This document shows positions 1 through 64,000 of a stretch of DNA of 64,000 nucleotides, one piece after another; positions within the stretch are counted from its first letter, which is position 1, and the number at the start of each line of letters is the position of its first letter. Below the pieces are notes generated by a model, which was not told the origin of the DNA, searched no databases, and saw only the letters and a program-made list of their open reading frames with translations. The DNA comes from Alphaproteobacteria bacterium (GTDB taxonomy: Bacteria; Pseudomonadota; Alphaproteobacteria; Bin95): the NCBI GenBank assembly GCA_964291285.2, contig OZ219787.1, forward strand, positions 1,760,001 to 1,824,000, in the 5' to 3' direction. The translations under genes and the position numbers were made by a program.

Positions 1-4
1 ACAT

Positions 5-922
5 ATGTCCGAGGGAGTATTGGAAGGCAAGGTTGTTCTTGTGACGGGGGCGGGCCGCGGCATCGGTCGCGAGGTAGCGGTTCTGGCGGCCAAAGAAGGC
101 GCGCATGTGGTCGTGAACGACCTCGGCGGCGATGTCGGCGGTTCGGGGGCGGATGCGACGCCGGCCCAGGAGACCGCGGTGATGATCGGGGAGGCCGGCG
201 GCGAGGCGGTCGTCAACGGCGACAGCGTTTCGGACTACGAGGCGGCGGGCCGGATGGTCGGCCAGGCGGTGGAGACCTTCGGGCGGATCGACGGGGTCGT
301 GAATGTGGCGGGCATCCTGCGCGACGTGATCTTCCACAAGATGAGCGAGGCGGACTGGGATGCGGTGATCTCGGTGCATCTGAAGGGCTCGTTCAATGTG
401 GCGCGCAATGCGGCGGACCATTTCCGGGCGCAGGAGTCCGGCGCGATGGTGCATTTCACCTCGACCTCGGGGCTGATCGGCAATTTCGGCCAGGCGAACT
501 ACGCGGCGGCGAAGATGGGGATCGTGGGGCTGTCGAAGTCGATCGCGCTCGACATGCAGCGTTTCAATGTGCGCTCCAACTGCATGTCGCCCTTCGCCTG
601 GACGCGCATGATCGGGACCATCCCGTCAAATACGCCGGAGCAGGAGGCGCGGCTCGCCAAGATCAAGCAGATGACGCCCGCGCAGATCGCGCCGATGGTG
701 GTCTATCTGCTCTCCGACTTTGCGAGCGGGGTGACGGGCCAGATCTTCGGCAGCCGCATGAACGAACAGATCCTGTTCAACCAGAACCGCCCCGTGCGGT
801 CCGTCCACCGCAGCGAGGGCTGGTCGCCGGCCGACATCCACGAACACGCGATGCCGGCGCTGAAGGCTGCGTTCACGCCCAACGAGCGCTCGGGCGACGT
901 CTTCAACTGGGACCCGATCTGA
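5..922 (+). CDS. Short-chain dehydrogenase/reductase (3-hydroxyacyl-CoA dehydrogenase-like, MFE-2 type)
   Basis: TGAGRGIG Rossmann motif, VVNDLGG, NVAGILRD, GNFGQANYAAAK (YxxxK). Confidence 0.9.
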   Translation: MSEGVLEGKVVLVTGAGRGIGREVAVLAAKEGAHVVVNDLGGDVGGSGADATPAQETAVMIGEAGGEAVVNGDSVSDYEAAGRMVGQAVETFGRIDGVVNVAGILRDVIFHKMSEADWDAVISVHLKGSFNVARNAADHFRAQESGAMVHFTSTSGLIGNFGQANYAAAKMGIVGLSKSIALDMQRFNVRSNCMSPFAWTRMIGTIPSNTPEQEARLAKIKQMTPAQIAPMVVYLLSDFASGVTGQIFGSRMNEQILFNQNRPVRSVHRSEGWSPADIHEHAMPALKAAFTPNERSGDVFNWDPI

Positions 923-1024
923 CGGAGCCTGGAGCACCGTCCTTTCGAGTTGAACCGGAGAGCCGGGAGCTTGCTTCCGGCCTCCCTCCAGCTCCGGGGC
1001 GATGGGCTGCTTCGGGCCCGGCGC

Positions 1025-1813
1025 TCAGGGGATGGCGTCGGCTCCCTGGATCATCGGGCGCCAGTCTGTCGAGCGTACATAGTCGGGGCGCGGGTTCTCG
1101 ACGTCGCGGGGCCGGTTCGCGCAGGCGTTGAAGCAGAAATAGGCGTGCCAGCGGTCCGTCGCCGAGAGGTTGTGGCCGGAGGCGTGCAGCAGGTTGCAGT
1201 GGAAGAGCGCGGCGGTGCCGGGCGGCCCCGTCACCGCAACGGGCTCGGGCAGCGCGTTCATTGCCGCCTTCATGGTTTCCGGCTTCGATGCCCAGAGGCT
1301 GTAGGCCGTCGAGCTGTCGAAATAGGGATCGACGCGCCCGCCGCGGTGGCTGCCCGGCAGGAAATAGAGGCAGCCGTTCATCTCGGTCGCCTCGTCCAGC
1401 ATGACCAGGAAGGTCGCCATGGACGGCTTCTCGATGCCGTCCAGATGCCAGGTGCCGAAGTCCTGGTGCCAGGGCCAGGCGCTGCCCTCGATGGCCGCCT
1501 TCATGTTCACCTTGCAATGGTGGATATAGACCTCGTCCGTGCCGAGCGTCTGCTGGGCCGGGCGCAGGATGCGGGGCGCATGGGCGGCGGCGTGATAGGC
1601 GGGCGAGGCCGTCGGGCCGTCCTCGGCATGGAGGCGGAACATCGTCTTCGGCACGCCGCCCGACCCCTCGCGGAAGACGCATTCGTCATCGAGCCCTGCG
1701 ACCCGCTCGGCTTCTTCGCGCAGCCGCCCGACCTCCTCGGGCGAAAACAGCGCCGGGAAAATGAGGAAACCGTCCCGCTGAAACTGTTCGACCTGCCGTT
1801 CCGTCAGCTCCAT
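1025..1813 (-). CDS. Phytanoyl-CoA dioxygenase (PhyH) family Fe(II)/2OG dioxygenase, ectoine/proline hydroxylase-like
   Basis: WPWHQDFGTWH (HxD), NGCLYFLPGSH, LLHASGHNLS...R. Confidence 0.85.
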   Translation of the reverse strand: MELTERQVEQFQRDGFLIFPALFSPEEVGRLREEAERVAGLDDECVFREGSGGVPKTMFRLHAEDGPTASPAYHAAAHAPRILRPAQQTLGTDEVYIHHCKVNMKAAIEGSAWPWHQDFGTWHLDGIEKPSMATFLVMLDEATEMNGCLYFLPGSHRGGRVDPYFDSSTAYSLWASKPETMKAAMNALPEPVAVTGPPGTAALFHCNLLHASGHNLSATDRWHAYFCFNACANRPRDVENPRPDYVRSTDWRPMIQGADAIP

Positions 1814-1841
1814 GGCGCCTCTCCCTCACCTCGCAACCGGG

Positions 1842-3008
1842 TTATATCCCGATATCCTCCAGATTGTAGTCGCGGATATCCTCCTTCGCCGCCGGCGTCC
1901 AGCGGCGGCGTTCGGCCTCGCCGGCGAGAGGTTCATAACGATAGGGTTCCTCGTCGGGCCAGCGCTGGCGGCGGGCGTCGATGGCGTAGAGGATGAGCCG
2001 CGCGCGGCGCCGGATATAGTCCGCGTCGTAAACCGAGACCGGGTTGTGGACGCCGCCACTGCGCACGCCCAGCACGGAGCGCCGCCGGTGGAAGCCCATG
2101 TTCAGGGTCACGCGCGGCCTCGAGCCGGTATTGGCGAAGGAGCCGTGGAGCGCCTGCCGGTTCACGATCGCCACGTCGCCGGGAGCGCAGATCAGCGGCA
2201 CGGCCTTCGGCAGCCGGTCCGAGCCCGCGGCCGCCACCATCGCCCTGATGTCCACCCGGCCGCCGTTGTGCGAGCCCGGCACCACCCATAGGCCGTTCAC
2301 GGCGTCGCAACCGTAGAGCTGCGCCATGAGGTTGAAGCCGTGGCTGCCTTCGTCCAGTTCCGGACTGTCCCAATGGGTCCAGCCGTCCTGGTGCCAGGCG
2401 ACGGAGCCGCCGAGGCGCGGATGCTTGATCCAGACGGCCTCGTTGAAGGGCGTGAAGTCCGGCCCGTTCACCGCCTCCGCCACCCGCAGCAGGCCGGGGT
2501 GTCCGTAGAGGCGCAGGCAGGCGTCCGAATATTGCAGCGAGCCGTGGATGAGCTGCAGCACATGCGAGGGCGCATCCTCCGGCGCCTCCGGCTCCAGCAT
2601 CTTGGCGGGATGCCGGCCGTGGGCATAGTCCGTGCCGCCCACCGGGTCGGACAGCGGCTTGACCCAGCCGAGGCCGCGCCCCTTCCTGCCGTGGTCGAAA
2701 GCGGGCCGGCCGTGCCTGTCGGTTTCCGCGCCCGGAGAAACAGGCGCGCGGTCCAGCAGGTCGACAAGGTCGCGTTCGATCTCGGCCAGTTCCTCCGGTC
2801 CGAGTACGCCCTCGAAGACGTAGAAGCCGTGCCGCCAGTACGAGTCGAGGATCGCCGGGTCGAGTGAGCCGTCCGGGCCGAAGCGGAGTGGCCCCCGGTT
2901 GTCGAGGGCGAGCGCCCGCGCCGTGCCGGCCTCGCGGTAACGAAACATGTCCGCTTCGGCCTCGCCGTAATCGACGGGCGGGGCTTCGTAGAGGGCGAGG
3001 GCGGTCAT
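1842..3008 (-). CDS. PhyH family Fe(II)/2OG dioxygenase (long form)
   Basis: VAWHQDG, NGLWVVPGSH, LHGSFAN...R; start placed at MTALALY (ATG 3008), next to the TauD-family stop. Confidence 0.85.
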   Translation of the reverse strand: MTALALYEAPPVDYGEAEADMFRYREAGTARALALDNRGPLRFGPDGSLDPAILDSYWRHGFYVFEGVLGPEELAEIERDLVDLLDRAPVSPGAETDRHGRPAFDHGRKGRGLGWVKPLSDPVGGTDYAHGRHPAKMLEPEAPEDAPSHVLQLIHGSLQYSDACLRLYGHPGLLRVAEAVNGPDFTPFNEAVWIKHPRLGGSVAWHQDGWTHWDSPELDEGSHGFNLMAQLYGCDAVNGLWVVPGSHNGGRVDIRAMVAAAGSDRLPKAVPLICAPGDVAIVNRQALHGSFANTGSRPRVTLNMGFHRRRSVLGVRSGGVHNPVSVYDADYIRRRARLILYAIDARRQRWPDEEPYRYEPLAGEAERRRWTPAAKEDIRDYNLEDIGI

Positions 3009-3009
3009 T

Positions 3010-3906
3010 TCAGCGGTTCGCCGCCGCCGGCTCGAAGCTGTCGGCGCGCTCGTCCCGCCCGGTCTCGGCCAGCTCGCTTGCCGGGTCGCCCGCAACCCGC
3101 ACATGGCGCAGCACGCGGGGCTCGCTGTAGTCGTAAGGCATGGCCCGGTGCAGCACGCAGCGATTGTCCCAGATCATCAGGTCGCCGGGCTCCCAGGAAT
3201 GCGAATAGACGCGCGGCGCCCGGCAGGCATGGTCCAGCAACTCGTCGAGCAGCGCCTGGGCGTCCCCGTCCGCCATGCCGGGAATGCGGAAGGCGTGGCG
3301 GCCGATGAACAGCGACTTCCGCCCGGTCACCGGATGGGTCTTGACCAGTGGTCTGAGCGGCGCGCCCCTGGTGTGATAGCCGTAGCCTTCCCCGGTCTTG
3401 AACTCGAAGCCCGCCTTCGCCTGCGAGGCGTAAAGCGAGTGGTAGGCGGAGAGGCTGGCGATGCGCTCCTTCACCTTGTCGTCCAGCGTGTCGTAGGCGT
3501 CGCGCATGTCGGCCAGCTCGGTCTCGCCGCCCTTCGAGGGCGTTATTTCCGCGGCGAGCGCGGAGGCCTTGGCGGCCAGCGGCATGTAGGAGCTGTCCGT
3601 GTGCCAGCCTTCATTGCCGCGCAGCGTCTGGTAGCGCTTCTCCTCCGGCTTCATGATTTCGCCGTCGGCCCGTTTGTTGGAGACGCGCACCGCCTTGGCA
3701 TCGCCCCGGAGATATTCGATGTCCCCGAACCGCTCGCCGAAGGCGATGTGCTCCTCGTCGGTCAGATGCTGCGCCGGGAAGACGAGCGCGCCGTATTCGT
3801 GGAACGCGTCCTCGACCTCGCGCCATTCGCCGTCGCTCATGTCGCCGAGCGCAACGCCGGTGATCCGCGCGCCCAGGGTGCAGTCGAGAGGGGCGATATC
3901 GACCAT
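3010..3906 (-). CDS. TauD/TfdA family Fe(II)/2OG dioxygenase
   Basis: LGARITGV, GWHTDSSY, GGETELADM, HPVTGRKSLF, WDNRCVLHRA; RBS GAGAGG before ATG 3906. Confidence 0.9.
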   Translation of the reverse strand: MVDIAPLDCTLGARITGVALGDMSDGEWREVEDAFHEYGALVFPAQHLTDEEHIAFGERFGDIEYLRGDAKAVRVSNKRADGEIMKPEEKRYQTLRGNEGWHTDSSYMPLAAKASALAAEITPSKGGETELADMRDAYDTLDDKVKERIASLSAYHSLYASQAKAGFEFKTGEGYGYHTRGAPLRPLVKTHPVTGRKSLFIGRHAFRIPGMADGDAQALLDELLDHACRAPRVYSHSWEPGDLMIWDNRCVLHRAMPYDYSEPRVLRHVRVAGDPASELAETGRDERADSFEPAAANR

Positions 3907-4021
3907 GAAACCTCTCCTCGCCGGTCTTCCCGGATATTGCGACGGCGCCGGTCCCGCTGCAAGGGTGCGCGCCAACGCCCGCCATGCCAGAATAGAGGCG
4001 GCGCCGATCTCGGGGAGGGGG

Positions 4022-4756
4022 ATGACCGCGAAATTCGACTATTCGGGCAGGCTCGTGCTGGTGACGGGCGGGTCGAGCGGCATCGGCCGGGCCATTGCCG
4101 TCGGGTTCCGCGACGCCGGCGCGGCGGTCACCGTGCTCGGCACGCGGGGCGGACCGGAGGACTATCCCGACGAGCTCGCGGGCATGACCTACCGCCGGCT
4201 CGACATGACCGACAATGACGGCATCCTTGCGCTGGCGGCGGACATGCCGGCGCTCGATGTGCTGGTCAACTCGGCAGGCACCACCGTGCGCGGCCCCGCG
4301 GCCTTCGAGCCGGACAATTTCGAATACACGGTGCAGGTGAACCTGAACGGCGCCTATCGCATGTCGCACGCCTTCCGGGAGCAGCTGAAGGCGTCCGGCG
4401 GCTCGATCGTCAACATCGCCTCGATGACGAGCTATTTCTCCTCGCCGCGCGGGCCGGGTTACGGCGCCTCCAAGGCCGGCATCCTCCAGCTGACGCAGTC
4501 GCTCGCCTCCGCCTGGGCGCCGGACGGCATCCGCGTCAACGGCATCGCGCCCGGCTGGATCGCGACCAAGCTCACCGCCCCGGTGCAGGCCAACGAGCCG
4601 GTCAACCGGAAAATCATGGAACGCACGCCGATGGGCCGCTGGGGGCAGCCGGAGGAAATGGCCGGGACGGCGCTCTTCCTGGCCTCCGACGCCGCCGGCT
4701 TCGTCACCGGCGTCACGGTCCCGGTGGACGGCGGCTGGTCCGCCGAGGGCGTCTGA
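4022..4756 (+). CDS. SDR family oxidoreductase
   Basis: TGGSSGIG, LVNSAG, YGASK, IRVNGIAPG, TPMGRWG, VDGG; GGGAGG RBS. Confidence 0.9.
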   Translation: MTAKFDYSGRLVLVTGGSSGIGRAIAVGFRDAGAAVTVLGTRGGPEDYPDELAGMTYRRLDMTDNDGILALAADMPALDVLVNSAGTTVRGPAAFEPDNFEYTVQVNLNGAYRMSHAFREQLKASGGSIVNIASMTSYFSSPRGPGYGASKAGILQLTQSLASAWAPDGIRVNGIAPGWIATKLTAPVQANEPVNRKIMERTPMGRWGQPEEMAGTALFLASDAAGFVTGVTVPVDGGWSAEGV

Positions 4757-4771
4757 ACGGCTGGCCGCCGG

Positions 4772-5043
4772 AGCCGGTCGCCGCGACAAGCGGATTCGGA
4801 AGATATCGCCAGGTCCTAAGCCCCGGAGAAGTCAACAGCTTCCACAGTCAGGGCGACTTTAGGGAACGTTCGTATATTGGCCCCTGTTTTATTGAAACGA
4901 CATCATAAAGTCGATTTCTTACACGTACATTTTACACATGATGTTCTACAATTGAGCAGAATCGGTCTGCCGGCTCGAGGAAACGGAATGCTGCGGGCCG
5001 GCAGCCGGTCGCCGCGACAACCGGATTGAGGGAGATATCGCCA
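4772..5043 (+). repeat. Imperfect ~40-bp direct repeat (4772-4811 and 5003-5043) flanking an AT-rich spacer
   Basis: AGCCGGTCGCCGCGACAAgCGGATTcggaAGATATCGCCA versus AGCCGGTCGCCGCGACAAcCGGATTgagggAGATATCGCCA; copy 2 supplies the RBS and start of the 5043 ORF. Confidence 0.85.
4860..4960 (+). promoter_or_regulatory. AT-rich putative promoter/operator region
   Basis: TATATT at 4873 and TACAAT at 4947, each just after GTTC; inverted repeat ACATCAT (4900-4906)/ATGATGT (4938-4944); TTACAC twice. Confidence 0.45.
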
Positions 5044-5426
5044 TGACGAAACGCGAAAACAGCGCAGTCGGGAGAATGCCCGTGAGGAAAACGGCGGCCG
5101 GCCTGTCGGCCGCATTGGCCCTTCTGGTCCTGGGCGCCGGCCCGTCGCTTGCGGCGGACTATCCCTGCTTCGACGATCCGCCGGCCTGCATGTCGTCCAC
5201 CATATCCAATGGCGGCCACCTGATCACGGTCACGAACAACTCTTGCCAGGGCGATGTGCATGTGACGGCCCATGTCGGGGAGAACAGGACCCCGCATCCC
5301 CCGTCCAGTTCCCTGTCTCTGGGCGAGTCCAGCAGCTGGAATTCGCCTTCATGGTGGAACCCCTATGTCGGCTTCGGGTGTTGCAAGAAATTCGTGATCG
5401 GCCAAGGATATACCTGTATCAGGTAA
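5043..5426 (+). CDS. Small secreted cysteine-rich protein (6 Cys) of unknown function, tendamistat-like Cys spacing
   Basis: GGGAG RBS; basic then hydrophobic signal peptide ending PSLA-A; mature part PPAC...NNSC..VHVTAHV...CC...C. Confidence 0.7.
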   Translation: MTKRENSAVGRMPVRKTAAGLSAALALLVLGAGPSLAADYPCFDDPPACMSSTISNGGHLITVTNNSCQGDVHVTAHVGENRTPHPPSSSLSLGESSSWNSPSWWNPYVGFGCCKKFVIGQGYTCIR

Positions 5427-5471
5427 TGCCCCGGCCCGCCGGGAGCCGTTCTCAACCGAAGGAATGCCTGC

Positions 5472-6740
5472 ATGACGCTGTCCAGCGTAAGCGATGTCGA
5501 CGCCTCGTCGCCGAAACATCTCCGGGGGCGCTACGCCATCGCCGGGGTGGGAGAGACCGACTATATGCGCGGCTCGGAATACTCGACCCGCTCGCTCGCC
5601 ACCTGGGCGGTCAGGAACGCGATGGAGGATGCGGGCCTCGCGCCGGGCGATATCGACGGCATGCTGAGCTATTCCGGCAACGACTCGGTCTTTTCGCCCT
5701 TCGTGGCCGGCGACCTCGGCATCCGGCTGAACTTCTACATGGACGTGCATGGCGGCGGGTCCTCGACCGAAGCGCTGATCGGCATCGCCATCGGCGTGAT
5801 CGAGGCCGGCATGTGCAAGACGGTGGCGGTCTTCCGGTCGATGAACGGCTACAGCCAGGTGCGCATCGGCGGCACCGGCGCGCGCTCGGCCGTTCCGATC
5901 AACGGCGACCAGATCCACCACCGCGCCTATGGCTGGCAGAGCGCCGGGCAGATGTTCGCCCCGACCTTCCTGCGCCACATGTACGACTACGGCACCACGC
6001 CGGAGCAGGTGGCGGCGGTCAAGGTCGCCCACTCCAAGCACGCCTCCAACAACCCGAAGGCCTATTACAAGCGCCGCTTCACCGTCGAGGACGTGGTCAG
6101 CAGCCGCATCATCTGCAAGCCGCTGCACCTGCTGGACTGCTGCGTCGAGACCGACAACGCCACCTGCATCATCGTCACGAGGCTTGACCGGGCGCGAGAC
6201 TGCCGCCAGCCGCCGGCAGTCATCCAGTCCGTGGTCGGCCGCTGCTGCAAGCCGCGCATCGACATGCACTACCAGCACGGGCCGATCTCGACCGTCGCCG
6301 GCCACTACGCCAAGGACATCTTGTTTCCGAATGCGGGCGTCTCCCCGGAAGACATCGACCTGACCGGCTCCTACGACGCCTTCACCTTCACCACCATGCT
6401 GCAGCTCGAAGACTACGGCTTCTGCAAGAAGGGCGAGGGCGGCGACTATGTGTCCTCGGGGATCATCGAGCTCGGCGGCAAGCGGCCGAACAACACCTCC
6501 GGCGGCCATCTCTGCGAGGGCTACACCCACGGCATGAACATGGTGATCGAGAACACCCGCCAGTTGCGCGGCGACGCGGACGACAGCTGCCCCATCGGGC
6601 CGGACGGCAAGCGCCAGCACACTCACGACTACAGCGAAGGCGGCTGCCGGCAGGTGAAGGACGTGGAGCTGACTGCCAATCTCGGCTGGGCCATGCCGGG
6701 CACCGGCTCCGCCATGATCATGTCCAAAGACGCGCGCTGA
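5472..6740 (+). CDS. Thiolase-fold protein, SCP-x/Ltp2 type (probable acyl-CoA aldolase)
   Basis: AIAGVGET, DCCVETDNA, YDAFT, NTSGGHLCEGYTHG; no Cys at the nucleophile loop (GGGSSTEA). Confidence 0.8.
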   Translation: MTLSSVSDVDASSPKHLRGRYAIAGVGETDYMRGSEYSTRSLATWAVRNAMEDAGLAPGDIDGMLSYSGNDSVFSPFVAGDLGIRLNFYMDVHGGGSSTEALIGIAIGVIEAGMCKTVAVFRSMNGYSQVRIGGTGARSAVPINGDQIHHRAYGWQSAGQMFAPTFLRHMYDYGTTPEQVAAVKVAHSKHASNNPKAYYKRRFTVEDVVSSRIICKPLHLLDCCVETDNATCIIVTRLDRARDCRQPPAVIQSVVGRCCKPRIDMHYQHGPISTVAGHYAKDILFPNAGVSPEDIDLTGSYDAFTFTTMLQLEDYGFCKKGEGGDYVSSGIIELGGKRPNNTSGGHLCEGYTHGMNMVIENTRQLRGDADDSCPIGPDGKRQHTHDYSEGGCRQVKDVELTANLGWAMPGTGSAMIMSKDAR

Positions 6741-6755
6741 GGGGGAGACGGGACG

Positions 6756-7277
6756 ATGCCGCTTCAAGGCGAATATATGGGCATGATGCTCACCGTGGAC
6801 GATGTGGACCGCGAAAACCGGGAGTTCTTCGCCTGGTGCGGCAAGGGCGAGTTCCGCCTGCAGCGGAGCCTGGAGAGCGGGCTGCTGCGCTACCCGCCGA
6901 CCACCGCGTGCCCCTGGAGCACCGACCGCGACTATGAGTGGGTCCCGGTCGAGGGCAGGGGCGCGGTGCATTCCTATGTGGAAGTGCACCACCCGATCCA
7001 GCCGGCCTTCCGCGACAAGGTCCCTTACATGATCCTGCTGGTCGATCTCGACACGCAGAAGGGCGAGCCCTCGGAGCATGAAGCGCTCAGGGTCGCGGGC
7101 AACCTCGTCACCGCGGACGGCGAATTCGCGCCGCCGGAGACGATCCGGTCGGTCGGTATCGGCACGCGGGTGCGCATGGTGTTCTCGAAGGTCGCGGACG
7201 GCTTCTCGCTGCCGCAATGGACCATCGACGAGGAGGCCGACCAGCCGGAAGCGCCCTGGCGCTACCCGCAGGAATAG
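6756..7277 (+). CDS. DUF35/ChsH2-like OB-fold acyl-CoA-binding protein
   Basis: FFAW...FRLQR...RYPP..CP, GRGAVHSY, PYMILLVDL, IGTRVRMVF; directly after the thiolase. Confidence 0.85.
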   Translation: MPLQGEYMGMMLTVDDVDRENREFFAWCGKGEFRLQRSLESGLLRYPPTTACPWSTDRDYEWVPVEGRGAVHSYVEVHHPIQPAFRDKVPYMILLVDLDTQKGEPSEHEALRVAGNLVTADGEFAPPETIRSVGIGTRVRMVFSKVADGFSLPQWTIDEEADQPEAPWRYPQE

Positions 7278-7311
7278 GCCGCTCCCTGCCGCCCCGGCCG
7301 CCGAATCCCTA

Positions 7312-7390
7312 ATCCTGAGTAGCGACCACGCCGGCGGGCACGTATCGAAGGGCCACCCCTCGATACGCGGCTGGCGCTGCTACTCGGGAT
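7312..7390. repeat. REP-like long palindromic element
   Basis: ATCCTGAGTAGC...GCTACTCGGGAT outer arms and CGTATCGAAGGG...CCCCTCGATACG inner arms; left half recurs at 59306-59347. Confidence 0.8.
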
Positions 7391-7522
7391 GAAGGACGCC
7401 GGGGCGCCGCCAAGGGACGGTCGCGCCTGCACCCAGGGCCGTTCGACTTAAATCCATAAAAATCCCGAATTTCCCTTCTTATCTCGTCTAAAATCCCCAA
7501 TCCGGCGTTGAAGGGACCGCTA

Positions 7523-7860
7523 ATGCCCGAAAAACCGGCCGCCAGGTCGTTGGACCGGATGCCCGAAGCCTTCGTGTCCGACAGGACGATCACGCGAGAG
7601 GTCTCGCGCGCCGTCAAGGCCGGCAAGCTGCGCATCGTCATTCCCACCGCTTACCGCGCCAACTATCTCTCGGCGTTGAGGGCGTTGTCCGGGACCGGTC
7701 GGCCGGAGCCGCTGATCCGCATGCTCGATTATGCGCAGAAATGGATGGCAGCCGTCGATTGGCGCTCGGTGGAGGCGGCGCGGCGCGAACTCGACGACTG
7801 CAACGCTTTTCTCGACCCCGCTATGGCCGAGGAGGAAGGCCGGCGGCTCCGAATGCCCGG
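7523..7860 (+). pseudogene. Internally deleted Fic-family gene remnant
   Basis: N-terminal MPEAFVSD..SRAVKAGKLR joined directly to the C-terminal IVIPTAYRANYLSALRALS..PLIRMLDYAQKW; no HPFxxGNGR motif; no stop at the expected end (family recognition from memory). Confidence 0.6.
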
Positions 7861-7924
7861 GGCGGGCCGGCGGGATGACGGGAACGGAGCCCTGACCTGC
7901 CGCGCCTGCCGGCCGGCAACCGGC

Positions 7925-8999
7925 TCAGGCGACGGCGTAGTCCCTGAGGACTTCCAGGTCCGGGTCCCGCCCGAGTCCGGGGACGTCCGGCACGGCGATG
8001 CGCCCGTCTTCGACCTTGCAGAGGTCGCCGAAAATTTCCGCCTCGTGCACGCCGAAGAAGCGCTCCACCGGCTCCTCGGCGTCCGCCACGGCAAGCAGGT
8101 GCAGCGTTGCGAGGAAGCCCGGCCCGAAATAGGGCGAGTGCGGCACATAGCGGACATTGCGCAGGTTGCAGAGCGCCTCGACCTTGCGCATCTCGGTCAC
8201 GCCGCCGACCTTGGTGACGCTCGGCTGGGCCACGTCCACCGCATCGGCCTCCAGCATGGCCTGGAACTGCCACGCCGTGCAGAGGTTCTCGCCGGCCGCA
8301 ATGCCCATGTCGAACAGGCCCCGCAGCTCGGCGAGGCCGGCGAAGTTCTCCGGCGGCCAGATCGGCTCCTCCAGCCAGTGCACACCGTGCGGCTCGAAGG
8401 ACTCCGCCTTCGCCAGCGCCTCCGCCAGGGTCCAGGGGCAGTTGGTGTCCACCATCAGCCTGGCCTCCGCCGGAATGGCGGCGCGGGCGGCGGCCACCGC
8501 CGGCTCCATCCGCTCATGCAGCTTGATCCACCGGTAGCCCTGAGAGGCGGCGGCGGCGCAGCGCTCGCCCACGAGGTCCGGCTCGAAATAGCGCAAGAGG
8601 CTCGCATAGGCTTCCAGCGACATGCGCTGCGCGCCGCCGAGCAGGCGGTGCAGCGGCATCCCCGCAGCCTTGGCGGCGATGTCCCAGAGCGCGATGTCCA
8701 GGCCGGAGAGCGCGTAGATCGTCTGCCCGTAACGCCCGAAGATGTGCAGCAGCTTCTGGAGTTCGGCGTGCAGGGCGGCGATGTCGCCGGCGTCCCGGCC
8801 GATGACGAGCGGGGCGATCATCGTCTCCAGCGCCGCCCGTGTGGAGGGGATGGCGTTGAACCCGAAGGCCTCGCCCCAGCCGACATGGCCTTCGTCGGTC
8901 TCGACCCTTATGAGCAGCGTGTCGAGATTGCGCCATTCCGTGCCGCCGAAGCCTGTAGGCGGGCCGCCATGGTCGAACGGGATCGACAGGGTGACGGTC

Positions 9000-9019
<20 letters not shown>
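7925..9019 (-). CDS. Mandelate racemase/muconate lactonizing enzyme family (enolase superfamily)
   Basis: VETDEGHVGWGEA, SGLDIALWDI, IKLH, LMVDTN, WLEEP, AAGEN, QPSVTKVGG, PGLG; TTG start with GAGAGGGG RBS. Confidence 0.88.
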
Positions 9020-10078
<1,059 letters not shown>

Positions 10079-10082
<4 letters not shown>

Positions 10083-10321
10083 CGGAAGGCCTTGAAGGTT
10101 ATCAGCGTGAACGTGTCGGTGACGCCCGGCAGCGTCTGCAGGCGCTCGGTGACGAAATGGCCGGGATCGGCGCCGTCCTCCAGGTAGCACTTGACCAGCA
10201 GGTCGTACTGCCCGGACGTGGAATAGATTTCCGAAGCCTGCTCGACGTCCTGCGCCAGACGGTCGGCGACCTCATAGGCCTTGCCGAGCGAACATTTCAC
10301 CATCACGAAGATTGGTCGCAT
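10079..10321 (-). CDS. Stand-alone Lrp/AsnC ligand-binding (RAM) domain protein
   Basis: 80 aa; IFVMVK, IYSTSGQYDLLVK, LPGVTDTFTLI; no HTH. Confidence 0.8.
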
Positions 10322-10348
10322 ACAGGCCTCCCGACCCGGGGCCAGGCC

Positions 10349-11725
10349 TCAGGCCGACTGCGCATCCGGATCGGCGCCCGGACGCAGCAGGAAAGCCGGA
10401 ATGTGCTCGCCGAAGGCCGTATCCGGGCGTTGCGCATCGACCGGCGGCGCGGCCCGGCGTCCCCGCTCCTTTGCGGCAGGCGGCGCCGTCCTGCGGCTCG
10501 GCCGGTCTTTCGGGACGGCGTTGCGTTCGGCCGGAGCGGTGCGCTCTGCGGGGACCGTCCGGCTGCGGCGACGGCGCTTCGGCTCGTCGTCCCAGTTCGC
10601 GGCCTCGACCGTTTCCAGCGTGCGCCGGGGCACATCGCGGCCGATCAGTTTCTCGATCCGCCCGGCATGAAAGGCGTCCTCCGGCTCCGCGATGGTGATG
10701 GCGGTGCCCGGCCGTCCCGCCCGCCCGGTCCTCCCGATGCGGTGGACATAGTCTTCCGCATGGATCGGCACGTCGAAGTTGAAGACATGGCTGACGCGGG
10801 GGATGTCGAGGCCGCGCGCCGCCACGTCGGAGGCCACCAGCAGCCGGAGCTCGCCCGAACGGAAGCGGTCGAGCGCCTCCGTGCGCCGGAACTGCGGCAT
10901 GTCGCCATGCAGCGCCGATGCGTCGAATCCATGCTTTGTCAGCGACTTCACGAGGATATCGACGTCGCGCTTGCGGTTGCAGAACACGAGGCCGTTCTCG
11001 ATATCCTCCGAGCGCAGGATTTCCCGCAAGGCCGCACGCTTGTCGTCGCGGTGGACCAGCGCCAGCTGCTGATCGACCGTTTCCGCCGGGGACGCCGGCG
11101 GCGCCACCGCAATTTCCTTTGGATCGTCCAGGAAATTATCGGCCAGCTTGCGGATCTCGGCCGGCATCGTCGCCGAGAAGAACAGCGTCTGGCGCTTCCT
11201 CGGCAGCAGGCCGACGATGCGTTCGATATCGGGGATGAAACCCATGTCCAGCATACGGTCGGCTTCGTCGATGACGAGCACCTTGACGTCGCTCAGCAGG
11301 ATGCGTCCGCGCTCGAAAAGGTCGATCAGCCGGCCCGGCGTGGCGATGAGCACATCGACGCCGCGCCCCAGCGCCTTTTCCTGGTCGGCGAAACTCTCTC
11401 CGCCGATCAGCAGGGCCGTGCTCAGCCGGTGATACCTGCCGTAACGGTCGAAATTCTCGTTCACCTGGGCGGCAAGCTCGCGCGTCGGCTCCAGGATGAG
11501 CGAACGCGGCATCCGCGCCCGCGCCCGCCCGCTTGTGAGCATGTCGATCATCGGCAGGGTGAATCCGGCGGTCTTGCCGGTGCCGGTCTGCGCGCAACCG
11601 AGGACGTCCCGTCCCATGAGCACGACCGGAATTGCCTGTTCCTGAATCGGCGTCGGCTCGGTGTAGCCCGAGTCCTCAACCGCTTTGAGCGTCTCTTCGC
11701 TCAGTCCGAGATTTTGGAATGTCAT
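10349..11725 (-). CDS. DEAD-box RNA helicase (RhlE-like)
   Basis: Q motif PTPIQ, AQTGTGKT, PTRELA, DEAD, SAT, HRIGRTGRAG. Confidence 0.95.
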   Translation of the reverse strand: MTFQNLGLSEETLKAVEDSGYTEPTPIQEQAIPVVLMGRDVLGCAQTGTGKTAGFTLPMIDMLTSGRARARMPRSLILEPTRELAAQVNENFDRYGRYHRLSTALLIGGESFADQEKALGRGVDVLIATPGRLIDLFERGRILLSDVKVLVIDEADRMLDMGFIPDIERIVGLLPRKRQTLFFSATMPAEIRKLADNFLDDPKEIAVAPPASPAETVDQQLALVHRDDKRAALREILRSEDIENGLVFCNRKRDVDILVKSLTKHGFDASALHGDMPQFRRTEALDRFRSGELRLLVASDVAARGLDIPRVSHVFNFDVPIHAEDYVHRIGRTGRAGRPGTAITIAEPEDAFHAGRIEKLIGRDVPRRTLETVEAANWDDEPKRRRRSRTVPAERTAPAERNAVPKDRPSRRTAPPAAKERGRRAAPPVDAQRPDTAFGEHIPAFLLRPGADPDAQSA

Positions 11726-11864
11726 GTGTTCTGTCGAACGATCTCTCATCAAATAGAGTTGCCGGAGTTCTTATGGCGACTTCGGGAATTGTCAAGGACT
11801 TCCGTCCGGTTCCGGCGCTTTCGGCGTGAATTTACGGCAAGGCCGAATGTCGCAGACGATGCCT

Positions 11865-12873
11865 CTAAACGAGGCGGTTGGGCGGATTGCGCCCGGCAAA
11901 CAGGGCTTCCAGCCCCGAGATCACATGCTCGGCCATCGCAAGCCTGGTTTCCATCGTGGAACTGCCGATATGCGGCTGCACGTAAATGCGCTCGAGCCGC
12001 AGATAGGCCGGGTGTACATCCGGTTCGCCGTCGAACACGTCCAGGCCGGCTCCGGCGAGGTGTCCGCTTTCCACCGCCGCGGTCAGGGCGTCGTCATCGA
12101 CCAGGCTGCCGCGCGCAATGTTCACGACCAGCGCGCCTTGCGGAAGGCGGGCAATCCGTTCCGCATTCAGCCAGTAACGGGTTTCCGGCGAAGCGGGGGC
12201 CGCGATGACCAGAATGTCGCTGCGGGACAGGAACTCTCTCTCGTCGGCGAAATAGAGGCCTGCCCCGGCTTCCAGCGGCCGGCGGTTGTGATAGCCGATT
12301 TCCATGTCGAACGCCCGGGCGCGTCCGGCGATCTCGCGCCCGATTCGGCCCATCCCGAATATCCCGAGCCGCTTGCCGGTCACCTCGGTGCCGATCAGCT
12401 GGCGCGGCCCCCAGCCCTTCCATCTGCTTTCGACGATCAACGCCTGCCCCTCGCGCGCGCGGCGGGCGGGCGCGGGCATGTCGCCGCTCGCGACGGCGCT
12501 GGGCCTGCCCCTCGCGCGCGCGGCGGGCGGCGCCCAGCATCAGCAGCATGGCGTTGTCGGCCACCGAAGCGCTGAGCACGTCCGGCGTATAGACGACGGG
12601 AATACCGCGCGCCCGCAAGGCGTCGAGATCGAGATGCTCATGGCCGACGGAATAGGTGCCGACCGCCTTCAGCGAGGAGGGAAGGCCGGCGATGGCGGCG
12701 GCGTCGAGACGCTCGCTCGTGTTTATGACGAGCGCGTCCATGCCCTCGCAGGCGGCGGCCACGTCGGCGGAAGAAAGCCGGCGGTCGTCGACATTCATCA
12801 CCACGTCGAACGACCGGGCGAACCGGGCCTCCACGGGTTCCGGCAGGCGCCGCGTGACGAAGATGCGTTTCAT
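11865..12873 (-). pseudogene. D-isomer 2-hydroxyacid dehydrogenase (glyoxylate/hydroxypyruvate reductase-like) frameshifted by a 61-bp insertion
   Basis: N-half (SVGHEHLD, YTPDVLS..VAD) and C-half (GIFGMGRIG, NIARG, GLDVF..EP, PHIGS) in different frames; 28-bp duplication at 12442-12469 and 12503-12530. Confidence 0.85.
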
Positions 12874-12910
12874 CGCCTGCTCCTTTGCCGAAGCACGCCG
12901 CCCGGCCGGG

Positions 12911-13819
12911 CTATGCGCCGAGTATTTCGCCCGTTTCCAGGCCCGCCTCCGCGGCGGCGACCTTCCCGGCGCCGTCCGGGCGGACCCGGATTGCGCGGAC
13001 CGCCCCGCCGCCGGCCGCGATCACGGCCCCGTCGTCGCCCACCGACAGGACCGTTCCGGGCTTCGCATCGGCCGGAGCATCATCGAGGCGCGCATCGAAT
13101 ATCTGGAGTTTCGCGCCGTTGCGCATCGTCCAGGCGCCCGGCTGGGGGTTGCAGCCGCGAATGAGGTTGTAGATTTCATCCGCCGGGCGCGACCAGTCGA
13201 TCCCGGCACCGTCCGCGGTGCACCAGCTCTCATAGGTCGCCTGCGCCTCGTCCTGCGCGAGCTTCGGGGCCTTGCCGTCGCGCACGAGATCGACGGCTTC
13301 CAGCATCGCGTCCACGCCCATCGGGAACAGGCGGTCGAAATAGATGCTGCCCAGCGTGTCGTCGGGGCCGATGGCGGTTTTCTTCTGCAGCAGTACGGGA
13401 CCGGTATCGAGGCCGTCGTCGGGCCAGAAGATGGTGAGGCCTGTTTCCGTGCGGCCCTGGATGATCGGCCAGTTGATCGAGCTCGGGCCGCGATGCAGCG
13501 GCAGCAGGGAAGGGTGGTACTGGATGGTGCCGAGCGTCGGGAGGTCGAGGAAGGAGGACGGCACGATCTTCGTCACATAGGCCATGACGCAGAGGTCCGG
13601 CTTCAGCGCCGCGAATTTCTCATGGACGGCCGGGTCGCGGAAGCTCTTCGGCTGGAAGACGGGCAGGCCGTGCTCCGCGGCGGCGGCCTTCAACGGGTCC
13701 GGGCGATCGGGTCTCGCATCGGGCGCGCAATAGACCGCGACGACCTCCTCGCCGCGCGCCACCAGCGCGTCGAGCACCGCCTTGCCGAAAGCCTGCTGGC
13801 CATTGACGACGATACGCAT
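12911..13819 (-). CDS. Formyltransferase family protein (Fmt-like; resembles the 10-formyl-THF dehydrogenase N-terminal domain)
   Basis: GQQAFG, YHPSLLPLHRGPSSINW, WPDDGLDTGP, IRGCNPQPGAW. Confidence 0.8.
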   Translation of the reverse strand: MRIVVNGQQAFGKAVLDALVARGEEVVAVYCAPDARPDRPDPLKAAAAEHGLPVFQPKSFRDPAVHEKFAALKPDLCVMAYVTKIVPSSFLDLPTLGTIQYHPSLLPLHRGPSSINWPIIQGRTETGLTIFWPDDGLDTGPVLLQKKTAIGPDDTLGSIYFDRLFPMGVDAMLEAVDLVRDGKAPKLAQDEAQATYESWCTADGAGIDWSRPADEIYNLIRGCNPQPGAWTMRNGAKLQIFDARLDDAPADAKPGTVLSVGDDGAVIAAGGGAVRAIRVRPDGAGKVAAAEAGLETGEILGA

Positions 13820-13902
13820 GGGCACCCCCCTCCTCATCCCGGGCAGGCGCAGTCTATAACACGCTTGACCGTCTGCGGGGGGCCGCGTAGCAGGCTGGAG
13901 CC

Positions 13903-14883
13903 ATGATCGCTTTCACCCTCCGGCGCCTGATGCAGTCCCTCGTCGTGATCCTGTTCGTGGCGCTGATCGCGTTCTCCATGTTCCGCTTCGTCGGCGACCC
14001 GGTGCACCAGATGGTCGGCATCGAGACGACGCTGGAGGAACGCGAGGCCCTGCGGGAACGCCTCGGCCTGAACGATCCCTTCCATATCCAGTTCGCACGC
14101 TATATCGCCAATGCCGCACGGCTCGATTTCGGCGTTTCCTACCAGCACAAGAAGCCGGTTACGGAAATGATCGGCGCGCGCTTTCCGGCGACCTTCGAGC
14201 TGGCTATGGTCTCGGCCCTGCTGGCGCTCGCGGTCGGCGTGCCGATGGGCGTCTTCACCGGGCTCTACCGCGACAGCCTGCTCTCCAAGGTCTTCATGGC
14301 GGTGTCGCTTGCCGGCATTTCGCTGCCAACCTTCCTGATCGGCATTCTTCTGATCTTCGTGTTCTCGGTGACGCTCGGGGTGATGCCGAGTTTCGGGCGG
14401 GGGGAGACCGTCGATCTCGGCGGCTGGACGACCGGATTGCTGACCGGCAGCGGCCTGCAGGCCCTCGTCATGCCGGCGGTCACGCTCGGCCTCTTCCAGA
14501 TGACCCTCATCATGCGCCTCGTGCGCTCGGAAATGCTGGAAGTGCTGCGCACGGACTACATCAAATTCGCCCGGGCGCGCGGGCTCTCCAACCGGGCCGT
14601 CCATTTTGGCCATGCGCTGAAGAACACGCTGGTGCCCGTCATCACCATTACCGGGCTGCAGCTCGGCGGCATCATCGCGTTCGCGATCATTACGGAGACG
14701 GTCTTCCAGTGGCCTGGAATGGGCCTCCTGTTCCTGCAGTCCATCCAGACGGTCGATATCCCGATCATGGCCGCATACCTCATGCTGATCGCGTTCCTCT
14801 TCGTCGCGATCAACCTCGCCGTGGACCTGCTCTACTACGTCGTTGACCCGCGCCTCAGACTCGACCGGGGTGCGGCCTGGTGA
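13903..14883 (+). CDS. Dipeptide/oligopeptide ABC permease (DppB-like)
   Basis: GDP, RFPATFEL, DYIKFARARGL (EAA loop), HALKN, ETVFQWPGMG. Confidence 0.93.
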   Translation: MIAFTLRRLMQSLVVILFVALIAFSMFRFVGDPVHQMVGIETTLEEREALRERLGLNDPFHIQFARYIANAARLDFGVSYQHKKPVTEMIGARFPATFELAMVSALLALAVGVPMGVFTGLYRDSLLSKVFMAVSLAGISLPTFLIGILLIFVFSVTLGVMPSFGRGETVDLGGWTTGLLTGSGLQALVMPAVTLGLFQMTLIMRLVRSEMLEVLRTDYIKFARARGLSNRAVHFGHALKNTLVPVITITGLQLGGIIAFAIITETVFQWPGMGLLFLQSIQTVDIPIMAAYLMLIAFLFVAINLAVDLLYYVVDPRLRLDRGAAW

Positions 14884-15782
14884 AAGGCTGGCGGGACAGC
14901 GACCTCTGGTATTCCTTCACGCGCTCGTGGATCACGGTCGTGGCCGCAAGCATCGCCGGCGTCGTGATTCTGGCGGCGTTCCTCGCGCCGCTCATCGCGC
15001 CCCACAACCCGTTCGACCTCGCAAGCCTGGACCTGCTGGATGCGCATATTCCGCCGGTCTGGTCGGAGGACGGGGAAACCCGGTTCCTGATCGGCACAGA
15101 CGACCAGGGCCGCGACCTCCTGTCGGCCATCCTTTACGGCGCGCGCATCTCAATCGGCGTCGGCATCGCCTCGGTGATTCTGTCGCTGGTTCTCGGCGTC
15201 GGGCTCGGTCTCGTCTCCGGCTATGCGGGCGGGCGCATCGACGCCTTCATCATGCGCGTGGCGGACATCCAGCTCAGCTTCCCCGCCATCCTCATCGCGC
15301 TTCTGGTGAACGGCGTGCTGCGCGGAATCCTGCCGAGCGAACGCCAGGACGAGCTCGCCATCTATGTGCTGGTGCTCTCCATCGGCATTTCCGGATGGGT
15401 GCAATATGCGCGCACGGTGCGCGGCTCGACGCTCGTCGAGAAGAACAAGGAATATGTCCAGGCGGCGCGGCTGATCGGCATTTCCTCGGCGAGCATCATG
15501 CTTCGCCACATCCTTCCCAACGCGATGGGGCCGGTGCTGGTGATTGCGACGATTCACCTCGCCGTGGCGATCATCACCGAGGCGACGCTCTCCTTCCTCG
15601 GCATCGGCGTGCCGCCCACGGAGCCGTCCCTCGGCACCCTCATCCGCATCGGCAACGACTTCCTGTTCTCCGGCGAATGGTGGGTGACGATCTTCCCCGG
15701 CGTCACGCTTGCCGTGCTGGTGCTTTCCGTCAACCTGCTCGGCGACTGGCTGCGCGATGCCCTCAACCCGAAGCTCCGCTGA
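14880..15782 (+). CDS. Dipeptide/oligopeptide ABC permease (DppC-like)
   Basis: GTDDQGRD, YGARIS, EYVQAARLIG, HILPN, LSFLGIG, NLLGDWLRDALNP. Confidence 0.93.
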   Translation: MKGWRDSDLWYSFTRSWITVVAASIAGVVILAAFLAPLIAPHNPFDLASLDLLDAHIPPVWSEDGETRFLIGTDDQGRDLLSAILYGARISIGVGIASVILSLVLGVGLGLVSGYAGGRIDAFIMRVADIQLSFPAILIALLVNGVLRGILPSERQDELAIYVLVLSIGISGWVQYARTVRGSTLVEKNKEYVQAARLIGISSASIMLRHILPNAMGPVLVIATIHLAVAIITEATLSFLGIGVPPTEPSLGTLIRIGNDFLFSGEWWVTIFPGVTLAVLVLSVNLLGDWLRDALNPKLR

Positions 15783-16764
15783 CTTCGTCGCCGCAGAGGC
15801 GGTCGCGCGGTATTTCGATGTCTCGAAGCCCTGGCTTGCGCGCGCCATCGAGCAGAGCCCGCGCATCTTCCTGAAGGCCGTGGACGGCATTTCCTTCGCC
15901 ATGGCGAAGGGCGAGACCCTGGCGCTGGTCGGGGAGTCCGGTTGCGGCAAGTCCACCGTCGCGCGGCTCGTGGTCGGCCTCTACCGCCCGACCTCCGGCC
16001 GGGTGCTGTTCGACGGTCTGGAGCTGGCGGGGCTGCCCGCGGCCGAGCGCACGCGCTCCCGGCGGCGGATGCAGATGATCTTCCAGGACCCCTATGCCAG
16101 CCTCAATCCGCGCTGGCGGGTGCGCGACATCGTGGCCGAGCCGCTGCGCGCCTTCGGGCTCGCGAGCGGACGGACGGAGCTGGCGGAACGGGTCGGCGCG
16201 CTGCTCGCGCAGGTGGGCCTTTCGCCAGCGGACGGCGAGAAGTATCCACATGAGTTTTCCGGCGGCCAGCGCCAGCGCATCTCGATTGCGCGCGCGCTTT
16301 CCAGCAATCCCGAATTCCTGGTCTGCGACGAGCCGACCTCGGCGCTCGATGTTTCGGTGCAGGCGCAGATCCTGAACCTGATGCGGGACCTCCAGGAGCA
16401 GCTTGGCCTCACCTACCTCTTCATCAGCCACAATCTGGCGGCCGTGCGCCATATCTCGGACCGGGTGGGCGTGATGTATCTCGGGCGCATCGTGGAGATC
16501 GCGGACTCCGGAACGCTGTTCTCCGCGCCGCGCCACCCCTATACGCAGATGCTGCTGGACGCGATTCCGGACCTCGCCATGTCGGGCCGCGAGCGGGAAC
16601 CGATGGGCGGTGAAGTGCCGAATCCGCTCGACCCGCCCGCCGGCTGCCACTTCCACCCGCGATGCCCCTTCGCCAACGACCGCTGCCGCGCCGAAACGCC
16701 GGCCCTGAAGCAGTACGGCCCGGCGGAAACCGCCTGCCACGCAGTCGAGGAAGGGCGGGTCTAG
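15757..16764 (+). CDS. Oligopeptide ABC ATP-binding protein (DppF-like); start uncertain
   Basis: [55 protein letters not shown]. Confidence 0.88.
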   Translation: MPSTRSSADFVAAEAVARYFDVSKPWLARAIEQSPRIFLKAVDGISFAMAKGETLALVGESGCGKSTVARLVVGLYRPTSGRVLFDGLELAGLPAAERTRSRRRMQMIFQDPYASLNPRWRVRDIVAEPLRAFGLASGRTELAERVGALLAQVGLSPADGEKYPHEFSGGQRQRISIARALSSNPEFLVCDEPTSALDVSVQAQILNLMRDLQEQLGLTYLFISHNLAAVRHISDRVGVMYLGRIVEIADSGTLFSAPRHPYTQMLLDAIPDLAMSGREREPMGGEVPNPLDPPAGCHFHPRCPFANDRCRAETPALKQYGPAETACHAVEEGRV

Positions 16765-16779
16765 GGAAGCGGCATTGCG

Positions 16780-17568
16780 TCAATCCGGCGCGGGCGCGCG
16801 GCGGCGGTTGAGGAAGGCGGTCATCATGCGGGCCGGTTCGTCGGTCCGATAGGCGTCCACATAGGCCTGAATGCCGGCGCGGGCGCCGTCGGTCGGCGAC
16901 ATCCGGTCCCAGTCGATAATGAGGCGCTTCTGAATAGCAAGCGCCCCCGGGCCGCAGGCGAGCAGGGAGTCGATCCAGCCGTCCACCGTGGCGTCGAGTT
17001 CGGCGAGCGGGGCAATGCGCTCGAGGAAGCCGATGCGGTGCGCCTCGGCGGCGTCGATCCGGTCGCCGGTAAGCACCAGTTCGCACGCCTTGCCCCAGCC
17101 GATGAGGCGCGGCAGCACCGACGCTTCCATACCGGAGGGAATGCCGAGCCGCACCTCCGGCATGCCGAACAGCGCATGATCGGCCCCCGCACGCATGTCG
17201 GCGCATGCGGCAAGTTCCATGCCGGAGCCGAAGCAATAGCCGTTGATGCGCGCGATCACAGGCATGGGAAAGCTGCGCACGGCGTCGCAGACCCGATGCG
17301 TCAACGTGGCCGAAGCCTCAGCTTCCGCGAGCGTGAAGGCGGCCATCTCGGCAATGTCCGTGCCGCCGACGAAGGACCTGTCGCCGGCGCCGGTGATGAC
17401 AAGCGCACGCAGGCCCTCCGCATGGCGAAGCGATGTCAGGACCTCGACGAAGCGCCGTTTGCCCTCAAGGCCCAGCGCATTGCGCTTTTCGGGATTGTCG
17501 AAGGTGACGCGGGCAATGCGCGCCGCCTTGCCCCGGTCGTCCCAGTCGAGCCGCACAAGCTCCGTCAT
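16780..17568 (-). CDS. Enoyl-CoA hydratase/isomerase family protein
   Basis: NPEKRNAL, FVGGTDI, PVIARINGYCFGSGMEL, FGMPEVRLG. Confidence 0.9.
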   Translation of the reverse strand: MTELVRLDWDDRGKAARIARVTFDNPEKRNALGLEGKRRFVEVLTSLRHAEGLRALVITGAGDRSFVGGTDIAEMAAFTLAEAEASATLTHRVCDAVRSFPMPVIARINGYCFGSGMELAACADMRAGADHALFGMPEVRLGIPSGMEASVLPRLIGWGKACELVLTGDRIDAAEAHRIGFLERIAPLAELDATVDGWIDSLLACGPGALAIQKRLIIDWDRMSPTDGARAGIQAYVDAYRTDEPARMMTAFLNRRRAPAPD

Positions 17569-17584
17569 GGGCCGGCCCGTCCGC

Positions 17585-18748
17585 TCAGGCCGGATTCCGC
17601 TCGACGAGCTGGCGCGCGATGATGATGCGCTGCAACTCGTTCGTGCCCTCGCCGATGGCAAGCAGGGGGGCGTCGCGGTAGTAGCGCTCGACGTGCATCT
17701 CCTTGGAGTAGCCGTAGGCGCCGTGGACGCGCATCGCCTCCATGCTGTTCTCGACCGCGGCTTCGGAAGCGAAGAGCTTGGCCATACCGGCCTCCATGTC
17801 GCAGCGCTCGCCGGCGTCATAGGCGCGGGCGGCCTGCTCGACCAGCAGCCGGGCGGCCTCCACCCGTGTCGCCATGTCGGCGAGCTTGATCTGGATGGCC
17901 TGGTGCTGCGCGATGGGCTGGCCGAAGGTCTCGCGCTGCTGGGCGTAGCGGAGCGCGTCTTCCATGGCGGCGCGGGCAACCCCGACGCCTCGGGCGGCGA
18001 CGTTGATCCGGCCGAGCTCGAGCCCGCCGAGCGCGTGGCGCAGCCCCTTTCCCTCCTCCAGCCCGATCAGGCGGCCGGCGGGTATCCGGTAGTCCTCGAA
18101 GATGAGCTCGGCGGAATCGATGCCCTTGTAGCCGAGCTTTTCCAGCTTCCGGCTGACGGTGAAGCCCGGACCTTTCTCGGCGAGGAAGAGGCTCATGCCC
18201 CGGTGGCGCGGGCTCGCCTCGGGGTCCGTCTTGACGAGAAGCGCGAAGCAGGAGCCGTGGATGCCGTTGGAAATCCAGATCTTGGTGCCGTTCACGACAT
18301 AGTCGCCGCCGTCGCGCCGCGCCGTCGTGCGGATCGCCTGCAGGTCGGTGCCGCAATTCGGCTCGGTCAGCGCAAGTCCGCCGCGGATTTCGCCGGAGGC
18401 GAAGCGCGGCAGCCAGGTCCGTTTCTGCTCCTCCGTGCCGAAGCGCAGCACGGCGGCGGACATGATCAGGTGCGAGTTGAAGATGCCGGAGAGCGACATC
18501 CAGACGGCCGAGACCCGCTCGACGATGCGGGCATAGGTCGAGGCGCCGAGGCCGAGGCCGCCATATTCCTCGGGAATGATGGCGCCGAAGAGGCCGAGCT
18601 CCTTCATGCGCTCGACGATGTCCGCGGGCCAGGTATCGCTGTGTTCCAGCGCCAGCACATGCGGGCGGACGTCGCGGTCGAGGAACTTGTCCACCGCGTC
18701 GAGCAGCGCGGCTTCGAGTTCGAGATCGTCCGGGGAAGGGGTGTGCAT
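17585..18748 (-). CDS. Acyl-CoA dehydrogenase
   Basis: IPEEYGGLG, ALTEPNCGTD, NGTKIWISN, RETFGQPI, HGAYGY, IGEGTNE. Confidence 0.93.
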   Translation of the reverse strand: MHTPSPDDLELEAALLDAVDKFLDRDVRPHVLALEHSDTWPADIVERMKELGLFGAIIPEEYGGLGLGASTYARIVERVSAVWMSLSGIFNSHLIMSAAVLRFGTEEQKRTWLPRFASGEIRGGLALTEPNCGTDLQAIRTTARRDGGDYVVNGTKIWISNGIHGSCFALLVKTDPEASPRHRGMSLFLAEKGPGFTVSRKLEKLGYKGIDSAELIFEDYRIPAGRLIGLEEGKGLRHALGGLELGRINVAARGVGVARAAMEDALRYAQQRETFGQPIAQHQAIQIKLADMATRVEAARLLVEQAARAYDAGERCDMEAGMAKLFASEAAVENSMEAMRVHGAYGYSKEMHVERYYRDAPLLAIGEGTNELQRIIIARQLVERNPA

Positions 18749-18752
18749 GGCG

Positions 18753-19271
18753 TCAGTATCCCGCCTTGTCATCGACGGCATGGCCGCGTTTCGGGACCAG
18801 CATGTTGCGCTCGAAGCTCATGAAGACGCTGCCGTCGGCCTTGAGGCCCCGCGTTGCGATGCGCACGATGCCCTGGGTCGGGCGCGAACGGCTCTCGCGC
18901 TTCTCCAGCACTTCGGACTCCGCGTATATGGTGTCGCCGACGAACACCGGAGCGGTGAGCGCGATATCGGTCCAGCCGAGATTGGCGATGGCCTTCTGGC
19001 TCGTGTCCGATACCGACATGCCCGCGACCAGCGACAGTGTGAAGGTGGAGTTGACCAGCGGCCGGCCGAACTCGCTGTGGCGGGCATATTCCTTGTCGAA
19101 ATGGATCGGGTGCTGGTTCATCGTCAGCAGGGTGAACCAGGTGTTGTCGCTCTCGGTGATGGTGCGCCCCGGCCGGTGCTCGTAGACATGGCCGACGGCG
19201 AAGTCCTCGAAATAGCGACCGTAGCTTTCGCGGAACCGGTTGGGCCCCACCTCCCGGGCTTCGGCGCTCAT
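18753..19271 (-). CDS. MaoC family (R)-specific acyl-CoA hydratase/dehydratase
   Basis: GRYFEDF, GRTITESDN, NQHPIHFD, NLGW, PVFVGDT, ESRSRP. Confidence 0.9.
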   Translation of the reverse strand: MSAEAREVGPNRFRESYGRYFEDFAVGHVYEHRPGRTITESDNTWFTLLTMNQHPIHFDKEYARHSEFGRPLVNSTFTLSLVAGMSVSDTSQKAIANLGWTDIALTAPVFVGDTIYAESEVLEKRESRSRPTQGIVRIATRGLKADGSVFMSFERNMLVPKRGHAVDDKAGY

Positions 19272-19444
19272 TCCTCTTCATCCTCCCTTGCGCGGTCGAG
19301 CATGGTGCGGATCGCTTCGACGCACTGTCCGCAGACCGGAGCGCAGGCATTGCGGCGGAATATCTCCGCCACGCGGCGCGCGCCCGCCCCGAGGGCGCCC
19401 TCCACGGCCTGGACCGAAAGATCGTTGCAAAGACATACCCGCAT
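19268..19444 (-). CDS. Bfd-like [2Fe-2S] small ferredoxin
   Basis: MRVCLCN...CGQC (CxC-x31-CxxC), 58 aa; stop overlaps the MaoC start (ATGA). Confidence 0.75.
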   Translation of the reverse strand: MRVCLCNDLSVQAVEGALGAGARRVAEIFRRNACAPVCGQCVEAIRTMLDRAREDEEE

Positions 19445-19474
19445 CGCCGCCACCATGGGCCGCATGGGGCGCGA

Positions 19475-19503
19475 TTGACAAGGATGAATGCTATGCATAC
19501 GGT
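19475..19503 (+). promoter_or_regulatory. Putative sigma70 promoter of the second Dpp operon
   Basis: TTGACA (19475-19480)-N17-TACGGT. Confidence 0.5.
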
Positions 19504-19551
19504 CCCGAGCTTGAGCGTGGGGCGTCGCTCCGGGACAGGTCGGGAGGTTGA

Positions 19552-20547
19552 GTGGCTCTTCTCGAAATTGACGAGTTGAAGACACAGTTCTTCACATCGG
19601 CGGGAACTGTACTCGCCGTGGACGGCATTTCCTATACGGTGGAAGAAGGCGAGACGGTCGCCGTGGTCGGCGAGTCCGGCTGCGGCAAGTCCGTGTCCGC
19701 GCTGTCCATATTGCGGCTGGTGGCGGACCCGCCGGGCAAGATCGTCGGCGGGCGCATCGGCTTCATGGGCCGCAACCTGCTGGAACTCAGCGACCGGGAG
19801 ATCCGCGAGGTGCGCGGGCGCCATATCGGCATGATCTTCCAGGAGCCGATGACCTCGCTCAATCCCGTGCTGTCCATCGGCACGCAGTTGACCGAGACCG
19901 TCATCCATCATCTCGGCTATAGCGAGGAGAGGGCGGCGTCGCGCTCGCTTGAACTGATGGAGATGGTGGGCATCTCCGATCCGCCGCGCCGGCTCGACCA
20001 GTATCCGCACCATCTTTCGGGTGGGATGCGCCAGCGCGTGATGATCGCGATGGCGCTGGCCTGCGAGCCCAAGCTGATCATAGCGGACGAGCCCACGACG
20101 GCGCTCGATGTCACCATCCAGGCGCAGATCCTGGAGCTGATGAAGAACCTGACCCGCGAGCTTGGTGTGGCGATGATTATCATCACCCACAATCTCGGCG
20201 TGGTGGCCCGCTACGCGGACCGGGTGAATGTGATGTATGCGGGCAAGATCATCGAGGAAGGCAGCGCCGAGGACGTCTATCACCGGCCGCGCCACCCGTA
20301 CACGCTGGCCCTGCTCAACTCCGTGCCGCGCGTGGACCAGCAACGCAGCGCCAAGCTCGACCCGGTCGAGGGCCAGCCGCCGGACCTCACGCGCCTCGAC
20401 GGAAGCTGCTCGTTCCGGCCGCGCTGCCGCTATGCTCAGGAGCAATGCGCCCAGTCGTTCCCGGAGCTGGAGAGCGTAGGGGAAGGACACCGGTCGGCCT
20501 GCTTCCGCTCGCAGGAAATCGCCGCCGGTCTGGAGCAGGTTGCATGA
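19552..20547 (+). CDS. Oligopeptide ABC ATP-binding protein (DppD-like)
   Basis: [39 protein letters not shown]. Confidence 0.93.
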
Positions 20548-21563
20548 ACGACATTGCGACCCAGGCGAGTCACCGGGGAACGGTATCCGAAGACATTTTG
20601 ATCTCGGTGAACGGCCTCAAGATGCACTTTCCGGTGACGGAAGGCATCGTCATGCGCCGCGTCGTCGCTCATGTGAAGGCGGTGGACGGGATCAATTTCG
20701 AAATCCGCCGGGGCGAGACCCTGGGCCTTGTCGGGGAGTCCGGCTGCGGCAAGACCACGACCGGGCGTTGCATCCTGCAGCTGGAGCGGCCGACGGCGGG
20801 ATCCATCACCTTCGAGGGGCAGGAGCTGGGCGGGCTCCGCGGCGAGGCGCTCCGCTCCATGCGGCGGCGTATCCAGGTGATCTTCCAGGACCCCTACAGC
20901 TCGCTCAATCCGCGCCTCAAGATCGGCGAGATCATCGGCGAGCCGATCCGCGTCCACGGCCTGATCCCGGACAAGGCGAAACGCGAGGACCGGGTGCGCG
21001 AACTGCTCGCCGTTTGCGGCCTGAACCCTGCATTTGCGGACCGTTACCCGCACGAGATGTCGGGCGGCCAGCGACAGCGCGTGGGCATTGCGCGGGCGCT
21101 CGGCCTCGAGCCGGATTTCATCGTTTGCGACGAAGCGGTGTCGGCGCTCGATGTGTCGATCCAGGCACAGGTCATCAACCTTCTGGAAGACCTGCGGGAC
21201 CAGTTCGACCTGACATACCTGTTCATCAGCCACGACCTTTCGGTGGTCAGGCATATCTGCCACCGGGTGGCCGTGATGTATCTGGGCAAGATGGTCGAGC
21301 TCGCCGAGACGGACGAGCTGTTCGACAACCCGATGCACCCCTACACGAGGGCGCTGCTTGAGGCGGTTCCGATCCCCGATCCGGTAGTCGAGCAGGCCCG
21401 CGCGCATCAGGTCATCAAGGGCGAGATTCCGAGCCCGATCAATCCGCCTTCGGGCTGCGTCTTGCATCCGCGCTGCGATATCGCGGTCGAAGGCTGCCCG
21501 AACGCGTTCCCGGCTTTCCGCGAGGTCAAGCCGGGCCATTGGGTTGCCTGCACGGAGGTGTAG
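20544..21563 (+). CDS. Oligopeptide ABC ATP-binding protein (DppF-like)
   Basis: [36 protein letters not shown]; ATGA overlap with the upstream gene. Confidence 0.93.
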
Positions 21564-21662
21564 CAACGGGACGCCGCCCGGGAGCAAGGGCGGAAAAGGG
21601 GCGTTACGGCGCCCGCCACGCAGCCGGGTCTCGGCAAGGGGCCCGATAAACAGGGAGGTAGC

Positions 21663-23366
21663 GTGTCTGCCATGAAAGCGAGTTTCACCAGATTGGCTCT
21701 GGCGGCCGGTCTCGGCGCGGCCGTTGCGGCTGGCGGCGTCGCGGCGGCGTCGGCGGAGGGGCCGAAAACGGGCGGCGTCTTGCGCCTGGTCGTTGCCGGC
21801 AAGATTCCGTCCTATGACGGGCATCGGGAATCGACCTTCGCGATGATCCATCCGATCCGGCCGTTCTACAGCCTGCTGATCCGCGTCAATCCGGACGATC
21901 CGCAGTCGTCGGACTTCATCTGCGATTTGTGCGAAGGCGACGTGCCGGCGCCGACCAACGACGGCAAGACCTACACCTTCAAGATCCGGCAGGGCGTGGA
22001 GTTCCACGACGGCACGCCGTTGACGGCGCACGACATCGTGGCGACCTACAACAAGATCGTCTTCCCGCAGGAAGGCATTCTGAGCAACCGCGTCAGCCGT
22101 TTCGCGATGGTAGACGCCATCTCGGCGCCGGACGACCACACGGTCCAGTTCGACCTGAAGTACGCCTCGCCGGGCTTCATTCCCATGGTCGCCACGCCGT
22201 TCAACTTCGTCTATGCGAAGAAGGACCTGGAACAGGCCGATCCCGATGGCAAGGATCCGCAGTACGGGATGAAGTGGCACCAGAGCAACATCAACGGCAC
22301 CGGCCCCTTCGTGTTCGTCGAGCACCAGCCCGGTTCGCATGTGCTGGGCAAGCGCTACGAGAAGTACCATCACGAGGGCAAGCCCTATCTCGACGGCTTC
22401 AAGGCCATCTCCGCGCCGAAAATGTCGGTTCGCATCCAGGCGATCCGCGGCGGACGCGCCGACATCGAGTTCCGCGGCTTTCCGCCGAAAGCCCGCGACG
22501 ATCTCGTCAAGGCCTTGGGTGAGGACATCACCGTTCAGGAAAGCGCCTGGAACTGCACCTTCGGCTTTGCCGGGAACCAGACCAAGCCGCTCTTCCAGGA
22601 CAAGCGTGTGAGGCAGGCGCTGACGCTCGGCCTCGACCGCTGGGGCGCGTCCAGGTACCTCTCCAAGATCGCCATCGTGAAGACGGTCGGCGGCCTTGCC
22701 CTGCCGGGCCATCCGGTTGCGGCGGACGAGGATACGCTCAAGAGCTATTACGGCTACTGGCCCGACATTGAGAAGAGCCGCGCGAAGGCCCGCGAGCTTC
22801 TCAAGGAAGCGGGCGCCGAGGGCGCGTCGTTCAAGATCTGGAACCGCGCCGTGGACCAGCCCTACAAGGCGGTCGGCACCTGGATGATCGACCAGTGGCG
22901 GCAGATCGGCCTGAATGTCGAGCAGATCGTGGTTCCGACCGGCCCGTGGATGGCCGGCCTCCGCGATCCGGAGCAGGAAGGCGCTGATGTGAACATCTGG
23001 CCGTCCTGCCAGAGCGTCGTGAATCCGATCGTCGATGCCGGCGCCTGGATTTCCAAGGCGCGGGCGGCAGACAATCGCGGCCATTACGAAGACCCGCAGC
23101 TCGACGAGTGGTACGACCAGATGCAGCGGGAAGGCGACCCGGCCAAGCAGGCGGAGCTGTACCGGAAGTTCGAGAAGCGCGTCCTGCATGACGAGGCGCA
23201 TTTCGGGCAGATCCTGTGGTGGCACAAGATCAACCCGCACCGCTCTTACGTGAAGGGCTGGAAGATCGCGCCGTCGCACTACCTGAACCAGTCGCTGGAC
23301 CAGGTGTGGCTGGATGTTTCCGACGAGGAGCGCAAGCAGCGCACCATGGACGAACTGGGCGGCTGA
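21663..23366 (+). CDS. ABC substrate-binding protein, family 5
   Basis: Signal peptide; KTYTFKIRQGVEFHDGTPLTAHD, NGTGPF, PYLDG, DKRVRQAL. Confidence 0.92.
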   Translation: MSAMKASFTRLALAAGLGAAVAAGGVAAASAEGPKTGGVLRLVVAGKIPSYDGHRESTFAMIHPIRPFYSLLIRVNPDDPQSSDFICDLCEGDVPAPTNDGKTYTFKIRQGVEFHDGTPLTAHDIVATYNKIVFPQEGILSNRVSRFAMVDAISAPDDHTVQFDLKYASPGFIPMVATPFNFVYAKKDLEQADPDGKDPQYGMKWHQSNINGTGPFVFVEHQPGSHVLGKRYEKYHHEGKPYLDGFKAISAPKMSVRIQAIRGGRADIEFRGFPPKARDDLVKALGEDITVQESAWNCTFGFAGNQTKPLFQDKRVRQALTLGLDRWGASRYLSKIAIVKTVGGLALPGHPVAADEDTLKSYYGYWPDIEKSRAKARELLKEAGAEGASFKIWNRAVDQPYKAVGTWMIDQWRQIGLNVEQIVVPTGPWMAGLRDPEQEGADVNIWPSCQSVVNPIVDAGAWISKARAADNRGHYEDPQLDEWYDQMQREGDPAKQAELYRKFEKRVLHDEAHFGQILWWHKINPHRSYVKGWKIAPSHYLNQSLDQVWLDVSDEERKQRTMDELGG

Positions 23367-23380
23367 CCGCCCGACCTCTC

Positions 23381-23418
23381 GCGCCGCCCCGGGCAACCGG
23401 GGCGGCGCCTTCTCTCTT
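23381..23418 (+). terminator. GC hairpin after the substrate-binding gene (terminator or mRNA stabiliser)
   Basis: GCGCCGCCCCGG-GCAA-CCGGGGCGGCGC followed by CTTCTCTCTT. Confidence 0.65.
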
Positions 23419-23432
23419 AGAGGCGTTCATTC

Positions 23433-24404
23433 ATGTACAAATATGTCATCAAGCGCCTGCTGCTGCTGATCCCGACCCTGCTGGGAGCGGCGATTCTGGT
23501 ATTCCTGCTGCTGCGGGCGGTGCCGGGCGACGTGTGCCAGTTGCGGCTCGGCGGCGGCGGCGAGTTCATCGACCCGGCGGCGCTGGAGCAGTGCAAGGTC
23601 CAGCTTGGCCTCATGGACCCGCTGCATGTCCAACTGGTCGATTTCCTCGCCAGTTTCTTCACGTTCAATTTCGGTGAATCCATGTGGACCGGGCGGCCCG
23701 TCGCCCTTGAAATCGGGCTGCGCTTCGAGCTCTCGCTCCAGATCGCGATCATGGCGACCCTGGTTTCGATCATCGTCGCCATTCCGCTCGGGACGATTTC
23801 GGCGATCAAGCAGAACACCTGGATCGACTATATTGTCCGCACGGTCAGCATCGCCGGCATCGCCATCCCCTCCTTCTGGCTCGGAATCATCATCATCCTG
23901 GGGCTGTTGATCACGACGCAGGCCATGACCGGGGTGCCCTGGATGCCACCCATCGACTACCGGCCGTTGTGGGAGGACCCGGCCTACAACCTGTCGATGC
24001 TGATCTGGCCCGCCGTCGCGACCGGCTACCGCTATTCCGCCGTAGCGACCCGCATGACGCGCTCGGCCCTGCTTGAAGTGCTGCGGGAGGACTATGTGCG
24101 CACCGCCCGCGCCAAGGGCTTGCTGGAAAAGATGATTATCAACCGCCATGCGTTGCGCAATTCGCTGCTGCCCGTCGTGACGATCATCGGCATCGAGTTC
24201 GCCTTCCTGATGGGCGGCCTCGTGGTAACGGAGCAGGTCTTCAACCTGAACGGCATCGGCAAGCTGTTCGTCGAATCGGTGACCAACCAGGACTATGTGA
24301 TGACCCAGTCGCTGGTCATGCTGGTGGTCACCATCTTCGTCCTCGTCAACCTCGTGGTCGATATCCTTTACGCGGTGCTCGACCCGCGCATCCGCTACAG
24401 CTAG
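23433..24404 (+). CDS. ABC permease (DppB-like)
   Basis: PGD, PSFWLG, EDYVRTARAKGL, HALRN, EQVFNLNGIG. Confidence 0.93.
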   Translation: MYKYVIKRLLLLIPTLLGAAILVFLLLRAVPGDVCQLRLGGGGEFIDPAALEQCKVQLGLMDPLHVQLVDFLASFFTFNFGESMWTGRPVALEIGLRFELSLQIAIMATLVSIIVAIPLGTISAIKQNTWIDYIVRTVSIAGIAIPSFWLGIIIILGLLITTQAMTGVPWMPPIDYRPLWEDPAYNLSMLIWPAVATGYRYSAVATRMTRSALLEVLREDYVRTARAKGLLEKMIINRHALRNSLLPVVTIIGIEFAFLMGGLVVTEQVFNLNGIGKLFVESVTNQDYVMTQSLVMLVVTIFVLVNLVVDILYAVLDPRIRYS

Positions 24405-24417
24405 GAGGGCCGTTCTC

Positions 24418-25326
24418 ATGGCGACAGTCTCGGGAGGCAGCCTTGCGGTAGCCATGTTCGAGGAGCCGGCGGCGATCAAGCCCTGGCATGTCAAACTGCG
24501 TGAAACCGCGCGCAAGCAGCCTGTAGGCGTTGCCGGCGCCATTATCGTGGTGCTGATGATCCTGATGGCGGTTTTCGCCGATGTGGTGACGCCGTTCGAT
24601 CCGCTCCAGACATCCTACGAATACATGCTGGCGCCGCCGGACGGGCACTTCCTTTTCGGCACCGACATGCTCGGCCGCGATGTCTATTCGCGCATCGTCT
24701 ACGGCGCCCGCACGGCGCTGTTCGTAGGCTTTGCTGCAGCGACGGTAGGCGGAATTCTCGGCCTCATCCTGGGGGTCTCCAGCGCCTATTTCGGCGGCCT
24801 GTTCGACCTCTTCTTCCAGCGCGTCATGGATGTCTTCATGGCGTTCCCGCTGGTCATCATGGCGCTGGCGGTGGTGTCGATCCTCGGCACAGGCACGGAG
24901 AACGTGATCCTGGCGATCATCGTGCCCTTCGTGCCCAGATGCGCGCGGGTGGTGCGGTCCTCCGCGCTCCAGATCCGCGAGATCCCCTATATCGACGCGG
25001 CGAAGGCCTGCGGCTTCGGCCATGCGCGCATCATCATGCGCCACATGGCGCCGAACGTGATGGCGCCCTTCCTCATCATGGTCACGGCCTTCGTCGGGCA
25101 GGCGATCCTGACCGAGGCGTCGCTCTCCTATCTCGGCCTCGGCGTGCAGGAACCGACGCCGGCCTGGGGGCTGATGCTGCAGGGCGGGGCGGAGGAATTC
25201 GCCGAGACCGCGCCCTGGGTCGCCGTCTTCCCGGGCCTTGCGATCACGCTCGCCGTGTTCGGCTTCAACCTGTTCGGCGACGCGCTCAGGGACGTGCTCG
25301 ACCCGAGGCTCCGCTCGTCGCAGTAG
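24418..25326 (+). CDS. ABC permease (DppC-like)
   Basis: FGTDMLGRD, YGARTAL, PYIDAAKACG, LSYLGLG, FNLFGDALRD. Confidence 0.93.
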   Translation: MATVSGGSLAVAMFEEPAAIKPWHVKLRETARKQPVGVAGAIIVVLMILMAVFADVVTPFDPLQTSYEYMLAPPDGHFLFGTDMLGRDVYSRIVYGARTALFVGFAAATVGGILGLILGVSSAYFGGLFDLFFQRVMDVFMAFPLVIMALAVVSILGTGTENVILAIIVPFVPRCARVVRSSALQIREIPYIDAAKACGFGHARIIMRHMAPNVMAPFLIMVTAFVGQAILTEASLSYLGLGVQEPTPAWGLMLQGGAEEFAETAPWVAVFPGLAITLAVFGFNLFGDALRDVLDPRLRSSQ

Positions 25327-25352
25327 GCCGCCGGGCGGAGGAGGGCGCTGCC

Positions 25353-25751
25353 ATGCCCGGACGGGAACGGGAAGAGTTCCGCATCGAAGGGCTGAACGAG
25401 CCCATCAGCCACTACACGGACGCCGTGCGCTTCGGCGACCTCCTGTTCGTGTCCGGGATCGCGCCGGTCGACGAGAACCTCAATCTCGTCGGCGGGGACG
25501 ATGTGGGCGCCCAGACGAGGCGGCTGTTCGAGAACATGGACCGGATATTGCAGGCCGCCGGCGCTTCGTTCGCCGACATCCTCAAGGTGACGGTCTATCT
25601 GACCGATGTGAACGACCGCCATGCGGTCGATATCGTACGGCGGGAGTTTTTCGGGGATGCCCGCCCTGCCAGCACGCTCATCGGCATCGCGGAACTCGCC
25701 GTGCCCGGCATGAAGGTCGAAATCGACGCGGTAGCCGGCCTGAGGGGCTGA
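25353..25751 (+). CDS. RidA/YjgF family protein
   Basis: YTDAVR.GDLLFVSG, ILKVTVYL, RPASTL, VEIDAVA; GAGGAGGG RBS. Confidence 0.88.
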   Translation: MPGREREEFRIEGLNEPISHYTDAVRFGDLLFVSGIAPVDENLNLVGGDDVGAQTRRLFENMDRILQAAGASFADILKVTVYLTDVNDRHAVDIVRREFFGDARPASTLIGIAELAVPGMKVEIDAVAGLRG

Positions 25752-25808
25752 AACCGCGCCCGGAGACGGTTCGGGACCAAGGCCGGCAACCGGCTCTCAA
25801 GCGGCCAC

Positions 25809-27101
25809 TCAGCCGGCCTCGAATACCGTGCGCCCGTCCACCACGGTGCGGAGTACGCGGCCCTGGACCGGGCGGCGGTCGAAGGGCGAGTTCCTGGACT
25901 TGCTACGGAAGGCGTCCACCTCGATGCGCCCCGGAACGTCGGGGTCGAACACCGCGACATCGCCCGCCCGGCCCGGCGCCAGCCGGCCGAGCGGCAGGCC
26001 CAGCAGGTCCGCGGGCGCGCTGGTCAGCTTCTCCAGCACGTCCAGCAGCGCCATGTGGCCGTTATGGTAGAGCTCAAGCGAGAGCGGCAGCAGGCTCTCC
26101 AGGCCGACGATTCCGGGCACCGCATCGGCGAAAGGCAGCCGCTTCGACTCCTGGTCCTGCGGGTCGTGGTCGCTCGCTATGGCGTCGATGGTGCCGTCCG
26201 CAAGCGCCTCGACCACGGCGCGCCGGTCCGCCTCCGACCGGAGCGGCGGCGAGACCTTGCCGAAGGTCCGGTAGTCGCCGATGGCGGTCTCGTTGAGCGC
26301 GAAATAGTGCGGCGCCGTATCGCAGGTCACCCGCCAGCCCTCGCGCTTCGCCCGGCGGATGAGGGCGAGCCCCTCTGCGGTGGTAACATGGGCCGCGTGA
26401 TAGCGCCCGCCGGTCAGCGCCACCAGGCGCAGGTCCCGGTCGATCATCATCGCTTCCGCGGCCGCGGGGATGCCGGGCAGGCCGAGGCGCGTCGCGATCT
26501 CGCCCTCGGTCACGACGCCGCCCTGCGCCAGTTCGGGTTCTTCCGGGTGCTGCACGATGAGCGCATCGAAGGCCTGTGCGTAGGACAGCGCCCGGCGCAT
26601 GACGCGGGCGCTGGAAACGGCGCGCAGACCGTCGGTGAAGGCAAGCGCGCCCGCATCCTTCAACATGCCGAGCTCGGTAAGCTGCTCGCCCTTCAGGCCG
26701 CGCGTGAGCGCCCCGTAGGCGAACACCTTGACCCGCCGGACCTCGCGCGCGCGCCGGGCGATGAACTCGACGACATTCACATCGTCGATCGGGGGCGCGG
26801 TGTTCGGCAGGGCCGCGACGGCCGTGACGCCGCCGGCCGCTGCCGCCAGGCTGCCGCTGTCGATGGTTTCCTTGTGCTCGCCGCCGGGCTCGCCGAGCTG
26901 CACCCGCATATCGACCAGGCCGGGTGCGGCGCAGGCGCCTTCGCAGTCGATGACGGCCGCGCCCTCCGGGACCGAACCGGCGGTCACCTCCGGGCCGACT
27001 GCGGCGATCCGCCCGTCCTCGATCAATATGCCGCCCGGCGCGTCCAGCCGGCTCGCCGGGTCCAGAAGCCGGGCGTTGACGAGGGCCGTCCGCTTGGTCA
27101 C
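25809..27101 (-). CDS. pyrC: Dihydroorotase-like subunit (PyrC/PyrC', probably non-catalytic partner of ATCase)
   Basis: PGLVD..GEPG, AAAGGVT, PPLR, IASDHDP; the Zn-binding HxH is replaced by RVQ; coupled to pyrB. Confidence 0.85.
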
Positions 27102-28063
27102 GCGGCCTCGGCGCGGTTCGATTGCAGCTTGCGCGTCAGCAGGTCGAGGCAGGCCATGCGGACGGCGACGCCCATCTCCACCTGCTCCTGAATCAGCGAG
27201 CGGTGGATGTCGTCGGCCACGTCGCTGTCAATCTCCACGCCGCGGTTCATCGGCCCCGGATGCATCACCAGCGCATCCGGCCGCGCCGCCGCCAGCTTGC
27301 GGGCGTCGAGGCCGAAGAAGTGGAAATATTCGCGTACCGACGGCACGAAGCTGCCCTGCATCCGCTCCGTCTGGAGGCGCAGCATCATCACGATGTCCAC
27401 GCCGTCGAGGCCGGCGCGCATGTCATGGAAGACCTCGACGCCGAAGCGGTCCATCTCCGCCGGCATCAGGGTCGGCGGCGCCACGACCCGCACGCGGGTG
27501 CCCATAGCGTTGAAGAGGTGGATGTTCGAGCGCGCCACGCGGCTGTGCATGATGTCGCCGCAGATCGCGACCGTGAGGCCGGAGAGGCCGCCGAGGCGCC
27601 GCCGGATGGTGAGCGCGTCGAGCAGGGCCTGGGTCGGGTGCTCGTGCCAGCCGTCGCCCGCATTGATGACCGCCCCGTCCACCTTTTCGGAGAGCAGGTG
27701 GACGGCGCCCGACTGCGGGTGGCGGACCACGAGGAGGTCCGGGCGCATGGCGTTGAGCGTCAGCGCCGTATCCAGCAGCGTCTCGCCCTTCTTGATGGCG
27801 CTGATGTCGGGCGAGATGTTGATGACGTCCGCGCCGAGCCGCTTGCCGGCCAGCTCGAAACTCGTGCGGGTGCGCGTCGAGGTCTCGAAGAAGACGTTGA
27901 TGACGGTGCGCCCCTTCAGCACCGCCACCTTCTTGTCGTCCCGGCGGCTCTGCTCGACATAGCTCTCGGACAGGTCCAGCAGGGCCGAAATCTCGCCGGG
28001 CGCAAGGCCCTCTATGCCGAGCAGGTGACGATGCGGGTAGCTGTATGGAGCGGCATCGGCCAT
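27098..28063 (-). CDS. pyrB: Aspartate carbamoyltransferase catalytic subunit
   Basis: [50 protein letters not shown]. Confidence 0.97.
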
Positions 28064-28155
28064 AAAGCGGTTTTGTGCGGGGGATTCGGCCGCCGATCAA
28101 GGGGCCGTCCGCCCGGGACTGTGGATGACTTGCGCGAGCGGGAGGCGCCGGCCCC

Positions 28156-29391
28156 ATGGACATGCGTTTGACGCCGTTTCAGCAGGAGCTGGTAGAAAAG
28201 GCGCGCCGCCTGGCGGTGGAGCGCTTTCAGCCGCGCGCCGCCCGGCTCGACCGCGAGGCGGCCTTTCCGTTCGAAGACTATGACGATCTGCGCAACGAGG
28301 GCCTGCTGGCGCTCTGCGTGCCGGCGGCGCATGGCGGCCTCGGCGCGGATTTCGAGACCTATTGCCTGGTCGCCGAGCAGCTCGCGCGCGGCAACGCCTC
28401 CACGGCGCTCACCTACAACATGCACTGCCTCACCATGATGCTGATGGGGGAGATGGCGGACCGTTACGACATGCCGGCGGAGAAGCGCGCCCGCCACGAG
28501 CGCCTGCGGGCCGAGAAGTTCCGCGAGGTGGTGGAGGAGGGCGTCTTCTACGGCCAGCCGCACAGCGAGCCGGTGGAGGAGGGCGAGACCGACACGGCCT
28601 TCAGCGTCGGCGGCAGGCGCTTCGGCACCGAGGCGCGAAGCGTCGAGGGCGGCTACCGGGTGACGGGGCGCAAGTTCTTCGTCTCGCTGTCCGGTGCTGC
28701 CGACTATTTCGCGACGCCGGCGATCCTTGTGGACGAGGGCGACATGCCCTGGCTGGAGCGCACGCTCTACCTCAAGGTGCCGCGCGAGGCGGAGGGCGTC
28801 GCCTTCGAGGGGGAGTGGGACCCGATCGGCATGCGCGCCACGGTGAGCCGCGAGATGCGCCTCACGGATGTGTTCGTGCCGGACAGCGGCGACATCCTGC
28901 CGCCCGGCGTCTTCGGCGGCCTCTACCTCACCGCCAGCCACGCCCCGATGGGGTTCTCCGCCACTTTCCTCGGCCTTGCGGTCGAGGCCGCCGGGACCGC
29001 GCTCGCCTATCTGCGCGGCGACCTTGCGGGCGCGCCCGGCCGCCCTACCGTCGCGCCGTCCGCCAGCAATGCGGTCGCCGAGATGGTGCTGAAGCTCGAA
29101 GCGACGCGCTCGCTCTTCTACCACGCCGTCTCGGAGGCGAAGCTGCCGCCGACGCCGGAAACCCGCCAGCGCGCCCGCGCCGCCCACGTCACGGTGCAGC
29201 GCAACGCCGTGGAGATCACCTCGCTCGCCATGCGGGTCTGCGGCGGCCGCGCGATCCTCAAGCGCTTCCCGCTCGAACGCCACCTCCGCGACGCCCGAGC
29301 CGCCTCCGTCATGCGCCCCTGGACCCTGGACATCGTCACGGAGGAGCTATGGGACGCGGCCCTCGGCGGGAGCCGGGACGAAGGCGGGTAG
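28156..29391 (+). CDS. Acyl-CoA dehydrogenase-fold flavoprotein (monooxygenase-like)
   Basis: DREAAFP, VPAAHGGLG, NMH, VTGRKFFVS, WDPIGMRAT.S, GGRA..PLERHLRDARA. Confidence 0.85.
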   Translation: MDMRLTPFQQELVEKARRLAVERFQPRAARLDREAAFPFEDYDDLRNEGLLALCVPAAHGGLGADFETYCLVAEQLARGNASTALTYNMHCLTMMLMGEMADRYDMPAEKRARHERLRAEKFREVVEEGVFYGQPHSEPVEEGETDTAFSVGGRRFGTEARSVEGGYRVTGRKFFVSLSGAADYFATPAILVDEGDMPWLERTLYLKVPREAEGVAFEGEWDPIGMRATVSREMRLTDVFVPDSGDILPPGVFGGLYLTASHAPMGFSATFLGLAVEAAGTALAYLRGDLAGAPGRPTVAPSASNAVAEMVLKLEATRSLFYHAVSEAKLPPTPETRQRARAAHVTVQRNAVEITSLAMRVCGGRAILKRFPLERHLRDARAASVMRPWTLDIVTEELWDAALGGSRDEGG

Positions 29392-29790
29392 GGCGAATGC
29401 TGCGGGAGTTCGTATACGATGTTGTTGTATGACTTTGAGGCCCAGGCATAACGCCAACCTGGAAGGATCATTCCGGCCCGCCCGCCTGCCTTTCGCCGCC
29501 AAGGCCGGATGAAACGGCCGCCGGTGGCACCCGATGGGGCCGCCGCCACCGCTTTCGGCCGAGGTCGACTGCAACAAACGGCCGTTTTCCATCGATGCCG
29601 GGCGTTACGAGCGGTCCCCGTTTCCACCAATGTTGAGTGTTACAACAGCCCTTGTTTATGCCGGAGTCGAATGTAGTGCGGCACCGAACGGCCGCACTTC
29701 TCCCGCGCGCCGGCTCCGGCCGCCGGCCCTCGCGGGAGTGGATTCGTTGCGGCGCCAACGCGGCCGAAGCCGCCAGGCGCCGCCGGTGGT

Positions 29791-29861
29791 TCAGGTCATG
29801 GCCTGTCCTGGCATATTTTCAAGATAAAAGGATATATAGGGAACAAAGGGCGGGACGTCAA
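29791..29861 (-). promoter_or_regulatory. Putative sigma70 promoter followed by an ATG-ACC-TGA minigene
   Basis: Minus strand TTGACG (29861-29856)-N17-TATATA (29838-29833) with GTTC in the spacer; AGGCCATGACCTGA at 29804-29791 is identical to 58638-58651. Confidence 0.55.
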
Positions 29862-30106
29862 CCCCCGCCGATGCGGGGGAGGAGATAGACTTCGGCGCCT
29901 TCGGGGATGGGGGCGGTCAGGTCGTCCTGGTGCATGACGCCGTCTATGGCGACGGCCATGCTTTCCTCCACCTGCCGGCCGAGACCCGGAAAGCGCGTTT
30001 CCAGGTCCCGGACCAGGGCCCTTATGCTGGCTGCGTCCGACTCCAGCTCGGCCATGCCGCCCGTGTATTGACGGCAGGCCGAGTGGGTCAGGACAATGCG
30101 CGCCAA
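29858..30106 (-). CDS. MoaD/ThiS family sulfur-carrier protein
   Basis: 82 aa, RFPGL, VAIDG, C-terminal LPRIGGG. Confidence 0.85.
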   Translation of the reverse strand: MARIVLTHSACRQYTGGMAELESDAASIRALVRDLETRFPGLGRQVEESMAVAIDGVMHQDDLTAPIPEGAEVYLLPRIGGG

Positions 30107-30113
30107 GGCGGGG

Positions 30114-32396
30114 CTATTCCTCCGCCGCCGCCTGCTCGTCCACCGCCTTGCGGACCTTCGGCGGCGACATGGGCAGCTCCGTCATCCGGATGCCGATGGC
30201 GTCCTGGATGGCGTTCGCCATCGCGGCCATGGGCGGCACGATCGGCACTTCGCCGACCCCGCGCGCGCCGTAGGGATGCCTCGGGTTCGGCACCTCGACG
30301 ACGACCGTGTCGATCATCGGCAGGTCCGAGGCGACCGGGATGCGGTAGTCGAGGAAACCGGGATTCTCCAGCCGGCCCTTGTCGTCGTAGATATACTCCT
30401 CGTTCAAGGCCCAGCCGATGCCCTGCACGGCGCCGCCCTGGATCTGGCCCTCGACATAGGAGGGATGGATCGCGCGGCCGGCATCCTGCGTCGCCAGGTA
30501 GCGCAGCACCTTCACATGGCCGGTCTCCCGGTCCACCTCGACATCGACCAGATGCGTGCCGAAGCCGGGGCCCGCGCCCTGGGCGTTGAGCGAGGAGGTG
30601 GCGGCGATCGGCCCGCCGGTGCGCCCCGACTTGGCCGCGAGGTCCTCCAGCGACAGCGGCTCGAAATCGCCCGCATTGCTGCCGGCGGGAACGGCCTGGC
30701 CGTCCTGCCACTCGACCGCCTCGACCGGGATATCCCAGGTCTTGGCGGCGCGCGCCTTCAGTTCGTTCACGACGGACCTGGACGCCTCCACCACGGCCAT
30801 GCCGGTGGCGAAGGTGACGCGGCTGCCGCCGGTGAGGAAGCAGTAGCCGACCGAGCTCGTGTCCGCGACGATCGGGCGGACGCGCTCCACGTCGATGCCG
30901 AGCACCTCGGCCGCCATCATCGCCATGGAGGCGCGGGAGCCGCCGATGTCCGGGTTGCCGGTGGCGACCACGGCCGTGCCGTCCTCGTTGATGTTGACGG
31001 TCGCGGAGGACTCGCCGCCGATATTGAACCAGAAGCCCGCAGCGACGCCGCGGCCCTGGTTCGGCCCGAGCGGAACCTTGTAGTTCGGGTGGTCCTTGAC
31101 CGCCTCCAGCGTCTCGACGCAGCCGATATCGCCGAAGGTCGGGCCGTAGGCGGCCTTGGTGCCCTTCTTGGCGGCGTTCTTGAGCCGGAGTTCGACCGGG
31201 TCCATGCCGAGCTCGCGCGCAAGCTCGTCCACCGCGCTCTCGACGCCGAAGTTCGAGATCGGCGCGCCGGGCGCCCGGTAGGCCGCGACCTTGGGACGGT
31301 TGGTCACCACGTCATAGCCGGTGATGCGCACGTCCTGGAGGTCGTACACCGCGAACGCGGTCATGCAGCCGGGGCCGACGGGCGAGCCCGCATAGGCGCC
31401 GGCCTGGAACTTCAGCACGGCGTCGCCCGCGACGATGGTGCCGTCGCGCCTGGCGCCGATCTTGACCCAGACGGTGCCGCCCGAGGTCGGGCCGGAGCCG
31501 CGGAACACCTCTTCGCGGGTCATCGCCATCTTCACCGGCCGCCCGGACTTCCGCGACAGCACGACCGCCAGCGGCTCCAGATAGACCAGCGTCTTGCCGC
31601 CGAAGCCGCCGCCGATCTCCAGCGGCGTCACGCGGATTTCGGAAATGTCGATGCCGAGCAGCTTGGCGACATAGGCGCGGACCATGAACTGCCCCTGGCT
31701 GGAGCAGTAGATCTGCACCTGCCCGTCGGCGGCGTATTGCGCCACGCAGGCATGCGGCTCGATATAGCCCTGGTGGACCGGCGCGGTCTTGTATTTGCGC
31801 TCGATGACGATGTCGGCCTTGTCGAACGCCGCGTCCACGTCGCCCAGCTCGAAGACCATGCGCTTGGCGACATTGGAGGGCGTCGTGGGCTTGGGATCGA
31901 CGCCGGAGGTGAACAGGTCGTCGTGGAGGACGGGCGCGCCCTCGACCATCGCGTCCTCGACGTCGATGACATGCGGCAGCACCTCGTAATCCACCTCGAT
32001 GGCCGCGAGCGCGGCATCGGCGGCGGCGGCGCTGGTGGCCGCAACGGCGGCGACGGCGTGGCCGTCATAGAGCGCCTTGCCGCGCGCCATGGTGTTGCCG
32101 GACATGTCCTTGAAGTCCGCCGGGCCTTCTCCGACGAAGGCTTCCTCGCTGGTGATCTCCGGCATGTCGGCGGCGGTCATCACCGCCTTGACGCCGGGGA
32201 CCGCCTCGGCCTTCGAGGTGTCGATGGAGCGGATGCGGGCATGGGCGTGCGGGCTGCGCAGCACCTTGCCGACGAGCTGGCCGGGAAGCTGGAAGTCGGC
32301 CCCGAACTGGGCGCGGCCGGTGACCTTGTCCACGCCGTCCGGGCGGATCGGCCTCGTGCCGACAACCTTGAGGTCGGGGGTTCCGTCAGGCGCCAT
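30114..32396 (-). CDS. Xanthine dehydrogenase family molybdopterin-binding large subunit
   Basis: DKVTGRAQF, RSPHAHARI, IGGGFGGK, AYRAPG, GGSR, GQIQGG..QGIG, GVGE. Confidence 0.93.
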   Translation of the reverse strand: MAPDGTPDLKVVGTRPIRPDGVDKVTGRAQFGADFQLPGQLVGKVLRSPHAHARIRSIDTSKAEAVPGVKAVMTAADMPEITSEEAFVGEGPADFKDMSGNTMARGKALYDGHAVAAVAATSAAAADAALAAIEVDYEVLPHVIDVEDAMVEGAPVLHDDLFTSGVDPKPTTPSNVAKRMVFELGDVDAAFDKADIVIERKYKTAPVHQGYIEPHACVAQYAADGQVQIYCSSQGQFMVRAYVAKLLGIDISEIRVTPLEIGGGFGGKTLVYLEPLAVVLSRKSGRPVKMAMTREEVFRGSGPTSGGTVWVKIGARRDGTIVAGDAVLKFQAGAYAGSPVGPGCMTAFAVYDLQDVRITGYDVVTNRPKVAAYRAPGAPISNFGVESAVDELARELGMDPVELRLKNAAKKGTKAAYGPTFGDIGCVETLEAVKDHPNYKVPLGPNQGRGVAAGFWFNIGGESSATVNINEDGTAVVATGNPDIGGSRASMAMMAAEVLGIDVERVRPIVADTSSVGYCFLTGGSRVTFATGMAVVEASRSVVNELKARAAKTWDIPVEAVEWQDGQAVPAGSNAGDFEPLSLEDLAAKSGRTGGPIAATSSLNAQGAGPGFGTHLVDVEVDRETGHVKVLRYLATQDAGRAIHPSYVEGQIQGGAVQGIGWALNEEYIYDDKGRLENPGFLDYRIPVASDLPMIDTVVVEVPNPRHPYGARGVGEVPIVPPMAAMANAIQDAIGIRMTELPMSPPKVRKAVDEQAAAEE

Positions 32397-32397
32397 G

Positions 32398-32877
32398 TCA
32401 GGATGCTCCTCTCATGTCGGCGGCCGTGTCGAGCACGGCGCGGATGATTTTATCGTAGCCGGTGCAGCGGCAGAGGTTGCCGGCGAGCCAGTAGCGCGCC
32501 TCCTCCTCCGTCGGGTCCGGGTTGCGCTCAAGCAGCGCCCTCGATGCGACGAGGAAGCCCGGCGTGCAGATGCCGCATTGCAGCGCCGCATATTCCAGGA
32601 ATTTCTGCTGCAGCGGGTGCAGTTGGTCCCCGTCGGCCATGCCCTCGATGGTCTGGATGGCGTGGCCCTCGGCCTCGACGCCCAGCATCAGACAGGAGCA
32701 GACGAGACGATCGTCGACCGTGATCGAGCAGGCGCCGCAGTCGCCCGTGGCGCAGCCTTCCTTGGTACCGGTCAGGTGCAATTCGTCGCGAAGCACGTCG
32801 AGCATGGTCTGCTCCGTGTTGCAGAGGAACTCGACCGGCTCGCCGTTGATCGTGGTGGAAATGTGATGTTTCGCCAT
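32398..32877 (-). CDS. [2Fe-2S] small subunit (CoxS/XdhC-type)
   Basis: GTKEGCATGDCGACS, QCGICTPG, NLCRCTGY. Confidence 0.95.
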   Translation of the reverse strand: MAKHHISTTINGEPVEFLCNTEQTMLDVLRDELHLTGTKEGCATGDCGACSITVDDRLVCSCLMLGVEAEGHAIQTIEGMADGDQLHPLQQKFLEYAALQCGICTPGFLVASRALLERNPDPTEEEARYWLAGNLCRCTGYDKIIRAVLDTAADMRGAS

Positions 32878-32886
32878 GGTTTCGGC

Positions 32887-33753
32887 TCAGGCTCCCGCGC
32901 GCTTGAAGGCAGTGGCGGCCGCGCGGCGCGCCAGCACGCCCGCGACCTTGGTGCGGTATTCGATGGTGCCGCGCTTGTCGGAAATCGGACTGCAGGCAGC
33001 CTGTGCGGCGGCGTCGAGCGCAGCAAGCGCCGCATCGTCGAGCCTGCTGCCGACCAGCGCCGCAGCCGCGTCGGAGACAACCAGCACGGTCGGCGCGACG
33101 GCTCCGAGTGACACTTTTGCTGCTGTGCAGGTGCCGCCCTCATCCAGCGTCACGCAAACGCCGGCACCGACCACGGCGATGTCCATTTCCGTGCGCGGAA
33201 TGAAGCGCAGATAGGCGTCGCCTGTGCGCGCCGGCTTCGGCGGCAGCTTGACCGCAACCACCATCTCGCCCTTGGCGAGCGAGGTGCTGCCCGGCCCGGT
33301 CGGGACCTCTTCTACCGGAACCTCGCGCTCCCCGTTCGGCCCGGCGATGACGACCGTCGCGCCCGCCGCGACCAGCGCCGGCACGGAGTCCGCAGCCGGC
33401 GAGGCATTGCAAAGATTGCCGACGAAGGAGGCGCGGCCCTGGATCTGCGTCGAGCCGATCAGTTCGACCGCCTCCACGATGCCCGGCCAATCCCTGGACA
33501 GCGTGGCGTGCTCACCCGCCTCGGCGCCGGAGACGGACGCGCCGATCCGGTAGCCGCCGCCCTCGGTCGTGATCGTCCTGAGTTCGGGGATCCGCTTGGT
33601 ATCGACGATCAGGTCCGGCTTCAGAATGCCGGAGCGCAATTGAACAAGGAGGTCCGTGCCCCCCGCCAGCACCCTGGCGACGCCGCTTGCGTTCGCCAGC
33701 AACTGCACCGCTTCGGCCACCGTCGTGGGCGCAGCGAAACTCGGTGCGTACAT
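32887..33753 (-). CDS. FAD-binding medium subunit (CoxM-type)
   Basis: LAGGTDL, QIQGRASFVGNLCNASPAAD, PISDKRG..EYR. Confidence 0.93.
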   Translation of the reverse strand: MYAPSFAAPTTVAEAVQLLANASGVARVLAGGTDLLVQLRSGILKPDLIVDTKRIPELRTITTEGGGYRIGASVSGAEAGEHATLSRDWPGIVEAVELIGSTQIQGRASFVGNLCNASPAADSVPALVAAGATVVIAGPNGEREVPVEEVPTGPGSTSLAKGEMVVAVKLPPKPARTGDAYLRFIPRTEMDIAVVGAGVCVTLDEGGTCTAAKVSLGAVAPTVLVVSDAAAALVGSRLDDAALAALDAAAQAACSPISDKRGTIEYRTKVAGVLARRAAATAFKRAGA

Positions 33754-33927
33754 CCTTCCTCCTCAATCTCGCATGGTCGCGCAAACAGGCCCACTGACGC
33801 GCCATCGGAGCCGGCAGACCTCTCGGATACAGCCATTCTAGAGCCATCCGCCCCCCTTTGGCGAGAGCGCAGCGTCGATAAGTCGCCTCGGCCCGGATGC
33901 TGACCGATTGAAGTGATATAGGGGGTA

Positions 33928-34428
33928 TCAAAAGTCAATAATTACAGGCGTGTGCCCGCAATTCTCGATGAACCGCACAAGGTCTTCGGGAGCAATGGCC
34001 GTGGTGCGGTCATTCCTGAGCGGGTGGTAGTTGAGTGGCGAGATTTCGAGCATCCGGGCCTGCAGCACCGGCTGCACGCGCTGTTCGCGGTCATTCATCA
34101 GGGCAAAGGGTGTGACGGCGCCAGGCAGGATGCCCAGCACTTCCATGAGGCGCTCCGCCGAGCCGAAGGAAGGGCGTCCCGCGCCGATGCGCCCGCCAAG
34201 CTCCTTCAGGTCGACCCTCGCATCCTCCAGGCAGACGACCAGCCAGTAAGCATTCTTCCGGTTCTTCAGGAACAGATTCTTGCAATGGCCACCAGCGATG
34301 CCGCCGCGCAACTCCCGGTTTTCGTCCACCGTGAACACCGGCGCGTGGCAGACGGTGCTGTGGCCGATGGCGAGCTCGTCGAGGCGGGCGAAAAGGTCGT
34401 CCGGCGTGGCGGGCACGGAGGCCGTCAT
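33928..34428 (-). CDS. YbaK/ProXp-ala-like aminoacyl-tRNA editing domain protein
   Basis: HAPVFTV, HCKNLFLK, SFGSAE, GAVTPFAL, YHPLRNDRT. Confidence 0.85.
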   Translation of the reverse strand: MTASVPATPDDLFARLDELAIGHSTVCHAPVFTVDENRELRGGIAGGHCKNLFLKNRKNAYWLVVCLEDARVDLKELGGRIGAGRPSFGSAERLMEVLGILPGAVTPFALMNDREQRVQPVLQARMLEISPLNYHPLRNDRTTAIAPEDLVRFIENCGHTPVIIDF

Positions 34429-35828
34429 GCCGTTGCTGCGGCTGCGACGGCGAGCGCCGCGGCATCGTGGCGCGGCAGGTCCATCAGCACGACCTTCAGG
34501 CGCCCGGCGGCGGCCTTGCCGACCGCGTCCGCCGCGAGTGCGTCGTATTTGGAGAGCAGCGCCGCCTCGCGGCCGGGATAGCCGGGCGCGCCGGAGGGGT
34601 TGAGGGTTTCCGACCGCTCCACGCGCCCGTCGGGCCCGGCGACCTCGACCCAGCCGGGATAATCGGCCGGATAGAGGCCGTCGAGTTCGGCGTCAGGTAC
34701 CAGTTCGATCCGCCGGGCAAGTTCCACCAGTTCCGGGTCATTCAGCCGCTCGTCGGTATATTGCGCCGGCAGCGCATTGCCGTCCGCGAGCGCCGCGGCG
34801 ATGGTGAAGCGCGCACTCATCTGGCCGTTGAGTGCGGTGCCGGGCTCGTAATCGAAGCCGCACTGGACATCCACGACCCGCGGCAGGCCGGCGCGGACGA
34901 TCTCGTCCGGCTCCGGCATCCGGCCGAGGCGGTCGCGGATTTCCCTCGCGGCATCGACATAGGAGTGCAGGGAACCGCAGCAGGAATAGGGCTTGAAATA
35001 GACCTGCTCGACGGCCCATTCCCTGTCGAGCCCTTTCAGCAGCCGTTCCGGCTCTGCGGCATCGGAGAAGGCGTCGAGGAAACCGCCGTCATCGGTTTCC
35101 AGCACGCTCGCCGGCCCGGTGAAGCCCATCGCCGCCAGTTCCGCCGCCATGACGCCCGCATGGGCGGCGCGTCCGGGATGCAGGCGTTTGCTCATCGCGC
35201 CGTCCGCATTGAAGGCGAACAGGCCGGAGCCCTGAGTTGCGCCGAGGCCGAGCGCCCAGGCCGTCGCCTCCTCGTCGAGTCCGAGAAGCACCGCGCCTGC
35301 AGCCGCCGCTCCGAGCGGGCCGCATACGCCCGTCAGGTGCCAGCCGCGCAGCCGGGCCGCGTTCGGGTCGAGCGCGCGGGAGGCGCGCACCATCACCTCG
35401 TAGCCGGCGACGACCGCTGTTTCGAGGGCGTTGCCTGCGGAGTCCAAACGCTCGCCGAGCGCCAACGCTGCCGGGACGACCACCGCGCCCGGATGGAGTT
35501 TGGCGATGAAGTCGTCGAGTTCGAAGGCATGGGCCGCCACGCCGTTCACGAGTGCTGCGTCAGCAGGTCTGAGCGACGGTCCTGCCTCTCCCCACACGGT
35601 AGCGAGGCCTTCGGCGTTTCCCGGTGCGCCCGATCCCTGACGTGCCCAGGCCAGCGCCGTTTCGGCCCAGAACTCCTGCCGACCATGCAGCGCAGCGCCC
35701 ATTGTGTCGAGCAGAGCGAGGCGTGCGGCGTAGCGGGTGCTTTCCGGCAGCATTTCCGGGCGCAGGCCTACGAGCCAGCGGGCGAGTTCGGCGGTCAGTG
35801 CGGGCTTTTCGTTGCGGTCGCGCGGCAT
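34425..35828 (-). CDS. MmgE/PrpD family protein
   Basis: AALVNGVAAHAFELDD, HPGAVVVPAALA, GYEV, GWH.TG, KRLHPG, FKPYSCC. Confidence 0.9.
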   Translation of the reverse strand: MPRDRNEKPALTAELARWLVGLRPEMLPESTRYAARLALLDTMGAALHGRQEFWAETALAWARQGSGAPGNAEGLATVWGEAGPSLRPADAALVNGVAAHAFELDDFIAKLHPGAVVVPAALALGERLDSAGNALETAVVAGYEVMVRASRALDPNAARLRGWHLTGVCGPLGAAAAGAVLLGLDEEATAWALGLGATQGSGLFAFNADGAMSKRLHPGRAAHAGVMAAELAAMGFTGPASVLETDDGGFLDAFSDAAEPERLLKGLDREWAVEQVYFKPYSCCGSLHSYVDAAREIRDRLGRMPEPDEIVRAGLPRVVDVQCGFDYEPGTALNGQMSARFTIAAALADGNALPAQYTDERLNDPELVELARRIELVPDAELDGLYPADYPGWVEVAGPDGRVERSETLNPSGAPGYPGREAALLSKYDALAADAVGKAAAGRLKVVLMDLPRHDAAALAVAAAATA

Positions 35829-35955
35829 GGGACTGGCTCTCCGGAACACGGGACGGCCTGCCGGGAGGGTTCCAACGGCGGCGTTTTCCGGCAAAGAATG
35901 CAGGAATCGCGGTCCGGTCGCAAACCCGCCGGCCGCCTCGCACACACGGGAGAAC

Positions 35956-37155
35956 ATGCCCATGCCGGGTCCGTTCGACGGCCTGAGAGTGATCGACCTG
36001 ACGACCGTGGTCGTAGGGCCCTACACCAGCCAGTTGCTCGGCGACCTGGGCGCCGATGTCATCAAGGTCGAGGCGCCGGAGGGCGACCTTTCGCGGCTGG
36101 TCGGACCGCACCGCAACCCGGGCATGACATCGCAATGGATGCATGTGAACCGGAACAAACGCAGCATCGTCCTCGACCTCAAGACCGAAGGCGGCAGGCA
36201 GGCTATGGAAGGCCTGATCGGCACGGCCGATGTCTTCGTCCACAATATGCGCCCGGAGCCGCTGGCGCGCCTCGGTCTCGACTATCCGCGGGTCGCCGAA
36301 GTCCGGCCGGACATCGTGTTCTGCAATATCTGGGGGTTCGGGCGCAGCGGCCCCTATGCCGGGCAGGCGGCTTTCGACGATGTGATCCAGGCCGGCGCCG
36401 GGCTTGCCGCGCTGGAAGGCTTCGCGACCGGCCAGGCGAAATATGTGCCGATGCTGATTGCCGACAAGACGACGGCGCTGTTCGCGGCGCTGGCGGTTTC
36501 CGGCGCGCTGTACCACCGTCTGGCGACCGGGGAGGGGCAGGAGGTCGAGGTGCCCATGTTCGAGAGCATGGCCGGGTTCGCCATGGTGGAGCATCTCTGG
36601 GGCGAAAGCTTCGTGCCGGCCCTGGACCGGGTGGGCTCCGAGCGGCATGCGACGCCGAAACGCTGGCCGATCGCCACGAAGGACGGCTTCATCTGCGTGC
36701 TGGCGACTTCCGACAAGCACTGGCGCGCAATGCTCGAGGTCGCCGGTCGGCCGCAGCTGATGGATGACCCGCGCTACGCAACCCGTCCGGCCCGTTTCAG
36801 GCACCGCGACGAAATCAACGCTGAGCTCGAAAGCTGGATGGCGGAAAAGACCACCGAGGAATGGGCGGGGCCGTTGTCGGAGGCGGGCGTGCCCTGCATG
36901 CCCGTGCAGAGCCTTGAGCAGGTGGTCGCGGACCCTCATTTGGCCGAAGTCGGCTTCTGGCACGAGATCGACCATCCGAGCGAGGGCCGGCTTCGGCTGA
37001 TGGCGCCTTCGTTCACGCTCAATCGCTCGCCCGCCTCGATCCGCCGGCCGCCGCCCCACCAGGGGGAGCACACGCGGGAAGTGCTGGCGGAAATCGGCTT
37101 CGACGACGCCGGGATCGAGGACCTGCTGACCTCCGGCGCAGCGATGGCGGAGTAA
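35956..37155 (+). CDS. CaiB/BaiF family III CoA transferase
   Basis: RVIDLT..VGP, LGDLGADVIKVEAP.GD, NRNKRS, ADVFVHNMRP, FDDVIQA, GEHTREVL. Confidence 0.93.
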   Translation: MPMPGPFDGLRVIDLTTVVVGPYTSQLLGDLGADVIKVEAPEGDLSRLVGPHRNPGMTSQWMHVNRNKRSIVLDLKTEGGRQAMEGLIGTADVFVHNMRPEPLARLGLDYPRVAEVRPDIVFCNIWGFGRSGPYAGQAAFDDVIQAGAGLAALEGFATGQAKYVPMLIADKTTALFAALAVSGALYHRLATGEGQEVEVPMFESMAGFAMVEHLWGESFVPALDRVGSERHATPKRWPIATKDGFICVLATSDKHWRAMLEVAGRPQLMDDPRYATRPARFRHRDEINAELESWMAEKTTEEWAGPLSEAGVPCMPVQSLEQVVADPHLAEVGFWHEIDHPSEGRLRLMAPSFTLNRSPASIRRPPPHQGEHTREVLAEIGFDDAGIEDLLTSGAAMAE

Positions 37156-37182
37156 TGTAGTCGCAGTGCAGGAGTTGGGGCC

Positions 37183-37743
37183 ATGATGCAGGACGTGCCG
37201 GCAGGGCATATCGCCGCCATCGTCACCGACCTGGAGATGACGGCACCGCCCGCCGACCCCGGGCCGGCCGCGCCGTTGGTCAGGTGGCGTAACCCGGACC
37301 TCGATGCGTACCGCGCGCTGTTTCGCGAGATCGGCGAGGACTGGCTCTGGTTCTCGCGCCTCTCGCTCCTGGACGAGGCGTTGGCGGCCATCCTGCACAA
37401 CCCGCAGGTAGAACTCTATGCGGGCTCGGACAATGAGAGCATCGTCGAGCTCGATTTTCGCGAGCGGGGCTCGTGCGAGGTCGCGTTCTTCGGCCTGGTG
37501 CCGTCCATGACCGGCCGCGGGGAGGGGCGCCGGCTGATGGCGGCGGCGCTCGCCCTGGCGTGGCGGGAGGACGTGGGCAGGGTCTGGCTGCATGCCTGCA
37601 CGCACGACCACCCGGCGGCGCTACCCTTCTATCTCTCCTGCGGGTTCCGTGCCGTGCGCCGGCGCATCGAGGTCGAGCCCGACCCGAGGCTTGACGGGCG
37701 GATCGCGCCGCAAGCTGCTTCGCACCATCCCGTCATCCGTTGA
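37183..37743 (+). CDS. GNAT family N-acetyltransferase
   Basis: FFGLVP..GRGEGR, VWLHACTHDHPAALPFY..GF. Confidence 0.85.
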   Translation: MMQDVPAGHIAAIVTDLEMTAPPADPGPAAPLVRWRNPDLDAYRALFREIGEDWLWFSRLSLLDEALAAILHNPQVELYAGSDNESIVELDFRERGSCEVAFFGLVPSMTGRGEGRRLMAAALALAWREDVGRVWLHACTHDHPAALPFYLSCGFRAVRRRIEVEPDPRLDGRIAPQAASHHPVIR

Positions 37744-37832
37744 ATGTGACTTCCAAGGGCCGCATTGCGCAGCATGGCCGGAGTCTCCTAAACCGGCCCC
37801 GGACTGGCATTTCCGAACCGGAGAAGAACGAC

Positions 37833-38621
37833 ATGCAGATTTCCATGACCGGGCGCACGGCGCTCATCACCGGCGGCAGCGACGGCATGGGCCGGGCGAT
37901 GGCGCTGAAATTCGCAGGCGCCGGCGCGTCGGTCGCCATCGCCGCCCGCCGCCAGGGGCCGCTCGACGAGGCGCTGGCCGCGCTGGAAGCGGTTGCGCCG
38001 GGCCGCGCGGCCGCCTTTTCCGCCGATGTCAGCAGGGTCGAAGACTGCGAACGGATCTACCGCGATACCGTGGTGCGGTTCGGCGCCGTGGACATTCTGG
38101 TCAACAATGCCGGGACGTCGCAGACCGGCAAATTCGAGGAGATCGACGACGCGACCTGGCAGGCCGACCTCGACCTCAAGCTGTTCGCTGCGATCCGGCT
38201 GTGCCGGCTGGCGCTGCCGGACATGAAGGCGCGCGGCTGGGGCCGGATCGTCAATGTGCTGAATGTGGGCGCGAAGGCGCCGCAGGCCGGCGGCGCGCCG
38301 ACGGCCGTTTCGCGGGCGGCGGGAATGGCGCTTACCAAGGTGCTGGCAGGCGAGGGCGCACCCCACGGTGTGCTGGTCAACGCGCTGCTGACCGGGTTTA
38401 TCCGTTCCGGCCAGTGGGTCCGCCGGCATGCGGACGCGGCCCCGGACACGGACTTCGACAGCTGGCTCGCAGGGATGGCGGGCACGCTCGGCGTTCCGCT
38501 CGGGCGCTTCGGAGAAGCCGAGGAGTTCGCCAATATCGCCTGCTTCCTCGCCTCCGACGCCGGGTCCTACATCACGGGCACGGCGATCAATGTGGACGGC
38601 AATCGCAGCCCGGTCGTCTAG
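37833..38621 (+). CDS. SDR family oxidoreductase (atypical active site)
   Basis: TGGSDGMG, VDILVNNAG, WGRIVN, TAVSRAAG in place of YxxxK, INVDG. Confidence 0.88.
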   Translation: MQISMTGRTALITGGSDGMGRAMALKFAGAGASVAIAARRQGPLDEALAALEAVAPGRAAAFSADVSRVEDCERIYRDTVVRFGAVDILVNNAGTSQTGKFEEIDDATWQADLDLKLFAAIRLCRLALPDMKARGWGRIVNVLNVGAKAPQAGGAPTAVSRAAGMALTKVLAGEGAPHGVLVNALLTGFIRSGQWVRRHADAAPDTDFDSWLAGMAGTLGVPLGRFGEAEEFANIACFLASDAGSYITGTAINVDGNRSPVV

Positions 38622-38659
38622 CCGGGCTTTCGGCGGCAAGACGCCCGGCCCGGCGCAGC

Positions 38660-38795
38660 TTGCATTCCGGGGCGGGCGCGCGTAAACAGCGCGCGATTTC
38701 GCACGCGGGCCGCGGCCGACAAGGCCGGTCCGGTTCCTTCCCGAGGGAAGGCGACGGCCCGTGTCAGGACAAACCGGAACAAGAAAGGCGAGCCG
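38660..38795 (+). promoter_or_regulatory. rpsB promoter and structured 5' leader (probable S2 autoregulatory RNA)
   Basis: TTGCAT (38660)-N17-TAAACA; CACGCGGGCCG...CGGCCCGTG pairing in the leader; position upstream of rpsB. Confidence 0.55.
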
Positions 38796-39830
38796 ATGGC
38801 CGTGCCGACATTCACCATGCGCCAGCTTCTGGAAGCCGGCGTCCATTTCGGACATCACACCCGACGCTGGAACCCCCGGATGGCGCCATACATCTTCGGG
38901 ATCCGCAACGGCATCCACATCATGGACCTCCAGCAGACGGTCCCGATGCTCTACCGCGCACTGGAAGCGGTTTCCCATGTCGTGGGCGAGGGCGGGCGCG
39001 TCCTGTTCGTCGGCACCAAGCGCCAGGCGCAGGAAACGGTGGCCGAAGCGGCGCGGCAATGCGGGCAGTATTTCGTCAACCACCGTTGGCTCGGCGGCAT
39101 GCTGACGAACTGGAAGACAATCTCCAATTCGATCAACCGGCTGCGCGACCTTGAGGAACAGCTGGCACAGGACAATATCGGCCTGACCAAGAAAGAGTTC
39201 CTGCAGCTTCAGCGCGAGCGCGACAAGCTGGAGCAGACGCTGGGCGGCATCAAGGAGATGGCGGGCCTGCCCGATATCCTCTTTGTCATCGACACCAACA
39301 AGGAACACATCGCCGTCGCCGAGGCCCGCAAGCTGAATATCCCCGTCGTCGCGGTGCTGGACAGCAATTCCGACCCCGACGGCGTGGAATTCCCGGTGCC
39401 TGGCAATGACGACGCAATCCGGGCGATCTCGCTCTATTGCGAGCTGGTCACGAGCGCAGTGCTCGACGGCATCGAGCGTGAAATGGCGGCGTCCGGCCAG
39501 GACATCGGCGAGTTGGAGGCGGCGCCGCAGGAGCAGGCCGCAGGTCCAGAGGGCGAGCCGGAAGAGGCGTCTGCCGATACCGCCGAGGCGCCCGAGGCCG
39601 GACAGGCCACAGAGGCTCCCGAGCCTGCGGAGGCTCCCGAGGCCGCAGAAGCACCGGTGACCGCGGAAGCTCCAGAGGCTCCCGAGGCTATGGAGGTTTC
39701 CGAGGCTGCAGAAACTTCCGAACCTGTGGAGGCTCCTGAGGTTGCAGAGGCTTCCGAGGCCGCGGAGGCCGTGGCGGTGGACGATACTGCCGAGAGCGCC
39801 GGCGAGGCTGGCGAAGAACAGACGAACTGA
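38796..39830 (+). CDS. rpsB: 30S ribosomal protein S2 with long acidic repetitive C-terminal tail
   Basis: [38 protein letters not shown]. Confidence 0.98.
39580..39790 (+). repeat. Degenerate 9/18-bp coding tandem repeat (EAP/EAA units) in the rpsB tail
   Basis: Recurring GAGGCTCC(C/A/T) and GAGGCCGC units encoding [21 protein letters not shown]. Confidence 0.75.
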
Positions 39831-39851
39831 CCGCAAGAAAGGCGAACACCG

Positions 39852-40772
39852 ATGGCTCAGGTGACGGCGGCGCTGGTCAAGGATCTGCGCGAGCGGACCG
39901 GCGCCGGCATGATGGACTGCAAGAAAGCGCTGACGGAAAACGGTGCCGACATCGAGGCGGCCTTGGACTGGCTGCGCAAGAAGGGGCTGGCTGCAGCGCA
40001 GAAAAAGGCCGGCCGGACGGCGGCCGAAGGACTGGTCGGCATGGCGCTGGAGGACGGACGCGGTGCGCTGGTCGAGCTCAACTCAGAGACCGATTTCGTG
40101 GCGCGCAACGAAGGCTTTCAGGCGGCGGTCGCGAGGCTGGCCGCGCTCGGGCTGAGCGTCGAGGGCGGTCTGGATGCCCTCAGGGGAAGCGAGATCGAAG
40201 GACAGACCGCCGAGGAATATGTCACCGGCCTGATCGCCACCATCGGCGAGAACATGAACCTCCGCCGCTACGCCACGGTCAAGGTCGGGCAAGGTGTCGT
40301 GGCAGGCTACATGCACAGCGCGGCGGCTCCGGGCCTCGGCAAGATCGGCGTCCTGGTCGGGCTCGAATCTTCGGGCGACAAGGAAAAGCTGGCCGCGCTC
40401 GGCAAGCAGATCGCCATGCATGTGACCTCCGCCAATCCCCGCTGGGTCTCGCGCGACGACGTCGATGAGTCGGCGGTGGAGCGCGAGCGCGCCATCCTCG
40501 TAGACCAGGCGAAGGCTTCCGGCCGACCCGACCATGTGATCGAGAAGATGGTCGAAGGGCGGATGCGCAAATATTACGAGGAGGTCGTGCTTGCCGAGCA
40601 GGCCTTCATCATGGACACCGACAAATCTGTGGCCAAAGTGCTGGAGGAAGCTGCGGGCGATATCGGCGCGCCGGTATCCTGCACCGGCTTCGTGCGCTTC
40701 GCTCTGGGTGAGGGCGTGGAACGCGAAGACAAGGATTTCGCCGCAGAGGTGGCCCAAACGCTCGGGGACTAA
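39852..40772 (+). CDS. tsf: Elongation factor Ts
   Basis: LVKDLRERTGAGMMDCKKAL, AEG, ELNSETDFVARN. Confidence 0.98.
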   Translation: MAQVTAALVKDLRERTGAGMMDCKKALTENGADIEAALDWLRKKGLAAAQKKAGRTAAEGLVGMALEDGRGALVELNSETDFVARNEGFQAAVARLAALGLSVEGGLDALRGSEIEGQTAEEYVTGLIATIGENMNLRRYATVKVGQGVVAGYMHSAAAPGLGKIGVLVGLESSGDKEKLAALGKQIAMHVTSANPRWVSRDDVDESAVERERAILVDQAKASGRPDHVIEKMVEGRMRKYYEEVVLAEQAFIMDTDKSVAKVLEEAAGDIGAPVSCTGFVRFALGEGVEREDKDFAAEVAQTLGD

Positions 40773-40797
40773 CACCCGGGCCCCGACGGGAGAGTTC

Positions 40798-41514
40798 ATG
40801 GCGCAGGAACCCCGTTTCCGCCGCGTTCTGCTCAAGGTTTCCGGCGAGGCCTTGATGGGCGGTGAAGAGTTCGGCATCGCACCTTCCACAATGCGGCGCA
40901 TCGCGGGCGACATTGCCGAGGCAAGGGCGCTCGGCGTCCAGGTGGCGGTCGTCGTCGGAGGGGGCAATATCTTCCGGGGGGTGAATTCCTCGAAAATCGG
41001 CGTCGGGCGCGTTGCGGGCGACAACATGGGGATGCTCGCCACGGTCATCAACGCGCTCGCGCTCCGCAGCGCGCTGGAGGACGCCGGCGTCGAGGCGCGC
41101 GTGCAAAGCGCGATCCCGATGCACACGGTCTGCGAACAGTTCATTCGCGAGCGCGCCGACCGCCATCTCCGCCGTGGCCGGGTTCTGGTTCTGGCGGGCG
41201 GCACCGGCAACCCGTTCTTCACCACCGATTCCGCCGCAATATTGCGGGCGAGCGAGCTTGGCTGCGACGCGGTGCTCAAGGCGACGAAGGTGGACGGCGT
41301 CTATTCCGCGGATCCCGAACAGGAGCCCGATGCCGAGCGCTATGACGCACTGACTTACAACGAAGTTCTTGAGCGCGACCTCAAGGTCATGGACGCCTCT
41401 GCCGTTGCGCTGGCGCGGGACAACAGCATTCCGATTCTCGTCTTTTCGCTGCATAATGCGGGTTCGTTCGCCCGCGCACTGACGGGCCGCGAGGCATCGA
41501 CGGTGATCCGGTAG
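40798..41514 (+). CDS. pyrH: UMP kinase
   Basis: RVLLKVSGEAL, VVGGGNIFRG, GMLATVIN, GTGNPFFTTD. Confidence 0.97.
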   Translation: MAQEPRFRRVLLKVSGEALMGGEEFGIAPSTMRRIAGDIAEARALGVQVAVVVGGGNIFRGVNSSKIGVGRVAGDNMGMLATVINALALRSALEDAGVEARVQSAIPMHTVCEQFIRERADRHLRRGRVLVLAGGTGNPFFTTDSAAILRASELGCDAVLKATKVDGVYSADPEQEPDAERYDALTYNEVLERDLKVMDASAVALARDNSIPILVFSLHNAGSFARALTGREASTVIR

Positions 41515-41529
41515 GAAAGCGAGGCTCTC

Positions 41530-42090
41530 GTGTCCGAAGACCCCGATATCGACGATCTGGAGCGGCGCATGAACGGCGCCATCGAGGCGCTGAAACGTGA
41601 ATTCGCAGGGCTGAGAACCGGCCGGGCAAGCATATCGCTTCTCGAGCCGCTGACTGTGGAAGCCTACGGTTCGGAAATGCCCATCAACCAGGTGGCGACG
41701 CTCGGCGCACCGGAGCCGCGCATGCTGACGGTGCAGGTCTGGGACAGGGGCAATGTGAAGGCGGTCGAGCGGGCCATTCGTGAATCGGCTCTGGGCCTCA
41801 ATCCCGCTTCGGACGGCCAATTGATCCGGGTGCCGATCCCCGAATTGAGCGAAGAGCGCCGGACGGAACTCGCGAGGATCGCTCATCGCTATGCAGAGCA
41901 GGCGCGGGTCGCGGTTCGCAATGTGCGCCGCGACGGCATGGACAAGCTCAAGCGTATGGAGAGGGCGGGGGACCTTTCCCAGGACGAACAGCATCTATGG
42001 TCCGAAGAGGTGCAGGAACTGACTGACCGCTTCGTCAAGGAAATCGACAGCGCCGTCGACGCCAAAGAATCCGAAATCATGCAGGTGTGA
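41530..42090 (+). CDS. frr: Ribosome recycling factor
   Basis: [36 protein letters not shown]. Confidence 0.97.
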
Positions 42091-42833
42091 CCGTCATGGC
42101 GGTCGAAACACGGGCGTTTCCTGCGCCGCTTGCGCTGCCTCGCCATGTCGCGATCATCATGGATGGTAACGGGCGTTGGGCTTCGGCGCGGAGCCTGCCG
42201 CGCGCGGCAGGTCATGCGCGCGGTGCGGAGGCGGCTCGGGCAGCGGTAAAGGCCGCGACCGAGTTCGGCATTGAGATACTGACGCTCTACACTTTTTCTT
42301 CCGAGAATTGGCGCCGGTCGGCGGAGGAGGTGGACGACCTGCTTGGCCTGCTGCGCTACTATCTCGGCAGGGAGCTCGATGACATGCACCGCAACGGCGT
42401 GCGGCTGCGAATGATCGGGGAGCGGGACCGCTTGCCCGCGGACCTCCGCGAACGCATCGCCCATGCCGAGGCCCTGACTGCCGGTAATGACGCCATCCTC
42501 GTGCAGGTCGCGGTCAGCTATGGCGGCCGCGACGAGATAGTGCGCGCCGCCCGACGCCTGGCCGAGGAGGGAGCCGCAGGCAGGCTCCGGTCCGGCGATA
42601 TCGACGAAGCCGCCTTCGCGGCCAGGCTGGACACGGCCGGCATACCCGACCCCGACCTGATGGTGCGCACCGGCGGCGAGATGCGGATCAGCAATTTCCT
42701 TCTCTGGCAGGCGGCATACGCGGAATTTTTCTTTACCGACCGGCTGTGGCCGGAGTTCGCCAAAGCCGACCTGGAAGCGGCGCTTACCGCATTCAGCCGA
42801 CGCGAGCGGCGTTATGGCGCCCGCGCTGCCTGA
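42087..42833 (+). CDS. uppS: Undecaprenyl diphosphate synthase
   Basis: [43 protein letters not shown]. Confidence 0.97.
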
Positions 42834-43596
42834 CGAGACCTTCCGGCGCCTGGTCGCGGCCGTTGTCCTGATGCCGGCTGCGATTCTGGCGGTATGGGCC
42901 GGGACGCCGTTTTGGGAAGCCTTATTGTTCGCCGGTGCGCTGATCGCCGGGCGCGAGTGGGTTGCGATGGCCGAGCCGGAGGCGGCGAGGGCGGTTGCGG
43001 CGATACCCGCGGCCGCCACGGCTCCTGCCCTGTTTTCGGCGCCGGCAGTCTTGCAGGCGGCGGTTGCGCTCGGGGCAGCCCTTGCGACCGGTTTGCTGCT
43101 CAAGCGGAAGGCGCTGGGGGCGGGGGTCCTCTATATCGCGCTTCCGGTCATGTGCCTCATCGCCCTCAGGAGCCCGGAATTCGGCGGTCTGGAACTCGTT
43201 GTCTGGCTGTTCGCCGTTATCTGGGCAGGGGACATTGCCGCCTGGTGGACAGGACGCAGGGTCGGCGGCCCGAAGCTGGCTCCGTCCTGGAGTCCCGGCA
43301 AGACCTGGAGCGGCCTTGTCGGAGGGCTTGCCGCTGCCGGTGTCGCCGGCGCTGCGGCTGGCGCCGCTTTTGATGCGCCTGGAGGCGCGGGCGGCGGCTT
43401 CGCAGCCGGCGTGTTCGTTGGAGGAGCAGGAGCAGCCGGCGACCTGTTCGAAAGCGCCTGCAAACGCCGGTTCGGCGTCAAGGACAGCGGCCGCCTGATA
43501 CCCGGACATGGTGGGCTGCTGGACCGTGTCGACGCTCTTTTGGCGGGAGCTGCCGCCGTGATGCTGCTCACGGTTTGCGGATGGCGATGGACATGA
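42814..43596 (+). CDS. cdsA: Phosphatidate cytidylyltransferase
   Basis: SPGKTWSG, GDLFES..KR..VKDSG.LIPGHGGLLDR. Confidence 0.95.
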   Translation: MAPALPDETFRRLVAAVVLMPAAILAVWAGTPFWEALLFAGALIAGREWVAMAEPEAARAVAAIPAAATAPALFSAPAVLQAAVALGAALATGLLLKRKALGAGVLYIALPVMCLIALRSPEFGGLELVVWLFAVIWAGDIAAWWTGRRVGGPKLAPSWSPGKTWSGLVGGLAAAGVAGAAAGAAFDAPGGAGGGFAAGVFVGGAGAAGDLFESACKRRFGVKDSGRLIPGHGGLLDRVDALLAGAAAVMLLTVCGWRWT

Positions 43597-44783
43597 CGGC
43601 GAAGCGGGTGGCGATACTGGGTGCAACCGGTTCGGTAGGCGCAAATACGCTTTCTGTCATCGGTGAACATCGGGAGCGCTTCCGGGTCGTCGCCCTGGCG
43701 GCGGGAAGGAACGCCGACCTTCTTGTGCAACAGGCCCGCGATTTCCGGCCCGGGTTCGTCGCCATCGCGGATCCCGGCAGCTATGCCGCGTTGAAGGCGG
43801 GGCTGGCCGGAACCGGCATCGAGACGGCGGCCGGCCCGGAAGCCGTAGTGGAAGCCGCCAGGCGCGATGCCGAATGGGTCATGGCGGCAATTGCCGGTGC
43901 GGCGGGTCTGGAATCGACGCTCGCGGCTGTCGAGCGCGGCGCCATTGTCGCTCTGGCCAACAAGGAAAGCCTGGTATGCGCGGGCGAGCTGATGATGGCG
44001 GCGGCGCGCGCCTCCGGAAGCACGATCCTGCCGGTCGATTCCGAACACAATGCGATCTTCCAGGTTTTCGATACGCAGTGCCGGGACGCGGTTCGGCGCC
44101 TGATTCTGACTGCTTCGGGCGGGCCTTTCCGGTCAGCCAGCCGGAAAGAAATGGCTGCCGTGCGTCCCGCCGAAGCCCTCAAGCACCCGAACTGGGATAT
44201 GGGCGCCAAGATAACCATCGATTCGGCGACCATGATGAACAAGGGCCTGGAGCTTATCGAAGCCCGTCATCTGTTCGCGATGTCCGGCGACGCCATAGAC
44301 ATTCTCGTCCACCCGCAATCCATCGTGCATTCCATGGTGGAATATGCCGACGGATCGGTGCTGGCGCAGCTGGGCACGCCCGACATGCGCACGCCGATAG
44401 CCGTCGCGCTTGCCTGGCCCGAACGGCTGTCGTTGACGGGTGAGCGCCTCGATCTTGCAGCGATAGGCCGTCTCGACTTCGAGCCGCCCGACCCCGAACG
44501 GTTTCCGGCCCTTGCGCTTGCCCGCCGGGCTCTGGAAAGGGGCGGCACGGAACCGGCAGCGCTCAGCGCCGCAAACGAAGTGGCGGTTGCGGCATTCCTG
44601 TCGGAACGGATCGGCTTCCTGCAGATCGCCGAGATTGCGGGCGGTACCGTCGCTGCCATGGGGTCGGGCCGGCTTGCGGGTCTGGACGATGTGCGGTCCG
44701 CCGACCGGGAGGCGCGGGAAGTGGCCGGGAGGCTGGTTGACCGGGCATCGGGCGCGAAGCTGCCCCGGGGAGGCGCCGGTTGA
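43593..44783 (+). CDS. dxr: 1-deoxy-D-xylulose 5-phosphate reductoisomerase
   Basis: LGATGSVG, LANKESLV, PVDSEHNAIFQ, TASGGPF, HPNWDMG.KITIDSATMMNKGLE. Confidence 0.97.
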   Translation: MTAKRVAILGATGSVGANTLSVIGEHRERFRVVALAAGRNADLLVQQARDFRPGFVAIADPGSYAALKAGLAGTGIETAAGPEAVVEAARRDAEWVMAAIAGAAGLESTLAAVERGAIVALANKESLVCAGELMMAAARASGSTILPVDSEHNAIFQVFDTQCRDAVRRLILTASGGPFRSASRKEMAAVRPAEALKHPNWDMGAKITIDSATMMNKGLELIEARHLFAMSGDAIDILVHPQSIVHSMVEYADGSVLAQLGTPDMRTPIAVALAWPERLSLTGERLDLAAIGRLDFEPPDPERFPALALARRALERGGTEPAALSAANEVAVAAFLSERIGFLQIAEIAGGTVAAMGSGRLAGLDDVRSADREAREVAGRLVDRASGAKLPRGGAG

Positions 44784-45883
44784 GCTTCCTCTGGGAATAT
44801 CTGGTCCCGTTTCTGGTGCTGTTGAGCGTGCTCGTGTTCGTGCACGAGTTCGGTCATTATTGGGCGGCGCGGCGATGCGGCATCAGGGTGGAAGTCTTTT
44901 CCGTCGGGTTCGGCCGCGAGCTCTGGGGCTGGACCGACCGGGCCGGAACGCGCTGGAAGGTCGCTCTTATTCCGCTTGGCGGCTATGTGCGCATGTTCGG
45001 CGAGGTGGACGGCGCACGCACGCTGACACCCGAAGAGCACGCCGTCGCGTTCGGCAACAAGTCGCTCGGTCAGCGGGCATTCGTTGTCGCGGCGGGTCCC
45101 GCGGCCAACTTTCTGTTTGCGATCATCCTTGCCGCCCTCATGTTCATGACCTACGGGCAGCGGCAAACCAGCCCCGTCGTCACCGAAGTGGTGGAGGGCA
45201 GCGCCGCCGCATCGGCTGGTGTCCGCGCCGGCGACCGGTTCGCAGAACTCGACGGCGAGACGATTGCGCGGTTCGAGGACCTGCAGCGAATTGTGCGGCT
45301 CAGTCCCGGCCGGCCGCTGGAAGCCGTCGTGATCCGCGACGGCGCGGAAACGTCGTTCACGATCACGCCGGCGGTCGAGCAACAGACCGACAGCCTCGGC
45401 AATGTGCATGAGTTCGGGCTGCTCGGTGTGCGCGGCAGGGCGACGGAGACCGTGCGCCTTGGACCCGGAGAAGCCTTGGGCGCGGCTGTCGATTACACTT
45501 GGACCATGACCGTGACCATTCTCGTCTTCGTCGGCGAGATGATCGAGGGCCGTCGTTCCACCGACGAACTCGGCGGGGTGCTGCGCATCGGCCATCTCGC
45601 GGGCGAGGTCGCGAAGATCGACTTCTCGGCCTACCTGCATTTCATGGTGTTATTGTCAATCAATCTCGGTCTCATCAACCTGTTCCCGATTCCGCTTCTG
45701 GACGGCGGGCATCTTGTCTTCTATGCAATTGAGGCCGTTCGGGGCCGTCCACTCGGACAGAAGGCTCAGGAAATCGGGTTCAGGATCGGCCTGGGTCTGG
45801 TCGTGGCATTGATGTTGTTCGTAACCTGGAATGACTTGGTGTACTTTCAGGTTGTGGCATTCTTGGAACGTGTCGTCGGATGA
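44780..45883 (+). CDS. rseP: RIP metalloprotease RseP
   Basis: VHEFGH, FSVGFG, PLGGYV, AGPAAN, PDZ domain, NLFPIPLLDGGH. Confidence 0.96.
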   Translation: MSFLWEYLVPFLVLLSVLVFVHEFGHYWAARRCGIRVEVFSVGFGRELWGWTDRAGTRWKVALIPLGGYVRMFGEVDGARTLTPEEHAVAFGNKSLGQRAFVVAAGPAANFLFAIILAALMFMTYGQRQTSPVVTEVVEGSAAASAGVRAGDRFAELDGETIARFEDLQRIVRLSPGRPLEAVVIRDGAETSFTITPAVEQQTDSLGNVHEFGLLGVRGRATETVRLGPGEALGAAVDYTWTMTVTILVFVGEMIEGRRSTDELGGVLRIGHLAGEVAKIDFSAYLHFMVLLSINLGLINLFPIPLLDGGHLVFYAIEAVRGRPLGQKAQEIGFRIGLGLVVALMLFVTWNDLVYFQVVAFLERVVG

Positions 45884-48216
45884 CGCCGTCGATGGGGGAT
45901 TCCATGGGCAGATGGCGAGTTGCACTTGCCGCATGGGCGCTGGCCGCCGCTATGGTGCTGCCGTTGGCGGTTGCCAACGCCCAGACGGGCGGCACCGTCC
46001 GCGATATCGAGGTCGTCGGCGCGCAGCGCGTGGACGCTGAAACCGTCCGTTCCTATATGCGCCTGCAGCCGGGCGATGTCCTGGGGCCGAGAACCATCAG
46101 CGATGCCCTGAAGAGCCTCTTCGAAACCGGCTATTTCGCCGATGTCAGCATCGACATGCGCGGCGATGTCATGGTGGTGACAGTCGCCGAAAACCCGGTC
46201 GTCAACCGTATTGCGTTCGAGGGAAACAGGCGGATCGACGATGAGACGCTCGGCCCCGAAGTGCAATTGAAGCCGCGCCAGATCTTTACCCGTTCTGCGG
46301 CGGAGCGCGATGTCAGGCGCATTCTCGAAATTTACCGGCGGTCGGGCCGTTTTGCGGCGAGTGTCGAGGCCAAGATTATCGAACTTCCGCAGAACCGCGT
46401 GGACGTCGCCTTTGAGATCGACGAGGGAGAACAGACCCTCATCGAGAAGATCGTGTTCATCGGGAACAGGCAATTCAGCGACAGCGACCTGATAGGCGAG
46501 ATCAGCAGCAAGGAAGCAGCCTGGTATCGCTTTCTCTCGAATGACGATGTTTACGATCCGGACCGCGTGGCGTTCGACCGCGAACAGCTTCGCACCTTCT
46601 ACCTTTCCAACGGTTATGTCGATTTCCGGGTGGCTTCGGCAGTCGCCGAGCTGACGCCCGACCGGGACGGCTTTATCCTGACTTTCACTGTGGAGGAAGG
46701 TCCGCAATATACCTTCGGCGCAGTCTCGCTCGAAAACCGGTTGACCGACATTCCGGACTTCCGCTTGTTGTCTTTCCTCCAGCCCCGCACGGGAGAAATC
46801 TACGACAGCGAAAAGGTCCGTGAAACGGTGGACGCTCTGGTCGATGCGGTAGGCGCTTCGGGATTTGCGTTTGTCGATGTCCAGCCGCGCTCGACAATCC
46901 GCAGGGAAGAACGGGCAGTCGACCTCGTATTCCTCGTCGATGAGGGACCGAGAGTTTACGTCGAACGCATCGATGTCGAAGGGAATCTGCGTACGCTTGA
47001 TCGCGTTATCCGGCGCGAATTCGGTATCGTGGAGGGAGACGCTTTCAACAGCTCGAAAATTGCCCGGGCGACCCGCCGGATTCGGAACCTGGGGTATTTC
47101 AGAAAGGTCGATGTTTCGAACGAGCAGGGAAGCCAGCCGGACCGGACGAAAGTCAAAGTGGAAGTCGAGGAAACCTCCACCGGGGAATTCTCCGTGGGAG
47201 CCGGCTATTCCAGCGAGAGCGGCGCGCTGTTCAATGTCAGGCTTGCGGAACGCAACCTGCTCGGGAAAGGCCAGGAGCTGGCGCTGGCCGCCACGGTATC
47301 CGGGCAGCAGAACGAGATCGACCTGTCATTCACCGAACCCTATTTCCAGGACCGGCCGATCTCCGTGGGCGCGGACCTGTTCAGGATCACGCGGGAGGAC
47401 GACAACACGACGATCGACACACTGGAAACCACCGGCGGCCGCCTACGGGTCGGCTACAGACTGTCCCAAAACTGGACCCAGCGGTGGCGCTATACACTGA
47501 GCCGGCGTGTCGAGGAACAACCCGGCACCGCAAGCGAAGACTCGACCCTGTTGTCGGCGGTCGGACAGGAAGTGACGTACGACACGCGCGACAACCGGTT
47601 CAACCCGACGACCGGCAGGGTCCTGAGCATCGGCAGTGACCTGGCGGGCCTCGGGGGCGATGCGCGTTTCCTGCGCACCGATGTCAGGGCGTCGCAATAT
47701 CTCCCGGTGTCGAAACGGCCGGCCGTGACGCTGGCGCTGTCGGCGCGGCTGGGGGCCATCGCCGGCCTCGGCAAGGATGTCGAAGGGCCCGACCGCTACC
47801 ACCTCGGTGGCCGGACCTTGCGGGGCTTCGATTTCGCCGGTGTCGGCCCCAGATGCAAGACAGACAATCCTCCCCGCACGAGTTCCGACACCTTCCCGGA
47901 CTGCGTCTCTGACAACGCATTCGGCGGAAATTATCTCGCCACTGCGACAGTCGAAGCGATCTTCCCGCTCGCCCTGGCCGAGGATACGGGAATCCAGGGC
48001 CGGCTGTTTGCCGAATTCGGTACGCTCACAGGTATCGACACCGAGGTCCCGAGCGCCAGATTCATCGACGACTCCTCGATACGCGGCTCGCTCGGCTTTG
48101 GCATATCCTGGACGACGCCGCTCGGGCCGCTTCGCCTCGATTTTGCCTGGCCCGTCGTGAAGGAAGACTTCGACAAGGACGAAACGATCCTGTTCAGCAT
48201 CGGGCACCAGTTCTGA
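45880..48216 (+). CDS. bamA: Outer membrane protein assembly factor BamA
   Basis: Signal peptide, POTRA repeats, LRGF motif, TPLGPLRLDFA, terminal F. Confidence 0.96.
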   Translation: MTPSMGDSMGRWRVALAAWALAAAMVLPLAVANAQTGGTVRDIEVVGAQRVDAETVRSYMRLQPGDVLGPRTISDALKSLFETGYFADVSIDMRGDVMVVTVAENPVVNRIAFEGNRRIDDETLGPEVQLKPRQIFTRSAAERDVRRILEIYRRSGRFAASVEAKIIELPQNRVDVAFEIDEGEQTLIEKIVFIGNRQFSDSDLIGEISSKEAAWYRFLSNDDVYDPDRVAFDREQLRTFYLSNGYVDFRVASAVAELTPDRDGFILTFTVEEGPQYTFGAVSLENRLTDIPDFRLLSFLQPRTGEIYDSEKVRETVDALVDAVGASGFAFVDVQPRSTIRREERAVDLVFLVDEGPRVYVERIDVEGNLRTLDRVIRREFGIVEGDAFNSSKIARATRRIRNLGYFRKVDVSNEQGSQPDRTKVKVEVEETSTGEFSVGAGYSSESGALFNVRLAERNLLGKGQELALAATVSGQQNEIDLSFTEPYFQDRPISVGADLFRITREDDNTTIDTLETTGGRLRVGYRLSQNWTQRWRYTLSRRVEEQPGTASEDSTLLSAVGQEVTYDTRDNRFNPTTGRVLSIGSDLAGLGGDARFLRTDVRASQYLPVSKRPAVTLALSARLGAIAGLGKDVEGPDRYHLGGRTLRGFDFAGVGPRCKTDNPPRTSSDTFPDCVSDNAFGGNYLATATVEAIFPLALAEDTGIQGRLFAEFGTLTGIDTEVPSARFIDDSSIRGSLGFGISWTTPLGPLRLDFAWPVVKEDFDKDETILFSIGHQF

Positions 48217-48752
48217 TGCGAAGACTGATAGCGGTATGGCTGCTGTGTCTCTGCACGGCGCCGGTTCTGGCCGAGGTGCCGCAATCGGTCGTCATCGTCG
48301 TCGATACCAACAGGATCATGCGCGAGGCCAGCGCGGCGGTTGAGATCGCCAGGCAGGTGGAAACTCTGGGAACGCGCTATGGAAACGATTTCAATGCCGC
48401 CGAGGCGCGCTTGCGACAGGAGGACCAGTCGCTGAAGGACCAGCGCGGCCTGCTCTCCAAGGAAGCGTACAAGGCGAGGGTGAAGGAGTTGCGCGAGCAA
48501 CTCGTGAAGCTTCGCAGTAACGCCCAGCGCCAACGGACCTTGCTGGACCGGGCGCGCGCCCAAGCGCTGCGCAAGGTCCAGCTGCAGCTGCAGGGCGTGG
48601 CGCGCGAACTGGCCGCGAAGCTCGGTGCGAATATTGTAGTGCAGAAGGCCGCCCTGGTATGGGCGGACGAGAAGGCCCTGGAGTTCACCGAGGACGTTCT
48701 GAATCGCTTGAACGAGGTCCTGCCGAGTGTAACCATTGAAGTTTCGGAGTAA
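48216..48752 (+). CDS. skp: OmpH/Skp family periplasmic chaperone
   Basis: Signal peptide, VIVVD..RI, long coiled coil, FTEDVL; position after bamA. Confidence 0.8.
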   Translation: MRRLIAVWLLCLCTAPVLAEVPQSVVIVVDTNRIMREASAAVEIARQVETLGTRYGNDFNAAEARLRQEDQSLKDQRGLLSKEAYKARVKELREQLVKLRSNAQRQRTLLDRARAQALRKVQLQLQGVARELAAKLGANIVVQKAALVWADEKALEFTEDVLNRLNEVLPSVTIEVSE

Positions 48753-48786
48753 GCGGCAAAATTCCGGCGGCGGGCGGCGAGGGCAT

Positions 48787-49242
48787 ATGACGACTGACGA
48801 CGCCGATATCGCGGAGATCGGCGAGGTGATGGCGACGATTCCCCATCGCTATCCCTTCCTCATGATCGATCGCGTGACCGAAATCCGGCTGGGTGAAAGC
48901 GCGGTCGGCATCAAGAATGTTTCCATCAACGAGATGCATTTCCAGGGACATTTCCCGTCCAAGGCCGTCATGCCGGGCGTCCTGCTGGTCGAGGCGATGG
49001 CGCAGACGGCGGCCGTGCTCGTCGTGAAGACGATGGGCGACCATGTGCGGGGCAAGCTGGTTTATTTCATGACCATCGACAATGCGCGCTTCCGCCGGCC
49101 CGTCGTGCCGGGCGACCAGGTGCGCGTGGAAGTCGCGGTTCGCCGCCACCGCGGCGCGGTGTGGCGGTTCCGGGGCGAAGCCAAGGTCGACGGGGTCCTC
49201 GTGGCGGAGGCCGAATACAGCGCGATGATCCAGGGGTTGTAA
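48787..49242 (+). CDS. fabZ: 3-hydroxyacyl-ACP dehydratase FabZ
   Basis: IPHRYPFLMIDR, KNVSINE.HFQGHFP, MPGVLLVEAMAQ. Confidence 0.96.
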   Translation: MTTDDADIAEIGEVMATIPHRYPFLMIDRVTEIRLGESAVGIKNVSINEMHFQGHFPSKAVMPGVLLVEAMAQTAAVLVVKTMGDHVRGKLVYFMTIDNARFRRPVVPGDQVRVEVAVRRHRGAVWRFRGEAKVDGVLVAEAEYSAMIQGL

Positions 49243-50048
49243 TGGCGCGCTCCATACACCCGAGCGCCGTCGTCGAGGAGGGAGCGACGATCGGAGAAGG
49301 CGTAGAGGTCGGGCCTTTCTGCCATGTGGGCGGAGAGGTCGAACTGGCTGAAGGCTGTATTCTCCACTCCCATGTTGCGGTGGCGGGGCGCACGGCGATT
49401 GGCCCGCGCACCACGATCTTTCCTTTCGCTTCGGTCGGGCACCAGCCGCAGGACCTGAAATATGCGGGCGAGCCCTCGGTGCTGGAAATCGGCGCGGACA
49501 ACATCATCCGCGAACACGTCACCCTGAACCCGGGCACGAAAGGCGGCGGCATGCGCACCGTCGTCGGAGACCGGAACCTGTTCATGATGGGCGCGCATGT
49601 GGCGCATGATTGCCGCGTGGGCAACGGATGCGTGCTGGCGAACAACGCCACGCTCGGCGGGCATGTGGTCCTGGAGGACGGGGCCATTGTTGGCGGCCTC
49701 GCAGCCGTTCACCAGTTCGTCCGCATCGGCCCCTATGCGATGATCGGCGGCCTGTCCGCCGTCGTGCAGGACGTCATTCCCTACGGCATGGTATTCGGCG
49801 ACCGCGCGACGCTGCGGGGCCTCAACTGGATTGGCCTGAAGCGCGCGGGAACCGACCGCGAGACCCTGTCGCGGCTCCGAAGGGCGTTCCGGCAACTGTT
49901 TGACGGCGAGGGCCCGATAGGCGAGCGGCTCGACGCCGTTTCGGCGGAACATGGAGCCGATCCCATGGTTCGCCGCATAGTCGAGTTCATGGGCGCCGAA
50001 TCGGACCGCGGCCTCTGCTTGCCGGAAAGTTCCGGGGATGCAGCCTAA
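49242..50048 (+). CDS. lpxA: UDP-N-acetylglucosamine acyltransferase
   Basis: IHPSAVV, hexapeptide repeats, PQDLKY, IREHVT, HVAHDC, VHQFVRIG. Confidence 0.96.
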   Translation: MARSIHPSAVVEEGATIGEGVEVGPFCHVGGEVELAEGCILHSHVAVAGRTAIGPRTTIFPFASVGHQPQDLKYAGEPSVLEIGADNIIREHVTLNPGTKGGGMRTVVGDRNLFMMGAHVAHDCRVGNGCVLANNATLGGHVVLEDGAIVGGLAAVHQFVRIGPYAMIGGLSAVVQDVIPYGMVFGDRATLRGLNWIGLKRAGTDRETLSRLRRAFRQLFDGEGPIGERLDAVSAEHGADPMVRRIVEFMGAESDRGLCLPESSGDAA

Positions 50049-50874
50049 GCTGGCGATTGTCGCCGGCGGCGGATCGCTGCCGCTTGCACTGGCCGAAGCC
50101 TGCCGCACATGCGGACGGCCCTATTTCCTGCTCGGGCTGGACGGATTTGCGGAACCGGACCGGCTTGAAGATCATCCGCACCGCTGGGGCCGGATCGGCG
50201 CCGTGGGACGGGTCATCGCGACGGTCCGCGAAGAAGGGGCGGCGGAGGTGGTGTTCGCCGGGCATGTCCGGCGCCCGTCGCTGGCGTCGCTCAGGCCCGA
50301 CCTCTTCACGGTTCGCCTGCTTGCCCGGGTCGGCGCGAAGGCGCTTGGCGATGACGGGCTGATGCGCCATGTGGTGAAGGCGTTCGAAGCCGAGGGGCTT
50401 CGTGTGGTCGAGGTGTCGTCCATCCTGGCCGACACACTGGCCCTGCCGGGCCCGCTCGGCGCCCTGGCGCCGGACGAAACCGCGCTGGAGGATATCCGCC
50501 GCGGCCTGGAAGTGGCCGAGGCGCTTGGACGCGCCGACGCCGGCCAGGCGGTGGTCGTGCAGCAGGGAATCGTGCTGGCGATAGAAGCGGCGGAAGGCAC
50601 CGACCGGATGATCGCGCGCGCCTCCCGCCTCAGGCGGGAAGGGCCGGGCGGGGTGTTGGTCAAGGTCGCGAAACCCCAGCAGGACCGGCGCATGGACCTG
50701 CCGGTGATCGGCCCGGACACGGTCGAGGCCGCCGCCGCTGCCGGGCTGCGGGGGATCGCGGTCGAGGCCGGCGGCGTGCTGGTCCTGGACCGGGAGGCGG
50801 CGATCCGGCGCGCCGACGAAAAGGGATTGTTCGTCACCGGCGCGGAGCCCGGTGCCGGAACTCCGCGCCGGTAG
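50038..50874 (+). CDS. lpxI: UDP-2,3-diacylglucosamine diphosphatase LpxI
   Basis: IVAGGGSLP, GDDGL, DAGQAVVV, IEAAEGTD, KP.QDRRMDLPVIG. Confidence 0.92.
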   Translation: MQPKLAIVAGGGSLPLALAEACRTCGRPYFLLGLDGFAEPDRLEDHPHRWGRIGAVGRVIATVREEGAAEVVFAGHVRRPSLASLRPDLFTVRLLARVGAKALGDDGLMRHVVKAFEAEGLRVVEVSSILADTLALPGPLGALAPDETALEDIRRGLEVAEALGRADAGQAVVVQQGIVLAIEAAEGTDRMIARASRLRREGPGGVLVKVAKPQQDRRMDLPVIGPDTVEAAAAAGLRGIAVEAGGVLVLDREAAIRRADEKGLFVTGAEPGAGTPRR

Positions 50875-50884
50875 GCCTGACGCC

Positions 50885-51271
50885 TCAGGCGGGCGTGAAG
50901 CAGGGCACCTTCTGGCCGCCTTCCGCTTCGACGAAGACCAGCCTGACCTTCATGCCCACGGCCAGGCTGTCGAAGTCGCAATCGACGAAATTCGTCATCA
51001 CGGTGATGCCTTCGTCCAGCCGCACATAGCCGATGGCGTATTGGGGATCGGACCGGCGCATGATCGAATAGGTGTAGATCTCGCCGGTTCCCGCCGCCTC
51101 TACCGTCTCGACATTGCCGGAGAGCGTGAACGGGCTGATCTTGCGCGGATACCAGAAGAACTGTCCGGTATCGCCGCAGCGCGGCAGCATCAGCCTGCCT
51201 TCGTTGCACGCCTCCCAGAAGTCCTGGTGCTCGACATTGGCCGGCGGCGCCGGAATCTTGCGGGCGCTCAT
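50885..51271 (-). CDS. DUF35 OB-fold acyl-CoA-binding protein
   Basis: FWEACNEGRL, WYPR, GTGEIYTYS, VRLDEG, VGMKVRLVF; ATGA overlap with the thiolase. Confidence 0.88.
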   Translation of the reverse strand: MSARKIPAPPANVEHQDFWEACNEGRLMLPRCGDTGQFFWYPRKISPFTLSGNVETVEAAGTGEIYTYSIMRRSDPQYAIGYVRLDEGITVMTNFVDCDFDSLAVGMKVRLVFVEAEGGQKVPCFTPA

Positions 51272-52446
51272 GCGTCGGCCCTCCCGAGAATCGTTGTCGA
51301 ACTGCCCATGCGGGTGCCGAGGGAGCCGCCGGTGCCATGGGCGAGCGCGAGCCGGCAATCCTTCACCTGGACGGCGGGATGAGCCTCGTCGCGCAATTGG
51401 CGCACGGCCTCAAGCACCTTGGTGAGCCCGCCGCGGTTCATCGGGTGGTTGTTGCAGAGGCCGCCGCCGTCGGTGTTGAAAGGCAGCTTGCCGGTGCCCG
51501 CGATCAGGTTGCCGTCCGAGACGAAGGCGCCGCCCTTGCCCTTCTCGCAGAAGCCCAGGTCCTCGATGGTTTCCAGCACCGTGATGGTGAAGCTGTCATA
51601 GATGGACGCATAGTCGATGTCGCCCGGCGCGACGCCGGCTTCCTCGAACGCCTGGGCGCCCGACCAGCGCGCGCCGGTATAGGTCAGGTCCACCTGGCCG
51701 GACATCAGGTTCTTCGGCGCTTCGCCGCAGCCGAGCACCTTGACGCAGTCGCGCTTGAGCGAGGCCGCGACCTCGGGCGCCACCACCACGAACGCGCCGC
51801 CGCCGTCGGAGATCACGCAGCAGTCGAGCCGGTGCAGCGGGTCCGAGATCATCGGCGAGTTGACCACCTCGTCCACCGTCACGACCTTGCGCAGCATGGC
51901 GTGCTCATTGTGCTGGGCGTGGTGCGAGGCGGCCACCTTGATCCAGGCGAGCTGCTCGCTGGTGGTGCCGAATTCGTGCATGTGCCGGCGCGCGGCCATG
52001 CCGTACATGTTCACCACGGTGGGTCCGTAGATGAACTCGAACGGCACGTCGGGCGAAGCGTCGCCGTAATTGCGGGGCGCCGTGCCGGTCGCCATGCCTT
52101 CGGAGCGCGGCCGCCCGGCGAGCGTGATAAGCGCTACCTTGCATTTGCCCGCCGCTATCGCCTGGGCGGCGTGGCCGACATGGAGGACATAGGACGAGCC
52201 GCCGACATCGGTGGCGTCCATGTGCCGGACGTTCCTGAGGCCCATGTATTCGATCATCGACAGCGGGCCGAGGCCCGGCGCGTCGCCTGCGCAGTAGTAG
52301 GCGTCGACGTCTTCGATCGACAGGCCGGCGTCATCGAGCGCGCCCCTGGCGCTCTCGGCGTGGAGTTGGGCGACCGACGTATCGACCGCCTTGCGGGTCG
52401 GATGCTCGTAGATGCCCGCAATAAAGGCTTTGCCCCTTGTGTGCAT
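51268..52446 (-). CDS. Thiolase-fold protein (SCP-x-like, no N-terminal catalytic Cys)
   Basis: IAGIYEHP, DVGGSSY, DCCVISDGGGA, IYDSFT, NTDGGGLCNNHP, AHGTGG. Confidence 0.85.
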   Translation of the reverse strand: MHTRGKAFIAGIYEHPTRKAVDTSVAQLHAESARGALDDAGLSIEDVDAYYCAGDAPGLGPLSMIEYMGLRNVRHMDATDVGGSSYVLHVGHAAQAIAAGKCKVALITLAGRPRSEGMATGTAPRNYGDASPDVPFEFIYGPTVVNMYGMAARRHMHEFGTTSEQLAWIKVAASHHAQHNEHAMLRKVVTVDEVVNSPMISDPLHRLDCCVISDGGGAFVVVAPEVAASLKRDCVKVLGCGEAPKNLMSGQVDLTYTGARWSGAQAFEEAGVAPGDIDYASIYDSFTITVLETIEDLGFCEKGKGGAFVSDGNLIAGTGKLPFNTDGGGLCNNHPMNRGGLTKVLEAVRQLRDEAHPAVQVKDCRLALAHGTGGSLGTRMGSSTTILGRADA

Positions 52447-52515
52447 GCGTGGTTCCATTGTTGACGGAGCGGAATCGGGTGACAGCCCGCAGCCTATTCC
52501 GCCGCGCGCCGGCCC

Positions 52516-53610
52516 TCAAGGCACGATGCGCTCCCGGCGAAACTGCCGCAGGAGGTCGACCAGCATGTCCTCCGTGTCCATGCAGTCCTGGAAGCCGAAC
52601 TGCCGCGCCTTGATCGTGCTGACGACGGCCGGGTTCGGGCGCTGGCCGTAGCCGAAGATGAAGTCCGCGAACTGCCAGGACGGCACGATCTGCTCCAGCC
52701 GGTAGGGCCGCAGTCCGTGGCGCGCGACCATGGCGTCCCAGACCGGCCCCTTGTCCGCCATGACGCGCCTCAGCGAGCAGGGAAAGGGCTGCTCCACCGG
52801 CATCTCGAAGACTTCCGCCACGCGGGGCCACAGATTGTGCCAGACATAGCAGTCGCCGTTCGCGATGTTGAAGGCTTCGCCGCCGGCCGCAGGCGTCTCC
52901 CCGGCCCAGGCAGCGGCGCGGGCAAGCAGCCGGGCATCGGTCGCCTCCTGGATGCGCGGTTCGCCGCCGGGAAAGCGGAGCGGCATGCCGAGCTCCTTCG
53001 AGAGCGCTGCGTAGGCCGCCACGCAGGCAAGCGCGTTCATGTTGGAGCCGATGGCGACCCCGAAGACGACCTGCGGACGGAGCGCGGTCCAGCTCCAGCC
53101 GGCGCCGGCGGCCCGTTCCTTCAGCCAGTCTTTCTGGTCGTGGTAGAAGTTCGGTCCCCAGTAGCGCGGCTCGCGCTCCTTCGCCGGCGTCTTGAACGGC
53201 CCGTGATGGGTGCCGTAAGCCTTCGTCCCCTGCAACAGCGTGACATGCCGGAGGCCGGGCGAGGACGCCTCCACGGTCTCGACCGCATTGCGGAGCATGG
53301 CGAGGTTGGTCTCGGCATGGTCGGGGTCGCGCCAGCCGCTCGCAACATCGGCTTTTTCATGGACCGCGGCATAGACGATATGGGTGATGTCGCGAAGGTC
53401 CGAGAGCCCGGCTTCACAGGCGGCCCGGTCGCGCAGGTCGACGGGGCGGAACTCGGCCCCGGTCGGAAAATCGGGGGATCGCCGCGACAGGCCGATGACC
53501 CGCCAGCCCGGCAGCGCGTCGAAATGCTCCACCATGGCCCGGCCGACCGTGCCGAGCGCGCCGCAGACGAGCACGGTCCCCGCGGCCGCTTCCCCGGTCC
53601 CGCTAGCCAC
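52516..53610 (-). CDS. Atypical SDR, PRISE (progesterone 5-beta-reductase/iridoid synthase)-like
   Basis: GALGTVG, GLSRR, NLAMLRN, LLQGTKAYG, PNFYHDQ, WTALRP, FNIANGD, KARQFGF; start uncertain. Confidence 0.8.
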   Translation of the reverse strand: MASGTGEAAAGTVLVCGALGTVGRAMVEHFDALPGWRVIGLSRRSPDFPTGAEFRPVDLRDRAACEAGLSDLRDITHIVYAAVHEKADVASGWRDPDHAETNLAMLRNAVETVEASSPGLRHVTLLQGTKAYGTHHGPFKTPAKEREPRYWGPNFYHDQKDWLKERAAGAGWSWTALRPQVVFGVAIGSNMNALACVAAYAALSKELGMPLRFPGGEPRIQEATDARLLARAAAWAGETPAAGGEAFNIANGDCYVWHNLWPRVAEVFEMPVEQPFPCSLRRVMADKGPVWDAMVARHGLRPYRLEQIVPSWQFADFIFGYGQRPNPAVVSTIKARQFGFQDCMDTEDMLVDLLRQFRRERIVP

Positions 53611-53634
53611 GCCGCTGCAGCCCGCCTGCAACGG

Positions 53635-54057
53635 CTATGCGATGATGTCCGCCGCGTATTCCTCGGCAGCCTGGCGCGTTACCTCGATGAATTTCTTGGT
53701 CCCGAGCACGATGGCCTTTCTCGACACGCCGCCGTTCAGGAAGATGTAGTAGTCGCAGAGCAGCAGGGAGGCGTCCTTGGTGACTGCCGCGCGGGTGATG
53801 ATGTAGCGGTCGTTTATCAGGTTGACGCATTCCAGCTTTTTCCGGAGCGGCACATTGTCTTTCAGCGGAAAGAGCACTGCGAGATGGATGGCGTCCTGTT
53901 GGCTCGGCAATGTCGCGATGCATTTCAGCCCGCTCTCGGTAATGACGGAATCCCCGTCGCCGTCCTGCTCGCAGTCCATATAGGCCGCGTCGTAGAGGGT
54001 GTGCAGGAAATCGCGATTCAGGATCTGGGGCGTCACAAGGTCGTCGTACATCGCCAT
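53635..54057 (-). CDS. YbjN-like (type III chaperone/sensory transduction regulator fold) protein
   Basis: 140 aa; DGDG, LECVNLINDRY, LLLCDYYI..GGVS pattern. Confidence 0.55.
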   Translation of the reverse strand: MAMYDDLVTPQILNRDFLHTLYDAAYMDCEQDGDGDSVITESGLKCIATLPSQQDAIHLAVLFPLKDNVPLRKKLECVNLINDRYIITRAAVTKDASLLLCDYYIFLNGGVSRKAIVLGTKKFIEVTRQAAEEYAADIIA

Positions 54058-54364
54058 CGTCCGGCGCCCCATCCGGTTCCGGGCTCCCAGAGGACCGGAC
54101 CATATGCGCCCGGTCGGTCGGGCGCAAGACGGATGGGGGCGCACAACCGGGTGCGCACCGCGCAGACGCCGGCATGTGCGCGCGGACACGCGGCATGCGT
54201 CATGCCTCCATATCGTCACGCCCGGCAGCCAACGGTGTCGAAATGGGGCGAGGACAAACAAACATCGTCACCCCGGCCGCCGAATCTGGACCGGACAGCA
54301 GTGGCTCGGGGGCGGGATGATGGTTGGGGGGATCGATATTTTTACTTTTTGTTCCCGATACCGC

Positions 54365-54392
54365 TTGACATAAGAGAAAATAAACTTATATA
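54365..54392 (+). promoter_or_regulatory. Putative sigma70 promoter in an AT-rich patch
   Basis: TTGACA (54365-54370)-N16-TATATA (54387-54392). Confidence 0.55.
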
Positions 54393-54655
54393 GAAGCCGG
54401 AGAGGCGGCATCCGGAGCCGCTTCCTGGGTGCCGCGCGGCCGGCGGCGCCAGTTTCGAAAAACCCCTGAGAAACCCACGGGAGACGTGCGCCCGCCGCAT
54501 CGCGCGCGCAATCAGGTGCGCGAACCGCGCCGGCGCAATCGCGCGCCCCCGCGCCCGCGCGAAACGCGCGCGGCAAAGCGAGAGCCGCTCCCGGGTCGGC
54601 AAGGAGACTGGAATGACCGCAACCGACCCCCGCCCCGGAGACCGCGCCCGAGGTG

Positions 54656-54727
54656 CGGACCATGACAAAACATGACATCCCGCAGCCGGACCATGACAAA
54701 ACATGACACATCATGACATCCCCGCAG
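54656..54727 (+). repeat. Helically phased CATGACA array and 22-bp direct repeat
   Basis: CGGACCATGACAAAACATGACA at 54656 and 54687; CATGACA at 54661, 54671, 54692, 54702, 54712. Confidence 0.9.
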
Positions 54728-54940
54728 GGTCCCGGAGCTTTTGGACAGGGGCGGGGCGCCTGCGCGTTCTCAACTGGCGGTGCCGGGCCGGGAGAAGGGC
54801 GGCTCACGACCGGAAGGATGCCCTCCCGGTCCCGGGCGATCGTCCTGCGGAGCACGCTGTGATGTCCGGTTTGCGACGGTGCTTGTGGAACCCGCCGCAA
54901 ACCGGCAGGATAAGGAAGGAACGAAAGGGAGGGACCCCGA

Positions 54941-56110
54941 ATGAACCTGCGTATGCTTGCCGCGGCGGCGGTAGTCGCCGGTATGGCGGCTCCGGCCTTT
55001 GCGGCCGACCTGCCCAAGACCGTGACGCTCACGGCCTACGGCACCACCTCGTCCGGCTATGCCCAGTCCATCGCCATCGGCGCCATGCTCAAGCAGAAGC
55101 ATGATATCGAACTGCGCGTGATCCCGGGCAAGAACGACGTCTCGCGCATGATCCCGGTGAAGAGGAAGCGGGCGCATCTCTGTGCTTGCGGCATCTCTTC
55201 GTACTTCAATCAGGAGGGCGTGTTCATGTTCGGCTCCAAGGACTGGGGGCCGATGCCGATCCGCAACCTCTACAACAACACCAAAGGCCCGCACGGGCTG
55301 ATGCCGGTTGCGGCGGGCGATGCGGGAATCAAAACCGCCGCCGACCTCAAGGGCAAGAATATGGCGTGGGTCAAAGGCGCGCCGGCGCTGAACGTCAACC
55401 TCGAAGCGTTGATGGCGTTCGGCGGCGTTACCTGGGATGACGTCAACAAGGTCGAATTCCCCGGCTGGAAGCAGGCGGTGGACGGCGTGATCGGCGGCCA
55501 GGCCGACGCGGTTATGGTCTCTACCATGTCGCCGCATGTGAATCGCCTGATGGCATCGCCGCGAGGCAACTGGTGGATCAGCCTGCCGGCCGACGACAAG
55601 GAAGGCTGGGCGCGCTCCATGGCAGTGGCGCCCTGGTGGAACTACAACCGCGTCACGCTCGGCATCGGCCTTGAGAACAATATCACCGGCGAGAAGGGGT
55701 TCGACGGCCAAGTCTATCCCTATCCGATCGTGATCGGGCTCGCGGGCGATCTGTCCGACGACTTCACCTACGCCATGACCAAGGCTGTCATGGAGGGCTA
55801 TGAAGGCGAAGGCGGCTACGGGACGCTGAAGGGCACCCAAGGCTACCAGCTTTCCGAGCAGAACCTTACCTGGGTGTTCCCCTATGCCGCCGGGTCGATC
55901 CGCTACTACAAGGAAGCCGGCCGCTGGGGCGCTGCCGAAGAAGAGTACAACAACGGGCTTCTGAAGCGCCAGGACGTGTTGATCGGCGCGTGGAAGACCT
56001 ATTACGCGGCGAACAAGGACATGGAAGACGATGAGGCATACCTGGCCGGCTGGATCAAGGCGCGCGGAGATGCGCTGAGGGCGGCAGGCATGGACGCACC
56101 GTTCTCGTGA
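54941..56110 (+). CDS. TAXI family TRAP transporter solute receptor
   Basis: Signal peptide (AFA-A), TAYGTTSSGY, GIKTAADLKGK, YYKEAG; adjacent to a fused permease. Confidence 0.85.
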   Translation: MNLRMLAAAAVVAGMAAPAFAADLPKTVTLTAYGTTSSGYAQSIAIGAMLKQKHDIELRVIPGKNDVSRMIPVKRKRAHLCACGISSYFNQEGVFMFGSKDWGPMPIRNLYNNTKGPHGLMPVAAGDAGIKTAADLKGKNMAWVKGAPALNVNLEALMAFGGVTWDDVNKVEFPGWKQAVDGVIGGQADAVMVSTMSPHVNRLMASPRGNWWISLPADDKEGWARSMAVAPWWNYNRVTLGIGLENNITGEKGFDGQVYPYPIVIGLAGDLSDDFTYAMTKAVMEGYEGEGGYGTLKGTQGYQLSEQNLTWVFPYAAGSIRYYKEAGRWGAAEEEYNNGLLKRQDVLIGAWKTYYAANKDMEDDEAYLAGWIKARGDALRAAGMDAPFS

Positions 56111-56149
56111 TCCTCCGTGGCAGGAAACTGCCGACCTGAACCGGAAACT

Positions 56150-56178
56150 GACCCGCCATGCACCGCGCATGGCGGGTC
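56150..56178 (+). terminator. Intercistronic hairpin after the TAXI gene
   Basis: GACCCGCCATGC-ACCGC-GCATGGCGGGTC. Confidence 0.6.
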
Positions 56179-56223
56179 CTTCCATGACCCGAACCAGGCT
56201 TGCGAACCGAAGGCTTACTCACC

Positions 56224-58254
56224 ATGACACAGCCCGAGCGGGAGACGGCGCTCAGTCGCGAGGCGGGAGAAGCGGTCGAACGGGCCGAGGCATCGGTCAG
56301 CCGCCACCGGGAGCTTGGACCGGTCTGGATGGCCATTCTGGTCACGGCGTCCAGCCTGTCGGTTCTGGCTTCGATTTACTTTATTTTCAACATCCATCTG
56401 ATGATCGATGTCGAAATTTTCGGGGAAGAAACCGAATATTATTACTTTATGTTTGCCATGCTTTTGCCGCTGGTTTTTTTACTTTACCCGCCTTGGAAAG
56501 ATGTCGGACCGATGGACAGGGTCCCATGGTACGACATATTGCTTGCGTTAATCGTGTTCGCCGTTTCGCTCACGTTCGCGGCGCACGGCGAGGAAAACCT
56601 GCTTGAGGGGTGGGAATACGCCGCGCCGGAATGGGCGGTCTACGCCTCCTATTTCATGTGGCTGATGGTGCTGGAAGCCACCCGCAGGGCGGGCGGCATG
56701 CCGATCTTCGTCATCTGCCTCGTCGTCTCGCTCTACCCGGCGCTCGCCGAACATGCGCCCGGCTTCCTCGAAGGCCAGTCCGAGACGCTGGAAGTCACCG
56801 CCAGCTTCCACATGTTCGGCACGGAGAGCGTCATGGGCATCCCCATGCGCGCCTTCGCCTCGCTGGTGGTCGGGTTCCTCATCTTCGGCGTGGCGCTCCA
56901 GTTCACCGGCGGCGGCGCCTTCTTCCTCAACCTCGCCTTCGCCCTGCTCGGGCGCTTCCGCGGCGGGCCGGCCAAGGTGGCGATCTTCTCTTCGGGCCTG
57001 ATGGGCTCGATGAGCGGCTCAGTCATCACCAATGTGCTGACCACGGGCGCGCTCTCGATCCCGGCGATGAAGCGGGTCGGTTTCCGGCCGGCCTATGCGG
57101 GCGGCGTCGAGGCGTGCGCATCGACGGGCGGCGTGCTGATGCCGCCGGTGATGGGCGCCACCGCCTTCATCATGGCGACCTTCCTGGAGATTTCCTACGC
57201 CGTGATCCTGGTGGCGGCGATCATCCCCTCGCTGCTCTACTATTTCAGCCTGTTCATGCAGATCGACGCCTATTCCGCGCGGTTCGGCCTCGAGGGCTTG
57301 CCCAAGTCCGAAATGCCGAAGGCGCGGCAGGTCATGCGCGACGGCTGGCACTTCATCTTCGTGCTGGCGCTGCTGATCGTCATGCTGCTGGTGATGCAGC
57401 AGGAAGCGCAGGCGCCCTATTACGCCGCGGCCCTGCTGATCGTCATCAACCAGGTGCGGGCGCACGACCGCTGGAACCTTGAGCGGTGCAAGCAGTTCCT
57501 GATCGGCATCGCCAAGCTGTTCACGGAGCTTGCGGGCATTCTGGCGGGCGTCGGTCTTATCATCGGTGCGCTGATGCTGACCGGCAAGGTCGGCAACCTG
57601 TCGCTGGAGCTCGTCACCCTCGCCGGCGATTCGATCTTCGTGCTGCTGGTGATGGGCGCGCTGACCAGCTTCATCCTCGGCATGGGGATGACCGTGACCG
57701 CGGCATACCTGTTCCTCGCCATCGCGCTCGCGCCCGCGCTGACCGCCAGCGGACGCCTCGACCTGCTCGCCGTGCACCTCTACATGATGTACTGGGGCAT
57801 GATCTCCTTCATCACGCCGCCCGTCGCGCTCGGCGCCTTTGCGGCCGCGACCGTTGCGCGCGCCAACCCGATCACCACCGGCTTCGAGGCGATGCGGCTC
57901 GGCGCGATCATCTATTTCGTGCCGTTCTTCTTCGTGCTGAACCCGGCGCTGATCGGCCACGGCACGACCGTTGAGGTCATCACCGTCTGCGGGCTTGCCT
58001 TTGCCGGCGTCATCCTGATTTCGGGCGCGCTGCAGGGCTACCTGATCGGCATCGGGACGCTCACCGGCAATCCGTTTGCGGCATGGCCGATCCGCTTCGC
58101 GCTGTTCCTGTCCGGCCTGTTGCTGGCCCTGCCCGGCGGCGAGCTTACCGGCTACACGCACACGCAATTGCTGATTGCCGCTGCAGTCCTGGGAGTCCCC
58201 GCCGCGAGCGCGGCATGGCTGCTGAACCGGCGCGCAGCGGAACAAGCGGCTTAG
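56224..58254 (+). CDS. TRAP transporter 4TM/12TM fused permease
   Basis: LEATRRAGG, RGGPAKVAI.SS, EACASTGG.LMPPVMGATAF, LGMGM, ITPPVAL. Confidence 0.93.
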   Translation: MTQPERETALSREAGEAVERAEASVSRHRELGPVWMAILVTASSLSVLASIYFIFNIHLMIDVEIFGEETEYYYFMFAMLLPLVFLLYPPWKDVGPMDRVPWYDILLALIVFAVSLTFAAHGEENLLEGWEYAAPEWAVYASYFMWLMVLEATRRAGGMPIFVICLVVSLYPALAEHAPGFLEGQSETLEVTASFHMFGTESVMGIPMRAFASLVVGFLIFGVALQFTGGGAFFLNLAFALLGRFRGGPAKVAIFSSGLMGSMSGSVITNVLTTGALSIPAMKRVGFRPAYAGGVEACASTGGVLMPPVMGATAFIMATFLEISYAVILVAAIIPSLLYYFSLFMQIDAYSARFGLEGLPKSEMPKARQVMRDGWHFIFVLALLIVMLLVMQQEAQAPYYAAALLIVINQVRAHDRWNLERCKQFLIGIAKLFTELAGILAGVGLIIGALMLTGKVGNLSLELVTLAGDSIFVLLVMGALTSFILGMGMTVTAAYLFLAIALAPALTASGRLDLLAVHLYMMYWGMISFITPPVALGAFAAATVARANPITTGFEAMRLGAIIYFVPFFFVLNPALIGHGTTVEVITVCGLAFAGVILISGALQGYLIGIGTLTGNPFAAWPIRFALFLSGLLLALPGGELTGYTHTQLLIAAAVLGVPAASAAWLLNRRAAEQAA

Positions 58255-58301
58255 GGCGGAACCCTTTCGGGTTAGAACTGCTTCGTTCGTAGAGCACCAA
58301 C

Positions 58302-58406
58302 CGTCACCCCGGTCGGAGCGCAGCGGAGAGCCGGGGTCCATCTCCCGGTGTTCGCACCAGGCCGAACCGATCGAGGTTGGGCCCCGGCTCGCAGGCCGGG
58401 GCGACG
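58302..58406. repeat. REP/REPIN-like paired palindromes
   Basis: CGTCACCCCGG...CCGGGGTCCA and GGGCCCCGG...CCGGGGCGACG; same family as 59407-59538 and the partial copy at 54266. Confidence 0.75.
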
Positions 58407-58576
58407 AATGAGGTCAAGACCGGATACTACCCGGCAAAGGCGGTCGTTCCAGTTGGAAGGGATCGTGCTCCAGGGCGGTGCCGCGCCTCATACCGGCGCG
58501 CGCAATGCGGGAGTCATGTCCTGGGGGGTGTTCTTTTCCGCCCTCCCCCTGTCTCGGTGTTTTTTCCTGAGTGGGG

Positions 58577-58609
58577 TTGCATTTTTCGCAGTATGTTCTA
58601 TATTGGTTC
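58577..58609 (+). promoter_or_regulatory. Promoter with an alphaproteobacterial LexA (SOS) box
   Basis: TTGCAT (58577-58582)-N16-TATATT (58599-58604); GTTC-tatattg-GTTC at 58595-58609 matches GTTC-N7-GTTC exactly. Confidence 0.7.
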
Positions 58610-58637
58610 CAAACCAACCATTCGAGGGAACCGGAAG

Positions 58638-58651
58638 AGGCCATGACCTGA
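58638..58651 (+). other. Two-codon minigene (Met-Thr-stop) with purine-rich RBS-like upstream sequence
   Basis: GGAAGAGGCC-ATG-ACC-TGA; the 14-mer AGGCCATGACCTGA recurs at 29804-29791 on the minus strand. Confidence 0.4.
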
Positions 58652-58819
58652 CGGTGAAAGCGGCGGTGCCGCTCCTGCAGAAAGCGAACGCGCGGTGGCC
58701 ATGGGGCGGCTGCACAACAGGGCAGGTGCGCGCGCCGGGCCGCGATTATTCATCGGAGTTCGAGTGTTGGCGGGGCCGGACGGCGCAATGTTCATCGCAA
58801 CGGGACGGGGAAGGGAGAC

Positions 58820-59260
58820 ATGAGGGATATGAAGGACATGACGGTGGTGCGCAGGCGAGGCCATGCGGTCGGCGAGCATCTCAGGCGCCGCGCGGTCGCG
58901 GCGGTGCTGGAGAGGGGGATGACCATGCGGGCCGCGGCGCGTCTCTACGAGGTGAGCGACAGCAGCATCTGTGTCTGGGTGCAGCGTTTCCGCGAGCGCG
59001 GCCATGTCCGGCCCGACAGGCAGGGCGGCGGCGGCGGCGTCTCGCGGATCGAGCCGGAGCGGGAGCGGATCTTCCGCATCCTGAAGGCGCGGCCGGCATT
59101 GTCCATCGACGGGCTGCGCAAGGCGCTCGCCGCCGAGGGCGTTACCTTCAGCTGGGCAACGGTGCAGCGCTTCCTGAAGCGCCACGGCCTCGAACGCAAG
59201 AAGCGTCTCGCGGCCGCAAAGCTCGTCCGGGATTCCCGGCCGCGCGGGGGCGGGCGGTAG
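58820..59260 (+). CDS. IS630 orfA-like helix-turn-helix protein without DDE catalytic domain
   Basis: LRRRAVAAV..GMTMRAAARLYEVS.SS...WVQRFRERG..P..QGG...TVQRFLKRHG.ERKK; no downstream transposase frame. Confidence 0.75.
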   Translation: MRDMKDMTVVRRRGHAVGEHLRRRAVAAVLERGMTMRAAARLYEVSDSSICVWVQRFRERGHVRPDRQGGGGGVSRIEPERERIFRILKARPALSIDGLRKALAAEGVTFSWATVQRFLKRHGLERKKRLAAAKLVRDSRPRGGGR

Positions 59261-59305
59261 TGGCGGCGCCCCTCTTTCTTCCTTTCCGCCCGCCCCATCC
59301 CCCTC

Positions 59306-59538
59306 ATCCTGAGTAGCGACCGCGTCAGCGGGCGCGTATCGAAGGGCGGCCCCGTCCGGGACAAGTTCGAGACAGGCTCCTTCGACAGACTCAGGACAGG
59401 TTCTTTCGTCACCCCGGACTTGATCCGGGGTCCAACTCCGGCTCTCTCGGCGGGCACGGGCGGCCCAATCCCGTCTCGAACGGCTAGCGGCGGACGCAGA
59501 CAGTCCGGGATGGCCCCCGGATCAAGTCCGGGGTGACG
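59306..59538. repeat. Cluster of REP-like elements including a perfect 24-bp inverted repeat
   Basis: 59306-59347 matches 7312-7353; CCTTCGACAGACTCAGG; CGTCACCCCGGACTTGATCCGGGG (59407-59430) is the exact reverse complement of 59515-59538. Confidence 0.85.
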
Positions 59539-59665
59539 TTTGAGGCAGGCCGAGGCTGTTTCCCGTCGGACGGGCAACGAAACGCCCGACAAGTCCGATT
59601 TCTTCACACGCCCGCAAGCGGGGGGGGGAGGTTTCCGGCGGCCGGCGGCATCGGGTCCGCCGGTA

Positions 59666-59839
59666 TCAGCCGGATGCGGCGACGAGGCCGACGATGAACC
59701 CGATCACGCCGATGACGGTGATGACGGCTCCGCCGACCCTGGCCTGGAGGCCGTCATCCGCCCCGAATCCGATCCGCATGGCGACGATGCCCAGTATCGC
59801 GACCAGGGCGGACATGACCAGACCGAGTGCGGTGCCCAT
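59666..59839 (-). CDS. Small two-TM membrane protein (57 aa), not in the ORF track
   Basis: AAAGGAA RBS; MGTALGLVMSALVAILGIVAMRIGFGADDGLQARVGGAVITVIGVIGFIVGLVAASG; mostly GC-ending codons. Confidence 0.7.
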   Translation of the reverse strand: MGTALGLVMSALVAILGIVAMRIGFGADDGLQARVGGAVITVIGVIGFIVGLVAASG

Positions 59840-59862
59840 CGGGTGTTCCTTTGCCTTGCGCC

Positions 59863-60717
59863 CTACTGCGCCGACATGCCCCTGAGCCGTTCGGAGCGTC
59901 GCCGCAGCAGTTCGACGGTGGTCAGCAGGCAGATCGAGATGACCACGAGGATGGTCGCGACGGCGAGGATCGTCGGGCTGATCTGCTCGCGCAGGCCGGT
60001 GAACATCTGCCAGGGGAGTGTCTTCTGGCCGGCGGAGCCGACGAACAGCACCACGACCACCTCGTCGAAGGAGGTGATGAAGGCGAAGAGGCCGCCGGAG
60101 ATCACGCCGGGCAGGATCAGCGGCGCCTGCACCTTGAAGAAGGTCCGGACCGGATTGGCGCCGAGATTGGCGGCGGCGCGCGTCAGGCTCCGGTCGAAGC
60201 CGACCAGCGTCGCCGTCACCGTGATGATGACGAACGGGATGCCGAGCGCCGCATGGGCCAGCACGACACCGACATAGGTGCCCTGGAGGCCGATGCGCGA
60301 ATAGAAGAAATACATGCCGGCCGCGGAGATGATGAGCGGCACGATCATCGGCGAGATCAGCACCGCCATGATCGCGCCCCGGAACGGCACATGGCTCTGC
60401 GACAGGCCGATGGCGGCGAGCGTGCCGAGGCTCACCGAAAGCAGGGTCGCGACAGGCGCGATCCGCACGGAATTGTAGAGCGCGTTCTGCCAGTCGATGT
60501 TGGTAAAGAAGTCGTTGTAATTCACCATGCTGTAGGCGTCGGCCTCAAGAGCCAGCATTCCCGGCGTGAAGGTGAAATAGGGAAGCGGGTTGAAGCTGAG
60601 CGGGACGATGACCAGCAGGGGGAAGATCAGGAAGAAGAAGACGAGCACGCAGATGGCCCGGAAGCCCCAGTACCAGGCCTTCTGGCCGGTCGATGCATAT
60701 GGCGGCAGTGCGGCCAT
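59863..60717 (-). CDS. Polyamine-type ABC permease (PotC-like)
   Basis: PLLVIVPLSF, SPMIVP, AAANLGANP, SFDEVV, TLP. Confidence 0.9.
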   Translation of the reverse strand: MAALPPYASTGQKAWYWGFRAICVLVFFFLIFPLLVIVPLSFNPLPYFTFTPGMLALEADAYSMVNYNDFFTNIDWQNALYNSVRIAPVATLLSVSLGTLAAIGLSQSHVPFRGAIMAVLISPMIVPLIISAAGMYFFYSRIGLQGTYVGVVLAHAALGIPFVIITVTATLVGFDRSLTRAAANLGANPVRTFFKVQAPLILPGVISGGLFAFITSFDEVVVVLFVGSAGQKTLPWQMFTGLREQISPTILAVATILVVISICLLTTVELLRRRSERLRGMSAQ

Positions 60718-60722
60718 GTCCG

Positions 60723-61991
60723 CTATCCCAGCTTCACATTGTCGATGCCGACGATCCGGTCGTAGAGCCAGTAGAGGACCAGCACGACCACCAGCAGGAT
60801 GACGCCCAGCGCCGCGGCGAGGCCCCAATTGAGGCTCGACGAGATGTGGTAGGCGATCCGGTTGGAAATGAAGGTGCCCGAGGTGCCGCCGACCAGTTCG
60901 GGCGTGATGTAGTAGCCGATGGCGAGGATGAAGACGAGGATCGAGCCGGCGCCGATGCCGGGCACGCTCTGCGGGAAATAGACCCGCCAGAACGCGGTCC
61001 AGTCCGTTGCGCCGAGCGACTTGGCGGCGCGCATGTAGCTCGGCGGGATCGTGCGCATCACCGAGTAGAGCGGCAGGATCATGAACGGCAGCAGGATATG
61101 CGTCATCGCGATGATCGTGCCGGTCTGGTTGTTGATCATCGCCAGCCGCCCGTCATCGGCGACGAGGCCTATGAAGACCAGCGTGTCGTTGATGACGCCC
61201 TGTTGCTGAAGCAGCACCTTCCAGGCGGAGGTGCGGACCAGCAGCGAGGTCCAGAACGGCAGCAGCACCAGGATCATCAGCATGTTCGAGGTGCGCATCG
61301 GCAGCGTGGCCAGCAGGAACGCGACCGGGTAGCCGATCAGCAGGCAGGCGACCGTGATGACGACGCTCAGCAGCAAAGTGCGCTCGAACAGGAAGATGTA
61401 GATCCGTTCGTTCTCGGGCCTCGCCTCAATGCCGGTTGCGCCGAGCTTGGCATCGACGGCGTTGAGGAAATAGCCGGACGTGTAGGCGCTCGAAAACCGC
61501 TTGATCGTGGCCCAGGTCTCGGGATCGGCCCAGCTTTTGTGGATCTTGGCGAACTGCGCGGCGAGGTCGCCGTCCTCCTCCATCCTCTTGACCCGCCGCC
61601 CGGTCTTGCGCAGCAGGCTGGCGACTCCCGTCTGCTCGTAGTTGAGCCGGGAGCCGAGCTTGGTATGCGCCTTGGCGGCGACCGCGGCGAGCAGGTCCTG
61701 GTGAAGAGCGGCGAAGACCTTTTCGCCCGGCGGTTGGCCGGAGGCGTCGTCCCAGTCCTCCAGCGCCGCGACGGTGAGCGGCAGCGTATCCGGCACGATC
61801 GCGTTCTCGACCGAACGGAACAGCATGTCCGCGATCGGCGCTGCGAAGGTGACCAGGATGAAGATCAGCAGCGGCGCGATCAGCATGAGCGCGCGCAGCT
61901 TCTGCAGGCGGAGCGCGCGGGCGAGCGACTGCCTCAGCGGCCGGCCGTCTGCCGCCAGGATCGGCCCCGAGACGTTTTCGCCGTTCGCCAT
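60723..61991 (-). CDS. Polyamine-type ABC permease (PotB-like, with periplasmic insertion)
   Basis: GYPVA, LPFWTSLLVR, LPFMILPLY, AAKSLGA, GYYITPELVGG. Confidence 0.9.
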   Translation of the reverse strand: MANGENVSGPILAADGRPLRQSLARALRLQKLRALMLIAPLLIFILVTFAAPIADMLFRSVENAIVPDTLPLTVAALEDWDDASGQPPGEKVFAALHQDLLAAVAAKAHTKLGSRLNYEQTGVASLLRKTGRRVKRMEEDGDLAAQFAKIHKSWADPETWATIKRFSSAYTSGYFLNAVDAKLGATGIEARPENERIYIFLFERTLLLSVVITVACLLIGYPVAFLLATLPMRTSNMLMILVLLPFWTSLLVRTSAWKVLLQQQGVINDTLVFIGLVADDGRLAMINNQTGTIIAMTHILLPFMILPLYSVMRTIPPSYMRAAKSLGATDWTAFWRVYFPQSVPGIGAGSILVFILAIGYYITPELVGGTSGTFISNRIAYHISSSLNWGLAAALGVILLVVVLVLYWLYDRIVGIDNVKLG

Positions 61992-62029
61992 TGGACCCCG
62001 CGCGCCCTCTCTCGAAGGCCGGAAAGGGT

Positions 62030-62051
62030 GGAGGGGCCCCGGGGCCCCTCC
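62030..62051 (-). terminator. Hairpin downstream of the PotD-like gene
   Basis: GGAGGGGCCCC/GGGGCCCCTCC perfect palindrome. Confidence 0.6.
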
Positions 62052-62063
62052 TTCAGGACGCCT

Positions 62064-63161
62064 CTACTTGGCGAGCCAGGTCTGGAACTTCGCGTCGATG
62101 TCGTCGCGATAGTCCGCCCAGAACTCGTAGTTGTAGAGCAGCGTATTGCTCATGTTGCTCGGCTCGTTCGGCATGTGCGGGGCCATGTCGATGCCGAGCG
62201 TCGCGTGCTTGCCCACCAACGGCGCCGAAGACGCGCGCGCCGGACCGTAGGAGATGAATTTCGCCTGGTCCGCAAGGCGCTGGGTGTCGGTGGCGAAGTT
62301 GAGATAGTGCAGCGCGCGCTTCTTGCGCTCGTCGCTCAGGTTCGCCGGGACGATCCACCCGTCGAGGTCGAACACCTGGCCGTCCCAAAGCATGGCGACC
62401 GGTTGCTTGTCCTCTTCGATGAGCTTGAACAGGCGCCCGTTATAGGTCGAGCCGATCACGACCTCGCCGTCCGCCAGGAGCTGCGGCGTATCCGCGCCGG
62501 CGGACCACCACACGACCTGGTCCTTGATGGTGTCGAGCTTGGCGAAGGCGCGCGCCTGGCCTTCCTCGGTCGCCAGCAGGTCGTAAATGTCCGCCATGGC
62601 GACGCCGTCGCACATCAGCGCCCATTCCATGTTGTTGATCGGGCGCTTCTCGAGGCTGCGCTTGCCCGGATAGTTCTCCAGGTCGAACACGGCGCAGACA
62701 TCCTTGGGCGGCGTGTCGCCCACCATGTCGGTGCGGTAGCCGAAGGTCGTCGAATAAACGATCTGCGGGATGAAGCAGGGCGTCACGAGGAAGTCGCCGA
62801 AATCCTTGGACGCGGGCGTGCCGTCGGGCGCCGCCGCCAGCATCGAGTCCACGTCGACTTCCATCGCGAGGCCTTCGTCGCAAAGCCGGATGGCGTCCGA
62901 GGCGACCACATCGACCACGTCCCAGGTCGTGTTGCCCGCTTCTGCCATGGCGCGAAGCTTGGCGACCGCTTCCGCCGCGCTTTCATCGTTGATGATGTTT
63001 ACGCCCGGATTCATTTCCATGTACGGCTTGTGGTAGGCGTTCATCTGGGACGCCGAGTAGGCCCCGCCCCAGGACACGATGGTCATGTCCTCCGCCTGCG
63101 CCGCGCCGGCCATCGCCGCGGAGGCGACTGCGCCGGCTGCAAGGAAAGTTCTGAGTCTCAT
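62064..63161 (-). CDS. Polyamine-type ABC substrate-binding protein (PotD/PotF-like)
   Basis: Signal peptide AQA-E, VSWGGAY, WDVVD, DLENYPGKR, QLLADGEV, YNGR. Confidence 0.9.
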   Translation of the reverse strand: MRLRTFLAAGAVASAAMAGAAQAEDMTIVSWGGAYSASQMNAYHKPYMEMNPGVNIINDESAAEAVAKLRAMAEAGNTTWDVVDVVASDAIRLCDEGLAMEVDVDSMLAAAPDGTPASKDFGDFLVTPCFIPQIVYSTTFGYRTDMVGDTPPKDVCAVFDLENYPGKRSLEKRPINNMEWALMCDGVAMADIYDLLATEEGQARAFAKLDTIKDQVVWWSAGADTPQLLADGEVVIGSTYNGRLFKLIEEDKQPVAMLWDGQVFDLDGWIVPANLSDERKKRALHYLNFATDTQRLADQAKFISYGPARASSAPLVGKHATLGIDMAPHMPNEPSNMSNTLLYNYEFWADYRDDIDAKFQTWLAK

Positions 63162-63242
63162 GTGGCGTTCTCCCTTGTTTACCACTCGTTCAGTCCAGTC
63201 GCGGCGTAACGGGGAGACAGCGGCGCCGCCCCCGTTTTCGGG

Positions 63243-64000
63243 TCACGCCGCATCCAACGCTCTACAATCGTTGGTGAGCCATCCTATGGGGGTTGTTTCA
63301 CCCACCCTCAGCATTGAGTGCTTGGCGGAATTCGGGATCTTGACGATGAAGTCGTCCCGCCCGGCGACCTCCATCCGGCAGCGGATGTGATCCCCCAGAT
63401 AGATCAGTTCGACGACCCTGCCCTGGAGCTGGTTCGGCGCCGAGGGTTCGGCGATCAGCACGCGTTCGGGCCGGATCGACAACATCGTCCGGAAACCGAC
63501 CCCCTGGCAGTTGACCGCCAGCGCGCCGATCTCCTCGGCCCCGTCCAGATGGACGCGCGCTTCCTTGTCCGCAAACGCCGTTACCATGCCGTCGAGCTTG
63601 TTGTTCTCGCCGATGAACTGCGCCACGAAAGCGTTTTCGGGCCTCTCGTAGAGGTCTTCCGGGGTCGCGAGCTGCTGGATCACGCCGTCGTTGAAGACCG
63701 CGATCCGGTCGGACATCGTCAGGGCTTCCGACTGGTCATGCGTGACATAGACGACGGTGACGCCCAGCCGCTCGTGCAGGTGCTTGATTTCGTACTGCAT
63801 ATGTTCGCGCAGCTGCTTGTCGAGCGCTCCCAGCGGCTCGTCCATCAAAACGAGGTCGGGTTCGAACACCAGGGCGCGCGCCAGCGCCACGCGCTGCTGC
63901 TGGCCGCCGGAAAGCTGGGCCGGCCGGCGCCCCGCGAACTCGGTGCCGCCCATCTGGACCATGTCCAGCGCGCGCTCAACTTTCTCCTGCACTTCCGCGC
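63243..64000 (-). CDS. Polyamine-type ABC ATP-binding protein (PotA-like), 5' end outside the window
   Basis: [38 protein letters not shown] domain. Confidence 0.9.

Follow-up and report, generated by a model that had tools for sequence, protein, structure and literature searches.

A dispersed, lineage-restricted family of small units carrying transposase-derived DNA-binding genes, probably SOS-gated in one clade, in an uncultured alphaproteobacterial genus

What is an intact gene for a transposase-type DNA-binding domain doing behind a promoter that carries a LexA box, when no DDE domain accompanies it? This question is raised by a locus in a 64,000-nt stretch of alphaproteobacterial DNA (hereafter, the window). 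A previous sequence-only reading had listed here a REP-like pair, a promoter, a ribosome-binding-site-like stretch followed by ATG-ACC-TGA, a leader, a 146-aa gene, and a REP cluster, all of which are present in the sequence. The stretch is one of approximately 43 dispersed copies of a ~0.7-kb unit consisting of a promoter, a ~200-nt leader, and a helix-turn-helix (HTH) gene. The explanation that we favor, and consider somewhat probable, is an SOS-gated, self-spreading, lineage-restricted family of ~0.7-0.9-kb units carrying transposase-derived DNA-binding genes.

We describe the window copy first. Homology to the closest paralog begins at 58556, where the 5' end of the unit (58556-58609, plus strand) combines an UP-like T-run (58560-58567), a -35 element TTGCAT (58577-58582), a 16-nt spacer, and a -10 element TATATT (58599-58604), with the LexA box GTTCTATATTGGTTC (58595-58609) covering the -10. 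The conserved leader (58610-58819, plus strand) extends up to the ORF start at 58820 and contains a purine-rich Shine-Dalgarno (SD)-like stretch GGAAGAGG (58633-58640), the mini-ORF ATG ACC TGA (58643-58651), a hairpin AGCGGC-GGT-GCCGCT (58659-58673), and the block AACAGGGCAGGTGCGCGCGCC (58716-58736). The gene itself (58820-59260, plus strand) encodes an intact 146-aa protein with a paired-type (PAI+RED) double HTH and a basic C-terminal helix, and it stops without a DDE part. A simple promoter and terminator scan of 58250-59700 returned no sigma-70-like and no terminator-like sites; the window promoter was missed because its -35 matches at only three of six positions. Across the family, the unit combines a strong sigma-70 promoter, which has a T-run upstream of it, with a ~200-nt leader composed of an SD-like stretch, a mini-ORF of two to four codons, a hairpin, and the block ACAGGGnAGGTGCGCGCGCC, and a gene of ~140 aa for a paired-type double HTH with a basic tail.

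The assembly of this region was compared with public contigs of four runs over 57900-60000, and the left junction was confirmed. A 4236-nt contig found in two runs, which are possibly the genome's own assembly sample, matched 57900-58741 with 0 differences. The contigs otherwise end at the repeated parts of this interval. A depth-2 contig of another organism joins 58268 to 59371, from which no conclusion was drawn.

To what extent is the unit repeated? The 6.1-Mb source genome contains 45 matches at 38-100% identity, which resolve into 43 tblastn segments in 42 distinct frames. The leader module gave 44 genomic hits with iterated nhmmer; in 35 cases a same-strand HTH gene lies downstream, and 36 of 40 leaders show a promoter pattern. 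The motif ATGACCTGAC occurs 20 times in the genome, including 17 times within family leaders. The window holds a second, orphan promoter-leader module (29616-29866, minus strand; nhmmer E = 6e-20) with no HTH gene within 3 kb. Among congeners, 14 of 16 genomes carry 2-42 matches and two carry none; outside the genus, matches were found in 5 of 24 genomes and were weak, with one to three in each. A scan of 401 genomes from the class recovered the two-block leader pattern in two, the source genome and one genome with a single match. Based on these data, the family is restricted to one uncultured alphaproteobacterial genus among the genomes searched. Because the source lineage is known from metagenome-assembled genomes only, the family has been annotated merely as "helix-turn-helix protein" or "transposase", and the excerpts returned by a full-text literature search included no paper describing such a family.

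We then analyzed the leader. The mini-ORF of two to four codons is kept in 73 of 79 leaders, and leaders in which TGG has replaced its TGA regain a stop within the next one or two codons. In the window copy only 2 nt separate the SD-like stretch from the ATG, a short spacing for initiation, and the tandem form ATCTGG-ACCTGA suggests a nucleotide motif rather than a peptide. A leader peptide or a longer coding frame was rejected, since the conserved blocks lie in varying frames relative to the HTH gene among copies. Likewise, a group II intron 5' end, a dif-like site, and a hammerhead were considered by eye for the motifs GUGCG and CUGA and were dropped, with no other defining part and no Rfam match.

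At the level of structure, short near-invariant blocks sit between variable hairpins. In the hairpin after the mini-ORF, G-C/C-G swaps leave the pairing intact: paired cells make up 71.3%, compared with 63.4 +/- 2.2 in shuffles (0 of 500 reach 71.3%) and 26-67% in a slid-partner control, which gives this one local hairpin modest support. Beyond this hairpin, RNAalifold predicted 0 pairs for either MAFFT alignment (40 and 32 leaders), averaged pair probabilities on profile columns gave no column pair above 0.2, and the window leader folds no better than its shuffles (z = 0.85). The leader folds of subfamilies differ among themselves, and Rfam returned chance-level matches only in 58200-59700.

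Five copies have leader and gene in convergent orientation: four leaders converge on their HTH gene and the fifth faces an HTH match. One of these loci includes a separate promoter for the gene and a hairpin between gene and leader. Such leaders do not fit a plain 5'-UTR role. This raises the possibility, unlikely in our estimation, that the promoter-leader module is a small-RNA gene of its own, LexA-gated in one clade, and that the RNA and the HTH protein form a two-part module, in which the arginine-rich tail or the HTH binds the RNA and the pair directs copying or regulation. The logic would resemble that of RNA-carrying insertion sequences, minus the catalytic protein. In addition to the convergent leaders, the near-invariant blocks, and the hairpin after the mini-ORF, this possibility draws on the basic, arginine-rich C-tails of the family proteins and on geneless leaders that persist, both at 29616-29866 and in the relative G006 after deletion of the HTH gene. 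However, neither alignment yielded a consensus fold, no Rfam family and no terminator-like site was found at the window copy, and in all solved relatives the paired-type HTH binds DNA. A more elaborate version, in which a stand-alone small RNA, LexA-gated in one clade, and the HTH protein would constitute a two-part self-propagating element that has no catalytic protein, borrows a host enzyme to enter intergenic DNA, leaves unusually long target duplications (14-18 bp), and is triggered by DNA damage, is more doubtful still.

The copies are also polymorphic in position. At the window site, the unit is present in G000 and in its closest relative, G002, and absent from G005, G007, G011, and G006. 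The empty site is an intergenic gap of 30-50 nt in G005, G007, and G011, and in G006 it is a gap of ~280 nt holding REP-like sequence only. A second site lacks the unit in all five of five relatives, and a third is variable. In the opposite direction, five units of relatives map to four G000 sites at which the same flanks are much closer together in G000. Synteny of one ortholog set extends over four species. Homology between the window copy and its closest paralog spans 58556 to 59245 only, and throughout the family copies have just the ~0.7-kb unit in common and in no case flanks or REPs.

Three insertions are bordered by imperfect direct repeats, 14-18 nt long. At the window copy, the 18-nt repeat TTCTTTTCCGCCCTCCCC (58531-58548, plus strand) is 89% identical to its right copy (59279-59296), and the motif TTTCCGCCC.CCCC occurs at only two places in the 6.1-Mb genome, both flanking the window unit. 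When a TA target duplication was looked for, the junctions proved to be old and overlaid by REPs, with the imperfect 14-18-nt repeats at the three sites instead. An 11-bp perfect inverted repeat read from the sequence (59247-59296, plus strand; GGGGCGGGCGG at 59247-59257 and CCGCCCGCCCC at 59286-59296) spans the HTH stop codon, and its 3' arm lies within the right direct-repeat copy. End-to-end terminal inverted repeats were found in none of four units examined. The ends of the two resident IS630 types resembled nothing in or near the units, and mobilization by resident IS630 was rejected on this ground. Across these analyses, neither a mover nor defined ends nor recent copies (>95% identical) came to light, so the term "self-spreading" rests on old insertions. 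By a crude GC-periodicity call, 12 of 37 classifiable units lay between convergent genes compared with 68 of 400 control points, a result that is not relied on, as the call mis-assigned the window's own downstream gene.

These observations bear on whether the family might be an ordinary lineage-specific expansion of a transcription factor for host benefit, duplicated by general recombination, for example, between REPs. Such an expansion would account for old, diverged copies that keep intact ORFs and conserved promoters, for the syntenic ortholog set, and for the REP-type repeats that often adjoin units. Nevertheless, we hold it to be improbable: the copies have neither flanks nor REPs in common, the empty sites are short contiguous intergenic spacers, congeners carry anywhere from 0 to 45 copies, and short direct repeats flank three insertions.

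The sequence-only reading had taken the locus for a REP-bracketed cassette. The REPs beside the window unit are genuine genome-wide repeats, with cores present in 26-91 copies, and they are separate from the unit. On the left, a REP-like hairpin pair (58302-58406) has arms at 58328-58340 and 58378-58390 that are 92% complementary, and its core GTCACCCCGG has 91 genome copies. On the right, a cluster (59302-59538) consists of a second repeat type (CCTCATCCTGAGTAGCG...CGTATCGAAGGG; 59302-59347) and a REPIN-like inverted doublet with 41-nt arms (59407-59447 and 59498-59538, 85% complementary), whose cores have 34 and 26-28 genome copies. REPs vary among copies and among orthologous sites, and 59267-59642 is wholly missing from the same site in G002. 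The description as a REP-bracketed cassette is not supported.

The same reading had recognized the GTTC-N7-GTTC over the -10 as a LexA box, and this identification is borne out. The direct repeat is the alphaproteobacterial LexA consensus, as given in an excerpt of PMC3091678. The reverse complement of the window box is identical, over all 15 nt, to the operator preceding the genome's own lexA; the motif is found at an S24 peptidase gene and an SRAP gene as well. In exact form and with an A/T-rich spacer, the box occurs 20 times genome-wide, 11 times in family promoters and once as the lexA operator. In approximately half of the copies the box is exact or has a single mismatch, and in the source genome all of these fall within one clade: at most one mismatch was found in 20 of 26 copies in that clade versus 0 of 16 outside. 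Two or more mismatches were present in 20 of 40 copies in the source genome and 21 of 39 in relatives. In the clade of the window copy, the box is exact in five of seven members, one of these with a changed spacer. At the window site in G002 the promoter has been replaced and the box has two mismatches, and a G006 ortholog lost its box through deletion. The box also overlaps a -10 expected to be conserved in any case, and the copies have common descent. Since about half of the family has no box, SOS control would be a trait of a clade, not of the family.

A single host-domesticated HTH gene under SOS control, which would repress or shield IS630 or MITE ends or bind the CATGAC array, was the interpretation originally attached to the locus. 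The genuine sequence match of the LexA box, the IS630/Tc1-type DNA-binding domain of the protein, and the active-looking IS630 copies in the genome (32 DDE_3 matches) speak in its favor. Against it stand ~43 dispersed copies instead of one, a window site that is empty in four related genomes, two congeners without any copy, and pseudogenes and deletions among the copies. Moreover, the resident IS630 orfA copies are absent from the family's tblastn matches, and the resident IS630 ends are unlike anything in or near the units. We give this interpretation little credence.

Finally, we examined the protein. Pfam and NCBIfam assign a paired-like HTH DNA-binding domain to the 146-aa protein, PDB profile matches are to Prd, Pax, and Sleeping Beauty PAI/RED, and an AF2 model shows two three-helix bundles, for which Foldseek returned Pax5, Pax6, SETMAR, Mos1, and Tc3. 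The IS630-related model NF033545 is covered at positions 1-116 of 299 only, scoring 50 bits where the cut-off is 100. The nearest annotated IS630 transposase in a set of 72,556 plasmids is a single distant match of 39% identity on a Bradyrhizobium plasmid. PHROGs matched only "transposase" families, a PADLOC search for a defence role matched no family, and no relative was found in viral contigs; spread by phages or plasmids was rejected on the viral-contig result and the one distant plasmid match. As the sequence-only reading had noted, there is neither a DDE frame nor an IS end: the ORF ends at 146 aa and terminal inverted repeats are missing. No DDE remnant or continuation into DDE lies downstream of any genomic copy, and among 8000 candidates no fused HTH-DDE relative was found, the one longer relative having no DDE Pfam.

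The claim that the gene is not decaying is likewise sustained. An ATG-start ORF of 125-160 aa is open in 37 of the 42 genomic frames, mutual identity of the ORFs is 38-83%, and 25 columns are invariant, although some copies are broken. dN/dS is below 1 throughout, at 0.17 relative to the same-site ortholog and high, at 0.36-0.67, relative to paralogs. Neutrally decaying IS630 remnants (orfA relics) are barely credible: IS630 transposases are the nearest named relatives, there is an N-terminal match to NF033545, and a few copies are broken, but the ORFs are mostly full-size and under constraint, the family promoter and leader were not found in resident IS630 copies, and no copy or relative retains a DDE part.

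In the favored reading of an SOS-gated, self-spreading family, LexA would repress the window copy and DNA damage would release this repression. The leader, through its mini-ORF and hairpin, would set the share of transcript that reaches or translates the HTH gene. The HTH protein would bind DNA, most likely sequences common to the units themselves, and unit copies could thereby regulate each other or mark units for copying, with the catalytic step of spreading coming in trans from another enzyme.

If this reading is correct, a lone DNA-binding domain with a promoter and leader can reach some forty genomic copies and stay intact without a transposase, terminal repeats, or a visible parent element, raising the question of how the units are copied. 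More than half of the genome's best LexA operators would belong to one selfish-looking gene family, and the SOS response would release some twenty paralogous DNA-binding proteins simultaneously. The two-codon ORF followed by a hairpin is, in addition, a compact candidate for a new kind of leader control.

How does the family compare with known systems? Its closest likeness in protein architecture is to the N-terminal PAI+RED region of IS630/Tc1-mariner transposases and to the OrfA of split IS630 elements, which likewise have two HTH subdomains, each of three helices, with a flexible linker between them. In contrast to IS630 elements, the family has no DDE domain, frameshift site, orfB, or terminal inverted repeats, has its own conserved promoter and leader, and is only 39% identical to the nearest annotated transposase of the plasmid set. 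DNA-binding-only transposon derivatives that act as repressors, such as IS OrfA/InsA-type inhibitors and the P-element KP, still spread; they keep the ends of their parent element and are moved by the full-length transposase. The family resembles them as a lone transposase DNA-binding domain that is multicopy and variable between relatives, but neither a parent element nor shared ends nor terminal repeats were found for it.

With the alphaproteobacterial LexA regulon, the family has in common a GTTC-N7-GTTC placed over the -10 and identical to the 15-mer of the lexA operator, whereas it is multicopy, takes up 11 of the 20 best boxes, and encodes a product outside repair, mutagenesis, and division. 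Like MITEs and REP/REPIN sequences, the units are small, dispersed, intergenic, and insertion-polymorphic; many copies show presence or absence at orthologous sites, as is expected of a MITE. The terminal inverted repeats matching an autonomous partner that define a MITE were not found among four units, 8000 candidates, and the resident IS630 ends, and unlike these repeats the unit encodes a conserved protein with its own promoter, the adjoining REPs being separate from it. IS110-family elements carry a 5' non-coding bridge RNA. The family differs from them in that its protein is a 146-aa HTH without a recombinase domain and no conserved RNA fold was found, but the two are alike in several respects: a conserved non-coding module with its own promoter lies beside the only gene, terminal inverted repeats are lacking, and the surroundings are rich in REPs.

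The best-supported reading of the HTH gene at 58820-59260 is that it belongs, under SOS control, to a self-spreading family of paired-HTH genes derived from transposases and restricted to one genus, in which every gene carries a conserved promoter and leader. The unit at this site has a T-run (58560-58567), a -35 element, TTGCAT (58577-58582), a 16-nt spacer and a -10 element, TATATT (58599-58604), which is overlapped by the LexA-type direct repeat GTTCTATATTGGTTC (58595-58609). A purine-rich SD-like stretch (58633-58640) then precedes the mini-ORF ATG ACC TGA (58643-58651), and the 146-aa HTH ORF follows. Because its -35 agrees at just 3 of 6 positions, a simple promoter scan called no site here. 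Repeats stand on both sides: to the left a REP-like hairpin pair (arms 58328-58340 and 58378-58390), and to the right a repeat of a second type (59302-59347) and a REPIN-like doublet whose arms are 41 nt long (59407-59447 and 59498-59538). The items listed in the sequence-only reading were all found in the window sequence at the positions it gave.

That reading had described a single domesticated, REP-bracketed cassette, a description that fails on both counts: about 43 copies are dispersed through the genome, and the REPs lie outside the shared homology. Homology with the closest paralog, C2:990540 on contig C2 (83% amino acid and 85% DNA identity), is limited to 58556-59245. The second repeat family, CCTCATCCTGAGTAGCG ... 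CGTATCGAAGGG, has 34 genomic copies of its core and often stands directly 3' of unit stop codons (the window copy and the right flanks of the unit loci L002, L032, L034 and L036); it is absent from the corresponding place in the related genome G007, and therefore inserts independently. The CATGAC array mentioned in the same reading lies at 54650-54715, where CATGACA occurs five times, mostly at 10-nt intervals, within two blocks of nearly the same sequence (ACCATGACAAAACATGACA...).

We searched the window's own genome (6.13 Mb, 5 contigs, 68% G+C) for further copies. The protein gave 45 matches at 38-100% identity, and tblastn resolved 43 segments, which fall into 42 distinct frames. Of these, 37 have an ORF of 125-160 aa that begins with ATG; the others comprise three with no ATG close to where the alignment begins, one truncated copy and one tandem fusion. 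The region 5' of the gene is repeated as well, with 44 copies of a ~200-nt module found by iterated nhmmer: 35 stand 5' of a same-strand HTH gene, four are convergent to one, and five have no HTH gene within 3 kb, although one of these faces an HTH match listed only in the 45-match protein search. The resident IS630 elements, including a split type of ~14 copies and a 367-aa type, form a separate set without the family leader. Two units (C2:1421848-1422454 and C3:2197464-2198070) belong to a stretch of at least 3.4 kb that occurs on two contigs with 100% identity, which reflects either segmental duplication in the recent past or duplication in the assembly.

We compared orthologous sites in related genomes. 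At the window site, between a TRAP permease gene and a convergent small membrane-protein gene, the unit is present only in this genome and its closest relative, G002, among the six compared. The flanking genes stand 30-50 nt apart without it in G005, G007 and G011, and G006 has ~280 nt of REP-like sequence in its place. The ~80-85% identical "orthologs" in G005, G006 and G011 occupy the site of paralog C2:990540, with the upstream flank in common, which argues that the window copy is a later duplicate of that lineage. At a second site (L006) the unit is missing in all five relatives. A third site (L007) has the unit in G011, the leader with the gene deleted in G006, and no unit in G014 (18-nt gap), G012 (50-nt gap) or G015 (212 nt of other sequence). 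The G006 remnant (C141:81480-81620) retains the leader plus ~28 nt from the start of the HTH gene, and its deletion sits between short similar words. In the reverse comparison, seven of 49 loci from relatives had both flanks paired in the window's genome, and at five of these (four sites) the gap there was far shorter than in the relative. These comparisons indicate that the unit is an insertion.

No terminal inverted repeats were found in the four units compared, and the ends of the two resident IS630 types did not match the units. Imperfect direct repeats flank three insertions, namely the window copy (18 nt, 58531-58548 and 59279-59296, a motif found nowhere else in the genome), L006 (~14 nt) and L041 (~17 nt). 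We treat these repeats only as a lead. The insertions are old, and no pair of copies more than ~90% identical was seen at different sites. In the window the right copy coincides with the 3' arm of a perfect 11-bp hairpin across the stop codon, and a similar C/T-rich motif occurs upstream of other copies.

We further analyzed the promoter-leader module. It has a T-run and a -35/-10 pair, for which a TTGNN...TATAT-type pattern was found in 36 of 40 copies, followed by the SD-like stretch, the mini-ORF, variable GC-rich hairpins and the block ACAGGGnAGGTGCGCGCGCC. Mini-ORFs are present in 73 of 79 leaders (47 MT*, 11 MTW*, five MIWT*, two MI* and eight variants seen once each, 2-4 codons long); the motif is missing from five leaders, and one other has a longer frame. 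The threonine codon may be ACC, ACT or ACG, and where TGA has become TGG a new stop follows one or two codons on. Two observations count against translation: the SD-like stretch of the window copy is only 2 nt from the ATG, and the tandem ATCTGG-ACCTGA resembles two repeats of one nucleotide motif. Of the 20 genomic sites of ATGACCTGAC, 17 lie in leaders, which makes it almost exclusive to them. A hairpin ~8 nt 3' of the mini-ORF keeps its pairing through G-C/C-G swaps between subfamilies, with 71.3% of cells paired against 63.4 ± 2.2 in shuffles (0 of 500 reached the observed value) and 26-67% for slid partners. No shared fold of the leaders beyond this hairpin was found, and no Rfam family matched.

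The convergent copies and orphan leaders suggest that the module may function independently. One orphan with the mini-ORF ATG ACC TGA and no HTH gene behind it lies in the window at 29616-29866 on the minus strand, directly following a small MoaD/ThiS-like ORF and facing an acyl-CoA dehydrogenase-like ORF; behind it are repeats like those 5' of the HTH gene at C3:1174310. In L006 (positions 1364-1447 of the locus, on C1), three tandem 28-nt repeats, each with a GCCGCG-TCGG-CGCGGC hairpin, separate the conserved leader from the ribosome-binding site, and other copies have different tandem repeats at this position.

SOS control of the window copy is well supported by sequence. The alphaproteobacterial LexA-box consensus is GTTC-N7-GTTC, as given in PMC3091678. 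In agreement with the LexA reading proposed earlier, the window box is the reverse complement of GAACCAATATAGAAC, the 15-mer 72 nt upstream of the lexA start. The genome has 111 GTTC-N7-GTTC sites, about the number expected from base composition by our own estimate; the spacer is A/T-rich in 20, of which 11 lie in family promoters. The other A/T-spacer boxes include exact ones upstream of lexA (C3:1242688), a second S24-family peptidase gene (C1:992432) and an SRAP (SOS-response-associated peptidase) gene (C5:435961), and these would outline the core SOS regulon; recA has a one-mismatch box. Among 40 leaders of this genome the box is exact in 10, has one mismatch in 10 and two or more in 20; the corresponding numbers for 39 leaders of relatives are 7, 11 and 21. 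In a midpoint-rooted FastTree phylogeny of 42 family proteins, boxes with at most one mismatch occur in 20 of 26 copies of one clade and in 0 of 16 elsewhere, and thus SOS control is probably a trait of one large subfamily. Within the window copy's own clade the box is exact in five of seven members, one with an altered spacer; it was lost by a deletion in G006 and by replacement of the promoter segment in the same-site ortholog of G002. This ortholog (L009/L031, G002:C47:1-740; 95% amino acid identity) has another promoter segment upstream of 58625, and the REPs on either side of it differ as well, which suggests that paralogs exchanged sequence at the 5' end.

The dN/dS of the window gene was 0.17 against the same-site ortholog, 0.36, 0.50 and 0.52 against three other relatives, and 0.67 against the closest paralog; these values cover five sequences; a sixth is a pseudogene interrupted by in-frame stops. 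In the family alignment 25 columns are invariant, and mean column identity is 60%. With most frames intact, these values bear out the earlier view that the gene is not decaying, and the family genes are constrained yet fast-evolving, with some copies dying.

Family matches were found in 14 of 16 other species of the genus (2-42 each; none in two) and, outside it, as 1-3 weak matches in each of five of 24 genomes. Every public relative found is a metagenome-assembled genome labelled "Alphaproteobacteria bacterium", and the leader was detected at E ≤ 1e-8 in 51 of 60 of the relatives' loci examined. Across 401 genomes sampled from the class, the two-block leader pattern occurred in two: five times in the window's genome and once in another, where it looks like chance. 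In a word-indexed search of proteins, 295 relatives with lengths of 80-256 aa were returned; among them the 120 listed span 115-221 aa, of which a few bear names (HTH protein, transposase or hypothetical). Among 8000 candidates only one longer relative was found, without a DDE family, which the search tool itself counts as weak evidence. The viral contigs searched contained no relative, and the plasmid set gave one match, an IS630 transposase at 39% identity.

Finally, we examined the protein itself. Pfam assigned only HTH families (HTH_23, HTH_Tnp_1 and HTH_28), and NCBIfam IS630 and IS481 transposase models aligned over the first ~116 positions only, far under cut-off. A profile from 46 family members matched the Drosophila Paired domain, Pax proteins, the SETMAR DNA-binding domain and the PAI and RED subdomains of Sleeping Beauty transposase. 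The AlphaFold model (mean pLDDT 70.5; ~80-85 inside domains) has two three-helix bundles, at residues 17-60 and 77-121, with a linker rich in glycine and, at the C-terminus, a basic helix; its top Foldseek matches were Pax5, Pax6, Prd, SETMAR, Mos1 and Tc3. These profile and structural matches argue for a stand-alone paired-type bipartite DNA-binding domain. A convergent-type locus at C3:2006617-2007111 has fused tandem HTH modules in a 232-aa ORF, with the RED-like part repeated and a third partial copy. As the sequence-only reading had it, no DDE frame follows: the ORF ends at 146 aa, and none of the family frames in this genome continues into a DDE domain. In IS630/Tc1-mariner transposases the same kind of domain stands at the N-terminus, whereas here it is encoded alone.
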